A DNA stretch of 64,000 nucleotides from Acidobacteriota bacterium (GTDB taxonomy: Bacteria; Acidobacteriota; UBA890; WLXD01), in assembly GCA_965205505.1 (NCBI GenBank), contig CBDBHB010000009.1, positions 928,001 to 992,000 on the forward strand, given 5' to 3'. This document shows, one piece after another, positions 1 to 64,000 of the stretch (positions are counted from its first letter, which is position 1; every line of letters begins with the position of its first letter). Made by a program: the position numbers and the translations under genes. The notes below the pieces were generated by a model. The model saw nothing but the letters and a program-made list of their open reading frames with translations, was not told the origin of the DNA and did not search any database.

Positions 1-157
1 TTCATCGATACACCCACGATTCGCGGGGTGTGAACGTAGCCGGCGCGCAACTTGGCAGGTGTTGCGACCGGCGCGGCGTGGCCCCCACACCACATCCGTT
101 CCAATAGCGTACTTTAGGCGCGGCCGCCGGACATGCCGGTAGCCGCGCCCGCACCCG

Positions 158-898
158 TCAGCTTGCCGCCCGGCGGAACTTGAGCAGCATACGATCCATC
201 GAAGAACGGCTGTCCCAATACGCCTGGGCAAAGTCGTCGCCGGGGTTGGCGAGTAGCTCGGAACGATCCACGAGCTCAAATCCGCGCGCCTCGATCTCGG
301 CGATGATCAGCGCCTCCGACACGCGGTGTGTATTACTGTCGATACCCTTGCCGGGCATACGTGAGTCGATCACGCCGAGCACGCCGCCGGGCTTCAGTGC
401 TCGCAGCAGCTCGGTAAAGATGGGGTCGGGCTGCATTCCGTACTGTTCGGCGATCTCGGGGATGAGCATGTCGTGGACGTTGCGGACGACGACACAGATA
501 TCAAGGCTCGCGTCGGGTACGTCAGCGAGGTTCTCGTGTATCTCGACGTTGTCGAGTCCGGCGGCGGCAAAACGCTCGGCGAGCCGCTTGGCGCCGTCAG
601 CGTTGGTGCCGACGCTATGAACGCGCCCGCTGGTGCCGACCATGTGGGCCAGAACGTGGCTGTTGTAACCGCCGCCGGGAATCAGGTCTGCCACCATGCT
701 CCCGGGTGCCACCCCGAGCCAAGCGAAGACCTCGAGAGGCTTACTGCCGGCGTCGCGTGCTCGGTCTTCGTCGGGCCGCGACGGGTCGCCCAGGGGGTCG
801 TGCTGAATCGCCGACACGGGTGCCACGATGATGGCCAGCGCCAGCCCTATCAACAAATAGGTGCTTCTTGCAGCAATGTTGCGAAGCGGGTAGAGCAT
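158..898 (-). CDS. Exported class I SAM-dependent methyltransferase
   Basis: Signal-like N-terminus; RPDEDRARD..KPLE start and VADLIPGGGY SAM-binding motif; ALKPGGVLGVID; start taken at ATG 898. Confidence 0.8.
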   Translation of the reverse strand: MLYPLRNIAARSTYLLIGLALAIIVAPVSAIQHDPLGDPSRPDEDRARDAGSKPLEVFAWLGVAPGSMVADLIPGGGYNSHVLAHMVGTSGRVHSVGTNADGAKRLAERFAAAGLDNVEIHENLADVPDASLDICVVVRNVHDMLIPEIAEQYGMQPDPIFTELLRALKPGGVLGVIDSRMPGKGIDSNTHRVSEALIIAEIEARGFELVDRSELLANPGDDFAQAYWDSRSSMDRMLLKFRRAAS

Positions 899-1699
899 CG
901 ATCGGTAACTCCAGGGGATGCGGGCGATCGGCACGCCGGCGCGACGCGCGACCGCGATGATGTTCTCTCTCTCGCTCGGCGCGCACAAGGGCGCGCCGAA
1001 TGGCTACTGGCGCAGCGACTGTAACGACTACGTTCGATCGCCGTGCCAGACGCATGGCAGCGCCGTCCTGGAGCTTGCCAGGGCTGCGCTACAGCTCACG
1101 CCTCCAGAATCGGAAGTCGCGCCGCTGCGCCACCCCTCTCCGCCGCCGCACGATCTGTGGGTATCGATATCAGTGTCGACCGGTTCCTCGATCGGGCGGA
1201 TCGAAAAAAAACCCGACAGTGTCAGCGTAGCGATACTCCACGCGCGCGCGGTTGTGCAGGTACACCGGGCCAACGGGTGTAGCAATGGCACCTCCCCCGA
1301 TACTGGTCATGCCGCTTGAGGCATGCCAACCCCCTGTTTACGACCCCGGCGCGATCCTAGACCCCTCGCGCACGTACTGAAAGCCTCTTGGCAAGAACTA
1401 TCCGCATTCTTTTCGGGACAAGAACCCCGCCCAGCGTTGTTCCGGAGGTCCGCTCAGGCGTCGGCGAGGAGCTCCCGCTTCCACGCGACGGATGCTAGCT
1501 GATAGTAATCGCTCGAAAACTGCGTCCACGATCCGAGCGCCCCAGGGACCGGGTATTCGGATTCCTCGCTGGCTGATCATCGGGCGCGTCGAGCCGGTTC
1601 ACAGGTGCTCGCCGCGGGCCGAGTATGATACGGCACGCACCGCTGCCACGAGCCATGGATAGCGATCGGCCCGCTTCTCAGGACACCGAAGGCAGAACA

Positions 1700-2641
1700 A
1701 TGAAGGTCCCCGTGGAGCCGGCTATCGTGCCCCAGCAGCCACCGCCGGCAACGGACGGAAATTCGGCGCTGGCGATCGGCTGCGCCATCTTCGCTGTGGC
1801 CATCTTCGCTATCCAGGATGCGATCATCAAGCTGCTGGTGGCCGACTATCCGATCATGCAGATCCTCGGCCTACGCAGCCTGGTGATGCTGATTCCGGCC
1901 GCGATCCTGCTGCGCGCCGAAGGTGGGCTGCGATGTCTCCGCACCCATCGGGCACGAGAGCAAGCGCTCCGTTGCTTCTTGACCCTCTTGACCTGGATTA
2001 CCTTCTACTTCGCCATCGCCAGTCTGCCACTGGGCGAGTTGGCGGCGATCGTCTTCTCGGCGCCGTTGATGATCACGGCGCTGTCAGGACCGCTGCTCGG
2101 GGAGCACGTCGGCGCGCATCGTTGGACAGCCCTGCTGATCGGTTTTCTGGGCGTGCTGCTGATCGTACGGCCGACCGGCGATGCTGCCGTCGACTGGGCG
2201 GGGGTTGCGGCGCTCGCCTCGAGCTTTTTCTACGCGCTTGCGATGATCCAGACGCGCCGGTTGACGCGTACGGATTCCGCCGCCGGGATGCTGGTGTATA
2301 GCGCCGTCTTCATGACGCTGGTGTCGATCGTCACCTGGCCTTTCCAATGGGTCACTCCCGGAAGATTCGACTTCCTCCTGCTGGTGACACTCGGCCTGCT
2401 CGGCGGCTTCTCCCACTACGCGATGATCCAGGCGTATCGTCTGGCACCGGTTTACGTGGTGGCGCCATTCGACTACACACACCTGGTGTGGGCGATGGCA
2501 CTTGGCTACCTTATCTGGGCCGAAGTCCCGAGCGTCGGGATGCTGGTCGGCGCGACGGTGATCGTCTGCAGCGGCCTCTACGTGCTGGCGCGCGAGGCTC
2601 GCCTCAAGCGTCGCCGCGTACGGCTGAAGGCGGCGGGCTGA
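1700..2641 (+). CDS. DMT/EamA family transporter
   Basis: About 10 hydrophobic segments, two EamA repeats (LLGEHVG..RW, IWAEVP). Confidence 0.9.
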   Translation: MKVPVEPAIVPQQPPPATDGNSALAIGCAIFAVAIFAIQDAIIKLLVADYPIMQILGLRSLVMLIPAAILLRAEGGLRCLRTHRAREQALRCFLTLLTWITFYFAIASLPLGELAAIVFSAPLMITALSGPLLGEHVGAHRWTALLIGFLGVLLIVRPTGDAAVDWAGVAALASSFFYALAMIQTRRLTRTDSAAGMLVYSAVFMTLVSIVTWPFQWVTPGRFDFLLLVTLGLLGGFSHYAMIQAYRLAPVYVVAPFDYTHLVWAMALGYLIWAEVPSVGMLVGATVIVCSGLYVLAREARLKRRRVRLKAAG

Positions 2642-2697
2642 GGGCGAGTGGGCTCGACGCCGACGCCTACCTTCGGGAGATGGCAGAATCCGCCGCC

Positions 2698-3234
2698 GTG
2701 AGCATTACGGCGAAGATAGGTATCGTGACGGTCTCGGATCGAGCAAGCCGCGGCGAGTACGAGGATCGCGGCGGGCCGGCCATCCGCAGGTATCTAAGCG
2801 AGCTCCTTACCTCGGAATGGGAGCCGGTAGCGCGCGTGATTCCCGATGAGCGGATGGAGATCGAGAACACGCTGCGCGATCTCTGCGACAACGAGGGGTG
2901 CTGCCTGGTGGTTACCACCGGTGGAACCGGGCCTGCGGCGCGCGACATCACCCCCGAGGCCACCGAGGCGGTGAGCGTCAAGCTCATGCCGGGCTTCGGC
3001 GAGCTCATGCGCACGGTGTCGCTGCGCGTTGTTCCTACGGCGATCCTGTCGCGCCAGACCGCCGGCATCCGGGGAAGCAGCTTGATCCTGAACCTCCCCG
3101 GGCAGCCGAAGGCGATCGCCGAATGCCTAGATGCGGTGTTTCCGGCGATTCCGTACTGTGTTGATCTGATCGGTGGCCCGTACCTGACGACGGACGAGGC
3201 CAGGCTCGTTGCCTTCCGGCCCAAAAGTAAGTGA
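2698..3234 (+). CDS. mog: Molybdopterin adenylyltransferase
   Basis: IGIVTVSDRAS.G.YED, TTGGTGPAARDITPEAT, NLPGQP motifs; start GTG 2698 or ATG 2680. Confidence 0.93.
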   Translation: MSITAKIGIVTVSDRASRGEYEDRGGPAIRRYLSELLTSEWEPVARVIPDERMEIENTLRDLCDNEGCCLVVTTGGTGPAARDITPEATEAVSVKLMPGFGELMRTVSLRVVPTAILSRQTAGIRGSSLILNLPGQPKAIAECLDAVFPAIPYCVDLIGGPYLTTDEARLVAFRPKSK

Positions 3235-3278
3235 GTCATGCCGCCCGGCGTTGGGGCGCTGAGAACTAGGAGTACCTG

Positions 3279-4505
3279 ATGCAGCTGATACGCCCGTTCC
3301 GTGGCTTGCGATCGACGCCCGAGAGCGCCGGCCGCGTCGCCGCTCCGCCGTACGATGTGCTCGACAGCGAGGAGGCGCGACGCCTGGTTGGCGACAACGC
3401 CGATTCCTTCCTGCACGTGTCCAAGCCCGAGATCGACTTCCCGCCGGGCACCGATCCACACGCGCCCGAGGTCCACGCCCGCGGCCGGGCGAACCTCGAT
3501 CGGCTGGTCGACGAGGGTTTGCTCCGGCGCGATGGAGCCCCTTGTCTGTACGTTTACCGGATCGTCATGGGCGAACACACCCAGACCGGGGTGGTGGCCG
3601 CCGCCAGCATTGCCGCTTACCTCGATGGCCGCATCCGGTTGCACGAGCACACCAAGGACGACAAGGTCGACGATCGTGCCCGCAACGCGGATGCCCTCGA
3701 CGCACACACCGGCACGCTGTTTCTGACGCATCGCGCCGACTCGGAGGTCGATCGGCTGGTAGCCGACTGCCGGACGCAACCGCCGACCATCGATGTAACC
3801 GGCGAGGACGGCGTGCAGCATACCCTCTGGGTGGTTTCCGAGCCCGGGGCATTGGCGGCGGCGTTCAACGCCATGCCGGCGGTGTACATGGCCGACGGTC
3901 ACCACCGCTCGGCGGCGGCGGCCAAGCTGCACGAATGGCGCCAGGAGAGGCGTGCGGCGGGAGAAGAGGTCGGTGGCGCCGATTGGTTTCTGGCGGTGAT
4001 GTTTCCCGACGACCAGGTGCAGATCCTGCCGTACAATCGTGTCGTGTCGACGCTCGGCGGGCGCACCGCCGACGAGCTGATCGAAGCCCTCGGCGACGCG
4101 TTCACCGTGGAGCCTAGCGACGTTGCCGTGCAGCCGCCGCGCCCGGGAGTGTTCGGCCTTTATCTGGCGGCGCACTGGTACCGGCTCGAAATCGATCCCG
4201 CTCGGGTTCCCGAAGATCCGCTCGGTCGGCTCGACATCAACCTGCTTGGCGCCAATTGTCTTGGGCCGCTGCTCGGCATCGAGGATCAACGCATCGACGA
4301 CCGCATCGACTTTGTCGGCGGCATTCGCGGCCTCGAAGAGCTCGAGCGACATGTGGACAGCGGCGTGATGAAGGCCGCGTTCTCCCTCTACCCCACTCAG
4401 CTGGCCGACGTCCTGGCAGTCGCCGACGCCGGCGAGGTGATGCCGCCGAAGTCGACCTGGTTCGAGCCCAAGCTGCGCGACGGCTTGGTGGTGTTGCCGC
4501 TCTAG
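3279..4505 (+). CDS. DUF1015 family protein
   Basis: IRPFRG, PPYDV, ADGHHR, MPPKSTWFEPK motifs; SD AGGAG upstream. Confidence 0.9.
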   Translation: MQLIRPFRGLRSTPESAGRVAAPPYDVLDSEEARRLVGDNADSFLHVSKPEIDFPPGTDPHAPEVHARGRANLDRLVDEGLLRRDGAPCLYVYRIVMGEHTQTGVVAAASIAAYLDGRIRLHEHTKDDKVDDRARNADALDAHTGTLFLTHRADSEVDRLVADCRTQPPTIDVTGEDGVQHTLWVVSEPGALAAAFNAMPAVYMADGHHRSAAAAKLHEWRQERRAAGEEVGGADWFLAVMFPDDQVQILPYNRVVSTLGGRTADELIEALGDAFTVEPSDVAVQPPRPGVFGLYLAAHWYRLEIDPARVPEDPLGRLDINLLGANCLGPLLGIEDQRIDDRIDFVGGIRGLEELERHVDSGVMKAAFSLYPTQLADVLAVADAGEVMPPKSTWFEPKLRDGLVVLPL

Positions 4506-4525
4506 CACCCTGATAGGTCCCGAGC

Positions 4526-4780
4526 GTGTTGGCGCGTTACTCGATCGACTCCACTGTGCCTACTGCCGACGTGGCTGCCTTGCACCGAGCCCTTCGGTGC
4601 GCCGGCTGGCAGGAGACCGCAGGAGACGATTGGGACTTCTATTGGGCTGGCGGGCCGCCCGACGCTGACTTCTACCGTTCGCTGCCAAAGTGGTTGGGGA
4701 GCTCGAACAACAACACGTTTTCCAGGCTCGGTAGGGCGCCCGCGGTCTGTGGGTTGCGCACCCGACGTGAGCTCGCTTGA
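4526..4780 (+). pseudogene. Possible truncated N-terminal fragment of a tubulin-tyrosine-ligase-like protein
   Basis: ALRCAGWQETAGDDWDFYW..PPDADFYRSL resembles the TTL N-terminal domain; no ATP-grasp domain follows. Confidence 0.4.
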
Positions 4781-4815
4781 TCGCGCCGTCGTTGCGCCAG
4801 TACGCTGCCGTCGAG

Positions 4816-5406
4816 ATGAGTATGGAACCAGTGGAGGAGGACGACCATCGGGTGACCGAGCTGTTGCTCGGCTGGAGCGAGGGGGACGACGAGTCGCGCG
4901 AGCGCCTGATGGACATTGTCTATCAGGCGCTGCGACGCATCGCCGGCGCCCAGCTGCGTGGTGAGCGTAGCGGGCACACGCTGCAGGCTACGGCACTGGT
5001 CAACGAGGCCTACCTGCGCCTCGTTGATCAGAATCGTGTTCAGTGGAAGAATCGCGCCCATTTCTTCGGCATTGCCGCGCGGCTCATGCGGCGAATCCTG
5101 GTGGATCATGCGCGCCGTCAGCGAGCCGAGAAGCGCGGCGGCGGCGCGACGGTCCTGGTAATCAACGAGGACGTCGTTGCTGGACCCGAGCGCGACTTCG
5201 ACCTCGTGGCTCTGGACGACGCTCTCGAAAAACTACAATCGTTCGATGCTCGGGCCGCTCACCTCGTTGAGTTGCGTTTTTTCGGCGGCCTTACCATCGA
5301 GGAGACCAGCGAGGTGATGGAGCTCTCGCCGGCGACCATCAAGCGCGAGTGGAGCACTGCCCGTGCTTGGCTGCATCACGAGATCGTATCCGGGGAAGCC
5401 GAGTGA
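4816..5406 (+). CDS. ECF sigma-70 factor (TIGR02999/ECF43-like, kinase-associated)
   Basis: GHTLQATALVNEAYLRL, RAHFFGIAARLMRRILVD, VELRFFGGLTIEE; stop overlaps kinase start (GTGA). Confidence 0.92.
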   Translation: MSMEPVEEDDHRVTELLLGWSEGDDESRERLMDIVYQALRRIAGAQLRGERSGHTLQATALVNEAYLRLVDQNRVQWKNRAHFFGIAARLMRRILVDHARRQRAEKRGGGATVLVINEDVVAGPERDFDLVALDDALEKLQSFDARAAHLVELRFFGGLTIEETSEVMELSPATIKREWSTARAWLHHEIVSGEAE

Positions 5407-8029
5407 ACCCAGAGCGTTGGCGACGCGTGAAGGAGCTCTTCCAACAGACCCTCGAGATGCCTGCCGGCGAGCCTGCCGCGTTCATCGAGGCCGCCTCCGC
5501 CGCCGACGAGCGATTGCGACAGGAGGTTCACACGCTGCTGTCGTCACACGATGCAGCGACCGACTTCCTGAACAATCCACCGGAGGCGGCTGCGGCCGCG
5601 GTCACCGAGTTGCATGATCGCGCCTCGCGCGTCGGAGACCGCATCGGCCCCTACAAGGTGCTCCGCCGTATCGGGCGAGGCGGTACCGGTAGCGTCTACC
5701 TCGCAGTGCGCGACGACGACGAGTTCCAACGGCGCGTCGCCATCAAGCTCGTGCGGCGCGGCATGGCGACTACCGACATCCTGCGGCGCTTCCGCAGCGA
5801 GCGTCAGATCCTCGCTAGCATCGACCACCCCTACATCGCGCGCCTGCTCGACGGTGGCTCGACCGACGACGGTGTTCCCTACTTCGTCATGGAGTACATC
5901 GAGGGCGAGCCGATCAACGTCTACTGCGACCGCAACCAGCTGTCGATCGAGGATCGCCTGACGCTTTTTTGCCAGGTGTGCTCGGCCGTCCAGGTTGCGC
6001 ACCAGAACTTGGTGGTGCATCGGGACATCAAGCCGGGGAATATCCTGGTATCGGCAGAAGGGGTTCCCAAGCTGCTCGACTTCGGGATTGCCAAGCTGCT
6101 CAACCCAGAGCTATCGGCCGCTGTCGATGACCCGACGATGCTCGAGCTACGTGTGATGACGCCAGAGTACGCTAGTCCCGAGCAGATACGCGGCGGTGCC
6201 ATCACCACCGCCAGCGACGTGTACTCCCTCGGCATCTTGCTATACGAGCTGCTTAGTGGTCGACGACCGTATCAACTAGACAACCTGCCGATGCCGGACA
6301 TGGAGTTGGTGGTTTGCACCACCCAACCCTCGCGTCCGAGTGACGCTGTATTGCAGGCGGATGTGGCGCTGCGGCTAGAGGGATCTGTGCCACGGATCAA
6401 TGCTGCGGCCGTGGCAGAGGCGCGTGGCGAGGCGCCGGAGCGGCTGCGGCGGGCGCTTGTCGGTGATCTCGACAACATCGTGCTCATGGCCCTGCGCAAG
6501 GAGCCCAACCGACGTTACTCCTCGGTCGAACACTTCGCTGACGACATTCTGCGTCATCTGAAGGGGCTGCCGGTGACGGCCCGAACCGACACGCTCCGCT
6601 ATCGTGTCGGAAAGTTCGTCGGGCGCCATCGCCTGGCAGTCGCAATGGGAATCACGACGGTCTTGTTCGGACTGGCGCTGGCGACGACGATCGTGGTGCA
6701 GGCCGGTCAGGTGGCTGTTGAGCGGGACCGTGCCCAACGGGCGGCGGAGCGCGCCACGGCGGTGAGCGATTTTCTACAAGAGATCATGGCGTCAGCCGAC
6801 CCGATCGAAGGAATGGGTCGCGACGTGACGGTGATCGAATCCGTCGAGGCGGCGGTTCCAAGGATCGGCAGCACGTTCGCCGATCAGCCCGACCTTCAAG
6901 CGGCGGTGCGCCACACGATCGGCACGACGTTCTTTCGACTAGGGCGGCTCGAAGAGGCCGAAGAGCAGCTGCGATTGGCATTGGCGATCCGGAGGGAGGT
7001 AAACGGCCCGGCGAGTCTCGACATCGCCGCCACGCTCAACAGCTTGGGTGAGGTGCTCTACGACCGCGGTGATCCTTGAAGGCCCCGAGCAACTGTTCCG
7101 TGAGGCGCTGGAGATGCGTGAGGCGCTACTTGGCCGGGAGCATGCCGACGTCGCCTGGGTACTAGACAACGTTGCCAACACCGCTCACGATCGCGGCGAC
7201 CTCGACCGGGCCGAGAGCATGTACCGCGAGGTCCTGCAGATTCGACGTCTGGTGTTGAGCCCGGAACACGAGGACATTGCATCCAGCCTCAACAACCTGG
7301 CGTCGATTCATCACGACCGTGACGAGCTCGACGACGCCGAGCGCCTCTACCGCGAGTCGCTGTCGCTGTCGAGGGCGGCCCTCGGTAGCGAGCACCCCGA
7401 CGTTGCGATCTCGCTGACCAACCTGGCGGTGCTGCTGCTCGACCACGAGCGATCGGTGGAGGCTGAGCCCCTGCTGCGCGAGGCGCTCGCCGTGAACCGC
7501 AAGCTGCTGGGCGACGCCCACCCCGGGGTGGTCAACTCGATCGAGAACCTCGCCGGCCTACTTGACGAACGCGGTGTGATCGATGAAGCGCAGGAGTTAT
7601 TCCTCGAATCCTTAGCGAATGGCGCGACAGATCTGGGGCGATCACCTCAACGTGGTGGACACGCTCGCCAGCCTCGGCTATCTGGAGCTGAGGAACGACC
7701 AGCCGGCAACCGCCGAGCCGTACTTCGTCGAGGCCTTGCAGCTGGCACGACGCGTCGTTGACGCGGACAGCCCTCTTCTGATCTGGCTCAACGCCGGCTA
7801 CGGATCCTGCCTGTTGAAGCTTGGGCGTTACGAACAGTCGGAGCGCGCTTTGCTCGAAGTACTTGCGATGGAGCAGGCGCGGACGGAGCCCGACGTTGCT
7901 CAGCTGGCTGAGGTCGCCGCCGAGTTGGTGGCGCTGTACGAGGTCTGGGGACGGGCCGACGATGCCGACGCCCACCGTAGTCTGGCGCAGGGTGCGACGC
8001 TTGACACCGTAGACGCGGGCCGCTCGTAG
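5403..8029 (+). CDS. Ser/Thr protein kinase with TM helix and C-terminal TPR repeats; two +1 frameshifts (~7075, ~7619)
   Basis: GRGGTG, VAIK, HRDIKPGN, DFG, YASPE intact; TPR repeats continue in ORFs 7048-7761 and 7619-8029 in successive frames. Confidence 0.88.
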
Positions 8030-8069
8030 TTCGCGCAGTCGGCCTGAACGAGCAACACCATGCACCGGC

Positions 8070-8855
8070 CTATCGACCCTTCCAGTCGGGTCGGCGTTTT
8101 TCCACGAACGCCCGCACACCTTCACCGGCGTCTTCGGAGGTGACGGCGGCGACCACCGCGGGGAGGCGCTGGGTGGCGGCCTCGCTGATGCTCAGGTGAG
8201 CCGTTTGCCGCACCGTCTGTTTGATCGCCCGAGTCGCCAGCGGCGCGCAGGCGAGGATGTCGGCGACCCAGCGATCCACTGCTTCGTCAAGCTGCGCTCG
8301 GGCGACGACCTCGTTGACCAGGCCGAGGCGCTCGGCCTCGACAGCATCGATGCGGCGTCCGGTGAGCAGGAGGCCCATGGCGGCTTTCTCGTGGATCTTG
8401 CGACTCAGCAGCGTCATTCCGCCGTCCAGGGGCAGCCGTCCAACACGCGGCTCGGGGAACCCGAACTGGGCGTCGTCGCACGCCACGGCGACATCACATC
8501 CGAGCAGCATCTCCAGCCCGCCGCCGAGCGCGTAGCCGTTCACCCGAGCCACAACGGGAGTGATCAGCCGGCCGTTCATCGCCAGGCCGGCAAAGCCACC
8601 GGGGCGAGCGCTCGACAAGTACTCCAGCCCCGTGACCTCGTCGCCCTCAGCGGCGCTCTTGAGGTCGGCGCCGACGCAGAACGCACGATCACCGGCTCCG
8701 GTCACGACGATGACCCGGACGTCTCGATTGTTCTCGAGCTCGTCCCACAGGGCCCGCAACTCTCGCTCGGTCGCCTGGTCGATGGCGTTGAGCACCTCGG
8801 GACGATCGATGGTCACGCGCGCCACGTGGTCTGCTACCTGCAGCTGAACGCTCAC
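8070..8855 (-). CDS. Enoyl-CoA hydratase/crotonase (CaiD-like)
   Basis: AFCVGADLK, VNGYALGGGLE, FGFPE, EGVRAFVEKR motifs. Confidence 0.92.
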   Translation of the reverse strand: MSVQLQVADHVARVTIDRPEVLNAIDQATERELRALWDELENNRDVRVIVVTGAGDRAFCVGADLKSAAEGDEVTGLEYLSSARPGGFAGLAMNGRLITPVVARVNGYALGGGLEMLLGCDVAVACDDAQFGFPEPRVGRLPLDGGMTLLSRKIHEKAAMGLLLTGRRIDAVEAERLGLVNEVVARAQLDEAVDRWVADILACAPLATRAIKQTVRQTAHLSISEAATQRLPAVVAAVTSEDAGEGVRAFVEKRRPDWKGR

Positions 8856-10039
8856 GCTACGACACCGCGCGAGCGCAACGCAGCAATAGCCTCGGCATCG
8901 TAGCCGAGCTCATCGAGGATCGCGTCCGAGTGCTCGCCGAGTCGCGGTGGTGCTTCGGCACATCGTGTGCGCGTCCCGCCCATGACGATGGGGGTGGCCA
9001 CGGTGCGCAGACTCGACCCGCTCGGATGCGTCAGTGCCAGCACCATGTCATTGATAGCCGTTTGCTCGTCGGCCAGAGCCTCACCCAGCGATCGAACCGG
9101 AGCGCAAAGCAGATCCTGTGTCTCCAACGCCTCGATCCAATAGGTGGTGCCATGTTGCGAGAATCTTTCGCGGAAGATCGTTTGTAGCTCGCTGCGGTTC
9201 TTGACCATCTGGCTCATCGAGTCGAAGCGTGAATCTTGGGACAAATCTTCGATGCCAAGTGCCGCCGAGATGTCTCGTAGCGGGTGACGCTTGAAAGCGC
9301 CGACCATCACCAGTGCCCCGTCGGTGGTCGGGAACACGCCGGACAGTGGCATGGCGCCCCAGTTCAGATCGTGCTCGCGCATCAGCCACATCGACGCCTC
9401 CTGCATCTGCATGGCCAGCATCGCGTCGTAGAGCGAAACTTCGACCTCCTGACCCTTCCCGCTTTGCTGCCGTTCCAGCAGCGCCAGAAGAATCGCCTGC
9501 ACCAAATGCATGCCGGCAGCGTAGTCAGCCAGAGTGGTTGGGTACACGCTGAGCGGCTCATCAGGGTTCGACTTCCTGGCCATGACGCCGGAGACCGCCT
9601 GCGCGAGGATGTCCTGCCCGCCTTTGTGGGCGTTGGGACCGCTGCGCCCGAAGCCTGTGCCGACGGCGTAGATGATGCGGGGATTGATCTCCGCCAGACG
9701 CTTGTAGCTCAGGCCCATGCGCTCCATCACGCCGGCGCGAAAGTTGTTGGCGACGATGTCGGCGTGGCGCAACAGCTCGATCAGGATCTCGCGACCCTCG
9801 GCGGATTTCAGATCGAGTGCCAGGCTGCGCTTGTTGCGGTTGAGGCTCCCAAACACCGGGTTGTCGGGTCCATCGGGGTCGTCGGGTAGCGCCCACCGCA
9901 TGAGGTCGCCGCTGCCCGGTCGCTCGATCTTGATCACGTCGGCGCCGTAGTCGCCCAGAACCTGCGTTCCACAAGGGCCGAGCATCACCTGGGTCATGTC
10001 GACCACCCGGATGCCGCTCAAGGGAAGCGTGCTGCTCAA
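8852..10039 (-). CDS. CaiB/BaiF family III CoA-transferase
   Basis: PLSGIRVVD, GADVIKIE, NRNKRS, NNFRAG; TTG start overlaps upstream TGA. Confidence 0.92.
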   Translation of the reverse strand: MSSTLPLSGIRVVDMTQVMLGPCGTQVLGDYGADVIKIERPGSGDLMRWALPDDPDGPDNPVFGSLNRNKRSLALDLKSAEGREILIELLRHADIVANNFRAGVMERMGLSYKRLAEINPRIIYAVGTGFGRSGPNAHKGGQDILAQAVSGVMARKSNPDEPLSVYPTTLADYAAGMHLVQAILLALLERQQSGKGQEVEVSLYDAMLAMQMQEASMWLMREHDLNWGAMPLSGVFPTTDGALVMVGAFKRHPLRDISAALGIEDLSQDSRFDSMSQMVKNRSELQTIFRERFSQHGTTYWIEALETQDLLCAPVRSLGEALADEQTAINDMVLALTHPSGSSLRTVATPIVMGGTRTRCAEAPPRLGEHSDAILDELGYDAEAIAALRSRGVVA

Positions 10040-11400
10040 CTCGATGCCCCCGCCGACACTCCAGCGCGAAGGGTGGCGCTCGCGGCCGGCCTGTCGCCCG
10101 GATCGGCCCCTTGTTCCCGAAGGCGGCGCTGCAGCGCCTTCACGTCGATTTTGCGAACCGCCGCCCCGGATTCGACCGCCATGGCCGCGGCCATGCCGGC
10201 AGCCTCTCCCATCGCCATGCACGGTGGGATCTCGCGCGACGTCTTCTGTGCCTCGGGCGTTGCCGAGTAGTGCCGCCCGGCAACCAGAAGCTGATCGACA
10301 CCGCGGGGCAGCAGCGCCCGGTACGGCGTGTAGTAGTCACGCCCGCGCGCGATGCTGTCGGCGAAGTGGACGCGGTTGGCAACGTCGTCGTGGGTCACGA
10401 CGTACTCGCCCCGGAGCATACGCGTCTGGCGTACTCCGGTCTGCGGCGCCACGTCGACGAGCTGGCAGCGCTCGAAGCCCGGTAGATGGCCCCTTGCGTA
10501 CTCGATCACGGCGTCGATACGCCGGCGCCCCTCGAGGACGGCAGCGGTCAGTCCGTCCACCTTGACGCCATCGTATCCGGTGAGGTGTGGACAATTGCAC
10601 CAAACGACGCCGGGCAGGGGCGTCTTCAGCCACCAGCGCGCCCACGAGCCGCCGAGTATCTTGCGCGCCGCACGGTCGAGACGCGTGAACTCCTCATGTG
10701 CCTCGAACTCGAACCTCTCTGCTGCAGCCGTATCGACGTCGCCGAGCCTGAATACGGTGGTTAACATGTATGTGCCGCCGACGAAGTCGGCACCGGCGCG
10801 CACGGCCACATCGAGATCACCGGTAGCGTCAATCACCACATCGCCGAGGATCGCCTGTCTGCCCTCCTTGGTGTCGCAGATCACGCCCTGCGCCCGTCCG
10901 TCGCTCACCACCGGCGCCGAAAACCATGAATGTAGGCGCAGACGCACACCGGTTTCGGCGACGAGATCTTCTGAGGCCCGTTTCCACGCCTCGGGATCGA
11001 ATGCCACCGCGTATGTAATGGGTTGCGGACGATCGCGCGAGTAGTAGTCGTACACTCCCCAGCGCGACCACTTGCGCCACATCTCGCGGCTCGGTTGACG
11101 GTCCTCTGGAGGCGGATATACCGCCAGGCCCATACGGTCCATGCGGTCGATGACTTCTTGGCAGATGCCACGGACCACCACCTCGGCGCCGTCGCACATG
11201 TCGTCGAGCACCAACACCTGGCCCCCGGAAGCGAGGCCGCCAAGATGCGAGTAGCGCTCGAGAAGGGTCACGCGCGCGCCGTTTCTTGCTGCGGCGACCG
11301 CTGCGGCCAGGCCGGCCGGTCCGCCGCCAACGACGACCACGTCGCAGCGGTCAACAACCGGTGTGCGCCGCGCAGGCTCTTCGATGAATTCGGAGGTCAT
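10036..11400 (-). CDS. FAD-dependent oxidoreductase (FAD_oxidored-like family)
   Basis: VVVGGGPAG Rossmann motif, IDATGD, TPYRALLP, LLVAGR, MAMGEAAG. Confidence 0.88.
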   Translation of the reverse strand: MTSEFIEEPARRTPVVDRCDVVVVGGGPAGLAAAVAAARNGARVTLLERYSHLGGLASGGQVLVLDDMCDGAEVVVRGICQEVIDRMDRMGLAVYPPPEDRQPSREMWRKWSRWGVYDYYSRDRPQPITYAVAFDPEAWKRASEDLVAETGVRLRLHSWFSAPVVSDGRAQGVICDTKEGRQAILGDVVIDATGDLDVAVRAGADFVGGTYMLTTVFRLGDVDTAAAERFEFEAHEEFTRLDRAARKILGGSWARWWLKTPLPGVVWCNCPHLTGYDGVKVDGLTAAVLEGRRRIDAVIEYARGHLPGFERCQLVDVAPQTGVRQTRMLRGEYVVTHDDVANRVHFADSIARGRDYYTPYRALLPRGVDQLLVAGRHYSATPEAQKTSREIPPCMAMGEAAGMAAAMAVESGAAVRKIDVKALQRRLREQGADPGDRPAASATLRAGVSAGASS

Positions 11401-12149
11401 GGCGCCGCGTCCCAGGTGACGATGCGTCGCTCGAGCCAGCTGATGAGGGCGAAGAACGCAACGGAGAAAGCCGAGGCGAGCACCACCGAAGCGTACAGCA
11501 GCGGAGTGTCGAAGTTGTATGTCGCTTGGATGATGAGTGCGCCCAACCCCGCGGTGCTGCCGATCCATTCGCCGACGATGGCGCCGATTACCGCTGTCGA
11601 CGTGGCGATGCGCAGAGAAGCGAACAGGAAGGGCAGCGAGTTGGGTAGCCGCAACTTGAAGAACACTTCCCGGTCGCTGGCCGCCAGGACGCGCATTAGC
11701 TCCACCGAGCGTGGGTTCACGGATGACAGTCCACGCACCATGTTCACCAGTGTCGGGAAGAAGCAAATGAGCGCCGCGATGGCGATCTTGGGCTTCATGT
11801 CGTTGCCCAGCAATAGCACCAAGATCGGCGCGATCGCGACGATCGGGATCGTGTTGATCACCACGGCTATCGGAAAGAATGCGTCCTGCAGGGACCGCCT
11901 TTGGACGAAGGTGATGGCCAGTAACACCGAGGCGAGGTTGCCCAGCAGGAATCCGGCCACGCTCTCGACGGCCGTGGGTATCAGGTTGGCGAGCAAAGTG
12001 CCGGCATCGCGCCACAATGTTTCTGCGACCGCCAACGGCGAGGGCACCAGGTAGCTCGGTATTTCGAGCCACCAAACCGCGGCCGCCCAGGCGACGAGTA
12101 GCGCGGTGGCGCTGAGCAATGGCAGCCATCGTGTCGCCCTCATCCGCAT
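11397..12149 (-). CDS. ABC transporter permease (NitT/TauT type)
   Basis: Six TMs, IPIVAIAP, KLRLPNSLP, IVGEW motifs. Confidence 0.9.
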   Translation of the reverse strand: MRMRATRWLPLLSATALLVAWAAAVWWLEIPSYLVPSPLAVAETLWRDAGTLLANLIPTAVESVAGFLLGNLASVLLAITFVQRRSLQDAFFPIAVVINTIPIVAIAPILVLLLGNDMKPKIAIAALICFFPTLVNMVRGLSSVNPRSVELMRVLAASDREVFFKLRLPNSLPFLFASLRIATSTAVIGAIVGEWIGSTAGLGALIIQATYNFDTPLLYASVVLASAFSVAFFALISWLERRIVTWDAAP

Positions 12150-12946
12150 TGCTCCAGCAAGGCTCTCAGCATTGCCGCCTGGCGCACGAAGGGTTCGCTC
12201 TCCCGCGCCGCAAGCCGACGGGGCTCGGGCAGATCGATGGTCGCGATGTCGAGAACCCGCCCCGGCCTGGCGGCGAGCACAAGCACTCGACGTCCCAGGA
12301 ACAACGCCTCCGAGATGCTGTGGGTCACGAACACGATCGTGGTACCGGTCTTCTGCCAGATCTGCACCAGCTCTTGGTTGAGGCGATCGCGGGTGATCTC
12401 GTCGAGAGCACCGAATGGCTCATCCATCAGCAGGAGCCGGGGACCGGTGACCAGGGCTCGCGCGATGGCTACGCGCTGGCGCATGCCGCCCGAAAGCTCG
12501 TGCGGTAGCGCCGACTCCCGATCGGCGAGGCCCACAAGCGTGAGCAGCTGCGACGGTGTCATGGCGTTAGCCGGCACGGCACGGCGAGCTCCGACTTGCA
12601 GCGGCAGCTCGACGTTCGCCCGGGCACTTCGCCATGGCAGTAGCGCATGCTCCTGGAACACGAAGCCGATCTCCTTGCGCTCCCGAGCCGCCCTTGGCGG
12701 CTGCCCAAGCAGTCGAGCGTTGCCCGACGTGGGGGCGACGAGATCGGCTATCACCCGCAACAGCGTTGACTTGCCACAACCCGAGGGTCCGATCACCGTC
12801 AGAAAGTCGCCGGAGTCGATGGTCAGTGACACGTCCTGAAGGGCAACGACAGTTCCGCGGTCGCTGGTGAATTCGACGCTCACGTCCTCGAGCTCGACGA
12901 TCGCCTGGCGTCGCCGCGTCGCGAACAGCCCGCTGTCAGCGTTCAT
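12140..12946 (-). CDS. ABC transporter ATP-binding protein (NitT/TauT type)
   Basis: GPSGCGKS, LSGGMRQR, DEPFGALD; SD AAGGAG. Confidence 0.93.
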   Translation of the reverse strand: MNADSGLFATRRRQAIVELEDVSVEFTSDRGTVVALQDVSLTIDSGDFLTVIGPSGCGKSTLLRVIADLVAPTSGNARLLGQPPRAARERKEIGFVFQEHALLPWRSARANVELPLQVGARRAVPANAMTPSQLLTLVGLADRESALPHELSGGMRQRVAIARALVTGPRLLLMDEPFGALDEITRDRLNQELVQIWQKTGTTIVFVTHSISEALFLGRRVLVLAARPGRVLDIATIDLPEPRRLAARESEPFVRQAAMLRALLEQCG

Positions 12947-12977
12947 CTTGCTGCTCTCCTTGCCGCGATCGGTCGCC

Positions 12978-14018
12978 TCACGCCGGTGCGCCGAGGTGTG
13001 GACGTGCATCGCGAGTGGCGTCGAGGATGGCGCCAGATACCAGATCGCCCAGCCGCGGAGCCCGGTTGGAGAACTGCCCGAGCTGCGCGTAGGTCTCCAG
13101 CTGCTTACTCCAGGTTTCGTCCGACATGCTGCCCCAGCCAAACTCGGCGGTGCGCTCGTTGAACACATAGGGTATCTGGAGCCGGGTGGCACGAATCTCG
13201 TCTTCGAGTCGCAGGATCGGATACTCGTCGGTGAGCAACTCGGCGGCGCGTTCCGGGTTGCCGTGGACGAAGGCCCAGCCGCGGCCGGTGGCCCGCAGGA
13301 ACGCCGCGAGGATGTCGGCGTCCGCCTCGAGTGTCCGGTGGGTAGCGTAGTAGGGCATTGCGTACAACCGGATTCCAGCGTCCCAGAGTCGCATGGAGAG
13401 CTGGCGCCCATCGAGCGGTCGTAGCGATGCAGCGTTTGTCGCCCAGCCGGTGATCACGTCGACCTGTCCAGTGGCCAGGGGTATAAGCGAGGAACCGACG
13501 ACCTGCACTTCGAGCCGCGACGGGTCGATCTGATGTCGCGCCAGGAGCGCGTCGAGCAATACTCGGCCGGTCGGCTGAATACCTATCCGCTTGCCGACCA
13601 GATCGCCCGGCTCGTACACCGGGTTCTCGGGCAGCGAGAAGTAGGTGTACGGGTGCTCCTGCATTGCCACCGCGAAGCAACGAATCGGGATGCCCTGCGA
13701 GACCGCAAGCATGATCGACGGACTAGAAGTTGTCTCGCCAACCAGGTAGCGCCCCGAGGCGACGATTGCCACGCCGTCGATGTTCGCTCCCCCGGGACGA
13801 ATACGGAAAGCAATGCCCTCCTCGTCGAAGAACCCCAAGAGCGCCGCCGCCACCTCGCCGAGTTGATTGGCTCCGACCAGCCACCCGAGCTGCATCTCGA
13901 CGATTCGGCGCCCGTCCGTCGTCGTTCCTGACGTTCCTACGCACGCCCCGAGCCCCAATCCGCCCGCGGCTGTGGCGCACCCATGTAAAAAAGCGCGCCT
14001 TGTCCGAGTGCTGGTCAT
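12978..14018 (-). CDS. ABC substrate-binding lipoprotein, NMT1/THI5-like, Tat signal
   Basis: TRRAFL twin-arginine motif, LGAC lipobox, QLGW...GFFDEEGI. Confidence 0.88.
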   Translation of the reverse strand: MTSTRTRRAFLHGCATAAGGLGLGACVGTSGTTTDGRRIVEMQLGWLVGANQLGEVAAALLGFFDEEGIAFRIRPGGANIDGVAIVASGRYLVGETTSSPSIMLAVSQGIPIRCFAVAMQEHPYTYFSLPENPVYEPGDLVGKRIGIQPTGRVLLDALLARHQIDPSRLEVQVVGSSLIPLATGQVDVITGWATNAASLRPLDGRQLSMRLWDAGIRLYAMPYYATHRTLEADADILAAFLRATGRGWAFVHGNPERAAELLTDEYPILRLEDEIRATRLQIPYVFNERTAEFGWGSMSDETWSKQLETYAQLGQFSNRAPRLGDLVSGAILDATRDARPHLGAPA

Positions 14019-14068
14019 GGCGGCGAATCTATCGCCGTCGCTGGGTGGAGGACAACCAGCTGTCGAGG

Positions 14069-14217
14069 GGCGGTGGCGCCGGCATCGGTACGCACCTCGG
14101 CCAGGGTGGAGCTCCTGAGCTCGATCTGCTTGGTAGTCAACGCGTCATCGTTTGTGTTGTTCGAGCGCCGTGCTGGCGAGCCTGGCTACGGTGCGTACCG
14201 ATGCCGGCGCCACCGCC
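14069..14217. repeat. Perfect 28-bp inverted repeat with 93-bp spacer
   Basis: ggcggtggcgccggcatcggtacgcacc (14069-14096) and its exact reverse complement (14190-14217). Confidence 0.9.
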
Positions 14218-14366
14218 GCGAACGTTCGAGGGATCTCCGGCGCGCGACCGGCATTCTCCGTCGTCGGGGAGCTCGGAGCGCGTGTTTCCTGGGGCGCTGA
14301 CGGAGCAGCTTGACGCCCCTCCTCGGTGTCGTCGAATGGCTCAGAGCCGCGCGCGCCTATCGGTGC

Positions 14367-14407
14367 CGGAGGGAGCAGAGGCATGCCTCTGCTGCCATCG
14401 CCCTCCG
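14367..14407. repeat. 20-bp palindrome (REP-like or terminator hairpin) just downstream of pckG
   Basis: agcagaggcatgcctctgct 14374-14393, flanked by cggaggg/ccctccg. Confidence 0.65.
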
Positions 14408-14410
14408 AGG

Positions 14411-16228
14411 TCAGACGGTCGCCGTCTTCTCCTGCGCTGCTTCCTGGAGCCGCGACCGAAGGGCGTCTAGCTGCTCCGTCAACGCCGCCGGGAGCCGGTC
14501 GGCGAACTGCTCGTAGTGCTGCTCGATCAGCGGGATCTCCTGCTGCCAGCCGTCGATGTCGACGCGCAGCAGTTCCTCGAGATCGTTCGGGGCGAGGTCC
14601 ATCCCGCTCACGTCCAAGGCGTCGACCGTCGGCAATCGGCCGATGGGTGAGTCGATGGCTTCGCTGACTCCGGCGCAGCGCTCGAATACCCATCCGAGGA
14701 CGCGCGAGTTATCGCCGAAACCCGGCCAAATGAAGCGGCGATCGGCATCACGGCGAAACCAGTTTACATAGAAGATCTTCGGTAGCTTGGCCGGGTCAGT
14801 CTTCGCCCCGAGACGCAGCCAATGGGCGAAATAATCGCCCATGTGGTAGCCGCAGAAGGGCAACATGGCCATCGGGTCGCGACGTACTTCGCCAACTTGC
14901 CCGGCGGCGGCGGCGGTCTTCGCCGACGACATGATCGAGCCAAGAAACGTGCCGTGTTCCCAGTCGAAGGCCTCGGTGACCAATGGGATGACGGTTTCGC
15001 GGCGACCACCGAACAGGAAGGCGCTGATCGGCACCCCCGCCGGGTCCTCCCATTCCGGCGCGATCACCGGGCACTGGTGGGCAGGGGCAGTGAACCGGGC
15101 GTTCGGATGTGCCGCCGGCCGATCCGAGTCGGGTGTCCAGGGTCGTCGCAGCCAGTCGACGAGCTCGGCGGGCGCTTCTGGCGTCATGCCCTCCCACCAC
15201 GCGTCGCCGTCCGGGGTGAGGGCGCAGTTCGTGAAGATCGAGTTGCCTGCCATCGACAGCATGGCGTTGGGGTTCGATTGGTCGCTGGTACCCGGCGCGA
15301 CGCCGAAGAACCCGGCCTCGGGGTTGATCGCGTAAAGTCGCCCGTCTTCGCCGAATTTCATCCAGGCGATGTCGTCACCGATTGTCTCTACCTTCCAGCC
15401 CGGCAGCGTCGGGTTCATCATCGCCAGGTTGGTCTTGCCGCAGGCGCTGGGAAACGCGGCGGTGATGTATTTCACGTCGCCGGCGGGCGAGGTGAGCTTC
15501 AGGATCAGCATGTGCTCGGCGAGCCAGCCGTTGTCGCGCGCCTGTACCGAGGCGATGCGCAGCGCATGGCACTTCTTGCCGAGCAGCGCGTTGCCACCAT
15601 AGCCGGAGCCGTACGACATGATCTCGCGGCTCTCGGGAAAGTGGGCGATGTACTTGTTGTCGGCGTCGCAAGGCCAGGGCAGGTCCGGCTGCCGGTCGCT
15701 GGTGAGTGGGTAGCCGACCGAGTGCAGCCCGCGCACGAAGCTGTCGTCGTTGCCGAGCACCTCGAGCACGGGGGTTCCCACCCGAGCCATGATGTGCAAG
15801 TTGCAAACCACGTACGGCGAGTCGCTGATCTCGATGCCGATCTTGGAGATGGGGCTGCCGATCGGCCCCATCGAATAGGGGATCACGTACATCGCGCGTC
15901 CGCGCATGCAACCTTCGTAGAGGGCGCGCAGCGTAACGCGCATGCCGTCCGGATCGGTCCAGTTGTTGGTCGGGCCGGCATCTGTTTCCGACTCCGAACA
16001 TATGAACGTTCGATCCTCTACGCGCGCCACATCGGCGGGATCCGATCGGCACAGGAAACTGTTCGGGCGTTTCTCCGGATCGAGTCGGATGTATGTACCC
16101 GAATCGACCATGAGCTGACTGAGGCGGTCGTATTCCTCGGGCGAGCCATCACACCAGACAACGGTGTCCGGTTGGCACAGCTGTTGGACCTCGTCGACCC
16201 AGGCGTTGAGCTTGTCGTTGGTGGCCAC
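14411..16228 (-). CDS. pckG: Phosphoenolpyruvate carboxykinase (GTP)
   Basis: [42 protein letters not shown]; GTG start with GAGG SD. Confidence 0.97.
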
Positions 16229-16557
16229 GGAATCCTCGAATGCAGTGTGGAACACGGCAGGTCCCCGGCTAGATGTCGGATCAGCATCCGGAAGATACGG
16301 TGAATTTAAGCAGACAGGAACGGTGCGCGTCGCCCTCGGTGTGCGTATCGATTTCTGTGCGAGAGCGCGATGGGCTCGTCGCTGCTGGCGCATTGGGCCA
16401 GAATGTATCCGGGGCCCTGCACGCGGTCTACTCCTATGGTCCGACGGCTGCAAGAGTCGGGACGGCCGCGAGGCCTCCGACCCGTAGCGGTCGTGACGCA
16501 AGCGCATCGTCTGGATGGCAGACTGCGTGCTCAAGCCGGAGCCCACGGAGCTACTTG

Positions 16558-18099
16558 ATGACCGAGTTGACACAACTCGAACCGCCGCGACCGCCCAAGT
16601 GGGCGAAGGTCATCGATCACGATGTCTGTATCGGGTGCCACGCTTGCTCGACGGCGTGCAAGTCGGAGAACGCGGTTCCCCTGTCAGTGAACCGCACCTA
16701 CGTGAAGTATGTCGACGTGGGCGTGTTCCCGGACGCTCACCGAGCATTCCAGGTGACGCGCTGCAATCAGTGCGACAACCCTCCCTGCGCCACCGCTTGC
16801 CCGACGTCGGCGATGTACCAGAGGCCGGACGGCATCGTCGATTTCGACAAGTCGATCTGTATCGGTTGCAAGGCGTGCATCGCTGCCTGTCCTTACGACG
16901 CCATCTTCATCAACCCGGAAGACCACGCGGCGGAGAAATGCAACTTCTGCGCTCACCGCCTCGATATCGGCCTGGAGCCGGCGTGTGTCGTCGTGTGTCC
17001 CACCGAGGCGATCCTGGTGGGCGACATGCACGATCCGGCGTCGCGTGTCGCGCAGATCGTGCATCGCGAGCCGGTATCGGTACGGCGTCCAGAGAAGGAG
17101 ACGGCGCCGAAGCTGTTCTATACCGGTGCCACGCAGGTCACGCTAGATCCGCTGGCGGCCCGGCGCCCCGAGGGGGGCTTGTTTATGTGGAGCGAGCAGA
17201 CTTCTGACGGGCAGCACGTTGTCTCCGGTCACCCGGATCGCCCCAACAGCGCCGCCGCCGCCATGCTGTCGTACGACATCCCGCACAAGGTTCCGTGGGA
17301 CTGGCGGGTGAGCGCCTATACGTGGACCAAGGGGATCGCGGCGGGGAGCTATCTGGTAGCTGGGTTAGCGGTCCTGCTGGGCTTCCTCGAGCCTACTCAC
17401 ATGCTGTGGCAGTGGGTCGCGCCGCTGGCTGCGTTGATCTTTCTGGCGATTACCGGCGGTTTGCTGATCGGCGATCTCGAACACCCCAGGCGCTTCTACT
17501 ACATCTTCACGAGGCCACAATGGAAAAGCTGGCTGGTCAAGGGCGCCGTCATCATCACAGCCTACTCTGCGGTGCTCGCCGGGCATCTGATCTGCAGCCT
17601 GTTCGGCGCTTATCAGATCCAGCTGGGCTTGCTGCTTCCGGGCTTGCCCCTGGCTGTGATGACCGCGGTGTACACCGCCTACCTGTTCGCCCAGGCGAAG
17701 GCCCGCGACCTATGGCAGAGCCCGCTATTGCCGCCGCACATGGTGGTGCAGGCGTTGCTCGCCGGAGCCTCTGCGCTGCTTGTTTCGGCAGCGTTCGTCG
17801 CGATCCCTGACGTCGGGCAATCGATGCTCGTGGCGGTCTTGTCGTTGGCGTGCGGCGCGCATCTCGCCATGGTTTGGGGCGAGGTGACGCTTACCCATCC
17901 GACCGCCCACGCCGGCCTGGCGATCAAGGAAATGACGCGAGGCCGCTACGTCTGGTTCTTCCGTGTCGGCCTGGTGCTGACGTTTGCGGGCTTGCTGGCC
18001 CCGTGGTCGATGATTCCCTCGGCGCTGGCCGCGCTCGCCGGCCTGCTGTTGCACGAGCACGCTTACGTTCAGGCAGGCCAATCGGTGCCGCTTGCGTGA
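16558..18099 (+). CDS. Fused 4Fe-4S ferredoxin (DmsB/NrfC-like) + NrfD/PsrC-type membrane anchor
   Basis: [45 protein letters not shown], followed by multi-TM domain with DLEHP.RF. Confidence 0.9.
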
Positions 18100-18106
18100 G
18101 GACAGG

Positions 18107-21028
18107 ATGACCGACCTGGAGAAGCTGAACGAACGGGTAAGCGCTGCGCGTCGGGAGGTCGAGGCGCGTGGCGAGACGTTCTATCCGGGTCCGAGCCGCA
18201 TCCATCTGGCCAGCTTTCCACCCAAGGAGCGCTGGGACGACTGGGTGGAGCTGGAGTCACGCGCCTGGCCCCGTCGTGAGGAACGTCGCTACATGCTGGT
18301 ACCCACAACCTGCTTCAACTGCGAATCGGCGTGCGGTCTTCTCGCCTACATCGATCGAGACACCATGCAGGTACGCAAGTTCGAGGGCAATCCGGAGCAC
18401 CCGGGGTCGCGGGGCCGGAACTGCGCCAAGGGCCCGGCGACGCTCAACCAGATCACCGATCCCGACCGCATCCTCTACCCACTCAAACGCGTCGGCGCCC
18501 GCGGCGAGGGCAAATGGAAGCAAGTGTCGTGGAACGAGGCCCTCGACGATATCGCCGGCCGCCTACGCAGCACAATCTCGGAGAACCGCCACAACGAGAT
18601 CATGTATCACGTCGGCAGACCGGGTGAGGATGGTTTTACCGAGCGGGTGATCGCGTCGTGGGGGGTCGACGGCCACAACTCCCACACCAACGTGTGCTCG
18701 GCGGGCGCACGTACCGGCTACGCGCTGTGGTGTGGAATAGATCGCCCCAGCCCGGATCATGCCAACGCCGACGTGATCTTGCTGGTGTCGGCGCATCTCG
18801 AGACCGGCCACTACTTCAACCCGCACGCCCAGCGCATCACCGAGGCGCGGCGCCGCGGCGCCAAGCTCATCGTCTTCGATACCCGGATGTCGAACACTGC
18901 CACCCACGCCGATTATTGGCTGGCGAGTTACCCGGGATCCGAGGCGGCGGTGTTGCTGGCGATCGCCAACCATCTGATCCAGAACGAGCTCTACGATCGC
19001 GAGTTCATGCGTCGCTGGTGGAACTGGGAGGAGTACATGGTGAAGGAGCGTCCGGATGAGGACGCTACCTTCGAGTCCTTCGAGACGGCGCTCAAGGGAC
19101 TCTATGCTGAGTTCACTTTCGAGCTCGCCGCCCAGGAGTCGGGGCTCGATGCGGGCGTTGTTGCCGAAGTGGCTGCCGTGGTGGCGGACGCGGGCACCCG
19201 GTTGGCCACCCACAGTTGGCGCAGCGCTGCCGCCGGCAACGAGGGGGGCTGGCAAGTGGCGCGCACGCTGATGCTCCTCAACGCGCTGACCGGATCGGTG
19301 GCGACGCCCGGCGGTACCTACCCGAACGCCTGGAACAAGTTCGTACCCCGGCCCATCCACGCACCGAGTCATCCCAAGACATGGAACGAGCTCAACTGGC
19401 CGCGGCAGTACCCGCTGTCGATGTACGAGCTGTCGTTCCTGTTGCCGCACCTGATGCGCGAGCAGAACGGACATCTCGACGTCTACTTCACCCGCGTATA
19501 TAACCCGGTGTGGACTAATCCCGACGGCTTTTCGTGGATCGAGATGCTGAGCGACGAGGCCAAAGTGGGGCTCTACGTAGCGCTCACGCCGACCTGGAAC
19601 GAAACCGCTTACTTCGCCGACTACGTGCTGCCGATGGGCCACGGATCGGAGCGTCACGACATTCACTCCTATGAGACCCACGACGCCCAGTGGCTGGGCT
19701 TTCGCCAGCCGGTGACGCGTGCTGCCCGCGAGCGTCTGGGTGAAGTCGTCACCGATACCCGGCAGGTCAACCCCGGCGAGGTATGGGAGGAGAACGAGTT
19801 TTGGATCGATCTGACTTGGCGCATCGACCCCGACGGCGATCTCGGCATCCGCTGGTTCGCGGAGTCGAAAGCGCGGCCGGGCGAGAAGCTGACCGTCGAC
19901 GAGTACTACGGCCACATCTTCGACAACTCGGTTCCGGGCCTGCCGGAGGCGGCCAAGGCCGAGGACCTCACGCCGTTGCAGTACATGCGGCGTTACGGTG
20001 CCTTCGAGCTGTCCGACCATGTCGGCCCGCTCTACGAGGAAGAGGTTGCCGGCGATCAGCTGGTCGATATCGGCGAGGATCTCTTCGGTCGCGTCTACAC
20101 CGCGGCCCCCGCCCCGGCGCCCGACAACCTCGTGCCCACCGGCGTCCCGGACCCTGATGAGGAAGGTCGCCGCCCCGCCGGCGTGCGCGTCGACGGCGTC
20201 GTCCGGCGCGGCTTCCCGACGCCGAGCGGGCGACTCGAGTTCTATTCATCGACGCTGGCGCAGTGGGGCTGGCCGCAGTTCGCGCTGCCCACCTACATCC
20301 GCAGCCATGTGCATCCCGACAACCTTGCCGACGGGCAGGTGCCCTTGATCTCGACGTTCAGGCTGCCGGTGCAGATTCACACGCGCTCGGCCAACGCCAA
20401 GTGGCTCGACGAGATCGCCCACACGAACCCCCTGTGGATCCACACATCACACGCCGCTGGTCTGGGGCTCCGAACCGGGGACCTGGTGCGTGTCGAGACC
20501 GAGATCGGCTACTTCGTCGTCAAGGCCTGGGTTACCGAGGGGATCCGCCCCGGCGTCGTTGCCTGTAGCCACCATATGGGCCGTTGGAAGCTCCACGACG
20601 AAGGGCAGCGGCAGTTGATGGCCACCGTTGCCCTCGACCGTGAGGGCAGCAGGTGGGGTATGAAACGTCGCCGCGCTGGGGGGCCGTACGAGTCCGACGA
20701 TCCGGACACCCGGCGCATCTGGTGGACCGATGTCGGCGTGCACCAGAACCTCACGTTTCCGGTTCACCCAGACCCGGTGTCGGGTATGCACTGCTGGCAT
20801 CAGGCGGTGCGTGTCCTGCCAGCGCAGCCGGGCGACACCTACGGCGACATCGCTGTCGATACCGAGCGCTCGCGGCGCGTCCACGAGGAGTGGCTGAAGA
20901 AGACCCGGCCGGCGGACGTGCATTCGCCGGACGGTACTCGGCGCCCGTTCTGGTTGGTGCGCCCGCTCAAGCCCTCACGCGACGTCTACGTGCTACCCGG
21001 CCGCGAGCCGGAGGTTATGCCGTCGTAG
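18107..21028 (+). CDS. Molybdopterin (bis-MGD, DMSO-reductase family) oxidoreductase catalytic subunit, no Tat leader
   Basis: TTCFNCESAC...C FeS motif, DPDRILYPLKR, HTNVCS, FADYVLP, C-terminal MopB-CT (GDLVRVET, IRPGVV). Confidence 0.92.
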   Translation: MTDLEKLNERVSAARREVEARGETFYPGPSRIHLASFPPKERWDDWVELESRAWPRREERRYMLVPTTCFNCESACGLLAYIDRDTMQVRKFEGNPEHPGSRGRNCAKGPATLNQITDPDRILYPLKRVGARGEGKWKQVSWNEALDDIAGRLRSTISENRHNEIMYHVGRPGEDGFTERVIASWGVDGHNSHTNVCSAGARTGYALWCGIDRPSPDHANADVILLVSAHLETGHYFNPHAQRITEARRRGAKLIVFDTRMSNTATHADYWLASYPGSEAAVLLAIANHLIQNELYDREFMRRWWNWEEYMVKERPDEDATFESFETALKGLYAEFTFELAAQESGLDAGVVAEVAAVVADAGTRLATHSWRSAAAGNEGGWQVARTLMLLNALTGSVATPGGTYPNAWNKFVPRPIHAPSHPKTWNELNWPRQYPLSMYELSFLLPHLMREQNGHLDVYFTRVYNPVWTNPDGFSWIEMLSDEAKVGLYVALTPTWNETAYFADYVLPMGHGSERHDIHSYETHDAQWLGFRQPVTRAARERLGEVVTDTRQVNPGEVWEENEFWIDLTWRIDPDGDLGIRWFAESKARPGEKLTVDEYYGHIFDNSVPGLPEAAKAEDLTPLQYMRRYGAFELSDHVGPLYEEEVAGDQLVDIGEDLFGRVYTAAPAPAPDNLVPTGVPDPDEEGRRPAGVRVDGVVRRGFPTPSGRLEFYSSTLAQWGWPQFALPTYIRSHVHPDNLADGQVPLISTFRLPVQIHTRSANAKWLDEIAHTNPLWIHTSHAAGLGLRTGDLVRVETEIGYFVVKAWVTEGIRPGVVACSHHMGRWKLHDEGQRQLMATVALDREGSRWGMKRRRAGGPYESDDPDTRRIWWTDVGVHQNLTFPVHPDPVSGMHCWHQAVRVLPAQPGDTYGDIAVDTERSRRVHEEWLKKTRPADVHSPDGTRRPFWLVRPLKPSRDVYVLPGREPEVMPS

Positions 21029-21071
21029 CGCCAGGCGTCGGGCGTGTTGGGCACTGGCCGCGAGCTGTCAG

Positions 21072-21923
21072 GTGATCGAGCTGATTCGCGCGTTGGCGGT
21101 GCTGGCGGAGCCGCCATCCGAGGCGACGCCGCAGTTGGCCGAGCTCCTCGATCTGCCGTCTGTTCCCGAGCCGTGGCAGTACACCGATCTGTTCCTCGGC
21201 CAGATGTACCCCTACGCTTCGGTGTATCTCGGGCCCGAGGGCATGCTGGGCGGGGAGGCACGCGACCGCGTCGCCGGGCTTTGGCGCGCCCTGGGCGAGG
21301 AGCCGCCGTCTGAGCCCGACCATCTGAGCGTCCTGCTCGGCCTGTACGCTCGCCTGATGGAGCTGGAGTCGGCAGCGACAGAGCGTCAGGCGCCGGCCTG
21401 GCAGCGCGCTCGCGCGGCGCTCCTCTGGGAGCATCTCCTGAGCTGGCAGGGAACCTGGCTCAGCAAGCTGGAGTTGGTCGCTCCGCCCGCCTATGCTGCG
21501 TGGGGACGCGTCTTGGCTCGCACACTTCAGCACGAGGCGTCGGGGCTGACGCTGCCCGACGAGCTCCCCGTTCACTTGGCGCAGGCTCCACCACTTCCCG
21601 AGCCGCAGCAAGAAGGCGGCGAGGCATTTCTCGAGGGTCTGCTGACGCCAGTGCGGTGCGGCTTCATCCTGACGCGCACCGACCTGGAGAACGCCGCTGC
21701 CGAGCTGCAGCTAGGGCTACGCGCCGGCGAGCGTCGTTACGCACTGCGCGCGCTGATCGGACAGGATCGCGCCGCCACCCTCGGCTGGCTTGCCGAGTAC
21801 GCGCGCCAGGCGGCCGGGCAAAGCCCCGACAACCCTACCGCTACCAGCCCGATCGACGCGTTCTGGCGACAGAGAGCGCTCGCGTCGGCGGCGCGCCTGG
21901 GGCACGCGGCGGCCTCCGCGTGA
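21072..21923 (+). CDS. TorD/DmsD family molybdoenzyme chaperone
   Basis: YPYASVY, EPDHL, EHLLSW motifs; located after the molybdoenzyme. Confidence 0.85.
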   Translation: MIELIRALAVLAEPPSEATPQLAELLDLPSVPEPWQYTDLFLGQMYPYASVYLGPEGMLGGEARDRVAGLWRALGEEPPSEPDHLSVLLGLYARLMELESAATERQAPAWQRARAALLWEHLLSWQGTWLSKLELVAPPAYAAWGRVLARTLQHEASGLTLPDELPVHLAQAPPLPEPQQEGGEAFLEGLLTPVRCGFILTRTDLENAAAELQLGLRAGERRYALRALIGQDRAATLGWLAEYARQAAGQSPDNPTATSPIDAFWRQRALASAARLGHAAASA

Positions 21924-21988
21924 TCGCGTTGTAAGATGGTTGTGTGGGTGCCGGACGGCAGTTCCGGCGGGCTGCCGTGACCCTTCGA

Positions 21989-23638
21989 CTATTCGAGCCC
22001 GTGGAGCCGCTGCCAGGCCCCCTCGAATTCGTTGCCAGGTCGCCAGCGTGGCATCTCGTCGCCGTTGGCGACAACGTCCGCGGCACGGAAGACGATGCGC
22101 AGATCGCGCTCCAGCCCGGCCAGGTTCCACTCGTCGCGTACCTCGTCGGACACCTGGTGGTAGTGCGCCTCCTCGTAGGCAAGTGGATCGAACGGTAGCG
22201 GCTCGATGTAGTCGGACCCGGGATTGAGGAACAGCGCCGGAATGCCCGCCTTGGCGAAGTTGACCTGGTCGGATCGGTAGAAGCTGCCTGCGGACGGGTT
22301 CGGATCGCCACGCACCACAACCGTCTGCCCGTCGCCTACCGAAAACTCCGCCGCCGCGGCGCGTAGCGCGTCACCTAGCTCGCTGGCGTCCTCGCCGATG
22401 GCCGCGATGTCGGCGGTCACACCGAAGATCTGCGGCATGTCGATGTTGAAGTTGGCCACCATCGAGCTGCGCGGCACGGGCGGCTGGGCGACGAACCAGG
22501 CGCTGCCGAGCAGCCCGCTCTCTTCGCCTGCGCAGGCTAAGAATAGCAGCGACCTGCGTGGTGCTTCGTCCATGTTGGCGAACGCATCGGCCAGCGCGAC
22601 GATCGAGGCTACGCCCAGGGCGTTGTCCCAGGCGCCGTTGAACACCGTGTCGCCATCGAGCTCCGGGTTGGTACCCAGGTGATCGTAGTGGGCGGTGAAC
22701 ACGACGATTTGGTCGCGCAAGTCGGGATCGCTGCCCGGCAAGAAGCCAAGGACGTTCTCGGTGCTCATGCGGCGCACGGTGGTGTCGAGATGCGCGCTGA
22801 CCCGATAGCCCGTATCGACGGGTTCGAAGTCGCGCTGTTGCGCCATCTCGAAGAGCCCGGCCAGGTCGGTGTCGATCGCACGAGCGATCTCGTCCGATAG
22901 TTGCTCGTCGAGCCAGCCCAATAGATCGACCTGGTAGCCGGCACCCGACAAATCAAGCGCGAACTTATCGGTTGACCCCGAGTACTGAACGACGCTGAAC
23001 GGGTATGAAGCCGAGGGCGTAGTGTGCACCATCAATGCGCCGACGGCGCCAAGGCGCATGGCCTGTTCGAATTTGTACGACCAGCGTCCGTAGTAGGTGC
23101 GGGCCTCGCCGCCGAAAAGCTCCTCGCCGTTCTCAACAACCGGCGGGTCATTGTTGAGAAAGAGCAGCACTTTGCCGCTCACGTCAGCGCCCTTGAAATC
23201 GTCCCACCCGTACTCGGGCGCCTGTACTCCGTACCCTACGAAGAGCAGCGGCGCCTCGTCGATATCGACCGTGTCACGCTGTGCTGACGACCAGAACGCG
23301 ACGTTGCCGGTGTCGACGAGCTCGAGCTCGTTGCTCGCTGATGCGATGCGCAGTGAGGCTGTAGCATCATCGCGCCGCATGCCAACCAGCCGTACTTCCT
23401 GGCGAAACAGGCCCTCGACTGGCGACAACCCGACGTCGCGGAAACGCTGCTCGATCCAGCTCGTGGCGCGCGCTTCGCCTGCGGTTCCGGTGCCGCGCCC
23501 CTGCATATCGTCGTCAGAAAGCGCCCGGACGTCGTCGAGCACCGCGGCGGCGCTGATTCGTTGATCGGGCGCTGGCGCGACTGCCGGAGCGCAGGCGACC
23601 GTGATCGCCAGGAACGAGATGCCGATGGTTGCTCGCAT
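21989..23638 (-). CDS. M28 family peptidase with PA domain (lipoprotein)
   Basis: AHYDHLG, NGAWDNA, GEESGLLGS, NIDM, RSDQ, YHQVSD. Confidence 0.92.
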   Translation of the reverse strand: MRATIGISFLAITVACAPAVAPAPDQRISAAAVLDDVRALSDDDMQGRGTGTAGEARATSWIEQRFRDVGLSPVEGLFRQEVRLVGMRRDDATASLRIASASNELELVDTGNVAFWSSAQRDTVDIDEAPLLFVGYGVQAPEYGWDDFKGADVSGKVLLFLNNDPPVVENGEELFGGEARTYYGRWSYKFEQAMRLGAVGALMVHTTPSASYPFSVVQYSGSTDKFALDLSGAGYQVDLLGWLDEQLSDEIARAIDTDLAGLFEMAQQRDFEPVDTGYRVSAHLDTTVRRMSTENVLGFLPGSDPDLRDQIVVFTAHYDHLGTNPELDGDTVFNGAWDNALGVASIVALADAFANMDEAPRRSLLFLACAGEESGLLGSAWFVAQPPVPRSSMVANFNIDMPQIFGVTADIAAIGEDASELGDALRAAAAEFSVGDGQTVVVRGDPNPSAGSFYRSDQVNFAKAGIPALFLNPGSDYIEPLPFDPLAYEEAHYHQVSDEVRDEWNLAGLERDLRIVFRAADVVANGDEMPRWRPGNEFEGAWQRLHGLE

Positions 23639-23713
23639 GCCACCTGGAACCGGGTCGTACGGGTGGATGGATGCGAACACTATACCCGCGTGGTCAGGCC
23701 CGCCACACTTCCA

Positions 23714-26700
23714 CTAGGCGTCGGCTTCGAGCTGCTCGCGACAAAGTTGGATATGCTCGCGCTGCTCTGCTGTGCTCGGTATTCCGGCTGCTCCTTCCCG
23801 CCAGGCGGCGCGCGCCTCCGCGTCTCGTCCCAGAGCCTGCAACGCCACACCGCGCCAGTAACGGCCACGTGCCTCGACCGGTCGATGGGGCCGGCCGACG
23901 TTGAGATCGCGTGGGTAGGTGAGCGCGGCATCGAAATCCGCCAGGGCCGTCTCCGGGCTGCTCGCCTCGAGGCGTTGAATGCCGCGCTCGATGTGCGCTT
24001 GATAGAAGATCTCGCGCGAGCCTGTGTCGCCTTCTCGCTGGGTGAATCGAGTGTCGGAGAGCAGCACGATGGCGTCGTCGAAGCGCTCGACATCGATGTA
24101 CGCGCGAGCAAGCGTCAGAGTGACGTCGGCTCGGCGACCCGCTGGGGGCACGGATTCGAGGACCGTTGCTGTCGCCGCTGGCTCGCGCTGTTCGATGCGC
24201 ACGCGAGCCAGGTCGCGATACAACGTCTGGTCCTGAGGGCGGATCGAGACGGCCTCGGCGAGCAAGGCTGCGGCGCCGGTAAGGTCGCCATCGATGCGCC
24301 AGCGATACAACGCCAGACTGCGGCGCGCCGTGCTCAGATCGGCTGCCGACTCGACGACCGTGCTCCACTCACGTGCAGCCTCGTCGAGCCGTCCGAGGCC
24401 GGCGAGTAGGTTGCCGAGGTACAGCCGCGCTCGTGCGTCGCCCGGGGCTCGGGCCAGCGCGTTGCCGAAGACCGCGAGCGCTTCGGTCCGCGACGGAAAG
24501 ACGTACTCCGCTGAGGCGGCGGCGGCTTCGCGCAGCCAACGAGCCGCTTGCGCATCATCGCCGACTTGGTCGAGGTAGTAGGACAGATAGTAGAGCGGCA
24601 GGGGCCGCCGCTCGGCAGGCGCGATCGTCGCCACGAGCGTCGCTTCCACGATATTGGCTGCGTCACGGTACAGACCGAGGTCCGCGAGGGCGAGGCTTAG
24701 CTCGAGGAAAGCGAACTCCGGCTCGCCGACCCATTCACGCGCACGGTGCGCGAAGTCACGCAAGCTCTGATCGGAACCCAGTGCCTGAATCACATGCGGG
24801 ACGAGCCGTGTGCTGCCGGCGTCGACGCTCCGTCGGGCTAGAGCCAGGGCACTCTGAAAGTCACCCGAAGCGTAGGTCGACAGCAGGATCTGCTCGAAGA
24901 GTCGGGTCCAGTCCGCGCCGCCGGCGGACAGCCCGGCGGTGAACGCTTGTGTGGCTCCGGCGTAGTCGCCTCGCCGGGCCCGTATACGGCCTGCGAGGCT
25001 GTATCCCAGAGCCGTCGTTCCCGTACGCCGAACAGCCGCGTAGGCAGCAGCGAGAGCCCCGTCGATCTCACCTCGACGGAGCCGCGCCACGCCCAGCTGG
25101 TACCAGGTCAGGCCGTCGTCGGGATCACGCTCGATCGCTCTCGTCAACAGATCGACGGCGGCCCCGAAACGACCCGCCTCGATCTCGAGGCCGCCAAGGG
25201 CCCGCAATGTGAGCGAGTGCCCCGCGTCAAGTCGCAGGGCATCAGCGTAGCGGGCGCGGGCGCTCGGACCGTCGCCTTGCTTGTCGAGCTCGTACCCCGC
25301 GCGATACGCGCCCTCTGCTGTAGGCTTCGGCTTGTCGCGCTCGGCAGGAATTTCGCGCTGCGGCACTCGCAGTGGCGACGAATATTCCAGCAGAGTCTCC
25401 CCGTCGGCGTTATCGATCTGGATCTGCAGCCTGGCCTCGCCTGGGCCGGCGTTGCCAAGGCCAGTCTGGACGACGAACGACTCGGTCCGGGCCGGCGACA
25501 GATCGAGCTGACGACGCTCGATGCGTCCGCCGCGCAGCTCAACGATGATCTGCGCACCCAGGATCGAACGCGTCGAAGCGACACGCAGCTCGACACCCTC
25601 GGGATGATCGAGGCGCTCGATAGCCAGATCACGTGTGGCGAGCTCGAACCCCTGTCCAAGGCCATTGACCGGATACCAGGTTTCCTGCCATGACACTTCT
25701 TGCCCGGGCGCCAGCTGCCCGAAGTCGGCCTGAGTGGGCAAGGGCCCGCTCTGCACCTCGATATATGGTCCGTCCTCATCGGTAAGTACCGACTGTGCCA
25801 CCAGGCCGGCGTCGGCCTGTCCCCAGGTCCACGCTTTCTTGCCCGGCAACGCGTGGTGGTTGGCTACCTGGACGATGCCGAAGTCGCGCTCGACGTCGTA
25901 GGCGCCGAAAAAGTCGAATGTGACCTCGTAGCCGAACACCGACGTGGGCTCTGGATAGTTCCGCAGCCACCTGAGGTCGCGCCCCTCGTGCATCGGCCAG
26001 CTGAAGAACTCGGTGCCCGAATGGTCGGTGCCGAGGCTCATTGGATAGACGAAGCGCGTGCCTGGGGTATTCGGAAACGCGGTGTTGTTCCAGAAGTAGT
26101 ATGGATGGAAATTGTCGGTGGGATTGAACAGCCGGATCTGCTCGTCGAGGGCGCGAGTTTCGGGATGCAGAGTCAGCCGCACCTCCCATCCGGTACGGAA
26201 GTTCTGCTCGGTATTGCCGATCAGCAACGCCGCGGACCCATCCGGATACTGCATAGGCACCACGTCGACAGGCGAGAAGCTGGTGACGGTGTGACCCTGC
26301 GGACCACGGTTCCACTCGATACCGCCCGAGACCCAAGCGCCGCGGAGCGCGATATGGCCCGGCCGAATCACGTGGTTGCGGTAGAACATCTCCTCGCCGG
26401 TGACTTTGTCGAGGACCGACTGGATACGGCCGCCGATCTCCGGCAGGCACATGACACGTAGGTACTCGTTCTCGATGAACACAGCGCGATAGGCGTGATT
26501 CACGCGATCAGCGCCGAATCGATCCTGGGCTGTGTAGGGATAGATGATCGTGCCCTCGAGCTCGTAGAAGTGGGGGTTCACGTCGTCGGGGCCGAGCGCG
26601 TATGTGGGAATCTCGACCTCCGTGATCCACGTTCGAACAGCCGTTGGCCGGCCAGCGGCACGCCCCTGAACAGGCCGCTGCTGACTCATTGCCGGCGCCG

Positions 26701-26752
26701 CGAGTGCCAGCAAGGCGAACGCGGCGGTCAACTTGCAAGCTGGTCTGATCAT
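23714..26752 (-). CDS. DUF5107 domain protein with TPR repeats
   Basis: IENEYLRV..LPEIGGRI, GAWVSGGIEWN, GKKAWTWG, GPYIEVQSG; TPR-rich C-terminal half; signal peptide. Confidence 0.85.
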   Translation of the reverse strand: MIRPACKLTAAFALLALAAPAMSQQRPVQGRAAGRPTAVRTWITEVEIPTYALGPDDVNPHFYELEGTIIYPYTAQDRFGADRVNHAYRAVFIENEYLRVMCLPEIGGRIQSVLDKVTGEEMFYRNHVIRPGHIALRGAWVSGGIEWNRGPQGHTVTSFSPVDVVPMQYPDGSAALLIGNTEQNFRTGWEVRLTLHPETRALDEQIRLFNPTDNFHPYYFWNNTAFPNTPGTRFVYPMSLGTDHSGTEFFSWPMHEGRDLRWLRNYPEPTSVFGYEVTFDFFGAYDVERDFGIVQVANHHALPGKKAWTWGQADAGLVAQSVLTDEDGPYIEVQSGPLPTQADFGQLAPGQEVSWQETWYPVNGLGQGFELATRDLAIERLDHPEGVELRVASTRSILGAQIIVELRGGRIERRQLDLSPARTESFVVQTGLGNAGPGEARLQIQIDNADGETLLEYSSPLRVPQREIPAERDKPKPTAEGAYRAGYELDKQGDGPSARARYADALRLDAGHSLTLRALGGLEIEAGRFGAAVDLLTRAIERDPDDGLTWYQLGVARLRRGEIDGALAAAYAAVRRTGTTALGYSLAGRIRARRGDYAGATQAFTAGLSAGGADWTRLFEQILLSTYASGDFQSALALARRSVDAGSTRLVPHVIQALGSDQSLRDFAHRAREWVGEPEFAFLELSLALADLGLYRDAANIVEATLVATIAPAERRPLPLYYLSYYLDQVGDDAQAARWLREAAAASAEYVFPSRTEALAVFGNALARAPGDARARLYLGNLLAGLGRLDEAAREWSTVVESAADLSTARRSLALYRWRIDGDLTGAAALLAEAVSIRPQDQTLYRDLARVRIEQREPAATATVLESVPPAGRRADVTLTLARAYIDVERFDDAIVLLSDTRFTQREGDTGSREIFYQAHIERGIQRLEASSPETALADFDAALTYPRDLNVGRPHRPVEARGRYWRGVALQALGRDAEARAAWREGAAGIPSTAEQREHIQLCREQLEADA

Positions 26753-27489
26753 TTGAACACCATCGGGCGAAACATCTCCGGAACGTGAAAGCTCTCGCCG
26801 GGGACGGGCGACCAGGCTGAGAGCAGCAGATCGCGGTGCGGGTCGTCGGGCCTGTGAGGCCGCTTGATCCGGAAGACGTTGAATCGCCAGCTGTCGCCGG
26901 CGAGTGGCGGTAGCCGCATGTCGGTGCCGGGAAGGGTGGCGAAGCCCGCCCACGGGAGTAGCGCGACCGCCGTCCAGCCGCTCGTGTCACTGTCCCACGC
27001 ATGCACCGCGGTTTGCAGGCCTGGGAAGTCCCAGTCCAGATCGCTCCGCTTGTCGGGATCGCCCCGGAACATGAGCAAGTCGCAGACGACGTTGCCCGGG
27101 CTGATCTCCACCTCGGCGTAGTTGCGACCATCTCCGTCCGGGTCGATGAAGATCTCGACCACCTCCTCCTCCCACAGAGGGTCGTCACGCCGTGTGTAGG
27201 TGTGCCACGGGGACGGGTCGGTGGCGTCGAACCGTATCCAGAAGCCGTCGGCACTCCATAGGGCGCGAAAGCTCGTGTTGTAGGGTGGCTCGCCCCAGAC
27301 GATGGTTGCCGCCGGCGACCAGGCAGCTTCGACACCGTCGAGAAGTTGCGGTGGCGTACTCGCAGCCGCCGCGACGTGCAGCCCGGTAGGAAGTTGGCCC
27401 AGCGCACCGGCCAGACCGAGTGCACCGGACAGCCCAAGACCTCCGGTGGCTAGCAGAACGAGCTGGCTGGCAGGGAGGGTCATGGGCAT
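26749..27489 (-). CDS. Carbohydrate-binding family 9-like protein
   Basis: RDDPLWEEEVVEIFIDP, W..NVFRI, AWSP..SFH.PE.F. Confidence 0.82.
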   Translation of the reverse strand: MPMTLPASQLVLLATGGLGLSGALGLAGALGQLPTGLHVAAAASTPPQLLDGVEAAWSPAATIVWGEPPYNTSFRALWSADGFWIRFDATDPSPWHTYTRRDDPLWEEEVVEIFIDPDGDGRNYAEVEISPGNVVCDLLMFRGDPDKRSDLDWDFPGLQTAVHAWDSDTSGWTAVALLPWAGFATLPGTDMRLPPLAGDSWRFNVFRIKRPHRPDDPHRDLLLSAWSPVPGESFHVPEMFRPMVFK

Positions 27490-27729
27490 GCGGGCAGTTC
27501 ATCGCCGCCGGTAGGCAACGTTAGGATAACGTGCTCCTGTACTCGTGCGCCTCGAACGAAGAGGCCGTTCGCGACAATACTGTGAGGTTCGACATGCGCT
27601 GGCGTTGCTCGATGTCCTGGGCGTTGTGGTTGACTTGTATGACGCTCTCCGCGACCCGACAGACGAGCGGAAAGTTGGGCCGGCGGTACGAGCCGCCCGC
27701 GCCTATCGAGCCACTACTCTCCCACTGCA

Positions 27730-28629
27730 TCAACCCCGGCGGATCTGCTCCCACTCCTCCACGGTTCGCGGCCAGTCTTTCTTGAGCAGCTGCGACAACA
27801 CCCTGTCGGCGTACACCTGGCCATCGGTTTGGCAGGTGGCGCAGTAGTTGGTCTCGCGGCTGCTGTAGAGGATGCGCTGCACCGGATCGCCGCAGCGCGG
27901 ACAGGGTTCACGGTAGCGTCCGTGAACCGCCATCTCGGGGCGAAAGGCGGTTACCTTTCGTGGGAACTCATCGCCAGTCTGAGTTCGGAGACGTTCGGTC
28001 CAGTCGGTCAAGACGGTGACCGTGCTAGCGTGCAGGTTCTCCACTTGTCGGTCGGAAAGGCGCGAGGTCCAGCTCAGCGGCGACAGGCGTGCGTGGTGGA
28101 GGATCTCGTCGGAGTAGGCATTTCCGATTCCGGAGAACAGTCGCGGCGAGGTCAGCGCCCGCTTCAGGGTATGGTTCTCGGAGCGAAGCCGGGCTGCGAA
28201 GTCGCCGAGGTTGCATTCCAGAATCTCGAGACCCCCGGGGTCGTGCTCGGCAAGCGCCTCGCGTCCGCGCACGACGTGGAGCGATGCACGCTTCTTGGCG
28301 CTGGCCTCGGTCAGTACCAGCGTGCCGCTGGAAAAATCGAAGGCCGCCAGACCGACCCTGGCGGGTACGAGCGCGCCGGCGTCTCGCCAGCGGAAGCGGC
28401 CGGCGATCATCAAATGGACCACCAGAAACAGATCTTCGCTTAGCGCGATGACGATTCGCTTGCCGATGCGCTCGACGCCGACCACGACCTTGCCGTAGGT
28501 TTCCATTACCGGAGGGTCGAATGTGCGCAACAGGAACGGGCTGGCGAGGCGCACGCTAGCAAGCGTCTCGCCAGTGATCCTGCGCTCTAGGCACTCCACA
28601 TAGACGATCACATCGGGCAACTCGGGCAT
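27730..28629 (-). CDS. Fpg/Nei family DNA glycosylase/AP lyase
   Basis: N-terminal PELPDV, HLMIAG, SGIGNAYSDEILH (H2TH), C4 zinc finger. Confidence 0.93.
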   Translation of the reverse strand: MPELPDVIVYVECLERRITGETLASVRLASPFLLRTFDPPVMETYGKVVVGVERIGKRIVIALSEDLFLVVHLMIAGRFRWRDAGALVPARVGLAAFDFSSGTLVLTEASAKKRASLHVVRGREALAEHDPGGLEILECNLGDFAARLRSENHTLKRALTSPRLFSGIGNAYSDEILHHARLSPLSWTSRLSDRQVENLHASTVTVLTDWTERLRTQTGDEFPRKVTAFRPEMAVHGRYREPCPRCGDPVQRILYSSRETNYCATCQTDGQVYADRVLSQLLKKDWPRTVEEWEQIRRG

Positions 28630-28714
28630 GGGGCGCAATGTTCGCATGCCGGCGACACAACCGGCCCGGTCGCTACCTATCAACGTCGTGGAGAAACAGG
28701 ATGACCGGGCGGTC

Positions 28715-29842
28715 ATGAACACTCCCTTGACAGCTGTCGTTCTGACTGGCGGCGGGGCGCGCGGCGCGTACCAGGCAGGGGTGCTCGCCGGCATTGCCGA
28801 TCGGTCGCGTTGCGACGTCTGCTTTCCGATCATCACTGGGGTGTCGGCGGGAGGAATCAACGCCGCAGCGCTCGCCGCCAGCCGCTCCGGGTTCGATGCC
28901 GCCACCGCCGATCTGCGCCAGGCCTGGCTGAAGCTCACTATCGACAACGTGTTCCGCTCCAACTTCCGTACCCTGACCTGGAGCGCCTTGTGCTGGATGG
29001 CCAAGATCGGCAGCGGCGGCGCTCTGCCTACCGACCTGCGAGGCCTGTTGGACACGCGCCCCCTACGTGCCTATCTGACTGCAGCGATCGATTTCGACGG
29101 CATCGGCGACAACATTGCTGCAGGTCGCTTGCACGCTTTGGCGATGTCGATGACCGAGTACGCAACAGGGCGTACGGTGACCGCAATACAGGCAACGGAG
29201 CGGGTCCGCGACTGGCAGCGCGCCAGACGCCTCTCGGAGCGCAGTCGAATTACGGTCGACCACGTGATGGCGTCAGCGGCCTTGCCGGTTATCTTTCCGG
29301 CCATTCAGATCGGCGCCAACTACTACGGTGACGGCAGCATCCGCCAGTCGGCGCCCCTGTCGCCAGCTGTCCACCTTGGCGCCGATCGTATCCTGGCGAT
29401 CTCGGTGCGCTATTCGCTGGCTCCGCTGGAACGCATCCAACCGCAGATCACCGGCTACCCGCCGCCGGCGCAGATCCTGGGGATGATCCTCCACGGCGTG
29501 TTCATCGACGCACTGGAGGACGACGTCGAGCGTCTGCAGCGCATCAATCGCACTTTGGAGGCGGTGCCACCAGGAGCCGAGCTCCGGGATCGCCTGCGTC
29601 CGATCGAGACGCTGCTGCTACGGCCGTCGCGCGACCTGGCCAAGCTATCGGTCGGTCTGGTCGATGAGATGCCGCGTCCGCTGCGACTGCTGGCGCGCGG
29701 CCTCGGAGCGTCGCGAACCACCACACCGGACTTCCTCAGCTATCTGTTGTTCGAGCGTCCCTATATCGAGCGCCTCATGGATCTCGGCTTCGAGGACGCC
29801 CAAGCGCAGTGGGACATTATCGAGCCGTTCCTCGCCGGGTAG
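28715..29842 (+). CDS. Patatin-like phospholipase
   Basis: GGGARGAY, GVSAG nucleophile motif, DGS. Confidence 0.92.
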   Translation: MNTPLTAVVLTGGGARGAYQAGVLAGIADRSRCDVCFPIITGVSAGGINAAALAASRSGFDAATADLRQAWLKLTIDNVFRSNFRTLTWSALCWMAKIGSGGALPTDLRGLLDTRPLRAYLTAAIDFDGIGDNIAAGRLHALAMSMTEYATGRTVTAIQATERVRDWQRARRLSERSRITVDHVMASAALPVIFPAIQIGANYYGDGSIRQSAPLSPAVHLGADRILAISVRYSLAPLERIQPQITGYPPPAQILGMILHGVFIDALEDDVERLQRINRTLEAVPPGAELRDRLRPIETLLLRPSRDLAKLSVGLVDEMPRPLRLLARGLGASRTTTPDFLSYLLFERPYIERLMDLGFEDAQAQWDIIEPFLAG

Positions 29843-29850
29843 TGTCCACC

Positions 29851-29873
29851 ACACTTTCACCACGGCCTGCTAG
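29851..29873 (-). repeat. Solo IS/MITE-like terminal sequence ending at CTAG
   Basis: acactttcaccacggcctgctag, 20/23 identical to 39677-39699. Confidence 0.55.
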
Positions 29874-31543
29874 AGCTCGAAACGCTTGAGCCGCTCGACG
29901 ATGTGGTTGCAGGCGCGGGCCGTCAGCGCCATGTAGGTGAGCGACGGATTCTGGCACGCCGAGCTGGCCATGGCGCCGCCATCGACGACGAACAGATTTT
30001 CGACGTCGTGGCACTGGTTGTAGCCATTGAGCACCGACGTCTTCGGGTCGCGGCCCATGCGCGTCGTCCCCATCTCGTGGATGCACAGCCCAGGTGGTGT
30101 GCCGACTGCGTTCATCCTGATGTCCTTGGCGCCGGCTGCCTCGAGCATCTCGGCGGCCTGCTCGGCGGCATCACGCTGCATCACGAGCTCGTTCTCGCGC
30201 CAGTGCATCTGGATTCGCAGCACGGGAATACCCCAGGCGTCGACCACGTCGGGATCTAGCTCGGCGCGGTTGTCATGGTAGGGAAGGCACTCACCCCACG
30301 CTCCGAGGCTCATACACCACGGCCCGGCTCGGCTCATCGATCGCTTGAAGTCAGCGCCGAAGCCCGCCTCACCCGTGCCGCGATTCCAGTCGAGGCGCGA
30401 CGCGCTGCCCTGGTACCCGTAGCCGCGTAGGAAGTCGGGGTGCTGATCCCAGACGTTGCGGAACCGGGCTACGTAGACGCCGTTGGGTCGATTGCCGACC
30501 GTGGTGCGGTCGGCCCAACCGTCGAAAGTTCCGGAGGCGCCGACGCTCATCGTGTGATCCATCAGATATCGGCCGAGCGCGCCGCTCGAGTTGCCGAGCC
30601 CGTCCGGGAAGGTCGGGTTGGCGGAGTTGAGCAGAATCCGCGACGACTCCAACGCCGCAGCCCCGAGCACCACCACCCGCCCCTTGAACTCGACTGACTC
30701 GCCGCTTTCGCGATCGATGACCAGCACTCCGGACGCCTTGCCGTTGTCGTAGGTGACGTGACGCACGACGCTGTTGGGTCGGAGCGTCATCTTGCCAGTT
30801 GCCGCCGCTGCGGGCAGCGTGGCGTTGAGGCTACTGAAGTACGACTTGGTGATACAGCCGCGGTGGCAGGGGCCACAGTAGTGACAGGCGGCACGACCGT
30901 TGTGATCTTGGGTGAGCACGGCGCTGCGACCGGGCGTCAGCACCCGCATGCCGCCCCAAGCATCGCCGATGGCAGCGCGCGCGTGTTCCTCGACACAGTT
31001 CAGTGGCATCGCCGGCAGGAACTGGCTGTCCGGTAGCTGATCGAGCCCCTCTGCCTGACCGCTGATGCCGGCGAAACGCTCGACGTGGTCGTACCAGGGC
31101 ACCAGATCCGCATAGCGCAGCGGCCAGTCGATACCGAATCCGTCGCGCGCCGCGGCTCCGAAGTCGACGTCCGACAGTCGGTAGCTCTGCCGCGCCCACA
31201 TAATCGATTTGCCGCCGACCTGGCGCCCCCGAATCCACAGGAAGGGCTTGCCCTCGGCCTGTACGTAGGGGTTGTCGACGTCGTCGACGAAGAACTTCTC
31301 GGCAGATTCGTCGCAGGCGTAGCATTCTTTCTGTACGGCCTGTCGCTCCGACTGCTTGCGACGGTCGCGGAGCCCGCGAAACCGCTTGGCAAACGGCGGC
31401 ACATGCTCTACGTAATCGCGCTCCGGAACAATCATCGGGCCGGCCTCGAGCACCAGAGTTTCGAGCCCTGCCTCGCTGAGCTCCTTGGCCGCCCAACCCC
31501 CGGTGATTCCCGTCCCGACGACGATCGCGTCGTAGACCTTCAC
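29870..31543 (-). CDS. GMC family oxidoreductase (glycoside 3-dehydrogenase-like flavoprotein)
   Basis: VGTGITGG, GRQVGGKSIMW, CHYCGPC..GC cluster motif, HEMG, QNPSLT; SD GGAGGAG. Confidence 0.92.
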   Translation of the reverse strand: MKVYDAIVVGTGITGGWAAKELSEAGLETLVLEAGPMIVPERDYVEHVPPFAKRFRGLRDRRKQSERQAVQKECYACDESAEKFFVDDVDNPYVQAEGKPFLWIRGRQVGGKSIMWARQSYRLSDVDFGAAARDGFGIDWPLRYADLVPWYDHVERFAGISGQAEGLDQLPDSQFLPAMPLNCVEEHARAAIGDAWGGMRVLTPGRSAVLTQDHNGRAACHYCGPCHRGCITKSYFSSLNATLPAAAATGKMTLRPNSVVRHVTYDNGKASGVLVIDRESGESVEFKGRVVVLGAAALESSRILLNSANPTFPDGLGNSSGALGRYLMDHTMSVGASGTFDGWADRTTVGNRPNGVYVARFRNVWDQHPDFLRGYGYQGSASRLDWNRGTGEAGFGADFKRSMSRAGPWCMSLGAWGECLPYHDNRAELDPDVVDAWGIPVLRIQMHWRENELVMQRDAAEQAAEMLEAAGAKDIRMNAVGTPPGLCIHEMGTTRMGRDPKTSVLNGYNQCHDVENLFVVDGGAMASSACQNPSLTYMALTARACNHIVERLKRFEL

Positions 31544-32160
31544 CGCGACTCCTCCAGAACACGGCAGGGATCCCACTCGCCGGGAAAGAAGTTGTGTCGC
31601 AGCTCCTCGGTCATCCCTACCTCGGAGGTGAAGTATCCGACCAGCGTCCAGCGCTTCAACTGGTAGAAGAAATGTTCCGGTGCCTTACGCTCCGGCCGCG
31701 TGTCAGCGTCGTACGGGTCGTAGTCAGCCGCACGGTCGGCGGCCAGCAACTCGGCTACCTCGGCGTCCATCGAGGCAGTGGTCTGCACCTGTTGCGAGTT
31801 GCTGCACAGTACGAATGAAGTGCCGAAGCTCGCCTGTGCGCGCTGCTCGAGATCGTCCAGCCCGACGAGGAACGCATCGCGCTCCTCGTCGCTCATCCAG
31901 TCCGTCAGGAGCGTGTCGATGAACTCCGTGACCCCCGCATCACTGGCGCCGGGAGTGTCGGTTGCGGGAATGATGATCTCGGCGAGTATCCGCAGCGACT
32001 GCGCCTGCGCGGGCGTCAATGTCCCCAACGGCGACGGCGCGGTGGACATGGACTGCCGGACCGTACGACCCATCTCGAGCAGATGGTCGAAGGAGGCGGC
32101 GCCGAGCAGCGGCGTCGCTGCCGCGGCGACGAACGCCTGTAGCGCGTCACGACGATTCAA
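31540..32160 (-). CDS. Gluconate 2-dehydrogenase subunit 3 family Tat protein
   Basis: NRRDAL, IIPATDTPGA, GYFTSEVG. Confidence 0.88.
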   Translation of the reverse strand: MNRRDALQAFVAAAATPLLGAASFDHLLEMGRTVRQSMSTAPSPLGTLTPAQAQSLRILAEIIIPATDTPGASDAGVTEFIDTLLTDWMSDEERDAFLVGLDDLEQRAQASFGTSFVLCSNSQQVQTTASMDAEVAELLAADRAADYDPYDADTRPERKAPEHFFYQLKRWTLVGYFTSEVGMTEELRHNFFPGEWDPCRVLEESR

Positions 32161-32299
32161 GGTCGCCTCCTTGCGAATTACGGTGAGTTGCACACAATAG
32201 GCGCCGCAACAAGTATCACGGACAACCGCGCTCGGTCCATAGAATGCACGCCCGGCGTGACGTGGACCGTGGGCAAACCGGCAGGCAGGAGCAACCGAG

Positions 32300-33856
32300 A
32301 TGATGCAACGAACCATTCTTCGCGCTGCGCTGGGACTGGCTTTCGTGGTTAGCGGCTGCGCCGCACCCGCTGACGTCGACAGCGTGCTGCTGGTAAACGC
32401 CCGGCTGGTTGACGGCACCGGCGCGGCGGCGCGCGATGCGGCTGTCAGGATCCTCAACGGGCGCATCGCGGAGGTGGGCGATCTCGCGGCGCTGAACGGC
32501 GAGGCGGTCGTCGACCTCGAGGGTCTGGTGCTCGCCCCCGGCTTCATCGATACCCACAGCCACCACGAATGGGGGATCTTCGAGCGTCTCGAAGCACGGG
32601 CGGCGGTGAGCCAGGGAATCACGACGGTGATTGTCGGCAGCGATGGTGGCTCGCGCTATCCGCTTGCCGATTTCTATGCGGCGCTCGAGGAAACGCCGCC
32701 GGCGGTCAACTTCGCTTCGTACTCGGGCCACAACACCGTGCGAGCGCATGTGCTCGGCGACGACTTCCGGCGACCCGCGACCGACGAGGAGATCGCGCAG
32801 ATGGAAGCGATGGTGCGTGCCGACATGGAGGCAGGCGCGCTTGGTCTCTCCGCAGGCCTCGAATACGACCCGGGGATCTACTCGGATCCCGCCGAGGTAA
32901 TCGAGCTGGCATCGGTCGCGGCGGAATACGGCGGCCGCTATATCAGCCACATTCGAAGCGAGGATCGTTACTTCGAAGAGGCGATCAACGAGATCATCGA
33001 GATCGGCCGGCAGGCTGGTCTTCCGGTGCAGGTGTCGCACATCAAGCTGGCGATCAAGAGCCTGTGGGGAGAGGCTGCCCGGTTTCTCGCCAAGCTCGAC
33101 GCCGCCCGCGCCGAGGGCATTGACATTACCGCCGACATCTATCCGTATCCGTATTGGCAGTCGACGCTAACGGTGCTGTTCCCAGCGCGTGACTTCGAAG
33201 ACCTCGTCGAGGCGCGGCGCGTGCTGAACGAGATCGTCCCGGCCGACGGTGTGCTGGTGACCACGTTCGCGCCCGAGCCAGACTACGCCGGCAAGACCTT
33301 GACCGAGATCGCCGCGCTGCGTGGCGAAGAGCCTGCCGTCGCCCTGCTGGCCTTGATTCACCAAGCCGAGGAAATGCAGGCGGCGGTCAACGACGTCGAC
33401 GAAGAGGGCCTGAACATCGAGAGCATGATCGGCACCAGCATGATCGAACCGGATATCGAGGCGCTCATGCGCTGGCCGCACACCAACTTCTGCACCGACG
33501 GGGCGCTGGCGGGCGCTCACCCGCGCGGCTTCGGCAGCTACACTCGTGTCCTCGGTCGCTACGTTCGCGAGCGCGGCGTGATGTCGCTCGAGGAGGCGGT
33601 ACACAAGGCGAGCGGCCTGGCCGCCGATCACATGGGCTTGTCGGATCGTGGGCGGATTGCGCCAGGAATGTGGGCCGATCTCGTGGCTTTCGATCCAGAA
33701 ACCGTGATCGATCGGGCGACGACGGACGACCCGCAAGCGGCGTCGCTGGGAATCAGTCGCGTGTCGGTGAACGGCGAGCTCGTTCAGTCCGTCGATGGCT
33801 CGACGGACGCCCGCCCCGGCAAAGTGCTCAGGCGCGCCAGCAGCATGACCGAATGA
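32300..33856 (+). CDS. N-acyl-D-amino-acid deacylase (D-aminoacylase) family lipoprotein
   Basis: APGFIDTHSH, SHIRSE, SHIK, HPRGFGSY; VSGC lipobox. Confidence 0.9.
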   Translation: MMQRTILRAALGLAFVVSGCAAPADVDSVLLVNARLVDGTGAAARDAAVRILNGRIAEVGDLAALNGEAVVDLEGLVLAPGFIDTHSHHEWGIFERLEARAAVSQGITTVIVGSDGGSRYPLADFYAALEETPPAVNFASYSGHNTVRAHVLGDDFRRPATDEEIAQMEAMVRADMEAGALGLSAGLEYDPGIYSDPAEVIELASVAAEYGGRYISHIRSEDRYFEEAINEIIEIGRQAGLPVQVSHIKLAIKSLWGEAARFLAKLDAARAEGIDITADIYPYPYWQSTLTVLFPARDFEDLVEARRVLNEIVPADGVLVTTFAPEPDYAGKTLTEIAALRGEEPAVALLALIHQAEEMQAAVNDVDEEGLNIESMIGTSMIEPDIEALMRWPHTNFCTDGALAGAHPRGFGSYTRVLGRYVRERGVMSLEEAVHKASGLAADHMGLSDRGRIAPGMWADLVAFDPETVIDRATTDDPQAASLGISRVSVNGELVQSVDGSTDARPGKVLRRASSMTE

Positions 33857-35571
33857 GCTGCGGATCTTCACGAGGGCCCGAGATAATTCGAGGTCGCCAG
33901 CAGTGCGACGTATGCATCGTCGGCTCCGGGGCCGGGGGCGGCATGACCGCGAAGGTGCTCGCGGAGGCCGGCGCCCGGGTTGTGATGCTCGAGGCCGGGG
34001 GGGCGTGGGACGCGGCCTCCGACTCCGCCATGCTCACCTGGCCGTATGAGTCGCCGCGACGCGGTGCCGCGACGCCGGAGCGCCAGTTCGGCGAGTTCAA
34101 CGCCGGGCTCGGCGGTTGGTCACTCGATGGCGAACCGTACACTGTCGCCGACGGCGAGGCGTTCGACTGGTTCCGGGTTCGCATGCTCGGCGGCCGGACC
34201 AACCACTGGGGTCGGATCTCGCTGCGCTTCGGCCCCGACGACTTCAAAGCACGGAGCCTCGACGGCCTCGGCGACGACTGGCCGATCTCCTACGACGACA
34301 TCGCCCCCTACTACGACAAGGTCGACCGGTTGGTCGGCTTGTTTGGGTCGCTCGAGGGCCTGCATAACGATCCCGACGGAATCTTCCAGCCACCGCCCGA
34401 GCCCCGCTGCTGGGAGAAGCTGATCCAGCGGGCCTGTGTCGGGCTGTCGATTCCCTGCATCCCGGCACGGATGTCGATTCTCACGGAGCCACACAACGGC
34501 CGTCCCGCCTGCCACTACTGCGGCCAGTGTGGTCGCGGCTGCGGCACTCATTCCAACTTCTCCACACCCGCTGTGCTGTTGCCTCCTGCCCTGGCTACTG
34601 GGCGGCTCGAGGTGGTGACCCAGGCTATGGCGCGAGAGGTAACCGTCGACGGACAGGGCCATGCGAACGGCGTCGTCTATATCGACAAGCGCACTGGCCG
34701 TGACGAACACGTGCGCGCCCGCGTCGTGGTGCTGGCGGCGAGCGCCTGCGAGTCGGCACGGCTGCTGTTGAACTCCAGGTCCGGCTTGTTTCCCGACGGG
34801 GTGGCGAACTCCAGCGGTGTGGTGGGCAAGTACCTGACCGATACCACCGGCACCAGCGTAGTGGGCTTCGTCCCGACGCTGGCCGCGGGGGTACCACACA
34901 ACGAGGACGGTGCCGGCGGCGCCCATCTGTACATGCCGTGGTGGCTCGATAATCGACAGCTCGACTTCCCGCGCGGCTACCACATCGAGATTGGGGGTGG
35001 CCGGGACCTGCCATCGTACGGGGTCATGGGCGGCATTCATCGCTATCCGGGCGGCGGTGGGTACGGGCACGATCTCAAGAACTTGTACCGTGAGTACTAC
35101 GGCAGCACCGTCAGGTTCGCGGGCCGCGGCGAGATGGTTCCGAACCGCAATTGCTACTGCGAGATCGACCCCGAGGCGGTCGATCGCTGGGGGATTCCGG
35201 TGCTGAAGTTCCACTTCGAATGGAGCGATCGCGAGCTTCGGCAAGTGCGGCACATGCAGGAGACCTTCCGCGAGATCATCGATGCCATGGGCGGTACGCC
35301 GCTGACGCCGATGCCGGATGAGTCGGAGGGGTACGGCATCGAGCCCGGGGGACGCATCATCCACGAGCTCGGGGTGACGCGCATGGGCGAGTCCCCGAGT
35401 AGCTCCGCGCTCAACTCCTTTTGCCAGGCGCACGACGCGCGCAACGTATTCGTCGCCGATGGCGGGCCGTTCGTGTCGCAGCCCGACAAGAACCCCACGT
35501 GGACGATCCTGGCGCTGGCCATGCGGACCAGCGAGTACATTGCCGATCAGCTGCGCCAGGGCAACCTTTGA
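33853..35571 (+). CDS. GMC family oxidoreductase
   Basis: VGSGAGGG, LGGRTNHW, CHYCGQC..GC, IHELG, KNPTWT. Confidence 0.92.
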   Translation: MSCGSSRGPEIIRGRQQCDVCIVGSGAGGGMTAKVLAEAGARVVMLEAGGAWDAASDSAMLTWPYESPRRGAATPERQFGEFNAGLGGWSLDGEPYTVADGEAFDWFRVRMLGGRTNHWGRISLRFGPDDFKARSLDGLGDDWPISYDDIAPYYDKVDRLVGLFGSLEGLHNDPDGIFQPPPEPRCWEKLIQRACVGLSIPCIPARMSILTEPHNGRPACHYCGQCGRGCGTHSNFSTPAVLLPPALATGRLEVVTQAMAREVTVDGQGHANGVVYIDKRTGRDEHVRARVVVLAASACESARLLLNSRSGLFPDGVANSSGVVGKYLTDTTGTSVVGFVPTLAAGVPHNEDGAGGAHLYMPWWLDNRQLDFPRGYHIEIGGGRDLPSYGVMGGIHRYPGGGGYGHDLKNLYREYYGSTVRFAGRGEMVPNRNCYCEIDPEAVDRWGIPVLKFHFEWSDRELRQVRHMQETFREIIDAMGGTPLTPMPDESEGYGIEPGGRIIHELGVTRMGESPSSSALNSFCQAHDARNVFVADGGPFVSQPDKNPTWTILALAMRTSEYIADQLRQGNL

Positions 35572-36230
35572 TGAGCAAACGTCCTTCCCACCCGTCCCGC
35601 CGGCCGGTGCCGTCGGCAGGTCTCGACACGCCGACGGATCTCAGTCGACGCCAGGCGCTCGGTCTGCTCGCCTCGGCTACCGTGGGCTTTGCCTGGTCAC
35701 CCGCTCAGGCGGTGCTGGCGCACGAGCGCGCCACCGTGGCACTGCAACATGCCGCTGCGGTCGGTAGCTCGTACGCGCCGCGCTTCTTCACGATGCACGA
35801 GCTGGCCACGGTTCGACAGCTCGCCGACATGATCATCCCGGCCGATGAGCGCTCGGGAAGCGCTACCGACGCCGGCGTGCCCGAGTTCATGGACTTCATG
35901 ATGATCGACCAACCGGAGCGTCAGGTGGCTCTGCGCGGCGGGCTGACGTGGATCGATCACCAAGCACAGGAGCGCTTCGGAGAACGCTTCCTCGACTGTA
36001 GCTCGACGCAGCGCGAGCAGCTCCTCGACGACATAGCGTGGCCGGAGCGCGCCCCCCGAGAGCTTCGCCACGGGGTCGCGTTCTTCAACGCGTTTCGTGA
36101 TCTCACGGCGACCGGCTTCTGGACCAGCAAGATGGGCGTCGAAGACCTCCAGTTCAAAGGCAACGAGTACGTCTCACGCTGGAGCGGGTGTCCGCCGGAA
36201 CAACTTCGCAAGCTCGGGCTGATCGACTAG
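35571..36230 (+). CDS. Gluconate 2-dehydrogenase subunit 3 family Tat protein
   Basis: SRRQAL, IIPADERSGSA, GFWTSKMG. Confidence 0.88.
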   Translation: MSKRPSHPSRRPVPSAGLDTPTDLSRRQALGLLASATVGFAWSPAQAVLAHERATVALQHAAAVGSSYAPRFFTMHELATVRQLADMIIPADERSGSATDAGVPEFMDFMMIDQPERQVALRGGLTWIDHQAQERFGERFLDCSSTQREQLLDDIAWPERAPRELRHGVAFFNAFRDLTATGFWTSKMGVEDLQFKGNEYVSRWSGCPPEQLRKLGLID

Positions 36231-36420
36231 TGGCCTGTAACAGATGATCGTTGCAGATCGCCCGCAACTGCCCATCTGTCCGGAGGATGGCGGCGAAATC
36301 GGCCCGTCTGCGGCGTTGCTCCTCCTCGAAGATGGGCAAACATCGTCTCGTCGTCACGCCTGGCATCCGGACCCGTTTCGCCACCACGATACGCAACGAT
36401 CATCTGCTACAGGCCACTAG
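36227..36420. mobile_element. MITE-like element 1 (CTAG-flanked, 24-bp TIR with 1 mismatch)
   Basis: ctag-tggcctgtaacagatgatcgttgc ... gcaacgatcatctgctacaggcca-ctag; left CTAG contains the upstream stop codon. Confidence 0.85.
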
Positions 36421-36541
36421 CGGCGTCCTTCAGCGGCGCGGAATGGTTAGGATGGATACGCTTGACACCCGATTCGGGACGCGCCGGCACTGATCCAGTG
36501 CCTATCCTGGAGTCTTCTGGCGCCCCGTTCGGGAGGTACTC

Positions 36542-38017
36542 ATGAGACTCCGAGCCGCCGTTGTCACTATTGCGCTGTTGACGCTGATCGCCGCGCCGTC
36601 GGCAGCGCAGTCCGCAGACCCCAGCTTGTTGCTCTTCTTCCAGGCCGCCTCGCCGGACAAGGGCACTTCGGAAAATGCGCTCGACGAAATCGGCAAGCAC
36701 TGGAAGGATGGCTACACGGCGCTTCTGCTCGACTGGCTACGTTTCCTGCCGTCGGGGGAGGCCGGCGACAACACCTCTGGTGGTGCCAACGGCGGGCAGG
36801 GTTCCGACGACCCCGAATCCCAAGGTGATGGAGCCGGGAGCTCACCGGCCTCCGACCCCCGCGTGCAGACGCGCGAGCGCATCCTCGACTTCCTCGAGGC
36901 GCAGACCGGGCAGGAGTACGGCGACGATCTCGACCAATGGCGCCACTGGATGTGGGCGCAACCCTACAACACCCATGCTCAGATCAGTAGGTTCAAGGCC
37001 AACGTCTATGGCAGCTTCGATCAGGCATTCCGCAAGTTCTTCCGAGGTACGTCAGCGGTGCGCATCGACGAGATCGACTGGGGCGGCGTGCGGGTTGGCG
37101 GTGGGGGCATTCCGGCGCTCGACCACCCGCCGACGGTTTCCGTAGCCGAAGCCTCCTATCTCGACGACGACAACATCGTGTTCGGGCTATACATCAACGG
37201 CCATGCCCGCGCCTATCCCAAGCGCATTCTCGCCTGGCACGAGCTCGCCTGGGACACCATCGGTGACCTGGAGATCACCTTGGTGTACTGCACCCTCTGC
37301 GGGGTAGTGATCCCCTACAAGAGTGAGGTGGACGGACAGGTGGTCAAGCTCGACACTTCCGGACTGCTGTTTCGCTCCAACAAGCTCCTGTTCGACGAGC
37401 CGTCGTCGACCCTATGGTCGAGCATCACTGGCGAGCCGCTGGTGGGTGACATGGTGGGAAGCGGCGTGCGCCTCAGTCCCCTGCCGGTGGTGACGACAAC
37501 TTGGCGTGACTGGCGCACCGCGAATCCGCATACGAGCGTCTTGTCATTGGACACTGGCTTCGAGCGTGACTACGGCGAGGGTGTGGCCTACGCGGACTAC
37601 TTCGCTACCGACGAGCTGATGTTCGAGGTGCCGAATCGAGACTCGAGGCTCAAGAACAAGGACGAAGTGCTGGCTATACGCTTTCCCGGCGGCGACGGAG
37701 ATCAGGCGCTGGCGATCTCGGTGGCGTTCCTGCAGCGCAACCGTCTATTCAAGATCGACTTTGCCGGGCGCGACCTGGTGGTGGTCACCAGTGAGGATGG
37801 CGCCAACCGGCTCTATGCGTCGCCCTCCGCGAAGCTGGTGCGCTTCGTCGATGGCAACCGCATCGAGGACGAACACGGCAACCTGTGGGAAGCTCGCGAG
37901 GATCAACTGGTGCCGTTGGCGACCCCCGTGGAAGGGCTGCCGCGCCTGAATGCCTTCCGGGCGTTCTGGTTCGGGTGGTATGCCCAGTATCCAGAAACGG
38001 AGCTGATCGTAAGCTAG
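36542..38017 (+). CDS. DUF3179 domain-containing secreted protein
   Basis: IDWGGV..GIPALD, RAYP.RILAWHE, YCTLC, SGLL..SNK, FWFGW. Confidence 0.88.
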   Translation: MRLRAAVVTIALLTLIAAPSAAQSADPSLLLFFQAASPDKGTSENALDEIGKHWKDGYTALLLDWLRFLPSGEAGDNTSGGANGGQGSDDPESQGDGAGSSPASDPRVQTRERILDFLEAQTGQEYGDDLDQWRHWMWAQPYNTHAQISRFKANVYGSFDQAFRKFFRGTSAVRIDEIDWGGVRVGGGGIPALDHPPTVSVAEASYLDDDNIVFGLYINGHARAYPKRILAWHELAWDTIGDLEITLVYCTLCGVVIPYKSEVDGQVVKLDTSGLLFRSNKLLFDEPSSTLWSSITGEPLVGDMVGSGVRLSPLPVVTTTWRDWRTANPHTSVLSLDTGFERDYGEGVAYADYFATDELMFEVPNRDSRLKNKDEVLAIRFPGGDGDQALAISVAFLQRNRLFKIDFAGRDLVVVTSEDGANRLYASPSAKLVRFVDGNRIEDEHGNLWEAREDQLVPLATPVEGLPRLNAFRAFWFGWYAQYPETELIVS

Positions 38018-38188
38018 TGCTCCTGATCATAAGTACGGCTCCTGCCCTCCGGGTGGCCGCGGGACCGGCCACCTTGGGCGTCGCGGCGCCTCGACGATAC
38101 ACCCAGCATCGCCCTCGTCGCCGCTCCTACAATTCGCCCCGGTCGCGCGCGCCACAAACGTCACCGTACTTATGATCAGGAGCACTAG
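38014..38188. mobile_element. MITE-like element 2 (CTAG-flanked, perfect 21-bp TIR)
   Basis: ctag-tgctcctgatcataagtacgg ... ccgtacttatgatcaggagca-ctag; left CTAG contains the DUF3179 stop codon. Confidence 0.88.
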
Positions 38189-38201
38189 TGTCTATGGTTT
38201 G

Positions 38202-38528
38202 CTAGTCGGCCAGCGGTAGGCGGTGGCGGCGCCAACGCGACATGTGGCCGCGCAGCAGGCGAACATCTACGCCACGGCGCTCGAGTAGCTCGCGCGCTAG
38301 CCAGGCGCGCGGCCCCAGCTCACAGTACGCAACGATCTCTGGCGCGTTTCTGAGTGACTCGGCAGTCGACGCCAGAAGCGCCCTCCAGAGCGGCGTACGC
38401 CGGGCTCCAGGCAGGTGGCCCCGGCGATATTCCCAACGAGATCGCACGTCGAGAATGACCGGTTCCCCTTGTCCGCCAAGGCGCTCGAGTAACTCCTCTG
38501 GGTCGATACCGGCCGGTGAATTGCGCAT
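38202..38528 (-). CDS. Rhodanese-like domain protein
   Basis: ILDVRS..EY..GHLPGA, active-site CELGPR, L.GHM..W. Confidence 0.85.
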   Translation of the reverse strand: MRNSPAGIDPEELLERLGGQGEPVILDVRSRWEYRRGHLPGARRTPLWRALLASTAESLRNAPEIVAYCELGPRAWLARELLERRGVDVRLLRGHMSRWRRHRLPLAD

Positions 38529-38655
38529 GACGATACGGTCCCGGCTGACGTGATAACTTCTGCCTCCGACCTTGGCTGGCGCCGAGTAGGAGTGCGGTCG
38601 AGGGCCCCACTATATCCGCATCTTCCGCGGCTGGGGTGGCTGGAGAAGCGAGCCG

Positions 38656-39633
38656 GTGGAGATCCTCGACGACATCCTGGGAGCGCTTGGCGACACACCA
38701 TTGGTGCGCCTGCGGCGTTTCTGGCCGCACGGTGCCGAGCTCGTCGCCAAGATCGAATCGTTCAACCCGGGATCGAGCGTCAAGGACCGCATCGGGCTGC
38801 CGTTGATCGCCGCCGGTGAAGAGTCCGGAGAGCTGCAGCCGGGCGGCACAATCGTGGAGCCGACCTCCGGGAATACCGGCCTGGGCTTGGCCATGGCCGC
38901 TATTCTCAAGGGCTACCGGATGGTCTGTACCGCGGCCGACAAGATTCCCAAGGAAAAGGTGGCGCTGCTGCAGGCCTTCGGTGTGGAGGTAATTCTCTGC
39001 CCTACCGAGGTCGAGGCGGACGATCCGCGCTCCTACTACAAGGTCGCCGAGCGACTGCGCGACGACGAAGGCGCTTATCTTCCCTACCAGTATTACAACC
39101 AAGCGAACCCGCAGGCGCACTACCTCACTACTGGCCCGGAAATCTGGCGTCAGACCGAGGGGCGCATCACCCACTGGGTCACTGGAATGGGGACCGGCGG
39201 CACGATCAGCGGCACCGCCAAGTACTTGAAGGAGCAGAACCCCGATGTTCGGGTCGTCGGCGTCGACACGGTGGGCTCGATTTACGCCTACTACAAAGAA
39301 CATGGAAAGACGCCACCGCAGGAGCAGATCCACCAGTACCTGATCGACGGAATCGGTGAGGACTTCATGCCCGAAACTGTGTGGTGGGACTACATCGACG
39401 AGGTGATCACGGTGGATGATCCGGCGGCCTATCGCGCCGTCCTCGAGTTGGCCCGCAGCGAGGCCATCTTCACCGGTTCGTCAGGGGCGGCGGCGGTTGT
39501 CGGGGCGCGCCGCGTCGCACGCAGCGCCGCGGATGATGCGCTGGTGGTGACCCTGCTTCCCGACTCCGGTGAGCGTTACCTGTCGAAGCTCAACGAGACG
39601 TGGATGCGCGAGCACGGGCTGCTGGACGACTGA
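38656..39633 (+). CDS. PLP-dependent cysteine synthase / cystathionine beta-synthase family protein
   Basis: NPGSSVKDR (PLP Lys), PTSGNTG, GMGTGGT, PDSGERYLS. Confidence 0.92.
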   Translation: MEILDDILGALGDTPLVRLRRFWPHGAELVAKIESFNPGSSVKDRIGLPLIAAGEESGELQPGGTIVEPTSGNTGLGLAMAAILKGYRMVCTAADKIPKEKVALLQAFGVEVILCPTEVEADDPRSYYKVAERLRDDEGAYLPYQYYNQANPQAHYLTTGPEIWRQTEGRITHWVTGMGTGGTISGTAKYLKEQNPDVRVVGVDTVGSIYAYYKEHGKTPPQEQIHQYLIDGIGEDFMPETVWWDYIDEVITVDDPAAYRAVLELARSEAIFTGSSGAAAVVGARRVARSAADDALVVTLLPDSGERYLSKLNETWMREHGLLDD

Positions 39634-39676
39634 GCCGCCTTGCGTTTGACCCGGACTTGCCGTAACCAGGCCGGCG

Positions 39677-39699
39677 ACACTTCTACCACGGCCTGTTAG
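39677..39699 (-). repeat. Solo IS/MITE-like terminal sequence
   Basis: acacttctaccacggcctgttag, 20/23 identical to 29851-29873. Confidence 0.55.
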
Positions 39700-39710
39700 G
39701 AAAGGTGCTC

Positions 39711-41003
39711 ATGCCGAGCGGCTTCAGTGGGAGCCTGGCAGCGACCCTATTCGCCGGAGGCGTGCCTGCGGCGCTGGTCTTCGTTGCGTTGCTCACGCTA
39801 CGCTGCCGCTATCCGCTGATGCGGGCACTCGGGCTGCCGTCATCCCTGCTCGCCTTTGCGCTCGGCGTCGCCGTTGCCAACGTGTTGGGCCTTGGCGACA
39901 TGGACCGGGGAGGCGGCGTGCTGGTGGCAACTGTCTGGTTCTTCGTCATCGTGGTGGTGATTCGCGGCGCCACCTACTTCGGCTACGAGGTTCTGCTCAA
40001 GCGTCAATGGGACATCGAGGTGCCGCCGCTGTTGCCGCGCGTCACCCGTTTCTTCATCTACGCCGTATCGGGTGTGATGATCGTTTCGGTGGCGTTTCCT
40101 AATGACAATCTCGGGCCGTTGCTTGCTACCAGCGCGGTTACATCGTTGGTGTTGGGTCTTGCGCTGCAACCGATCCTGACGAACTTCTTCGCCGGTGTGG
40201 TGATCGCGCTCGAACGTCCCTTCCGTATCAACGACTGGATTCAGGTTGGCCCGCATGAGGGGCGGGTAACGCAGATCACCTGGCGGACGACCTCGATCCG
40301 TACGCGCCAGAACGATACGGTTATTTTCCCCAACGCCAACATGGCGCGGGAGACCCTCACCAACTACCTGTATCCGCACCCGCTGCACATGTCGAGAATC
40401 TATGTCGGGGCGCATTTCTCGACGCCGCCACACAAGGTCAAGGCGACGATGCTCGCAGCCGCCAACCAGGTCGAAGGGGTGTTGGATCGGCCGAGCGCCG
40501 AAGTCTACCTATCCAAATTCGACGAAAGCTCGATCACCTACGAGCTACGCGCCTGGGTCGACGACATGGGCCCATTGCGGCGCATCGAAAGCGCGCTACG
40601 CACCCAAATTTGGGAGCAGTTCCGGCGCAACGATATCGTCATCCCGTTCCCGATCCGCACGCTCGAGATCGCGCCGCGGGGTAGCGCGACGCGTGAGCCG
40701 CGCACGCCGCCGCCAGCCAGACTGGTGGTAAGCGAGGGGCCTGGTCGCGGCGACGCGCTCGAGCTTGCCGACGGCGAGGTCGTGGTCGGCCGCGACCCTG
40801 AGTGTGACCTGGTCATATCGGACCCCGCAGCCAGCAAGAGACACTTGAGCATCGTGTGGGAAGATGAGGCGTTCCACGTTCGAGACCTCGATAGCACCCA
40901 CGGCACCCGGCTCAACGGTGAGCCTGTGGACACCGCCCCGTTGAGTGATTTCGACAAGCTGCAGATCGGCGCAGCAACGCTAGTGATCGAGATCGATGAC
41001 TGA
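39711..41003 (+). CDS. MscS family mechanosensitive channel fused to C-terminal FHA domain
   Basis: GLALQPILTNFFAG, ERPFRINDWI, ITWRTT, IPFPIR (MscS); VGRDPECDL..ASKRH..DLDSTHGT.LNG (FHA). Confidence 0.88.
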   Translation: MPSGFSGSLAATLFAGGVPAALVFVALLTLRCRYPLMRALGLPSSLLAFALGVAVANVLGLGDMDRGGGVLVATVWFFVIVVVIRGATYFGYEVLLKRQWDIEVPPLLPRVTRFFIYAVSGVMIVSVAFPNDNLGPLLATSAVTSLVLGLALQPILTNFFAGVVIALERPFRINDWIQVGPHEGRVTQITWRTTSIRTRQNDTVIFPNANMARETLTNYLYPHPLHMSRIYVGAHFSTPPHKVKATMLAAANQVEGVLDRPSAEVYLSKFDESSITYELRAWVDDMGPLRRIESALRTQIWEQFRRNDIVIPFPIRTLEIAPRGSATREPRTPPPARLVVSEGPGRGDALELADGEVVVGRDPECDLVISDPAASKRHLSIVWEDEAFHVRDLDSTHGTRLNGEPVDTAPLSDFDKLQIGAATLVIEIDD

Positions 41004-41913
41004 GCTACCCGAGCAGATTGGTGACTATCGCGTCGAGGCGCGGCTGGACAAAGCCGGGCACAACGGGGTCTACAAAGCGGTCGGCGCGGGTACGCAGGCG
41101 TTGGCCATCAAGCTGTATCCCACCGGGGAGTCCGATGTCCTGCGCGCTCGACGCCTGGAGATCCTGGCGGCCACGAGCGAGCTCGATCAAGAGAACGTCG
41201 CGCGCGTGCTCGACAGCGGCGAGCACGAGGGCCGCGTGTACGCGGTGATGGAATTCGTTCAGGGGTCATCGCTCCGCAAGGTATTGACGCACCGTCGGCT
41301 CGATACGCGCGACGTCATCGAGGTGCTGCGCGGCACCGCCAAAGCACTCGGTCATGCGTACGGCAAAGGCCTGCCTTGCGAGGGCGTCGATTCGGACCGC
41401 ATCCTCGTCCGTGGTGATGGGCACACTGTGAAGGTCATCGACGTCGGCATGCCGATGGTACCGATGGGCATGGATTCGGGCTCTACGGCGACGCTGCATT
41501 CGCTCGGCGCGGTGCGCTACCTGGCGCCCGAGCGTATGGCCCGCCCCGACGATGCCCCGAGCCAAGGCGCGCTGGTGTATTCGTTAGGCGTCGTCGGTTA
41601 CGAGCTGTTGACGGGAACCCTGCCGGTGGGCGGCTTCCGGATTCCGAGCCAGGTGCGCGGCGAGGTGCCGCCGGAGATCGATCCGCTGATTCTTCGGTGT
41701 CTCGCCGAGGACCCGCAGGAGCGCTTCGCCGACCCGCGCGCCCTGGTTGCGGCGCTGGACGATCTCGTATCGCGTGTGCCCGCGCTACAGGCAAGGATCG
41801 GCGATGGAGCTGCTGCACGCGTGCAAGCCACCGCGCGGAACCGCAAGGTACTCTTTGCCGGCGGCGTTGTCGCCGCGTTGGCGATCCTGGTGCTGGCGAT
41901 GCGGGGTTGCTGA
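40996..41913 (+). CDS. Ser/Thr kinase-like protein, probable pseudokinase, with C-terminal membrane anchor
   Basis: LAIK, VMEFV.G, YLAPE, YSLG present; HRDxKxxN replaced by CEGVDSDR; DFG is DVG. Confidence 0.82.
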   Translation: MTELPEQIGDYRVEARLDKAGHNGVYKAVGAGTQALAIKLYPTGESDVLRARRLEILAATSELDQENVARVLDSGEHEGRVYAVMEFVQGSSLRKVLTHRRLDTRDVIEVLRGTAKALGHAYGKGLPCEGVDSDRILVRGDGHTVKVIDVGMPMVPMGMDSGSTATLHSLGAVRYLAPERMARPDDAPSQGALVYSLGVVGYELLTGTLPVGGFRIPSQVRGEVPPEIDPLILRCLAEDPQERFADPRALVAALDDLVSRVPALQARIGDGAAARVQATARNRKVLFAGGVVAALAILVLAMRGC

Positions 41914-41948
41914 TCCGGCGACGTTGAGCCTGTGAGAGAGCCCTCGGC

Positions 41949-44900
41949 TCAGCCCGCGGCGGGATCTCGACGGCCGACGACCACGTCCGCACTCTGCTCG
42001 CCGAGATCGGCCTCGCGACGGTTCCACCAGTTGCTCAACCGCTCCGGGAGTTGCTGAGCGTCGTCGACGATCATGTAGCTGCACGGCACCAGGGCGAGGA
42101 TGACGAAGGTGGCGAAGAGCACGCCGAACGCTAGTGATACGGCCATCGGGATCAGGAACTGAGCTTGCAAGCTCTTCTCCAGGATCATCGGCAACAGCCC
42201 TGCGAAGGTCGTGACCGAGGTCAAAAGGATGGGCCTGAACCGCGCTCGTCCGGCCTCGAGCACCGCGCTCCGAACATTCTCGGTGGTCTCGAGTAGCCGA
42301 TTGACGTAGTCAACCAGGATCAAGCTGTCGTTGACCACCACACCGGCGAGGGCCACGACGCCGAACATCGACAGGATTGTCAGGTCGAGGCCCATGATGA
42401 TGTGGCCCCACACCGCGCCCACGAGGCCGAACGGGATGGCGGACATGATGATCAGGGGCTGCACGTAGGAGCGCAGCGGGATTGCCAGCAGTCCGAAGAT
42501 GGCGATGAGCGCCAGCGAGAAGCCGCGTACCAAGCCTCCCGTGGTTTCACGCTGTTGTGCGGCTTGGCCTTCGAACGAGAAACGGACATCGGGGATCGCA
42601 GCGGCGATCTGCGGCAGCACCGTATCGGCCAAGTCGGCGTTGATGTTTCCCGGGGTAGCGACGGCGCGGTTTACCGATGCGGTAACGCTCACCGCCCGAC
42701 TTCGATCCACCCGTTCGATGGTCGAGTAACCACGACCCGGCTCGACCGTCGCCACCTGGGCGAACGGCACCTCCGCGCCACCCGGCGTGCCGATTCGCAT
42801 CGCCTCGAGATCGCCGATGGAGCGCCGTTGTCGCTCCGGGTACCGCACCATCACTCGCACGTCGTCCCGGCCTCGTTGGATACGCTGGGCCTCCTCGCCG
42901 TAGAACGCCTGTCGCACTTGGCGGCCGAGGTCGGACAGGGTCAGACCGAGGACCTCGGCTTGCGGCTTGATGTCGAGCTTTAGCTCGCGCTTGCCTTCCA
43001 GGAACGTATCGCTGATCCCGTAAACCCCGTCGTAGCCCTCGAGACGATCCTTGAGCATGTCCGCAGCAGCGGTGAGCGTGTCGAGATCGCGGCCGGTGAA
43101 CTGAACGTCGATGTCGTCTCCGGCCGAGAACAACGAGGCCGTGACGTTGACTCGCACGGCGTCAGGGATCGTCCCGGTCAGATCACGCCAGCGGTTCGCG
43201 ACCCACTCGCTGGAGACCGCATTGCGGCTCTCAGCGGGGGTGAGCTCCACGGTCACCTCGGCAAGGTGGGTCGTCGAGCCGCCAATCTCCAAGTCGCCGA
43301 ACCCTGAGCGCTGGGCTGCTTGCATGGGCTGGGCCCCGATCGCCGCGAACGTATGCACGAAGACGTCGACGCCGAACTCGTCGATGATCTCCTGCCGCAG
43401 GCGCTCGGAGCTGTCCTCGATGTGCCGTACGGTCAACGAGGTGACCTCCGCTGGCGTGCCCTGCGGCATCGTCAGCGACACGATGACGAAGTCGGCTTCG
43501 ATATCAGGCATGAAGATGAACCGCACGAAGCCTGCGTTGACCAGGCCCAGGGTAACGAGCAATGTCGCTACACCGACCGCGACGGTGAGATAGCGCCAGC
43601 GCAAGCCGATCTGCAAGGCGGGTTCGTAGACGCTGTCGATGAACCAGTGCAACCCGGCCGTGATCTTGCGCTGGAGCCGGAACCACAGACCGCGCTCGTT
43701 AGCCGTGTGGCGCCGTCGATACGACAGGTGCGTCGGCAGGACAAACAGGGATTCCACCAATGAGAACGCCAAGCACGCGATCACGATGAGCGGCGCGGTG
43801 GACATGATCTTGCCGATCACGCCGGGCACGCCAAGCAGCGGGGCGAACGCAGCCATGCTGGTGAGAATGGCGAAAACTACTGGCTTCGACACCTCGCGGG
43901 CACCCTCGATCGCGGCGCGCAGCGGATCGTCGTGCCGTTCCTGGTGCGTGTAGATGTTCTCGCCCACCACGATGGCGTCGTCGACGACCATGCCGAGTAC
44001 CAGGATGAAGGCGAATAGCGACATCAGGTTCACCGAGACATCCATCGCCGGCATCAACCAGATCGCACCGAGGAAGCTGACCGGGATGCCCAGGCTCACC
44101 CAGAACGCCAACCGCAAGCGCAGGAACAGAGCGAGAGACAGGAACACGAGTGCGAACCCGACGCGTCCGTTTCGAAGCAGCATGTCGAGGCGATCTCGCA
44201 GCACCCGCGACTGATCCTGCCAGGTGGTCAGCGTGATTCCCTCCGGCACCCAGAGGCGCGCGCTCTCGACGTAAGACTTTCACGAGCATCGCCGGTTTGC
44301 CATCGAAGCGTGAGATCTGGTCGGTGTCGGCGAAGGCGTCCACCACGGTGGCGACATCGCCTAGCTGCAGGTGGGTTCCATCCGGCCGCGTCAGCAGCAC
44401 CAGCCTGGTGAACTGATCCCCCGTATATGCCTGGCCCATCGTGCGCAGCAGGATCTCGCCGCCGGCGGTCTTGACCGAGCCCCCGGGCAGGTCGATCGAA
44501 GAGCGTCGCACCGCGTTGGCGATGAAGTCGAAGGTGATGCCGTGCCGGCGCAGGGAATCTTCGGAGACTTCGATCGTCACCTCGTAGGGGCGCGCGTTGG
44601 CAACCTCCACCTGAGTGATCTCGGGCAACGCTGCAATCTCGTCGCGCACGCGTTCGGCCAGGTGCTTGAGCGAGAGCTCGTCGGTGTCGCCGAAGATCGC
44701 CACGTCGACCACCTGCCGACGGTTCGTGAGCTCGCGAATAATCGGCTTCTCGGTTTCCTGTGGGAAGGTCTCGATGGCATCGACGCTGGTCTTGATATCG
44801 TCGAGAACCTTGCGCGCGTCGGCGTCGATCTCGAGCTCGATCATGACCGTGCCGATGCCCTCGGCGGCCGTGGAGGTCAGCTTCTTGATGCCGTCGACGC

Positions 44901-45120
44901 CCTGGACCGCCTCCTCGATGCGTACGTTGACTCCCTGTTCGACCTCTTCGGGTGCGGCCCCCAGATACGGCACGGTTACCTGGATGAGGTCGAGGGCGAA
45001 CTCGGGGAACACCTCCTGCGGGACATTGCTGACGGTCATCAGACCCGCGCCGAGCACGAACGCCATGAGCAGGTTGGCAGCGACGCGATTGCGAGCGAAC
45101 CAGCCGATCGCGCCGTTCAT
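41949..45120 (-). CDS. RND (AcrB/AcrD/AcrF) efflux permease, interrupted near 44275
   Basis: N-part 45120-~44275 and C-part in another frame; GMVVDDAIVVGEN, RFRPILLTS; may be a pseudogene or an assembly error. Confidence 0.88.
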
Positions 45121-46207
45121 CGGCCTAGCTGGCCGGCGCCCGTCTGTTCGGTGGCCCGCGAATCGACACGCACCACCATGCCGTCGGTCACCGCATCCAA
45201 CGCCGACAGCACCACCTGCTCGCCAGCATGCAGCCCGGATCGAACCACGAGAGTGTCACGCGTGGCACGCAGGATCTTGATTTCGCGGAAGCGCAGGCGC
45301 TGTTGCTCATCGACGACGAGCACGCGGCCGTCAACACGCACCGCTGCGCGAGGTAGCAGCACGACATCGCTGGCGATCGCACCCTCGATCTCGGCATGCA
45401 CGTACATGCCCACCGCGAGCGGCGGGCGCTGTGGATCAGCGCCGCGCCCGTACGGATTCCGCACCTGGGCAACGGCATGGACCATGCGGCTCGATGGGTC
45501 GATCTCGCCTTCCGTTCGTACCAGGCGCCCCTGCCACTCGTGTGTCTGGCCGGCGAACTCGGCGCGCACCGTCACGCGCGGCCCGGCGCGCTGAGACTCC
45601 CCTCGATATACCAGTGGCAGCTCCGCCAGGAAGGCGAGCTCGCCGTCGGGCAACGGTAGCCGGATCTCGGCGAAGTCGATAGCGTAGATCGATCCCACGG
45701 CTGTCCCGGCGGCAACGAACTGGCCGACGTCGACTGTCTTTTCGCGCACGCGGCCGGCGTAAGGCGCGCGTAGCTCTGTGCGTTCGAGGTTGCGTTCCGC
45801 TTGCCCCAGGTTGGCTTCGGCCGCCGCTAACGCGGCGCGGGCATTCTCCAGCTGCGGCACGTGGGCGGTCAATGCCGACGCGGTGCCGTTGCCCAGCTGT
45901 TGCCATTCGCGCACCGCGATCTCGGCCTCTGCCTGCGCTTGCGCCTGGCGCAGCCCGGAGGCTGCAACCTCGGCGCGAGCGCGAATGCGAGCTTGCTCGT
46001 AGTCGTGCGCATCGATGCGCAACAGCGGCGCGCCGGCCTCGAAAAAGCCGCCGGATACGAAATCAGGCGATACCCATACCACTTGTCCAGAGACCTCGGG
46101 CACAACGCGGCTCTCGGTCCGCGGGCGCACGCGGCCGCCGCCCCGGCGATGGCGAGCACGAGGATCGGCAGTGTGATCTTCAGCACGGTGGCGACCTTGC
46201 GGCTCAT
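45117..46207 (-). CDS. RND periplasmic adaptor (MFP), frameshifted/deleted near 46132
   Basis: TM leader MSRKVATVLKITLPILVLAIAG in one frame; VRPRTE..EVSGQV, LRAPYAG in another. Confidence 0.85.
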
Positions 46208-46209
46208 CG

Positions 46210-46488
46210 CTAGTGTCCTGTAACAGAGGTTCGTTGCATATTGCTGGGTCGAGATGGGGGCAAGCTCAAGGCGCGATGAGGATGGCGATGCGGTGCCCAT
46301 CGTCGACGAATCGCAACGCTGAGATTGCCCCCATATCGACCCAGCCCTCCGGGTGGCCGCGGGACTGGCCACCTCCGGCGTCGGCCCTCCTCTGCGATAC
46401 CCTCAGCATCGCCGTCGTCGAGCCTCCTTGGTTTCGACTCAGTCGCGCGCGCCACAATATGCAACGAACCTCTGTTACAGGACATTAG
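46210..46488. mobile_element. MITE-like element 3 (perfect 30-bp TIR, ctag/ttag flanks, two internal hairpin modules)
   Basis: tgtcctgtaacagaggttcgttgcatattg 46214-46243 and its exact reverse complement 46455-46484. Confidence 0.9.
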
Positions 46489-47942
46489 CTCTCCGAAGGG
46501 AACTCGGTCGAGGTGGTTGTGGTCTCGGCATAGCCGCGGTCGACGTGGAATCCACCGCCCAGTGCCAGGTACAGATCAACACGGTTGTCGAGGCGCTGGC
46601 GGCGCGCGGCGAGCAACGCGCTCTCGGCGTCGAAGGTGCGGCGTTGCGCCTCGAGCACGGGGACATAGCCTTCCAGACCGTTTCGGTAGCGCTCGTTGGC
46701 GAGACGCTCGGCGGCGCCGGATTGCTCCGACGCAACTTCTAGCTGGCCCACCTGGTCGGCTAGCAGCGTCTCCGCTGCGAGCGTGGATTCGACCTCGGCA
46801 TAGGCGAGCAGCGCTGTACCCACATAGGCGGCGGCAGCCTCGTCGATGCCGGCCTGTGCCACATCGACTCCAGCGCGCAGCCGGCCGCCCTGGAGCAGTG
46901 GCGCCACGAGGTTGCCAACCAGGCTCCATACCGAAAAATCACCCTGCACCAATTTACCCAGCTGGTTGGTCGATGTCCCACCGGACGCAGTCAGGCTCAG
47001 TCGCGGATACAGCGCAGCGCGTGCTCCGAGGAGCCGCTGGTCAGCTACTACGAGCCGGCGCTCGGCGGCAGCCAGGTCGGGCCTGCGCGCAACCAGATCC
47101 GCCGGCAGCCCAGACGGCACCTGGGCAGGCGCGTCGATGAGCGCTGCCGGGAACTCGAACTCGCCGCCGGGATAGATCCCGAGCAGCACTTGGAGCTGGC
47201 GGCCGGTAGCGTCCAGTTGCTGGTGCCGAGCCAGCAACGTGGCGCCGGCGCCGGCGGCCTGCGCCATCGCCAGCCGTAGATCAAGCGGCGGGCGAACGCC
47301 GCGTTCGAACCGCGCGCGTACCTGTTCGACCGAGCGTGTGAAGCTGAGTACGGTACGCGTTGCGAGATCGACCTGCTGTTGGGCCTCGGCCACCGCGAAC
47401 CAGGCCTTGGCGGTCTGTGCGGCGATCGAGAGTAGAGCGCCAGCGTAGTCGGCTTCGCTAGCCTGGTAGGTGGCGAGGCCCTCCCGGGCCTGGGCGCCGA
47501 GGCGGCCCCAGAGGTCGACCTCCCACGACAGGTCGAGCGACACCCCGTAGTTGGTCGATGTGGTGCTGAGAACGCGGTTGTCGCTGCCGGGAATCGGGAA
47601 GCCGACGAAGTTCTGCTTGCGGCGCGTAGCCAGGGCGCTGGCTCCGAGCTGCGGGCGCAGATCAGCGTCGGCGATTCGCGCGGTGGCCTCGGCGCCCGCC
47701 ATGCGTGCGGCAGCGGCGAGGACATCGGTGTTGTGCTGAAGCGATCGTTCCACCGCCGCCGTCAGGCCGCGTTCGCTAAAGTCCAACCACCAGCTGGCAC
47801 TGACGTCGATGGGCTCAGCAGGCGCCCGGTCGCCGAACGCCGCGGGCAACGGGAGAGCCGTCGTTGGCTTGGCGGCGTTGGGGGTGGAGACGCAGCCGAC
47901 GCCAGCGAGGAGGACGACAGCGGCGCTGGCGGCTCGATTCAT
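46485..47942 (-). CDS. Outer membrane efflux lipoprotein (NodT/OprM/TolC family)
   Basis: GVGC lipobox, SWEVDLWGR, RRPDLAAAE, LYLALGGG. Confidence 0.92.
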   Translation of the reverse strand: MNRAASAAVVLLAGVGCVSTPNAAKPTTALPLPAAFGDRAPAEPIDVSASWWLDFSERGLTAAVERSLQHNTDVLAAAARMAGAEATARIADADLRPQLGASALATRRKQNFVGFPIPGSDNRVLSTTSTNYGVSLDLSWEVDLWGRLGAQAREGLATYQASEADYAGALLSIAAQTAKAWFAVAEAQQQVDLATRTVLSFTRSVEQVRARFERGVRPPLDLRLAMAQAAGAGATLLARHQQLDATGRQLQVLLGIYPGGEFEFPAALIDAPAQVPSGLPADLVARRPDLAAAERRLVVADQRLLGARAALYPRLSLTASGGTSTNQLGKLVQGDFSVWSLVGNLVAPLLQGGRLRAGVDVAQAGIDEAAAAYVGTALLAYAEVESTLAAETLLADQVGQLEVASEQSGAAERLANERYRNGLEGYVPVLEAQRRTFDAESALLAARRQRLDNRVDLYLALGGGFHVDRGYAETTTTSTEFPSES

Positions 47943-48634
47943 CGGGAAGGTGCCTTCGCCGCCGCCGCGGCGCCATCGAGCGTTCCGAGGGGCACTTCGG
48001 AGTCCGCTGGCGCGCGCATTCCGGCAGCGGCGAACGCGACCAGCGAGTGGAGCACCTCGTCGGTCTGCGGCTCCGCCGTCGAACAGAGGCTGGGGATGTG
48101 TTGGCACCAGCAGAAGGTGTGCGCCAGTGAGCCAATGCAGTAGTGCATGCGGCGCGTGATCTCGTAGGAGCTCACCGTGGGCAACACGCGCGCGAGGGCG
48201 TCATGGAAGCGCTCGCGAACGGTCTCGAACTGCTGCAGGAAGAGCTCGTGGATCGAGTGGGTGGGGTCGGCATAGACGCGGCTGACTACTCGCATGTAGC
48301 GCTCGCCGGCGCCGCCCGACTCGTGGCGCATGTGGAACGGCGGCTCCAACCAGGCCCAAAGGATCTGCTCCAACGACACCGGGCGCTCGCCGCCTTCGGC
48401 CTCGAACCCTGAGAGCATCTCTAGTCGGCGGTCGTTCATGGGTCGGAATCGGCGCTCGAACACTGCCGCTAGCAACGAGTCCTTGCTGCCGAAGTGATAG
48501 TTGACGGAGGCCAGGTTGGCGTTGGCCAGGGCGGTGACGTCGCGTAGCGATGTCGCGGTAATGCCCTTGTCACCGAACAGTTGCTCCGCTGCGTCAATCA
48601 GGCGGTCCTTCGTGGTCGTCGCGTTCGTGGTCAT
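47939..48634 (-). CDS. TetR/AcrR family regulator (PsrA-like)
   Basis: TKDRLIDAAEQLF, NLASVNYHFGSK HTH. Confidence 0.92.
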   Translation of the reverse strand: MTTNATTTKDRLIDAAEQLFGDKGITATSLRDVTALANANLASVNYHFGSKDSLLAAVFERRFRPMNDRRLEMLSGFEAEGGERPVSLEQILWAWLEPPFHMRHESGGAGERYMRVVSRVYADPTHSIHELFLQQFETVRERFHDALARVLPTVSSYEITRRMHYCIGSLAHTFCWCQHIPSLCSTAEPQTDEVLHSLVAFAAAGMRAPADSEVPLGTLDGAAAAAKAPSR

Positions 48635-48712
48635 CGCGTCCGTGGGGCATGTCTGCCGCCTGGGCTCTTGTTTGCCGGTGGCGGTACACTGGGAGAGCTC
48701 GGTCGATCCAGC

Positions 48713-48741
48713 TCGAACGTTCGTATGAATCATACGTATGA
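48713..48741. promoter_or_regulatory. Overlapping palindromes, candidate TetR operator
   Basis: cgtatga-a-tcatacg (48722-48736), tcatacgtatga (48730-48741) and tcgaacgttcgtatga, about 80-110 bp upstream of tetR. Confidence 0.6.
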
Positions 48742-48879
48742 GCGGAAGGCCGGGCAAGTCGTTCGCCTGCCGAGGCCGGCGGCGGCAGAAAGCAGCGCGG
48801 CGGTGCACGGCGCTACAGCGTGGCGACTGTGCGACTCGTCGCTGCGGCGGACGGAGCGACGGCAATCGCCGGCGCGAAA

Positions 48880-48909
48880 TGAAACGTCGGCCGCTGAAGC
48901 TGCGTCTAA
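48880..48909 (+). promoter_or_regulatory. Candidate ECF sigma-type promoter
   Basis: TGAAAC-N17-CGTCTAA upstream of the ABC ATPase gene. Confidence 0.5.
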
Positions 48910-48982
48910 CTTGGCAGGGTCGAGTGAGTTTCGCGGCGAGCGACCAGCCTACCGGCGCTCCGCCGCTTCCACGGAGGATCCG

Positions 48983-49777
48983 ATGCTCGGTAGTTTGGCG
49001 CGGCTTTTCGGTCTGGGGCGGTCCGCACGGGAGCCGGAATTTACCGTATCTTGCGGCAAGGGTGACGGCGACGCGGCCGACAGACCGATGATTCGGCTAC
49101 GAGGGGTCGGTAGGGCGTTCGGCAGCGGCGCTGCGCGCAGCGTCGCCCTGGACGGCGTCGATTTGGAGATCGAGCGCGGTGAGTTTGTCGGCGTTGACGG
49201 ACCGTCCGGCAGCGGCAAGACGACGCTACTCTCGATTCTCGGCCTCCTGGACACACCAACCGCAGGCAGTTACCTACTGAATGGGCGCGCCGTCGAGGAC
49301 ATGCCCGCCGCCCAGCGTGCACGAACGCGCAACCGCGAGATCGGGTTCATCTTTCAGAGCTTCAATCTGATCGGCGATATGAGCGTGTTCGAGAACGTCG
49401 ACCTGCCGTTGAGCTACTTGGGCCTGCCCGGCGGTGAGCGGCGGGACCGTGTGCGGGAAGCCCTGCACCGCGTCGGTATGGCGTCGAAGGCCGGTTCCTA
49501 CCCGAGTCAGCTCTCGGGTGGGCATCAACAACGGGTCGCCGTCGCCCGAGCGGTGGTTGGTGAGCCTCAGATCCTGCTGGCCGACGAGCCCACCGGTAAC
49601 CTCAACTCGGAGGAGGCCAGCGTGGTGATCGAGATGCTCGCCGAGCTGCACGACGCCGGATCGACTATCTGCCTGGTGACCCACGATCCCAGGTGGCGGG
49701 AGGTTACGCGTCGAACCGTTCATCTTTTCGACGGTCGCCTGGTAGAGCCGGCCCAGGGGCGGCCAACGCCGACGTAG
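48983..49777 (+). CDS. ABC ATP-binding protein (MacB/LolD-like), no adjacent permease
   Basis: GPSGSGKT, IGFIFQSFNL, LSGGHQQR, ADEPTGNL; SD GGAGG. Confidence 0.92.
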   Translation: MLGSLARLFGLGRSAREPEFTVSCGKGDGDAADRPMIRLRGVGRAFGSGAARSVALDGVDLEIERGEFVGVDGPSGSGKTTLLSILGLLDTPTAGSYLLNGRAVEDMPAAQRARTRNREIGFIFQSFNLIGDMSVFENVDLPLSYLGLPGGERRDRVREALHRVGMASKAGSYPSQLSGGHQQRVAVARAVVGEPQILLADEPTGNLNSEEASVVIEMLAELHDAGSTICLVTHDPRWREVTRRTVHLFDGRLVEPAQGRPTPT

Positions 49778-49779
49778 CG

Positions 49780-50268
49780 CTACGATCCCAGCCGCATGCC
49801 CCGTGGCGCCTGGATGAGATCACCGTCGCGGAGGATCAGATCCGGCTCGTACACGTCGTTGCCCCAGTCCTGCGGCGGTTTGGGGCCGCGGGCGGCGTCG
49901 GAGCCGAGCGATGCGAGCACAAAGTGCTTGCCGTCGGTGTGGTAGACCCATGCCGTCCCCCACGGATCGGTGAGGCTGAGCCCCCTCATGCCTTTCTCGA
50001 GCTCAGCGATGGATTCGGCGTACCGCCCGGTGCGCAACAAGTATGCCGTGTTCGCCTTGCCGATCGTCGTCATGTCGGCAACCGTCTTGTTCTGGTTGAC
50101 GCGGTCGCGCAGCTCACCAGACAGCGGATTCGCCAGGCTGAGGCCATCTTCGCCACCGTAATACATGTTCGCCGACGTGGTCATGCCGGCGCTGATACCG
50201 ACCGTCATCAGCATGCCGAGCAGCACGCCGTATGAGGTTGCGCCGCGGTGGTCGCTAAGGCAGGGCAT
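49780..50268 (-). CDS. GspG/pseudopilin-like protein
   Basis: RG^AT leader followed by hydrophobic helix; DPWG..Y, LASLGSD motifs. Confidence 0.6.
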   Translation of the reverse strand: MPCLSDHRGATSYGVLLGMLMTVGISAGMTTSANMYYGGEDGLSLANPLSGELRDRVNQNKTVADMTTIGKANTAYLLRTGRYAESIAELEKGMRGLSLTDPWGTAWVYHTDGKHFVLASLGSDAARGPKPPQDWGNDVYEPDLILRDGDLIQAPRGMRLGS

Positions 50269-50451
50269 GGGATCGTTCTCCTGGCAGCAGGCCAATCCGA
50301 GCTTAGCAGCGTGGCAATGGCGGCCAAAGCCAATTGCGGCCACGATGGTGCATCCCGTGACGCCACCCCCCGACGCTGACACGGGACGTCCGGGTAGTCT
50401 CGGTGCACGGCCGAATTGCAGTATGGACTCGATGCCGCGTATCGTGCCCGT

Positions 50452-52746
50452 ATGAAGCCGTACTGCAGACGGGTTGGGCTGGTGGCGGCGGCGATCCTCG
50501 TGGCGACGACGTTGACGACCTCAACGTCGGTAGCGGGAGTCATCGTCGCGCAGCAGGCGAGCTCCACAGGCTCCGACGACTCCGCAGCGTCAACGACCGG
50601 GTTCCGGTGCGCCTTTGCCGAGACCACCATCACCACCTCGGCGGATCTGCACTGCATGGAGCTGTTTCCAACGTTGCGAGCAGGCGAGGCTCGTGGCCTG
50701 GTCGAGCTCGGGCGGGTGGGCTCACCGTTTGGCATCGCGGTAACGGTCGAGGGCCGGCAGCGCTATCGTCTTACCCTGCTCATAGAGGGGCTCCCGGATC
50801 CCTCCGAGCTCGGAGCCGCGGCCTATGTCGCCTGGGTCACGACGCCATGGCTGGACCCGGTGACTCGACTTGGCGAAGTGCGCAACGGGCTCACCGATCT
50901 CGGCGAGGTCGCGCACAACAAGTTCTCGATCTGGATCAGCGCGGAGGCGTCGCCTGACGTCGAGACCCGTGACGGACGGTTGGTCCTACGCGGTAGATCG
51001 CCGAGCTCGCGTATGAGCCCCGAGGATTTGATAACTCAGGCCCCGTTGGCCTTGGTAACGGCGGATGGCGCCGCTGGACACGGTGGTGATCATGCCGCCG
51101 GGATGCCCCTGAATGCCCCGGTGCCGCCGATGCACCCGGCCGTACCGATGGTTCCGGGTGTGGCCGCGTTGCGCCCGGAGGCCACGCCGTGGCTTCCTCC
51201 GGTAGCGGATCCAGAAGCGGTGCCGCTGGCCCGGCCGAGCCAGATCGTCCGGCTGGGTGATGGCGGCACGCTCGATCTCGAGGCTGGCCTTGTCCGCCGG
51301 CAGCTGGGCGGTCGCACCTATTTCATGTACGGCTTCAATGGTCAGATACCCGGCCCGCTGATCCATGTTCCGGAGAAGGCGACGATCTTCGTCAACTTCG
51401 AGAATCGGACCGCGTTGCCGACCGCCGTTCACTGGCACGGCGTGCGTCTCGACAACCGGTTCGACGGCGTGCCCGGGGTGACCCAAGAAGCCATTCTTCC
51501 GGGCGAGAGCTTCCGGTATCAGGTGTACTTCCGCGACGCGGGAATCTACTGGTACCACCCTCACCACCGCGAGGACATCGCGCAGGACCTGGGCCTGTAC
51601 GGCAACATGCTCGTCGACCCGGCCGGGAGCAACGCCTACGGGCCGGTGAATAGTGAACAGGTGCTCATGCTCGACGACCTGCTGCTCGGCGAGCAGGGCT
51701 TCATACCCTATGGCACCGAATCGGCCAACTTCATGCTCATGGGGCGGTTCGGCAACATGCTGCTGGTGAACGGCGAGCCACAGTACGAGCTTGAGGCAAT
51801 GCGTGGCGAGGTGGTGCGCTTCTTCTTCACCAATGTTGCCAACACGCGTACGTTCAATCTGAGCTTTCGTCCCGAGGGCGGGGCCAGGTCTCTCCCCATG
51901 AAGGTGATCGCCACCGATGTGTCGCGATTCGAGCGCGAGGTGTGGGCCGACAACCTGGTCATTGCACCGGCCGAGCGCTATATCGTCGAAGTGCGATTCG
52001 CGGAGCCTGGTCGCGTACGCATGGTCAATGTCGTTCAAGGAATCAACCACCGTGCCGGCGCGTTCTTTACGGAATCCAAGGAGCTCGGAATCGTACGGGT
52101 TGGCGACGATCCGGTCGGCGTCGACCTCACCAGGAGCCACGCGATGCTGCGCGCCAACGCCGACATCGCAACAGACATCCGGGCCTACCGCGACCACTTC
52201 GATCGCCCGCCCGATCACCAGCTGGTCCTGCGGCTGGAGGCCGGGGAGTTACCCCTCGTTGTCGATCAGCTGATGGCTCTCGACCGCGTGTACTTCAACC
52301 CGGCGGAGTGGGCCGGGACCATGCCGATGATGAACTGGATCAGCACCGGGGCACAGATCCAGTGGCTGCTGATCGATCCGACTACCGGCAACCGAAACAC
52401 CGAGATCGACGACTGGAAGTTCCAGGTCGGCGACGTTGTCAAGATCCGCATCACCAACGACCGAGGCTCGTTTCACGCCATGCAGCATCCGATCCACTTC
52501 CATGGACAGCGCTTCCTCGTACTGCAGCAGGACGGCGTCCCCAACGACAATCTGGCGTGGAAGGACACCGTGCTGTTGCCGGTGGCCTCGACCACCGATC
52601 TACTATTGGAGCTGTCCAACCCGGGGCGGTGGATGGTTCACTGCCACATCGCCGAGCACCTGGAGTCGGGCATGAAGATGATTTTCACGGTCGACGGCGA
52701 CACGGCGACGGAATCAGCGACGCAGACCCCCAACGACCGCCACTGA
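50452..52746 (+). CDS. Multicopper oxidase with N-terminal extension
   Basis: HWHG, WYHPH, HPIHFHG, HCHIAEHLESGM copper motifs. Confidence 0.93.
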   Translation: MKPYCRRVGLVAAAILVATTLTTSTSVAGVIVAQQASSTGSDDSAASTTGFRCAFAETTITTSADLHCMELFPTLRAGEARGLVELGRVGSPFGIAVTVEGRQRYRLTLLIEGLPDPSELGAAAYVAWVTTPWLDPVTRLGEVRNGLTDLGEVAHNKFSIWISAEASPDVETRDGRLVLRGRSPSSRMSPEDLITQAPLALVTADGAAGHGGDHAAGMPLNAPVPPMHPAVPMVPGVAALRPEATPWLPPVADPEAVPLARPSQIVRLGDGGTLDLEAGLVRRQLGGRTYFMYGFNGQIPGPLIHVPEKATIFVNFENRTALPTAVHWHGVRLDNRFDGVPGVTQEAILPGESFRYQVYFRDAGIYWYHPHHREDIAQDLGLYGNMLVDPAGSNAYGPVNSEQVLMLDDLLLGEQGFIPYGTESANFMLMGRFGNMLLVNGEPQYELEAMRGEVVRFFFTNVANTRTFNLSFRPEGGARSLPMKVIATDVSRFEREVWADNLVIAPAERYIVEVRFAEPGRVRMVNVVQGINHRAGAFFTESKELGIVRVGDDPVGVDLTRSHAMLRANADIATDIRAYRDHFDRPPDHQLVLRLEAGELPLVVDQLMALDRVYFNPAEWAGTMPMMNWISTGAQIQWLLIDPTTGNRNTEIDDWKFQVGDVVKIRITNDRGSFHAMQHPIHFHGQRFLVLQQDGVPNDNLAWKDTVLLPVASTTDLLLELSNPGRWMVHCHIAEHLESGMKMIFTVDGDTATESATQTPNDRH

Positions 52747-52765
52747 CGAGTAGGAAGGACACCAG

Positions 52766-54175
52766 ATGAGGAAGCAACTTGCTGTCGCCCTAGCAACGGT
52801 CACCCTTGTCGCTGCTGCGCCGACGCAGCAGGAGTTGTCGGAGGACGTCCTCGAGTACGTTGCCATCAACTCTCCGGAAGTGGCGCTGACCCACGTGCGG
52901 GTGGTGGACGGCACCGGCGCTCCGGCCATGGAGGATCAAACGATCCTCATCCGTAACGGTCGCATCGCCGCGGTGGGCGCCGCCGACTCCATCGATGTGG
53001 GACCTGATGTCGAGGTGGTGAGCCTAAAGGGTCACACGGTGATCCCTGGCCTCGTCGGGCTGCACGATCACAGCTACTACACGACGTCGCGCCGCGCGGT
53101 GCAGATGAATTTCACGGGCCCACGTCTGTACTTGGCCGCCGGGGTGACGACGATTCGCACCACTGGCAGCGAGTATCCGTACGCCGAGATCAACCTGAAG
53201 AAGGCGATCGAGGCGGGAGAGGTGCCGGGACCGCGGATGTTCGTAACCGGCCCTTACCTCACCGGTGATCAGGGCTCCCTGAACATGGCACGGCTGTCCG
53301 ACCCCGAGCACGCGCGTCGTGTCGTGAGTTACTGGGCGGAAGAAGGCGTCGATTGGTTCAAGGCCTACACGTGGATCAGCCGCGACGAGCTCGCGGCGGC
53401 AATCGACGAGGCCCACGAGCACGGCATCAAGGTGACCGCGCACCTGTGCTCGGTCAGCTTTCGGGAGGCGGTCGAGGCAGGTATCGACAACATCGAGCAC
53501 GGTCTTCTGACCAACAGCGACTACGACGAGACACGCTCACCCGACGCCTGCTCCAGCAACTTGATGCAGAGTGTTGCCGATCTCGATCTCTCGAGCGAGC
53601 AAGTGGAAACTACCTTCAGGGAAATGGTTGCGGCCGGCGTTCCAATGACCACCACACCGGTGGTGTACGAGATGTTCGTCAAGGGTCGCACCGAGCTCGA
53701 CCCGCGGGCTCGCGAGGCGCTCGCGCCCGGAGCGCTCGAGGAAGTTGTCGCGGCGGCGGCGCGTATCGAGGAGCGCGGTTCGATAGCGCCCGAGCTGTTC
53801 TTGAAAGCGCTGCAGTACGACTACAAGTTCGTCGAATCCGGTGGCGTGCTGGCGGCGGGAGTCGATCCGACCGGCTATGGCGCGGCGCTGCCGGGCTTTG
53901 GCGACCAGCGCAATTTCGAGCTCCTGCTCGAGACCGATTTCACCCCGGTCGAGGCGATACAGATCATCGGTGCCAACGGTGCCAAGGTGCTCGGCATATA
54001 CGACGAGGTCGGTTCTGTGGAAGTCGGAAAACAAGCCGACCTGGTGGTGCTCGACGGCAATCCCGTCGCCAACCCGCGCGACATCCGCAACGTGACGCTG
54101 GTGTTCAAGGAGGGGATCGGCTACGACGCCGCCAAGCTGATCGAGTCGGTGCGCGGACGCGTTGGCATTCAGTGA
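52766..54175 (+). CDS. Secreted amidohydrolase family protein
   Basis: PGLVGLHDH, GVTTIRT, KVTAH, IEHG, GKQADLVVL. Confidence 0.9.
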   Translation: MRKQLAVALATVTLVAAAPTQQELSEDVLEYVAINSPEVALTHVRVVDGTGAPAMEDQTILIRNGRIAAVGAADSIDVGPDVEVVSLKGHTVIPGLVGLHDHSYYTTSRRAVQMNFTGPRLYLAAGVTTIRTTGSEYPYAEINLKKAIEAGEVPGPRMFVTGPYLTGDQGSLNMARLSDPEHARRVVSYWAEEGVDWFKAYTWISRDELAAAIDEAHEHGIKVTAHLCSVSFREAVEAGIDNIEHGLLTNSDYDETRSPDACSSNLMQSVADLDLSSEQVETTFREMVAAGVPMTTTPVVYEMFVKGRTELDPRAREALAPGALEEVVAAAARIEERGSIAPELFLKALQYDYKFVESGGVLAAGVDPTGYGAALPGFGDQRNFELLLETDFTPVEAIQIIGANGAKVLGIYDEVGSVEVGKQADLVVLDGNPVANPRDIRNVTLVFKEGIGYDAAKLIESVRGRVGIQ

Positions 54176-54277
54176 CCCGCACACGTTCCCGGTTCAGGCC
54201 GGGTTGCATCTTGCCAGCGGGACCCGTAGGTTTCGGACAATCGGAGACGAATTTCAGTTAGCGGCAGTAGGCTGGCG

Positions 54278-54682
54278 ATGAAACACGCGAACGAACGCCT
54301 CGACAACGAGCGGTTGGACAATCGTATTCTGGCAGTGTTCGTAGCTCTCGCGATCCTGACCCTGCTCGCAGCGGCGCCGAAGGCCAGGCACTTGCGCCTG
54401 ACCGGTAGCGTCCCCGAGCAGGACGCCGCGCTCGATGCGTCGCCTGCCGAGATCCGTCTCTGGTTCTCGCTGGAACCGGAGCTGGCGATCAGTCGCATCA
54501 GCCTGAGCTGTCACGATACGGAGGAGCTCGGTGAGCTGCACGCCGGCGACGAGAACTCGCTCTGTGTCGAAGTCCTGAGCGATCTGGAACCCGGCGAGCA
54601 CACCGTCGTTTGGCGCACCTCGAGCGGCGACGGCCACCCGATCCGGGGCACGATACCGTTCAGCACGCCGTTGGCTCGCTGA
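54278..54682 (+). CDS. copC: CopC family copper-binding protein
   Basis: Signal peptide then H-LRLTGSVP; W...SGDGH motif. Confidence 0.85.
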   Translation: MKHANERLDNERLDNRILAVFVALAILTLLAAAPKARHLRLTGSVPEQDAALDASPAEIRLWFSLEPELAISRISLSCHDTEELGELHAGDENSLCVEVLSDLEPGEHTVVWRTSSGDGHPIRGTIPFSTPLAR

Positions 54683-54783
54683 GGCGCTCGGCGCACGTTT
54701 CCGAGGGCAGCACCAGTGCACCGGGGTTGCGATCTGCAATACACTGAGCTCAGGATCCCGCTGCTCCAAACCGTGAGGCGCTC

Positions 54784-55682
54784 GTGAACCATCGCCTGTC
54801 TCGAATCGCTGCAGTCGCGCTCGCATGCGTCGTCGTTAGTTTCCGTCGTTGCCCCCGCTCCCGTCGAGGCGCAGAGTAAGGTGCGTGTCGCGGTGATGAA
54901 CTTCTACAACAACAGCCACATCGGGCTACTGGGGTGACCGTCTGGGATCGGCCGCTGCCGACGAGCTTGCCACCCAGCTGGTGCGGTCGGGCCGTTTCTC
55001 GGTGATCGAACGCCGAGAGCTCGAGGCGATACTCGCCGAGCAGGACTTCGGTGCTAGCGGACGCGTCACCGCTTCGTCGGCAGCGCAGATCGGCCAGGTC
55101 CTGGGAGCCCAGCTCATGATAACCGGCTCGATCACGCAGTTCTCGGTGGAGAGCAAGCGTGTCGGCATCGGCGGCATTGGCGGGCGCTTTACCGAGGCGG
55201 AGAGCGTCGTCGACGTGCGCGTGGTGAACACGGTAACCAGCGAGATCTTGGTGGTGGCTGAGGGCAAGGGAAAGAAGCGCCTCGGTGGCATCCACGTCAA
55301 CAACGTCAGCTTCGAGCAGGACTTCGACGCGGGTCTGGCCCAGGAAGCGCTGCGCCCGGCGATCGAGGAGGCGGTTGAAGAGATCGTCGGCCAAGCACAG
55401 AGCTTCCAGGGACTCAAGCCGGTAATGCCGCCGGCCAGCATCGTCGGCACCCGCGGTGACGATTACTACATTGATCGTGGTGAGAACTTCGGTGTCACAG
55501 TTGGCCAGCAGTTTGCCGTCATGAGCGTCGTCGACGAGATCAAGGATGCGCAGGGCAACGTGCTCGACCGGATCACCGACCGCGTTGGCTTGCTCGAGGT
55601 CACCCGCGTGCTCGGGCAGTCAGTGGTATGCCGGCTCGTCCAGGGCACTGCCGCTGAGGGCGATTCGCTAACGGCGCAGTAG
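54784..55682 (+). CDS. CsgG/HfaB family protein with C-terminal beta domain; two 5' frameshifts (~54844, ~54917)
   Basis: Reconstructed signal peptide + RVAVMNF, GRFSVIERREL, G..LGAQLMITGSITQF, VDVRVVNT.T.EI. Confidence 0.78.
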
Positions 55683-55725
55683 TCGATCGCGATTGCTCGG
55701 TCGGCGGGGGTCAGGAGGCTGCCCG

Positions 55726-56694
55726 GTGCGCAGTCGGCTCGCTGTTGCGTTGCTTCTGGTGGCGTGCGTAAGCACGTCGTGCGCCAACGTCCGGGTCGCC
55801 GAGCCACCAACCGGGGGACCCCGCGCCACTCGATCCTCATTCGCGGCCCGGGAGCCTATCCGCGTCGTCATCATGTGCGCTGTCGAGTCCGAGCTCGAAA
55901 AGTTGCTGGCAGCGTCGCGCATCGACGCCACGCGGGAGCTCGCCGGCCGCACGCACCACGTGGGCAACCTCGAGGGACACCCTGTGGTGCTGTTGCTTGT
56001 CGGCGTCAGCATGGTCAATGCGGCGGCGGCGACGCAGGCGGTCATCGATCACTTCGAGGTGGGAGCCATCATCTTCTCGGGTATCGCCGGCGGAGCCAAC
56101 CCTGGCTTGAACGTTGGCGATGTGACCGTTCCGGCACGCTGGGGCCAACATCAGGAGATGGTGTTCGCCCGCGAGACGCCCGATGGTTGGGATACCGGTG
56201 GCCGCGCCAACGAGTTCACCAACTTCGGCATGATGTTCCCGCGCGGGCAGCTTCTGCCAGGGGCACGAATCGACTCCCAACGTGGCGAGCGACGTTTCTG
56301 GTTCGCGGTTGACGAGCGCATGCTGGCACAGGCCCGCGAGCTTGCCGGAGAGTTTGCGCTGAAGCGCTGTGTCAGTTCCGGCGAGTGCCTAGACGAGACG
56401 CCCCGTCTCGTCGTTGGTGGCAACGGCCTGTCGGGGCCGACCTTCCTCGACAACACCGCCTTTCGCGAGTGGATCTGGGACACGTTCGAGGCCGACGCGG
56501 TGGATATGGAAACGGCGGCCGTGGCCCAGGTGGCCGCGATCAACAGCACGCGATTTCTGGCTTTTCGCTCGCTGTCAGACTTGGCCGGGGGCGGAGCGGG
56601 ACGCAACCAAATTCGAACCTTCAGTCGCCTGGCGGCCGATAACTCTGCCACTGTCCTGCTGCGATTCCTACGCCGCTGGCGTGGTGTCGATTAG
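55726..56694 (+). CDS. Exported MTA/SAH nucleosidase (PNP_UDP_1) family protein
   Basis: GVSMVNAA, FSGIAGG, VDMETAAVA, RSLSDLAG. Confidence 0.88.
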   Translation: MRSRLAVALLLVACVSTSCANVRVAEPPTGGPRATRSSFAAREPIRVVIMCAVESELEKLLAASRIDATRELAGRTHHVGNLEGHPVVLLLVGVSMVNAAAATQAVIDHFEVGAIIFSGIAGGANPGLNVGDVTVPARWGQHQEMVFARETPDGWDTGGRANEFTNFGMMFPRGQLLPGARIDSQRGERRFWFAVDERMLAQARELAGEFALKRCVSSGECLDETPRLVVGGNGLSGPTFLDNTAFREWIWDTFEADAVDMETAAVAQVAAINSTRFLAFRSLSDLAGGGAGRNQIRTFSRLAADNSATVLLRFLRRWRGVD

Positions 56695-56703
56695 CCCATC
56701 GAG

Positions 56704-57837
56704 GTGGGTGTGCTGGTGCTCGCTGTTGCAACCTGCCTGGCCTGGGCTGCCTTTGCGATCGATGCCCTGCGTGGAAGCGGCACTATGAGCTTCGTGCGCG
56801 ACATGCCGTTGCCCGACGCTGAGACGCGGGCCACCCTGCCGCGCGTCAGCGTCATCGTGCCGGCGCGCAACGAGATCGAGATGGTCGAGCCCGCCTTGCG
56901 TTCCGTGCTCGATCTCGACTATCCGGATCTGGAGGTCGTTGCTGTCGATGATCGCTCTGACGACGCCACCGGAAGCGTGCTCGACACGCTGGCCGCTTCG
57001 GACTCGCGGCTGAAGGTAATCCACGTCGCCGATCTGCCAGTCGGATGGATCGGCAAGAACCACGCGTTGCCGCGCGGCGCGGAGATTGCGTCAGGGGAGC
57101 TGCTGTTGTTCACCGATGCCGATGTTCTCTTCGAGCGTACCGTGCTGGTGCGTGCCGTCCGTCATCTCATGACGCACGGCTACGACCATCTGACCATGCC
57201 GGCCGATGTACGCGTTGCGAGCGCCGCCCTCGAGTTGTTCGTGGCCGCCTTCGCGCTGTTGTTCAACGGCTACTTCCGACCCTGGCGGGTCAGCGATCCG
57301 CGGAGCTCCGCTGCGGTGGGGTTCGGCAGCTTCAACCTCGTCCGGCGAGCTGCCTACGAGCGCGCCGGAACGCACGCGGCGCTGGCGATGGATCCGCTCG
57401 ATGACGTGCGGTTGGCGATCAACCTCAAAGCAAGTGGCGCGGTGCCTCACTGCGCTGTCGCCGGGCCCTTTCTGCGTGTCGAGTGGTACCCGAGCCTAGC
57501 GGCAGCGTTCCGAGGGCTGGAGAAGAACACGCTGGGGGCGGTCAACTACTCGGTGCTGCTGCTCGCCGCCGGCAGCCTGGCGCAGATCGTGATGGTGGTG
57601 TGGCCGTTTGTCGCTATCTTGGTGACCACCGGTGTGACGCGGTGGTTGAACGTCACCGCGGTGGCAACGATCATGGCGATCCAGATAGGCATGCTGAGAG
57701 AGACCAGCTTGCGGCTCTGGACCGTTCCATTGTTGCCGTTGGGGGTGCTTCTCGCGCAGGCATGTTTCGCCAGAGCCGCGGTGCTGGCGCTGTGGCGCGG
57801 CGGCATCTACCGGCTGGAGGATCTGAAGGGCGCGTGA
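56704..57837 (+). CDS. Glycosyltransferase family 2 (HpnB/CrtQ-like)
   Basis: VSVIVPARNE, DDRSDD, GWIGKNHA, FTDAD, DD motif; C-terminal TMs. Confidence 0.88.
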   Translation: MGVLVLAVATCLAWAAFAIDALRGSGTMSFVRDMPLPDAETRATLPRVSVIVPARNEIEMVEPALRSVLDLDYPDLEVVAVDDRSDDATGSVLDTLAASDSRLKVIHVADLPVGWIGKNHALPRGAEIASGELLLFTDADVLFERTVLVRAVRHLMTHGYDHLTMPADVRVASAALELFVAAFALLFNGYFRPWRVSDPRSSAAVGFGSFNLVRRAAYERAGTHAALAMDPLDDVRLAINLKASGAVPHCAVAGPFLRVEWYPSLAAAFRGLEKNTLGAVNYSVLLLAAGSLAQIVMVVWPFVAILVTTGVTRWLNVTAVATIMAIQIGMLRETSLRLWTVPLLPLGVLLAQACFARAAVLALWRGGIYRLEDLKGA

Positions 57838-57901
57838 ACGACCCGGCTCCCTTCTCTGGCGATCCTCAGCCGGCCTGCTAGCGACCGCGCTTTGGCGCGG
57901 T

Positions 57902-59956
57902 TCACTCGGCACCAGCAGTGTCCGCGTCCGCATCGGGCTTCAAACGTACCGCCCACAGACCGGAGTTGTTGTCGGCGAAGAAGATGTTCCCCTTGTGGGT
58001 CATCGCACCCCAGGTACGGCGCGCGTTGGGCTTGAAGCCCTGTGGGTCGTCGGCCAGGAAGTAGCCGATCTCACGTCCTTGGCGATAGAGGTCGCCGAGC
58101 AGCTCACCGGAGATGTCGATGACGCGCAGCCCGGCGTTGTAGTAGGCGACGTATAGGGTGTCGCCGTCGACCCAGAAGTTGTGCGTGCCGCCGAACGGCA
58201 CCTGGTAGCGGGCCACCTCGCGCGGGTTCTCGAGATCGTCGAAGTCGATGAAGTGGATCCAGCCGGCAGCCTGTACCGGTGGCCCCTCGAAGCGATCCAG
58301 ACCCATCGGGTTGCGCTCACGCGGGAAGGCCTCGTCACCGGCGATGACGTAGAACCTGCCGCTCGAGCTCTTGAAGGGCCAGGCGGCATGGTTCCAGCCG
58401 CTCGGATACGCGTACCGCGCCATTTCCACAGGGCTCACGGGAGAGCCCCCCATGCCGCCGCCACCGACGTCGACGAGGACCACTCCGTCGTCCCAGTTCG
58501 ACGACACGGCAACTCCGTCGATCACCCAGACGTCGTGAATCGACCGGCCTGGTGAGTCGAGCTCGAACCGCCCGACACGATAGGGATTGCGCGGATCCTC
58601 GATGTTGAGGACATCGTAACGGCGGCCGCCGGACAGGGCGTAAATGTGATCGTCGTGTATGTAGACGTTGTGCACTCCGCCGGTCATCTGGTCGTCGTAG
58701 CGCGCTAGCACCTTGACCCCGTCGCGCGGGGTCGACACGTCGAGGATCACCAGTCCGTTGCGGCGGTCCGAGGCGCCCTCGCGGCTGATCACCGCAATGC
58801 TCCCGTCCTCGGATACCTTGACGTCGTTCACGGTGCGGGCATCGACCTTGACCATGTCGATGAGCTGAATGTTGCGTGGGTCGGTGACGTCCCAAACGTA
58901 GGCGTGCCCGGCGGCGCCCCAGGTCCCGGTGATGGCATAGTCACCCCCGTCCGGGGCCTCCCAGACCCACAGGTCGGAGGTCTTACGATCGGCGACGCGC
59001 CCGTGTCCGACCAGCTCGATATCACGCCGTACGTTGCGCGGGGTCGCCACCACAGTTGTCGATGCCCAGTGCTGGCCGGCCGTCGCCAGGATCGTGTACT
59101 CACCCGGGAGGTCGGCGACGAAACGCCCGTCAGCCGTAACCAGCCCGGAGGGCGGCTCCCCGAGACCGTGCTGATCTGTGCGGGCGCGGAACGCATACAC
59201 CACCGGCATTTCCGGCACCGGGGTACCGTCGCCGCCGAGTGGCGTGGCCTCGAGGTGAACCACCTCGCCGGTGCGTACCTCGCTGGCGCTCGATGTCATC
59301 CGCAGCGACGCCGTGGGATCGGCTGAGACGCGCACCTCGATGCTGTCGCGCACCTCCTCGGCACGCGCTGTGACCATCGCGGTGCCGCGGCCGACGAGCC
59401 GCATCGACCCGACGTGATCGATCTCGACAACCGAGTTATCGCTGCTCTCGAGCACCGGCGAGATGTCGGCGCGGCTAGCGCCCGACACGTCAACAGCTTC
59501 GAACACGGGACGTACGATGGTGCCGGTGTAATAGCGCCCCGGCATGTTGGTGAAGGCGATGGAAGCAAGCGGTGGCACCGGCACGTGTACCGCGACAACG
59601 GCACGCAACGCATCGTCGTCGCGGCGCGGGTCCACATCCGGTGAGCTGGGGACGATGGCCACTACCTCCACATCGCCCGGCTTGTACGCCTCGATCGTGC
59701 CAGCGGGGTTGACGCCGACGCGGCGCCGCGCTCGCGATACATAAACGATCTGTACATCGTCCAACACGTTGCCGTCGCCGTCGCGCACCATCGCAGTGAC
59801 CTGAACGGCGCTGCCGACCTCGATCGTGACCTGCTCCGGGTCGACCTCGATACTTGCCGGCGGCGGCGCTGTTTCTTGCGGGTCGGCTTGCATCGACGCG
59901 GTCAACGACAGTAGGGCAACGATCAACAATGGGGCAACACGTGCGGTGCGGTTCAT
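57902..59956 (-). CDS. Secreted Ig-like + LVIVD-repeat protein
   Basis: Big_2-like repeats, then GLVILDVS, GVHN, IHDV, GVVLVDV, GLRVIDIS repeats. Confidence 0.82.
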   Translation of the reverse strand: MNRTARVAPLLIVALLSLTASMQADPQETAPPPASIEVDPEQVTIEVGSAVQVTAMVRDGDGNVLDDVQIVYVSRARRRVGVNPAGTIEAYKPGDVEVVAIVPSSPDVDPRRDDDALRAVVAVHVPVPPLASIAFTNMPGRYYTGTIVRPVFEAVDVSGASRADISPVLESSDNSVVEIDHVGSMRLVGRGTAMVTARAEEVRDSIEVRVSADPTASLRMTSSASEVRTGEVVHLEATPLGGDGTPVPEMPVVYAFRARTDQHGLGEPPSGLVTADGRFVADLPGEYTILATAGQHWASTTVVATPRNVRRDIELVGHGRVADRKTSDLWVWEAPDGGDYAITGTWGAAGHAYVWDVTDPRNIQLIDMVKVDARTVNDVKVSEDGSIAVISREGASDRRNGLVILDVSTPRDGVKVLARYDDQMTGGVHNVYIHDDHIYALSGGRRYDVLNIEDPRNPYRVGRFELDSPGRSIHDVWVIDGVAVSSNWDDGVVLVDVGGGGMGGSPVSPVEMARYAYPSGWNHAAWPFKSSSGRFYVIAGDEAFPRERNPMGLDRFEGPPVQAAGWIHFIDFDDLENPREVARYQVPFGGTHNFWVDGDTLYVAYYNAGLRVIDISGELLGDLYRQGREIGYFLADDPQGFKPNARRTWGAMTHKGNIFFADNNSGLWAVRLKPDADADTAGAE

Positions 59957-60212
59957 CGCTTGATCCGGGTTGGGACGGAAGGGGGCGATCGACGCCCTAG
60001 ACTCTGCCATGCTCGGCCACCAAAGTCGCGACTTGTCGGGATGTCGGGCGCGCCTGACGGCGGTCGTGTAAAGAACCGTCAAGACCAGGAAAAGAACGTG
60101 CGAGGCAGCGTTTTTTGTGTTGTTTGGCCGTCGGCCGATCGCCTACAGTGGATTGGACGCACGCGCGCCGCTCCAGGTCGCCGTCCGCCCCTGTCAGAGG
60201 CCGTGAAGACGC

Positions 60213-62528
60213 TTGACGAACACTCTTAGACCGCGCCGCGATCTCCGCCTCGCCTTGGTGATACTCGCGAGTACGGCACTGACGCTCTTGGTGATGTCTG
60301 CCCCGGCCTTGGCTGTGCCCCAGGATGGAGGCAGGCAGCAGCGTGACGAGGCAGCGCAGGAGCTTCTCGAGGCTCTCGAAGCTGCGACCGATCCGATCGC
60401 GGTCAAGTCGGCACGTGCGGCAACCCCCGAGGAAGAAGCCGAGATCGGGCAGGGCGGCAAGCGAATGGCGGCCACGGAAGCGCCGGTGGCCCCCCGCATC
60501 GACGGCCGGGTCGACGACGACGTGTGGGCGTTGGCCGAGGTGGTGACCGACTTCCTACAACGCGAGCCCGTAGAGGGTGGAGTTCCCACACATCGCACCG
60601 AGGTGCGCATCCTGTTCGACGATCGCAACCTCTATCTGGGCTTCGTGATGTACGACGACGAGCCCGACCGCGTCGTCGCCTCCGACCTGCGCCGCGACAG
60701 TCGTCTGGAGACCGACGATAGCATCGCGCTGCTGCTCGACACGTTCCACGATCACCGCAACGGTTTTCTGTTCCGTGTCAACGCGCTCGGCACCAAGTAC
60801 GACGCGACGGTGCAGGGGGAGCGCAACGTTAACTCCCGCTGGGACGAGAAATGGGAGGCTGCCGCCAGAATCACGCCGAATGGCTGGGAGGCGGAGATGC
60901 AGATCCCCTTCAAGGCGCTGAGGTTCGACGCCGGTGCGCATGTCTGGGGCATCGATTTCAACCGCGAGATTCGGCGTACCAACGAAGAGGTCAACTGGAG
61001 CAACTACCGCCGCGGCTTCAACTTTCGCGACATCTCGCAGGGTGGTCACCTGCTCGGTCTGCGAAGCCTTGCGCTCACGGGTCGCTACCGGCTCAAGCCC
61101 TACCTGGCCGGCGGCTACACGGCGCTCAACGCGACCGATTCGCCGCTGACCGACCGTAGCGGCGAGTTCGGCATCGAGGACTTCAAGGTCCAGATTACCC
61201 CCAACCTGACGGCAGACCTCACGGTCAATACCGATTTTGCCCAGGTTGAGGACGACGAGGAGCGTGTCAACTTGACGCGCTTTCCACTGTTCTTTCCCGA
61301 GCGCCGGGAGTTCTTCCTGGAAGGGTCGGACAAGTTCGATTTCGGTGGCGGCGGAGAGCGCGGCCGCGGAGGCCCCAGCTCGCTGCTCTATCACTCGCGC
61401 AATATCGGATTGTTCGATGGAAGCCCGGTCACCATGCGGTACGGCGCCAAGCTGACCGGCAAGATAGGGAACACCAGCATTGGCTTTATCAACGCCCAGA
61501 CGGGCGACAGCGCCGAGCTCGACTACGTCGGGCGCAACCACACGACGCTGCGTTTGAACCAAGACATCCTCGAGCGCTCCTCGATCGGCCTGATCTTGAC
61601 CAACGTTCAAGACGATGGGGCACACAATCGCGTTGCTGGATTCGACGCCAGCTTCCGCTTCTTCGATCACATGAGCGTGCGCGGCAACATCGCACAGGCG
61701 CGAGACTCCGAAGTCGGGCGCCCGCAATATGTCGGTGCCTTCGACGCCGGCTGGGACAGCGACCTCTGGAGCGCGCAAGCGAGCTACAGCTACGTCGATC
61801 CCGACTTCGTCACCGACATGGGCTTCATCCGGCGGCACGACATGATACGGCAGAATTATCGTCTCGGCTGGAAACCTCGACCCGGCTTGTCGTGGATGCG
61901 GCAGATGATGTTCTTCGCCGTGGTCGAGCACATCACCGATACCGCCGGCAACCCCGAGACCCGCGAGCACACGTTATGGACGCGCTATCAGCTGGAGTCG
62001 GGCGACTCGGCCAGCATCATGGTGCAGCGTTCCTTCGAGCGAATTCGGGAGCCGTTCGAGGTATCGGATCAGGCGGAGATTGGCGTCGGCGACTACACCA
62101 ACAACGAGTGGAGAGCGTCGTTCGAGTCGTATCGGGCGCGGCGGCTCAGCGGCCGCGTCAACGTCAGCGGCGGCGGGTTCTTCGACGGCACGAGACGTTC
62201 GTACGGCGGCAGCATGACGATGCGCTTCAACGAGAAGCTGTCGCTGTCTCCGCGCTATGACCTCAACCGCATCGAGCTACCGGCTGACGCCTTCAACACC
62301 CACCTGGCGAGCATGCGAGCGTCGTACAACTTCAACGAGCGGTGGCTGACGGTTCAGTACAACAGCATCGCCGACCGACTGTCGATCTTCGCGCGGCTGA
62401 ACTTCATCCGCCGGACCGGCGACGACCTGTTTCTGGTCTACAAGTCGACGGTGCGCTACGATCCGGAGTTCTACGGCCAGATGGACCAGGCCGTGATCGC
62501 CAAGATGACGCGGTCGTTCGACTTTTAG
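60213..62528 (+). CDS. CBM9 + DUF5916 outer-membrane protein
   Basis: PRIDG..DD..W, TEVRILFD, LDTFHD, NTDFAQVE.D..VNLTRF..FFPERREFFLEG; C-terminal Phe. Confidence 0.88.
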   Translation: MTNTLRPRRDLRLALVILASTALTLLVMSAPALAVPQDGGRQQRDEAAQELLEALEAATDPIAVKSARAATPEEEAEIGQGGKRMAATEAPVAPRIDGRVDDDVWALAEVVTDFLQREPVEGGVPTHRTEVRILFDDRNLYLGFVMYDDEPDRVVASDLRRDSRLETDDSIALLLDTFHDHRNGFLFRVNALGTKYDATVQGERNVNSRWDEKWEAAARITPNGWEAEMQIPFKALRFDAGAHVWGIDFNREIRRTNEEVNWSNYRRGFNFRDISQGGHLLGLRSLALTGRYRLKPYLAGGYTALNATDSPLTDRSGEFGIEDFKVQITPNLTADLTVNTDFAQVEDDEERVNLTRFPLFFPERREFFLEGSDKFDFGGGGERGRGGPSSLLYHSRNIGLFDGSPVTMRYGAKLTGKIGNTSIGFINAQTGDSAELDYVGRNHTTLRLNQDILERSSIGLILTNVQDDGAHNRVAGFDASFRFFDHMSVRGNIAQARDSEVGRPQYVGAFDAGWDSDLWSAQASYSYVDPDFVTDMGFIRRHDMIRQNYRLGWKPRPGLSWMRQMMFFAVVEHITDTAGNPETREHTLWTRYQLESGDSASIMVQRSFERIREPFEVSDQAEIGVGDYTNNEWRASFESYRARRLSGRVNVSGGGFFDGTRRSYGGSMTMRFNEKLSLSPRYDLNRIELPADAFNTHLASMRASYNFNERWLTVQYNSIADRLSIFARLNFIRRTGDDLFLVYKSTVRYDPEFYGQMDQAVIAKMTRSFDF

Positions 62529-62562
62529 TCTGCGCCCCACTCCCACCCGCGAGCCCGCTCAT

Positions 62563-64000
62563 TTGTCTCGAAACTCGCTCGCTCTACGCGTTGTTCTGGC
62601 TTGTGCCCTGCCCTTGTCGGTGGTGCGTTGTGCCTCGACGCCGGCGCCCGTATTGGCGCCGGCGCCGCGCGGCGACGGCCCCTCACTGGTGGTGCTGATC
62701 GCCATCGACCAGGCGCGCTACGACTATCTGGTGCGCTTCCGGTCGTTCTTCACTGGCGGGCTGGCTCACTTGCTCGACAACGGTGCAGTGTTCACCAACG
62801 CACATCAGAATCATTCGATGACGGCCACGGCGCCAGGGCATGCGACGCTCTCTACAGGTCTCGAGCCGGCGCGCTCGGGCATCGTCGGCAACAACTGGTA
62901 CGACCGGCAGCAAAACGTAAGTGTCTACTCGGGCGGGCCGGCGGCACGGCGGTCGCCGGCGCTGCTGGAGGGGACGGCGATCGGCGACTGGATGAAGGCG
63001 GCGGATCCGCGCTCGAAAGTGTTCACCGCCAGCATCAAGGACCGCTCGGCGATCATGCTGGGTGGCCAGGGCGCCGACGGTGCTTTCTGGTACGACGGAA
63101 CCTACGGTTTCTGGACGAGCAGCAGCTACTACGGGAGGGCGCTTCCAGACTGGCTCGTCGACTTCAACCGCGAGGAGCGGCTCGACCGCTTCTACGGTAC
63201 CGCCTGGGAGCCGCTGACCGACGAGAGCCGCTGGTCCGAGGTCGATGTCGAACATCTCGACACCGGGGCCTTTGCGCGTGGCTTTCCCCACGTGCTCGGC
63301 TGGTCGGATCCCACACCGAGCGCAGTCTTCTACGAGCGGATTCCGAACAGCCCATGGGGAGACTGGTACCTGGCGGAGCTGGCGGAAGCCTTGATCGTCA
63401 ACGAGGACCTCGGCGCCGATGGCAGCGTCGATTTTCTCGGTCTGTCGTTCTCCTCGCTCGACTATGTGGGCCACACGTACGGCCCCAACGCTCCGGAGGT
63501 TCTCGACATCTTGGTGCGACTTGATCTCCGTCTTGCCGAGCTACTGGGGTTCATCGACGAGCGCGTTGGTCTTGACCACGTGCTGTTGGCGTTCAGCGCA
63601 GATCACGGTGTTCAGGTGATGCCAGAGTACGTTGCGCCGCGAGGGTTGGAGGGCAAGCGCCTCGATGGTGCCGATCTCCTCTGCGTCCAACAAGCAGGCG
63701 AGCGGCTACGCGAGAAGCTCGGCGATCACGAGTGGATCGAGTCGGGCTACTACCTCGACGAATCGGTGATCGCCCAGCAACAGCTCGACAAGGCGGACGT
63801 CGAAGCGGAGCTCGCCGCAATTCTCGGCGCCTGTTCGGTGGTCGACCGCGTTTGGACCTCGACCGAGCTGATGGTCGAAACTCCGTCCCCCGATCTACAG
63901 ACGCAACGATATCGAAACAACTACTTCCCGGGTCGGAGCCCCGACCTGGTTGTCCAGTACCACGACTACTTTCTGGACGATCAATCGATGGGAACGACTC
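62563..64000 (+). CDS. Alkaline phosphatase family protein (PafA/NPP-like), runs off the window end
   Basis: Not in ORF track; frame 1 reads LVVLIAIDQARYDYL, TAPGHATLSTG, GIVGNNW, SIKDRSA, DYVGH, SADHG. Confidence 0.9.
   Translation, partial: MSRNSLALRVVLACALPLSVVRCASTPAPVLAPAPRGDGPSLVVLIAIDQARYDYLVRFRSFFTGGLAHLLDNGAVFTNAHQNHSMTATAPGHATLSTGLEPARSGIVGNNWYDRQQNVSVYSGGPAARRSPALLEGTAIGDWMKAADPRSKVFTASIKDRSAIMLGGQGADGAFWYDGTYGFWTSSSYYGRALPDWLVDFNREERLDRFYGTAWEPLTDESRWSEVDVEHLDTGAFARGFPHVLGWSDPTPSAVFYERIPNSPWGDWYLAELAEALIVNEDLGADGSVDFLGLSFSSLDYVGHTYGPNAPEVLDILVRLDLRLAELLGFIDERVGLDHVLLAFSADHGVQVMPEYVAPRGLEGKRLDGADLLCVQQAGERLREKLGDHEWIESGYYLDESVIAQQQLDKADVEAELAAILGACSVVDRVWTSTELMVETPSPDLQTQRYRNNYFPGRSPDLVVQYHDYFLDDQSMGTT

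Follow-up and report, generated by a model that had tools for sequence, protein, structure and literature searches.

The RUP element of Streptococcus pneumoniae and other MITEs mobilised by IS630 insert at the TA within CTAG and have ends in common with IS630-family insertion sequences (IS). As described in PMC10969869, ERIC/IRU of Enterobacteria and the Correia elements (NEMIS/CREE) of Neisseria are MITEs that lie at gene ends, are co-transcribed and fold into long hairpins; RNase III cuts Correia transcripts at the paired ends, and ERIC alters mRNA decay. The CGTC-tagged REPs and NTS-SRM/Ssn are described in PMC3733652 and PMC11893778 as simple hairpins of 20-40 nt, with an 8-9-bp stem, a 4-5-nt loop and no transposon ends.

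Here we describe a hairpin of ~50 nt that forms the conserved core of a MITE superfamily inserting at CTAG. Its host elements are like ERIC and Correia in being short and non-coding, with inverted ends and a position at the ends of genes. They are unlike them, as those are described in the same account, in having a discrete apical module of ~50 nt that combines triple tandem G.A with a conserved G.U and with stems that covary freely, and in that this module is kept across more than 20 different end sequences and several phyla and evolves more slowly than the ends. They resemble IS630 MITEs of the RUP type in their insertion at the TA of CTAG and in ends shared with an IS630-family IS, and differ from them in that other shells have IS1182/IS5-type ends. 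With the REP/REPIN and CGTC-REP/SRM hairpins, as described in PMC3733652 and PMC11893778, they share strand specificity, location at gene ends and a frequent arrangement as inverted pairs, and the hairpin complement starts with GCGTC or GCGTT, resembling the CGTC tag.

A REP/REPIN-RAYT system is rejected because there is no GTAG tag and the host genome has no match to PF01797 (Y1_Tnp). A CGTC-REP/SRM-Ssn system is rejected on the length of ~50 nt with internal loops, on the lack of a small GIY-YIG protein in the host genome (PF01541 gives only a 684-aa frame and one weak match) and on the absence of a recurrent gene family in the 24 intervals flanked on both sides by hairpins. Ends of the IS200/IS605 type do not fit, as the hairpins are on opposite strands at the two ends and there is no Y1 gene. 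The tandem G.A/A.G pairs stacked on helices are like those of kink-turn and box C/D motifs. The loops are symmetric (5x5 or 6x5) with no 3-nt bulge, however, and the 96%-complete host genome has no match to PF01248 and thus no L7Ae-family protein, so a kink-turn/L7Ae RNA is also rejected.

Four hairpins and their host elements

The window, the whole stretch of DNA analysed, is 64 kb long and contains exactly four copies of the hairpin, in three elements (el1, el2 and el3). All four lie where the original prediction had placed them, and R1, a covariance model built from these copies, matched only el1, el2, el3a and el3b when run over the whole window (E ≤ 1e-4). The features are as follows.

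36227-36420, no strand assigned: el1 element, a single-module MITE of 194 bp with CTAG at both ends and S3-type ends CTAGTGGCCTGTAACAG...
36313-36361, minus strand: el1 hairpin (R1 match 36307-36367(-), 66.2 bits)
38014-38188, no strand assigned: el2 element, a single-module MITE of 175 bp with S2-type ends CTAGTGCTCCTGATCATAAGTACGG...
38078-38128, minus strand: el2 hairpin (R1 match 38072-38134(-), 79.1 bits)
38039-38077, minus strand: 3' arm of the el2 module, pairing with 38129-38163 to give a basal stem of ~20 bp below the hairpin
38129-38163, minus strand: 5' arm of the el2 module, partner of 38039-38077
46210-46489, no strand assigned: el3 element, a two-module MITE of 280 bp with inverted ends of 34-35 nt, an S3 variant
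46268-46319, plus strand: el3a hairpin (R1 match 46263-46325(+), 77.2 bits)
46243-46345, plus strand: el3a module with its own arms, an inverted repeat in which 46243-46268 pairs with 46320-46345
46378-46428, minus strand: el3b hairpin (R1 match 46372-46434(-), 77.0 bits)

CTAG and inverted ends mark the borders of all three elements. The left CTAG of el1 is the source of the TAG stop codon of the upstream gene (35421-36230, Gluconate_2-dh3 family), and that of el2 serves the DUF3179 gene at 36542-38017 in the same way. The N-terminus of the DUF3179 protein is hydrophobic and, read by eye, signal-peptide-like. DUF3179 was rejected as a partner of the hairpin, with 2 of 8 loci lying within 1.5 kb of one against a background of 9%. 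Element el3 lies within a minus-strand efflux operon, with the OEP gene (stop 46485-46487) on one side of it and the HlyD-type adaptor gene on the other, and its whole transcript is predicted to form a three-way junction (-167 kcal/mol, z -11). None of the three elements is present at the orthologous sites of G004, the closest relative, or of G001.

The hairpins differ in detail. That of el1 has one extra tandem G.A in the outer stem, and its apical stem GACGAUG/CAUCUUC contains a single C.U mismatch. The el2 hairpin is the most frequent variant of the genome, with 23 identical copies. In el3a the central loop pair is G-C rather than C-G, a swap that had been predicted and is real.

Promoter scans found no sigma-70-like promoter, and there are no intrinsic terminator sites in 36100-38400 or 46000-46700. 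Lacking a U-tract, the hairpin is not an intrinsic terminator of the canonical kind. The original prediction could not assign it to a named Rfam family, and no match reaches a gathering score. An E-value scan of 35500-47500 against Rfam 15 gave five matches, all far below gathering score (E 1.5-4.7), of which only that of el3a to the archaeal C/D RNA sR46 overlaps a hairpin (18 bits against a gathering score of 50, E 1.8).

Fold and covariation of the hairpin

Read on the purine-rich strand, the hairpin is a rod. At its base lies an arm of ~20 bp, free in sequence but complementary, followed by a small internal loop and a G-C pair. The next layer is a tandem G.A/A.G, alternating with G.A/C.A, upon which stands a 5-bp stem of free sequence. 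The upper internal loop comprises two tandem G.A/A.G flanking one Watson-Crick pair (GAsGA/GAsGA), and the rod ends in an apical stem of 7 bp, whose second pair is a conserved G.U, and a loop of 6-8 nt, again free in sequence.

This fold was examined in 86 distinct sequences drawn from the host genome and from other genomes. Standard pairs occupy 92.6% of cells compared with 78.9% after shuffling, a level reached by none of 500 shuffles, and controls in which the partner was slid gave 21-62%. Two-sided changes occur at 9 of the 13 pairs, both in families within the phylum and outside it. RNAalifold independently predicts the same fold, plus three basal pairs. The original prediction had been staked on covariation in a larger alignment, and it is present. 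The compensatory changes first noticed in the outer stems and the arms are likewise real and hold in far larger samples; in the arms GACCGG/CCGGTC of el2 (GACCG/CGGTC as first reported) corresponds to GACTG/CAGTC of el3b.

The second apical pair is G.U in 68 of the 86 sequences and A-U in 10, and the G.U is retained even where the apical stem has been rewritten, as in GGCCUUGG/CCAAGGUC of G059 and GGCGACC/GGUCGUC of G001. One non-Watson-Crick position switches in step between C.A (53 sequences) and A.G (29; other 4), and the same switch is found within the host genome (84/75). The exchange looks isosteric.

These properties belong to one strand. Among 2210 stem cells in 170 distinct rows there are 213 G.U pairs and 24 A.C pairs, and this great excess of G-U over A-C identifies the purine-rich strand as the folding strand. 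The consensus fold is the RNA minimum-energy structure of this strand for all four window copies, at -24 to -28 kcal/mol, whereas the complement folds less well, at -17 to -22 kcal/mol. When DNA parameters were used the consensus fold was obtained for only one of the four.

The CTAG superfamily and its constrained core

In the host genome there are 290 nhmmer matches to the hairpin, giving 170 distinct aligned rows, and the host order contains hundreds more; the MITE family is large and is found in soil Acidobacteria, and the hairpin has a presence pattern of 25 of 61. The matches form 185 loci, 93 of which could be bounded, and 82 of these have CTAG at both ends. One or two modules lie between inverted ends of 34 nt, each module beginning 53-54 nt inside the nearer terminal CTAG and reading inward; a YTAG is found 52-58 nt upstream, in inward orientation, for 232 of the 290 hairpins. 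Where two modules are present they are arranged +/- in 53 of 56 bounded cases. The elements have the features of MITEs, namely inverted ends, many copies, no consistent ORF, IS-like ends and presence or absence with target duplication. At L164 an element lies between two CTAGs in G003, and G000 has the empty site with a single CTAG. No orthologous copies are shared among the G003 insertions examined, the G000 sites having either nothing or other elements. The contigs of four runs break at repeats, and in them no joint shows an empty site and there is no cover across the elements. Viral contigs gave 22 pattern matches, none passing R1, and el3 has no blastn match in plasmids.

The same hairpin occurs inside elements with more than 20 unrelated 34-nt end sequences in several phyla, with a common shell geometry of a 34-nt end, an arm of ~20 nt, the hairpin at 53-54 nt and 279 nt in all. 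The hairpin had been proposed to be cargo carried by different MITE shells. Capture by separate shells is not established, and the geometry, the same in every shell, fits a single ancestral architecture whose ends were replaced or diverged at least as well as it fits repeated capture.

Some ends match those of insertion sequences. The leading 17 nt of S4-type ends recur at the right end of an IS630-family IS present in the same genome (L023/L024), and 18 of 20 nt of the S5-type ends are common to an IS1182-like (IS1182/IS5-type) IS of G007. For end types S1, S2 and S3 a full IS partner is absent from the host genome, which also has no match to PF13751. Three candidates were rejected. A 2022-bp end pair at C9:1325510 is a MITE with an inserted IS110-family IS, a 3256-bp end pair in C6 consists of two MITEs with ordinary genes between them, and the sole DDE_Tnp_1 match lies in a low-GC island without these ends. 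In none of 38 IS loci (20 IS1182-like, 18 IS630) is the hairpin inside the IS, and in three a MITE merely adjoins it. The transposases thus do not need the hairpin for their own elements.

Private substitutions in 11 subfamilies run at 0.32-0.36% in the core, 1.04-1.26% in the ends, 0.9-1.2% in the arms and 1.45% in the loop. The core is lower in all 11 subfamilies and for all four bases (Fisher p ~1e-9), with about threefold fewer changes than the ends, in copies found through the hairpin itself; such selection could bias the comparison, little for high-scoring families but more seriously for the low-scoring module 3, and mutational bias could also contribute. A G003 family of seven gives 4/420 in the core, 16/420 in the ends and 29/651 in the arms, but this is weak support as the loci were chosen as top R1 scores. 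On these branches no such depletion is seen in the ends, the part required by a DDE transposase, and hence the low rate in the core is not simply a filter of transposition. The claim that the structure is selected independently of the terminal inverted repeats is therefore borne out by the many unrelated ends and by the slower core. We conclude that selection acts on a strand-specific folded structure, and that there is good support for the hairpin as a candidate new family of RNA motifs, for which an alignment (A3) and the covariance model R1 are ready for use.

What the core may do

The original prediction offered a protein-binding or processing module or a site for mobilisation. Both stay the leading readings, and our tests lean toward the former without deciding between them. 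We tentatively favour a role, plausible if short of probable, as an RNA-type module that is recognised by a protein and acts in cis on transcripts reading into the element. The elements coincide with TAG stop codons where genes end and lack a promoter, so read-through would transcribe them, and because the modules face inward a transcript from either side should meet one sense hairpin ~55 nt past the stop codon. A host protein might recognise the G.A loops and the G.U pair in the transcribed hairpin. Once bound, the hairpin could fix the 3' end of the upstream message or protect it, or lead to processing of the transcript, and such action may allow the insertion to be tolerated where it is sited. 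The covariation, the RNA and strand signatures, the inward placement and the constraint on the core in place are all consistent with this. Among the 31 cases where both flanks could be called, 16 have convergent flanking genes, 13 have tandem ones and 2 have divergent ones. Against a role in cis, single-module elements show no preference for the sense orientation relative to an incoming gene (34 sense, 47 antisense, p 0.18; 18 and 31 for those with one incoming gene), there is no U-tract and no partner protein was found. The fixed distance of 53-54 nt from the end, across many ends and phyla, is what a constraint from a transposition complex would produce, and single-hairpin loci are biased by replication strand (24 vs 51, p 0.0024), which points to an effect at the level of DNA. 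A more speculative reading, which we consider rather unlikely, treats the 279-nt Y-shaped element as a selfish 'gene' at the RNA level, whose triple tandem-G.A hairpins would bind a host protein or be catalytic, and which would persist by exchanging its DNA ends to ride whichever CTAG-targeting transposase is available (IS630-type or IS1182-type). This would account for a fold and dimensions that stay conserved from phylum to phylum beside ends that do not.

The replication-strand bias and the constant geometry both speak for a mobilisation module, a hairpin folded in single-stranded DNA, a cruciform or a three-way junction without which the element could not move or multiply. It might join the two ends of a very short element, or offer a transposase or host factor a binding site at a set distance from where the element is cut. 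We regard this reading as on the unlikely side but a serious contender. The inward orientation at both ends is like that of subterminal binding sites, and families with many identical copies are present in G000, which has IS630 genes, while G003 and G012, in which neither DDE_3 nor PF13751 was found, give only spread-out scores. Yet the 38 IS loci do without the hairpin, DDE enzymes work on ends that are double-stranded, so that G.A, G.U and isosteric changes would be meaningless to them, and the ends are unconstrained on branches where the core is constrained. No single-strand enzyme specific to the hairpin (Y1/RAYT, small GIY-YIG/Ssn) was found, and the DNA-parameter folding of the window copies speaks against it too.

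The pattern of conserved unpaired purines beside freely covarying helices is that of protein-binding or catalytic RNA, and the Y-shaped transcript or an excised hairpin could itself be the product, serving through its hundreds of copies as a protein sponge or decoy, or else being a previously undescribed small ribozyme. The 34-bp end stem would, as modelled, suit double-strand RNases that release the interior, and the sense strand has several GGA motifs; but these lie in stems and internal loops and are absent from some variants (AAGGCG, GAGGC), there is no promoter and no Rfam ribozyme or sponge match, and constraint is seen in individual copies, for which a sponge of such redundancy would have no need. 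We think such a trans-acting or catalytic RNA improbable. The AAGGAG/GAGGA motifs, an ATG ~78 nt from the end, where a transposase usually starts, and the inward orientation would also be left by a former translation-start region (a Shine-Dalgarno sequence and ATG sequestered in a stem) of a parental IS, kept in MITEs made from two left ends and now functionless. This is more doubtful still, as no IS locus has the hairpin inside, compensated changes in G059 and G001 have removed the ATG but left the stem and its G.U, at least 11 subfamilies with compensated stems would each require their own parent, and the core is constrained at present. That ATG could alternatively open a small ORF bridging the element. 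In el1 and el2 its frame closes at the terminal TAG (38 and 31 codons), and it is in frame with that TAG in 91 of 147 cases, but only 42 of the 147 ORFs end there and 38 stop after 2-3 codons. Differences in loop length shift the frame over the conserved 3' half, so there is no conserved peptide, and with the ATG replaced in G059 and G001 a mini-gene is scarcely credible. The many identical copies, 23 of one variant, and the absence of all three window elements from G004 might suggest that the similarity comes merely from recent bursts and horizontal spread of one young element with no function. This is very improbable, being contradicted by the covariation counts with their two-sided changes, by ends and arms that have diverged beyond recognition while the core has not, and by a core that within families evolves threefold more slowly than its flanks.

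The usual view of MITEs is of junk lying between two ends that bind a transposase. In this superfamily it is the ends that are interchangeable and evolve freely, and a folded core that is conserved, with the RNA-type signatures of a conserved G.U, sheared G.A tandems and the C.A/A.G exchange. If the core serves mobility, very short DDE elements would be shown to need a particular structure in order to move. If instead its targets are host transcripts, one regulatory or processing signal, read by a new protein, would mark hundreds of gene ends in bacteria that abound in soil.

Hairpin modules of the window and their copies

An inverted-repeat search of the window finds three CTAG-bounded elements with inverted ends, the MITEs el1, el2 and el3, and the four hairpin copies of the original prediction are all present within them, el3 holding two (el3a and el3b). 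Each is a GA-rich module of ~50 nt, read on its purine-rich strand.

Elements and hairpins of the window
36227-36420, el1, CTAG-bounded, inverted ends with 34-nt arms, 91% complementary
36313-36361, minus strand, el1 hairpin
38014-38188, el2, CTAG-bounded, inverted ends of 25 nt perfect, 34 when extended by reading
38078-38128, minus strand, el2 hairpin
46210-46489, el3, CTAG-bounded, inverted ends of 35 nt, 97% complementary
46268-46319, plus strand, el3a hairpin
46378-46428, minus strand, el3b hairpin

A covariance model built from the four copies (R1), as had been proposed, recovers exactly those four in the 64-kb window (E ≤ 1e-4). Across the genome (G000; 5.98 Mb, 96% complete) it gives at least 150 matches, all significant, and nhmmer, queried with those copies, returns 290 hits, of which 281 are near full length; they comprise 178 distinct sequences and 170 distinct aligned rows. 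These fall at 185 loci, with one hairpin at 91, two at 86 and more than two at 8. Matches occur in 25 of 61 genomes of the phylum, G000 included: within its family 8 of the 10 others have them, in the sister family 11 of 15 genomes do, and outside the order 5 of 35. Scanning one genome per species for an exact pattern gave at least 113 stretches, 80 of which were then scored by R1; 29 loci (36 matches) pass and the remaining 51 are chance pattern matches. Among the matches listed, the records passing are mostly titled Acidobacteriota, Thermoanaerobaculia among them. The search of genome and other phyla suggested with the prediction yields hundreds of copies in G000 and six passing records under other taxon titles, namely contigs of Bradymonadales (two), Polyangia, Chlamydiota (99 kb) and Spirochaetaceae (3 kb) and a 'delta proteobacterium' chromosome of 7.5 Mb; the short MAG contigs among them may be mis-binned. 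None of 22 pattern matches in viral sequences passes R1, and el3 has no match in plasmids.

The original prediction could name no Rfam family for the hairpin, and none is matched by it. The CGTC-REP and NTS/SRM hairpins, in the accessible text of their descriptions, are simple stems and much shorter, although the supplements may list more motif variants (PMC3733652, PMC11893778). Full-text search found no description of this element or of Vicinamibacterales MITEs, and Acidobacteria, CTAG and IS630 all go unmentioned in the accessible part of a review of prokaryotic MITEs published in 2024 (PMC10969869).

The window has further inverted repeats of a different sequence type, at 14069-14217 (37-nt arms, 92%) and 14288-14491 (34-nt arms, 85%). 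At ~42437-42888 and 43980-44273 the contigs of four runs all break and word depth rises 5-10 fold, which suggests additional repeats; R1 has no match there.

A fold conserved on the purine-rich strand

Folded as RNA, the purine-rich strand adopts the consensus as its minimum-energy structure in all four window copies (-24.1 to -28.1 kcal/mol; z -1.05 to -2.31). Their complement strands fold worse (-17.0 to -21.8 kcal/mol; z +0.90 to -0.92), and under DNA parameters only one of the four copies has the consensus as its minimum. The 2210 stem cells comprise 1723 Watson-Crick, 213 G.U, 24 A.C, 97 G.A, 130 other and 23 gapped; G.U exceeds A.C by 9 to 1, and the fold therefore belongs to the purine-rich strand.

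Covariation was assessed in an alignment of 92 matches, 86 distinct, from G000 and other genomes. Standard pairs fill 92.6% of its cells compared with 78.9% when shuffled, and the covariation score is 0.342 against 0.119, neither value being reached in 500 shuffles. Sliding the 3' partners drops pairing to 21-62%. RNAalifold without a supplied structure finds the same helices together with three covarying basal pairs and one G-C pair. Two-sided changes occur at 9 of 13 pairs, including all five of the outer stem. At the central pair inside the internal loop, 65 sequences have C-G, 17 have G-C and one has A-U. These counts bear out the predicted compensatory changes and central-pair swap.

The unpaired positions are constrained too, and the GA motifs are retained as predicted. 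In the G000 rows G.A or A.G occurs at six places: positions 16.47, 17.46 and 9.54 have it in 152-162 of the 170 rows, and 19.44 and 20.43 in 125-142. One further non-standard position switches in step between C.A and A.G, which would be isosteric in sheared geometry (53 and 29 of the 86 distinct sequences, with 4 other; 84 and 75 in G000). The outer stem of some subfamilies holds tandem G.A (13.50 G.A and 14.49 A.G, 36 rows each).

G.U forms the second apical pair in 68 of 86 sequences. It is kept where the rest of the apical stem has been rewritten with compensation, to GGCCUUGG/CCAAGGUC in G059, from another family of the phylum, and to GGCGACC/GGUCGUC in G001. These copies lack the ATG, which excludes start-codon readings of the hairpin; of 147 ORFs opening at the ATG, just 42 extend to the terminal TAG and 38 are only 2-3 codons long.

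Elements, ends and mobility

Of the 290 hairpins, 232 are preceded on their own strand by YTAG at a distance of 52-58 nt, so that the module always reads inward from its nearer end. Among the 185 loci, 93 hold a bounded element, and 82 of these elements carry CTAG at each end. Most are 270-289 bp (68) or 150-199 bp (17) long. The two-module elements are arranged +/- in 53 cases, their modules being of different subfamilies. For the full el3 transcript the predicted fold (-167.2 kcal/mol, z -11.06) is a three-way junction in which two arms meet the 34-bp end stem.

In G000 the hairpin is found between ends of at least five kinds.

MITE end types of G000
S1, CTAGCAGGCCGTGG
S2, CTAGTGCTCCTGAT
S3, CTAGTGGCCTGTAA
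S4, CTAGTGTCCTGAGT
S5, CTAGCAGGGTGCTG

The first 17 nt of S4 are common to the right end of a G000 IS630-family IS, and S5 agrees at 18 of 20 nt with an IS of another genome, G007, having a DDE_Tnp_1_6 domain. In the other genomes CTAG stands at 52-54 nt in 24 of 34 hits, with 18 additional distinct end sequences and yet more in G059 and G043.

The elements are mobile. At one locus (L164) a G003 element is flanked by CTAG on both sides, and G000 has one CTAG in its place; at other G003 sites G000 holds remnants of different shells. G004, whose flanks are 89-94% identical, and G001 lack all three window elements at the orthologous places.

The block of el1, a DUF3179 gene (36542-38017) and el2 (36227-38188) is wholly absent from the orthologous locus in G004 and G001, the flanks being 35 and 14 nt apart. 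G004 has an 83%-identical DUF3179 gene at another place, again preceded by an el1-like element, and the gene may have moved between two unlike MITEs. An IS110-family IS (DEDD_Tnp_IS110 + Transposase_20) targets the MITE terminus throughout G000 (for example at contig positions C6:104735, C7:281708 and C9:1831674; locus L001, 1028-2074, minus strand); its 24-nt end occurs 19 times, in 17 of them with TGGCCTG, which opens the S3/S4 end, directly after it. In one hairpin subfamily the apical loop includes a CTAG (GCCCTAGCC) that other elements have used as their precise insertion point, giving nests of up to four (C8:1245040-1245401, C8:1310065-1310686). G007 (5.1 Mb, same family) shows massive IS expansion, with at least 109 IS1182-like matches with CTAG-flanked ends and 43 IS630 matches. 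A low-GC island at C8:558500-562500 holds the only DDE_Tnp_1 (IS5-like) match of G000 and has no MITE ends. A 99%-identical segment with a 497-aa ORF and flanking hairpin elements (C2:4475-5928, C9:3136373-3137827) is either a segmental or an assembly duplication.

Constraint on the core and possible roles

We counted substitutions carried by one copy only in 11 subfamilies of at least six copies and at least 90% identity. The 30 conserved core positions have 21 in 6601 (0.32%), compared with 1.0% in the outer stem, 1.45% in the loop and 0.87-1.25% in the flanks. Every one of the 11 families has its lower rate in the core, as does each of the four bases taken separately (odds ratio 0.31, p 2.6e-9). 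The copies were retrieved via the hairpin itself, a concern for module 3, whose scores are low; locally different mutation rates may contribute. In 232 half-elements, measured from the terminus, rates are 1.26% at positions 5-19, 1.04% at 20-34, 0.91-1.17% in the arms, 0.93% in the hairpin outside the core and 0.36% in the core (core against ends, p 4e-6 and 1e-4). On these branches, therefore, the core is protected and the ends are not. A seven-element G003 family, with loci chosen as top R1 scores, has the same order (core 4/420, ends 16/420, arms 29/651). Conservation of this strand-specific, RNA-type fold does not depend on the ends: it extends over many shells and taxa, and resident copies are under constraint, in agreement with the claim of selection independent of the terminal repeats.

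If the hairpin served movement of the element, its fixed geometry would be explained better than by a role in RNA acting in cis. A DDE transposase must recognise the element ends, and the unprotected ends conflict with this explanation. No enzyme for it was found, G000 yielding no Y1/RAYT and no small GIY-YIG/Ssn gene. An L7Ae-family gene was not found in G000 either. The hairpin is inside an IS at none of 38 loci (20 IS1182-like, 18 IS630), a MITE adjoining three, and there is no recurrent gene family in 24 intervals bracketed by hairpins. Many copies occur where DDE_3 and PF13751 were both not found (G003, 111 matches; G012, 37); DDE_3 is found in 11 of 25 genomes with the hairpin and 6 of 36 without, these related genomes not being independent. 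We consider mobilisation rather unlikely, and rank it below a role in cis.

Flanking genes, where both are callable, are convergent in 16 cases, tandem in 13 and divergent in 2 (n = 31). Single hairpins show no sense preference toward an incoming gene (34 sense, 47 antisense, p 0.18; 18 and 31 with one incoming gene), which argues against a simple 3'-end role. Promoter and terminator scans found neither a sigma-70-like promoter nor a U-tract terminator. On contigs C9, C8 and C7 the sense strand of single hairpins is the leading strand in 24 and the opposite in 51 (n = 75, p 0.0024); co-orientation of the flanking genes with replication is weak (65 vs 54), and gene orientation does not explain this bias. 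Preferential loss of modules with the stable strand on the lagging-strand template is a possible cause.

Our tentative preference is for a protein-recognised module acting in cis on read-through transcripts that would carry the hairpin. With an inward-facing pair of modules, a transcript entering from either side would meet a sense copy first.

Follow-up and report, generated by a model that had tools for sequence, protein, structure and literature searches.

Two adjacent genes on the forward strand of the window (the whole 64,000-nucleotide stretch analysed here; all coordinates refer to this strand) encode an MscS-like channel fused to an FHA domain and a kinase-like partner. The channel gene (39711..41003) specifies 430 aa from the ATG at 39711. 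The frame is also open from a GTG at 39705, and residues of the channel protein are counted from that codon. The ATG is the likelier start, because a Shine-Dalgarno-like sequence read from the DNA, AGGAAAGG (39698..39705), lies 5 nt upstream of it and close homologues are 430 aa long. A hydropathy scan detected five hydrophobic stretches in the protein, with peaks at residues 11-29, 46-64, 71-89, 113-131 and 136-169. The first four make up the N-terminal segments (residues ~9-131; 39729..40097), the last two of which align to TM1 and TM2 of MscS, and the fifth corresponds to the pore-lining TM3 (residues 136-169; 40110..40211), with the pore motif GLALQ at residues 151-155. L148, L152, Q155, P156, N160 and G164 are invariant in 79 of 79 relatives. 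We take L148 and L152 to be the counterparts of the E. coli MscS gate residues L105 and L109, and the Pro after Q155 presumably occupies the position of a kink Gly in E. coli MscS. The cytoplasmic cage (40173..40643) consists of a beta domain (residues 157-221; Pfam MS_channel_2nd, PF00924, E=1.4e-20, 73.6 bits against a cut-off of 20.2) and an alpha/beta domain (residues 232-313; MS_channel_3rd, PF21082, E=4.7e-10, 40.2 bits, cut-off 21). A phmmer search of the PDB aligned residues 78-317 to residues 37-272 of E. coli MscS (e.g. 2vv5; 57-292 in the longer 2oau chain) and matched MscK, MscS, MscM and YnaI at E values of 4e-20 to 1e-12. By its beta and alpha/beta domains and its TM3, the protein is, at the level of sequence, a member of the MscS family; it is presumably heptameric, and it may be mechanosensitive.

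The cage is followed in frame by a Pro/Arg-rich linker (residues 323-341; 40671..40727) and a C-terminal FHA domain (residues ~342-430; 40728..40994). The linker, IAPRGSATREPRTPPPARL, has 5 Pro among its 19 residues, together with 2 Thr and 1 Ser; in relatives it spans 15-30 aa and has no conserved Thr. Residues 359-422 match the Pfam FHA model (PF00498, E=1.6e-17, 64.1 bits, cut-off 20.7), residues 333-427 align to the FHA domains of GarA, Rv0020c and OdhI in the PDB, and NCBIfam assigns the protein both to MscK/MscS and to the FhaB/OdhI-type FHA proteins. The Pfam model Yop-YscD_cpl (PF16697) also matches the FHA region (E=1.1e-16). These two models, MS_channel_2nd and MS_channel_3rd were the only Pfam matches at E up to 0.01, so that no cNMP_binding domain was found in the channel; an ABC domain was likewise absent, by Pfam, from the proteins of the locus. 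In characterised FHA domains the phosphate is held by the Arg of a GR motif and the Ser of an SxxH motif. The domain encoded here matches the profile and keeps both motifs (GR at 362-363, SKRH at 377-380), followed by S397-T-H399-G-T401 and N404, with HG at 399-400 in place of the canonical NG. Among the 79 relatives, G362, R363, H380, S397, G400, T401 and N404 are conserved in all and S377 in 75, while residue 399, the canonical Asn of S-x-N-G, is variable (F 33, H 23, K 7, N 6, Y 4, V 3). Since this Asn is both replaced and variable, peptide recognition may be atypical or phospho-independent. Domain profiles, PDB alignment, hydropathy and the 79 relatives thus agree with the initial annotation, which had described a complete MscS core with extra N-terminal transmembrane segments, GLALQ and cage, continuing through a Pro-rich linker into an FHA domain that keeps GR and SxxH and has HG for NG.

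The stop of the channel gene had also been described as overlapping the start of a kinase-fold gene, and it does so over 8 nt, ATGACTGA (40996..41003), an arrangement that points to translational coupling. On the evidence of Pfam, NCBIfam and an alignment to StkP, the second gene (40996..41913) encodes a tail-anchored Hanks-type pseudokinase of 305 aa. It matches Pkinase (PF00069, E=6.2e-17, 62.3 bits, cut-off 31.7) and the NCBIfam PknB-type kinase model. The alignment to StkP places C128-E129-G130 at the HRD triplet, D132 at the catalytic-loop Lys and R135 at the Asn, and the family columns likewise mark the loop C128-E-G-V-D-S-D-R135 (41377..41400) as degenerate relative to the canonical HRDLKPxN. 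The VAIK Lys is kept as K39 and DFG reads D149-V-G, so that the protein retains the ATP-site Lys and the DxG Asp, along with an activation segment (D149-V-G to A-P-E179; 41440..41532) that includes the APE motif and activation-loop threonines in the motif S-T164-A-T166-L. Of the catalytic residues checked for an active kinase, only K39 and D149 survive. Deprived of the Asp of HRD and of both Lys and Asn of the catalytic loop, the partner in this genome cannot catalyse phosphotransfer. Its single hydrophobic segment (residues 284-302; 41845..41901), with 3 residues after it, is the predicted C-terminal membrane anchor.

The initial description of the partner as a pseudokinase holds for the window and for most relatives; it does not extend to the 11 of 75 partners that keep all four catalytic residues (K39, HRD Asp, Asn and DFG Asp). 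The HRD triplet varies among the 75 partners (HRS 16, HRD 13, HHH 7, CEG 2), and the Pro and Glu of APE are present in every one. Among 35 partners, all of which have the C-terminal hydrophobic tail, conservation of T164 and T166 is 90% or more. FHA domains prefer an aliphatic residue at pT+3, and 57 of 75 activation segments contain T-x-T-[LIVM], which places an aliphatic residue there. Many long forms of the partner carry periplasmic TPR repeats, a sensor that the short forms have lost. A quick tree requires at least 3 changes of partner state, with a root that rests on two long outgroup branches. The partner in the window is the most divergent member of the family (terminal branch of 1.17); four residues of the S-T-G-E stretch conserved in the family are missing from it, as is the conserved motif L-E-E-x-L-R-L-R in the juxtamembrane region. 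As a separate observation, residue 399 of the FHA domain is Asn in 4 of 11 channels with active-like partners and in 2 of 63 with degenerate ones, a distribution confounded by shared ancestry.

A chimeric assembly, which could have created the fusion artificially, was considered and rejected, since the fusion recurs both in contigs from other studies (four in number) and in homologues. Runs X4 and X6 each contain a single contig that covers positions 39600-42000 and differs there by 6-7 substitutions without any indel, and contigs of runs X5 and X9 extend across the point where MscS joins FHA as well as across the overlap of the two genes. None of the 24 runs listed was of RNA. The MscS+FHA architecture is found in 116 of the 120 best database matches listed. 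At E<=1e-3, 1825 proteins were retrieved among 8000 candidates scored, a total that includes MscS relatives of unseen architecture, and 229 relatives were identified in species genomes.

We then asked what lies beside the channel gene in 80 Acidobacteriota loci. In 77 of them, including a locus (L080) in Thermoanaerobaculum, the channel gene is followed directly by a kinase-like gene in the same orientation; in the other three (L009, L011 and L055) the contig ends no more than 108 nt past the channel match or inside it. The two genes overlap by 4-20 nt in most relatives, and the ATGACTGA overlap itself is kept in a relative with an intact pair (G072). Clustering of neighbours with a GC3 filter, across the 80 loci and the window, revealed no universal neighbour besides the partner, and no active kinase or phosphatase as a conserved neighbour. 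The commonest other neighbours were DinB_2 (35), aldo-keto reductase (22) and GGDEF-EAL (20), none of which occurs in the window. A scan of 38400-42300 returned no promoter-like sites, by a sigma-70 consensus that may not apply in this phylum, and one terminator-like site, which falls within a coding region and within the expectation from shuffled sequence. The conserved gene order supports the view that channel and partner form one system, and the pair is best interpreted as a membrane module of two translationally coupled genes that is confined to a subset of Acidobacteriota.

The partnership proposed by the initial annotation accordingly stands for the family as far as neighbour conservation goes, but not as a strict dependence. 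In three of five genomes related at the genus level, a truncation or a nonsense mutation disrupts the partner, and four of the five have an intact channel gene, indicating that the channel can persist without its partner. The partners of L001 and L003 break off at an identical position of the activation loop, and the missing C-lobe was not found elsewhere in either genome. L002 has nonsense codons in both genes, and the channel gene of G156 has a frame break. These lesions, together with the CEG that replaces HRD in the window's partner, the most degenerate of its family, suggest that the module could be a decaying remnant in the genus, and that the window's copy is functionless and merely still unbroken. 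We regard this as very unlikely. Comparison of the window with G072, the other genome in which the pair is intact, yields a dN/dS of 0.133 (channel) and 0.146 (partner) at a dS of 0.84-1.0; against L002 the values are 0.121 and 0.192. We conclude that both genes are under purifying selection. Retention of the start/stop overlap in G072, the indel-free recurrence of the window's sequence in contigs from four other studies and the intactness of all FHA and pore residues also argue against decay.

We consider it plausible, with a chance of about one half, that phospho-dependent docking of the FHA domain on the partner changes the gating or localisation of the channel, or that channel conformation controls access to the partner as a scaffold. 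The C-terminal strand of the channel would run through the flexible Pro/Arg-rich linker into the FHA domain, and because the linker joins cage to FHA, a ring of phosphothreonine readers would hang below the cytoplasmic cage. The kinase-fold partner would be anchored C-terminally in the same membrane. One of the roughly 35 other Hanks kinases of the genome could phosphorylate Thr164 or Thr166 of the partner in trans; in relatives with intact catalytic residues, the partner might phosphorylate itself. FHA domains of the channel would then dock on the partner phosphothreonine, and occupancy of the FHA ring would alter gating or localisation; conversely, the conformation of the channel might govern access to the partner scaffold. 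The genome has 38 Pkinase matches (35 over the cut-off) and 2 PP2C_2 matches; its FHA proteins number only 3 and its MscS paralogues 4. Prediction of a complex between the FHA domain (residues 330-432) and the partner kinase domain (residues 1-270) gave scores of 0.00 and 0.12 against a mark of 0.32, and was counted for neither side.

If the FHA domain instead bound the partner constitutively, the partner would be a fixed subunit serving assembly, localisation or nucleotide sensing, and there would be no phospho-switch. The variability of the canonical Asn of S-x-N-G (Asn in 6 of 79, most often Phe or His) is consistent with such binding, as is the match to PF16697, the model of the phospho-independent T3SS YscD FHA-like domain; moreover, 64 of 75 partners are catalytically dead yet remain under purifying selection, and neither a phosphatase nor an active kinase is conserved nearby. 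We nevertheless think constitutive binding unlikely, since the phosphate-holding Arg of GR is invariant, the Ser of SxxH is nearly so and His380, Ser397, Thr401 and Asn404 are found in 79 of 79, and since conservation of the activation-loop threonines to at least 90% even in dead partners is hard to explain without phosphorylation. A different reading has the FHA ring recognise phosphothreonines of the channel itself or of other proteins, while the partner has a separate role; active partners, for instance, would serve as the kinase, or the partner would allosterically activate some other kinase whose targets are the channel or its clients. GarA and OdhI, whose FHA domains bind their own phosphorylated N-terminus, are the nearest solved FHA relatives and would be models for such self-inhibition; the linker of the window offers 2 Thr and 1 Ser as possible sites, the genome has 3 FHA proteins for ~35 kinases, and the linker of Rv1747 is phosphorylated by its cognate kinase, according to the accessible part of PMC8339232. 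GarA-like self-inhibition through a conserved linker Thr was rejected family-wide, however, as many relatives have linkers entirely free of Thr (e.g. L006, L009, L012, L021, L023 and L024), and a kinase role is ruled out for the 64 dead partners. Recognition of other targets, or of the channel itself, seems to us decidedly improbable.

In a further reading, the MscS-like heptamer would be the sensory input of a Hanks-type pathway rather than mainly an osmotic safety valve, and channel and dead kinase together would make up a bacterial mechanotransduction receptor. Tension would reshape the cage, exposing or hiding a ring of seven FHA domains; the phosphorylated pseudokinase, which has no sensor of its own, would in turn be bound by the ring or set free, and a downstream phospho-relay would be switched. 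The loss of the TPR sensor from short partners fits with the channel having taken over sensing. We offer this as a speculative extension that is probably not correct.

Parts of this arrangement resemble known systems. E. coli MscS and its paralogues MscK, MscM and YnaI share TM1-TM3 and the beta and alpha/beta cage, GLALQ and the flanking Leu residues being invariant in the family studied here; unlike E. coli MscS, the channel described here has two further hydrophobic segments at its N-terminus, ends in an FHA domain and is encoded beside an obligate kinase-like neighbour. bCNG channels also carry a regulatory ligand-binding domain on the C-terminus of an MscS core, and comparative anatomy supports the view that the FHA domain sits where they have a cNMP-binding domain. 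The appended domain is FHA instead of cNMP-binding, the ligand is presumably not a small molecule but a phosphoprotein encoded by the adjacent gene, and the hosts are Acidobacteriota, whereas bCNG channels occur mostly in cyanobacteria. As far as the accessible text of a 2026 review of bacterial MscS-like channels reports, bCNG channels gave E. coli no protection against downshock, suggesting specialised roles, and the review nowhere mentions kinase, phosphorylation, FHA or forkhead (PMC13591265).

In Mycobacterium tuberculosis, the ABC transporter Rv1747, which has two FHA domains, shares an operon with PknF, and the kinase positively regulates the transporter, according to the portions available of PMC3138270 and PMC3908365. 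Both systems pair an FHA-bearing membrane transporter with a membrane Hanks-type kinase fold in a two-gene operon, as the 8-nt overlap and the 77 of 80 loci indicate for the genes described here. Rv1747 is an ABC exporter and not an MscS channel, and the FHA domain here is single and C-terminal. Compared with PknF, the partner is catalytically dead, tail-anchored and without an extracytoplasmic part, and this locus has no active kinase phosphorylating the linker, which lacks a conserved Thr. The mycobacterial MviN pseudokinase is phosphorylated by PknB and then recruits the FHA domain of FhaA, as stated in the accessible sections of a review that make no mention of Acidobacteria, MscS or mechanosensitive channels (PMC12599244). 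This pair also combines a membrane-protein-linked bacterial pseudokinase with an FHA domain, in the reverse arrangement: in mycobacteria one chain holds both the pseudokinase and the transporter, a MurJ-like flippase, and the FHA protein stands apart, whereas the channel described here carries the FHA domain and the pseudokinase is a protein of its own. The available part of the literature on FHA domains with mechanosensitive or MscS channels yielded no description of the fusion or of the module.

The gene pair is conserved and has hundreds of members, and a channel equipped to read phosphothreonine makes it a testable case. To our knowledge, phosphorylation control of bacterial mechanosensitive channels is essentially unexplored. 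The cognate kinase has repeatedly lost catalysis yet stays under selection, and with it the bacterial pseudokinases gain a family that had not been listed. Beside Rv1747/PknF and MviN/FhaA, the module would be the third example of an FHA domain, a transporter and a kinase acting together, and the first for an ion channel. In soil Acidobacteriota, membrane tension may be coupled to protein phosphorylation through this uncharacterised gene pair.

The channel gene is a single open frame on the forward strand, running to 41003 from either a GTG at 39705 (432 codons) or an ATG at 39711 (430 codons). The ATG is the likelier start, since AGGAAAGG lies 5 nt upstream of it and a length of 430 aa is shared by the nearest homologues in the database; we count residues from the GTG. 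Pfam domains in the protein are MS_channel_2nd (residues 157–221, 1.4e-20), MS_channel_3rd (232–313, 4.7e-10) and FHA (359–422, 1.6e-17). NCBIfam gave partial matches to MscK, MscM and MscS and, for the FHA part, to FhaB/FipA- and OdhI-type FHA proteins. Among solved structures, the top channel matches were MscK (3.8e-20) and an MscS (6.9e-20); residues 37–272 of E. coli MscS align with channel residues 78–317, and channel residues 333–427 align with the FHA domains of GarA, Rv0020c, OdhI and Rv1747. A hydropathy scan detected five hydrophobic stretches, two more than in E. coli MscS. The last cage strand (IVIPFPIRTLEI) is followed by a 19-residue linker containing 5 Pro, and then by the FHA domain.

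We compared the region 39600–42000 with contigs from four sequencing runs of four other studies. Single contigs from two runs (X4 and X6) cover the whole region with 6–7 substitutions, contigs from the other two (X5 and X9) run across both the joint between MscS and FHA and the overlap of the two genes, and no indels were seen in this region in contigs of the four runs. In a collection of 5.8 billion proteins, PF00924 and PF00498 occur together in 116 of the best 120 matches, the remaining 4 being shorter proteins (267–408 aa), and one large cluster of the ESM Atlas shows the channel-FHA architecture (62 members; commonest phylum Acidobacteriota). The fusion described in the initial annotation is thus present both in independent assemblies and in relatives, and is not the artefact of a chimeric assembly. 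The overlap of its stop with the start of a kinase-fold gene was likewise confirmed, as ATGACTGA at 40996–41003. Separately, a 57-nt contig from X5 (depth 6) joins 41141 to 41204, with 62 nt of the partner gene missing; it could come from a deletion variant present at low frequency or be a fragment created in assembly.

The partner gene (40996–41913, forward strand) encodes 305 aa with Pkinase (6.2e-17) and PknB-type kinase matches. Aligned with StkP, it has C128-E129-G130 in place of the HRD triplet, D132 for the catalytic-loop Lys, R135 for the Asn and D149-V-G for DFG, and it retains K39 and APE. No other full-length Pkinase match in its genome scores lower: this one reaches 60 bits, the rest 90–189. 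Since its sole hydrophobic segment (residues 284–302) ends 3 residues before the C-terminus, the protein is predicted to be a tail-anchored cytoplasmic pseudokinase without an extracytoplasmic domain.

To follow the pair in relatives, we searched one genome per species, which gave 229 relatives, and analysed the best 80 loci. All 80 come from MAGs of Acidobacteriota that bear the label Thermoanaerobaculia, Holophagales/Holophagae or 'Multivoradales'. In 77 of these loci, the next gene downstream is a relative of the partner in the same orientation. The other three contigs end too early, 108 nt past the channel match (L009, L011) or inside it (L055), so every informative locus has the pair. Spacing is mostly a 4–20 nt overlap or a gap of <40 nt. 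After neighbouring genes were filtered by GC3 against shadow ORFs and clustered, no universal third family was found around the pair. DinB_2 is divergently upstream in 35 loci, a GGDEF-EAL gene is downstream in 20 (for example L050:7531-9594 and L078:4270-4884), and aldo-keto reductase and acyl-CoA dehydrogenase genes are nearby in 22 and 17; all four are absent from the window. Part of the family may possibly be linked to c-di-GMP signalling. In the window, the upstream neighbours encode a DUF3179 protein and a cysteine-synthase-like, PLP-dependent enzyme; downstream, an RND efflux operon runs convergently. Its AcrB-type pump gene (41949–45120, reverse strand) is split in two frames near 44250–44262, the upstream piece matching ACR_tran profile positions 4–286 and the downstream ORF 310–1020, which may reflect a misassembly, a frameshift or a short deletion; the membrane-fusion (45117–46130) and outer-membrane (46485–48107) genes look whole.

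Catalytic residues were counted in 75 partners of at least 240 aa, namely the window's and those of 74 loci (L001, L003 and L048 were too short). The full set of K39, HRD Asp, Asn and DFG Asp survives in only 11; the HRD triplet reads HRS in 16, HRD in 13, HHH in 7, HRN in 5 and CEG in 2, among others. The Pro and Glu of APE are present in all 75. The activation segment contains T-x-T-[LIVM] in 57, and G-T-[LI]-S-T is mostly retained by the other 18. When 35 partners were aligned more cleanly, conservation of T164 and T166 reached at least 90%, and every one of these proteins has the C-terminal hydrophobic tail. Ten partners are 550–800 aa long (L013, L031, L043, L045, L051, L060, L061, L066, L071 and L074), and all eight of these that were scanned carry TPR repeats C-terminal to the kinase domain. 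Several long partners retain every catalytic residue, and the long form may be an ancestral sensor kinase. In a quick maximum-likelihood tree of 72 partner kinase domains (L002, L030 and L040 excluded), whose root is unsure because it rests on the two long branches of unrelated outgroup kinases, two early-branching groups account for six active-like partners and for the majority of long forms with TPR repeats. Five more active-like partners form a second clade nested within the large degenerate one, and catalytic state requires at least 3 changes. The window's partner has the longest ingroup branch (1.17), beside L004 and L005 (SH-aLRT 97). We infer that the ancestral partner was probably an active TPR-sensor kinase, with catalysis and sensor lost repeatedly.

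Among 201 genomes spread evenly over the phylum, 7 gave matches spanning channel and FHA. Four of the 7 belong to the window's genus; the rest are G085, G014, which has two copies, and G156, where the frame is broken. A further 134 matched genomes had the MscS core only, and the fusion was absent from the three unpublished genomes in the sample (G052, G027 and G155). In G156 (L087, G156:C5:851000-860000) the channel match is spread over two frames and a stop falls near residue 144–148, and in L030 the match ends at residue 328 while the frame continues; errors in long reads or additional broken frames may explain these cases.

Module decay is one alternative to a working system, and the window's genus bears on it. 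In five genomes, the channel gene shares 82% identity or more with that of the window. In the window and G072 both genes are intact, with the ATGACTGA overlap kept and CEG in both partners; between them, the channel has a dN/dS of 0.133 and the partner one of 0.146 (dS 0.84–1.0). In two non-sister genomes, similarity to the window's partner stops at the same nucleotide of the activation loop, after G-S-T (L001:6292-6882, L003:6292-6798), followed in L001 by unrelated GC-rich DNA and in L003 by AT-rich sequence resembling the terminus of an inserted element. A search of the rest of these genomes found no close copy of the partner C-lobe (best match 38% identical). A third locus (L002:5001-7215) has one in-frame stop per gene: the FHA domain is interrupted by a TAG, and codon 41 of the partner is a stop. 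The channel gene is thus broken in one of five lineages, versus loss of the partner in three. The dN/dS values and the broken partners together indicate a pseudokinase maintained by selection over most of the genus history, yet dispensable enough for loss in 3 of 5 lineages.

Our analysis demonstrates the anatomy, pairing, residue conservation and selection of the module. Of the phospho-gated mechanosensitive system proposed in the initial annotation, the module and its dead kinase are real, as judged from pairing, conservation and lost catalytic residues; the signalling part is a model, the best supported, in which every biochemical step is one that we infer. The channel's C-terminal FHA ring would dock on a phosphothreonine in the partner's activation loop. 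An active partner would phosphorylate itself, and a dead one, such as that of this genome, would be phosphorylated in trans; binding would modulate channel gating or placement. Alternatively, the FHA domain might bind independently of phosphorylation, or read other phosphoproteins. Across 79 channel-FHA sequences, FHA residues G362, R363, H380, S397, G400, T401 and N404 are invariant, as are pore-helix residues L148, L152, Q155, P156, N160 and G164, and S377 is kept in 75. Position 399, Asn in canonical FHA domains and His in the window's protein, is variable (F 33, H 23, K 7, N 6, Y 4, V 3). Arg and Pro are abundant in the linker, which is 15–30 residues long and contains no conserved Thr in these sequences. 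In the genome of the window (5.98 Mb, 96% complete), Pkinase gave 38 matches, of which 35 exceed the cut-off, and PP2C_2 gave 2; 4 genes belong to the MscS family and only 3 encode an FHA domain. Hence, trans-phosphorylation of the partner is possible, and the channel FHA would be one of very few phosphothreonine readers. A second Hanks-type kinase domain in the window (~5652–6281, forward strand, G000:C9:933652-934281; 157.6 bits, 602-aa open frame) does not lie close to the module.

In full-text searches, which covered papers readable without a subscription but not database annotation pages, we found no paper on an MscS-FHA fusion. The combination is also absent from two reviews: one of 2026 on MscS (PMC13591265) does not mention FHA, forkhead, phosphoryl or kinase, and one of 2025 on bacterial pseudokinases (PMC12599244) does not mention Acidobacteri, mechanosensitive or MscS. 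bCNG channels carry a cNMP-binding domain, rather than FHA, on the same end of the MscS core, and gave E. coli no downshock protection (PMC13591265); the pseudokinase MviN is phosphorylated by PknB, upon which the FHA domain of FhaA is recruited (PMC12599244). The FHA-bearing transporter Rv1747 shares one operon with its kinase PknF (PMC3138270, PMC3908365). The module combines two known arrangements, the addition of a regulatory domain to an MscS channel and the FHA-transporter-kinase operon, and is directly testable through heterologous expression.
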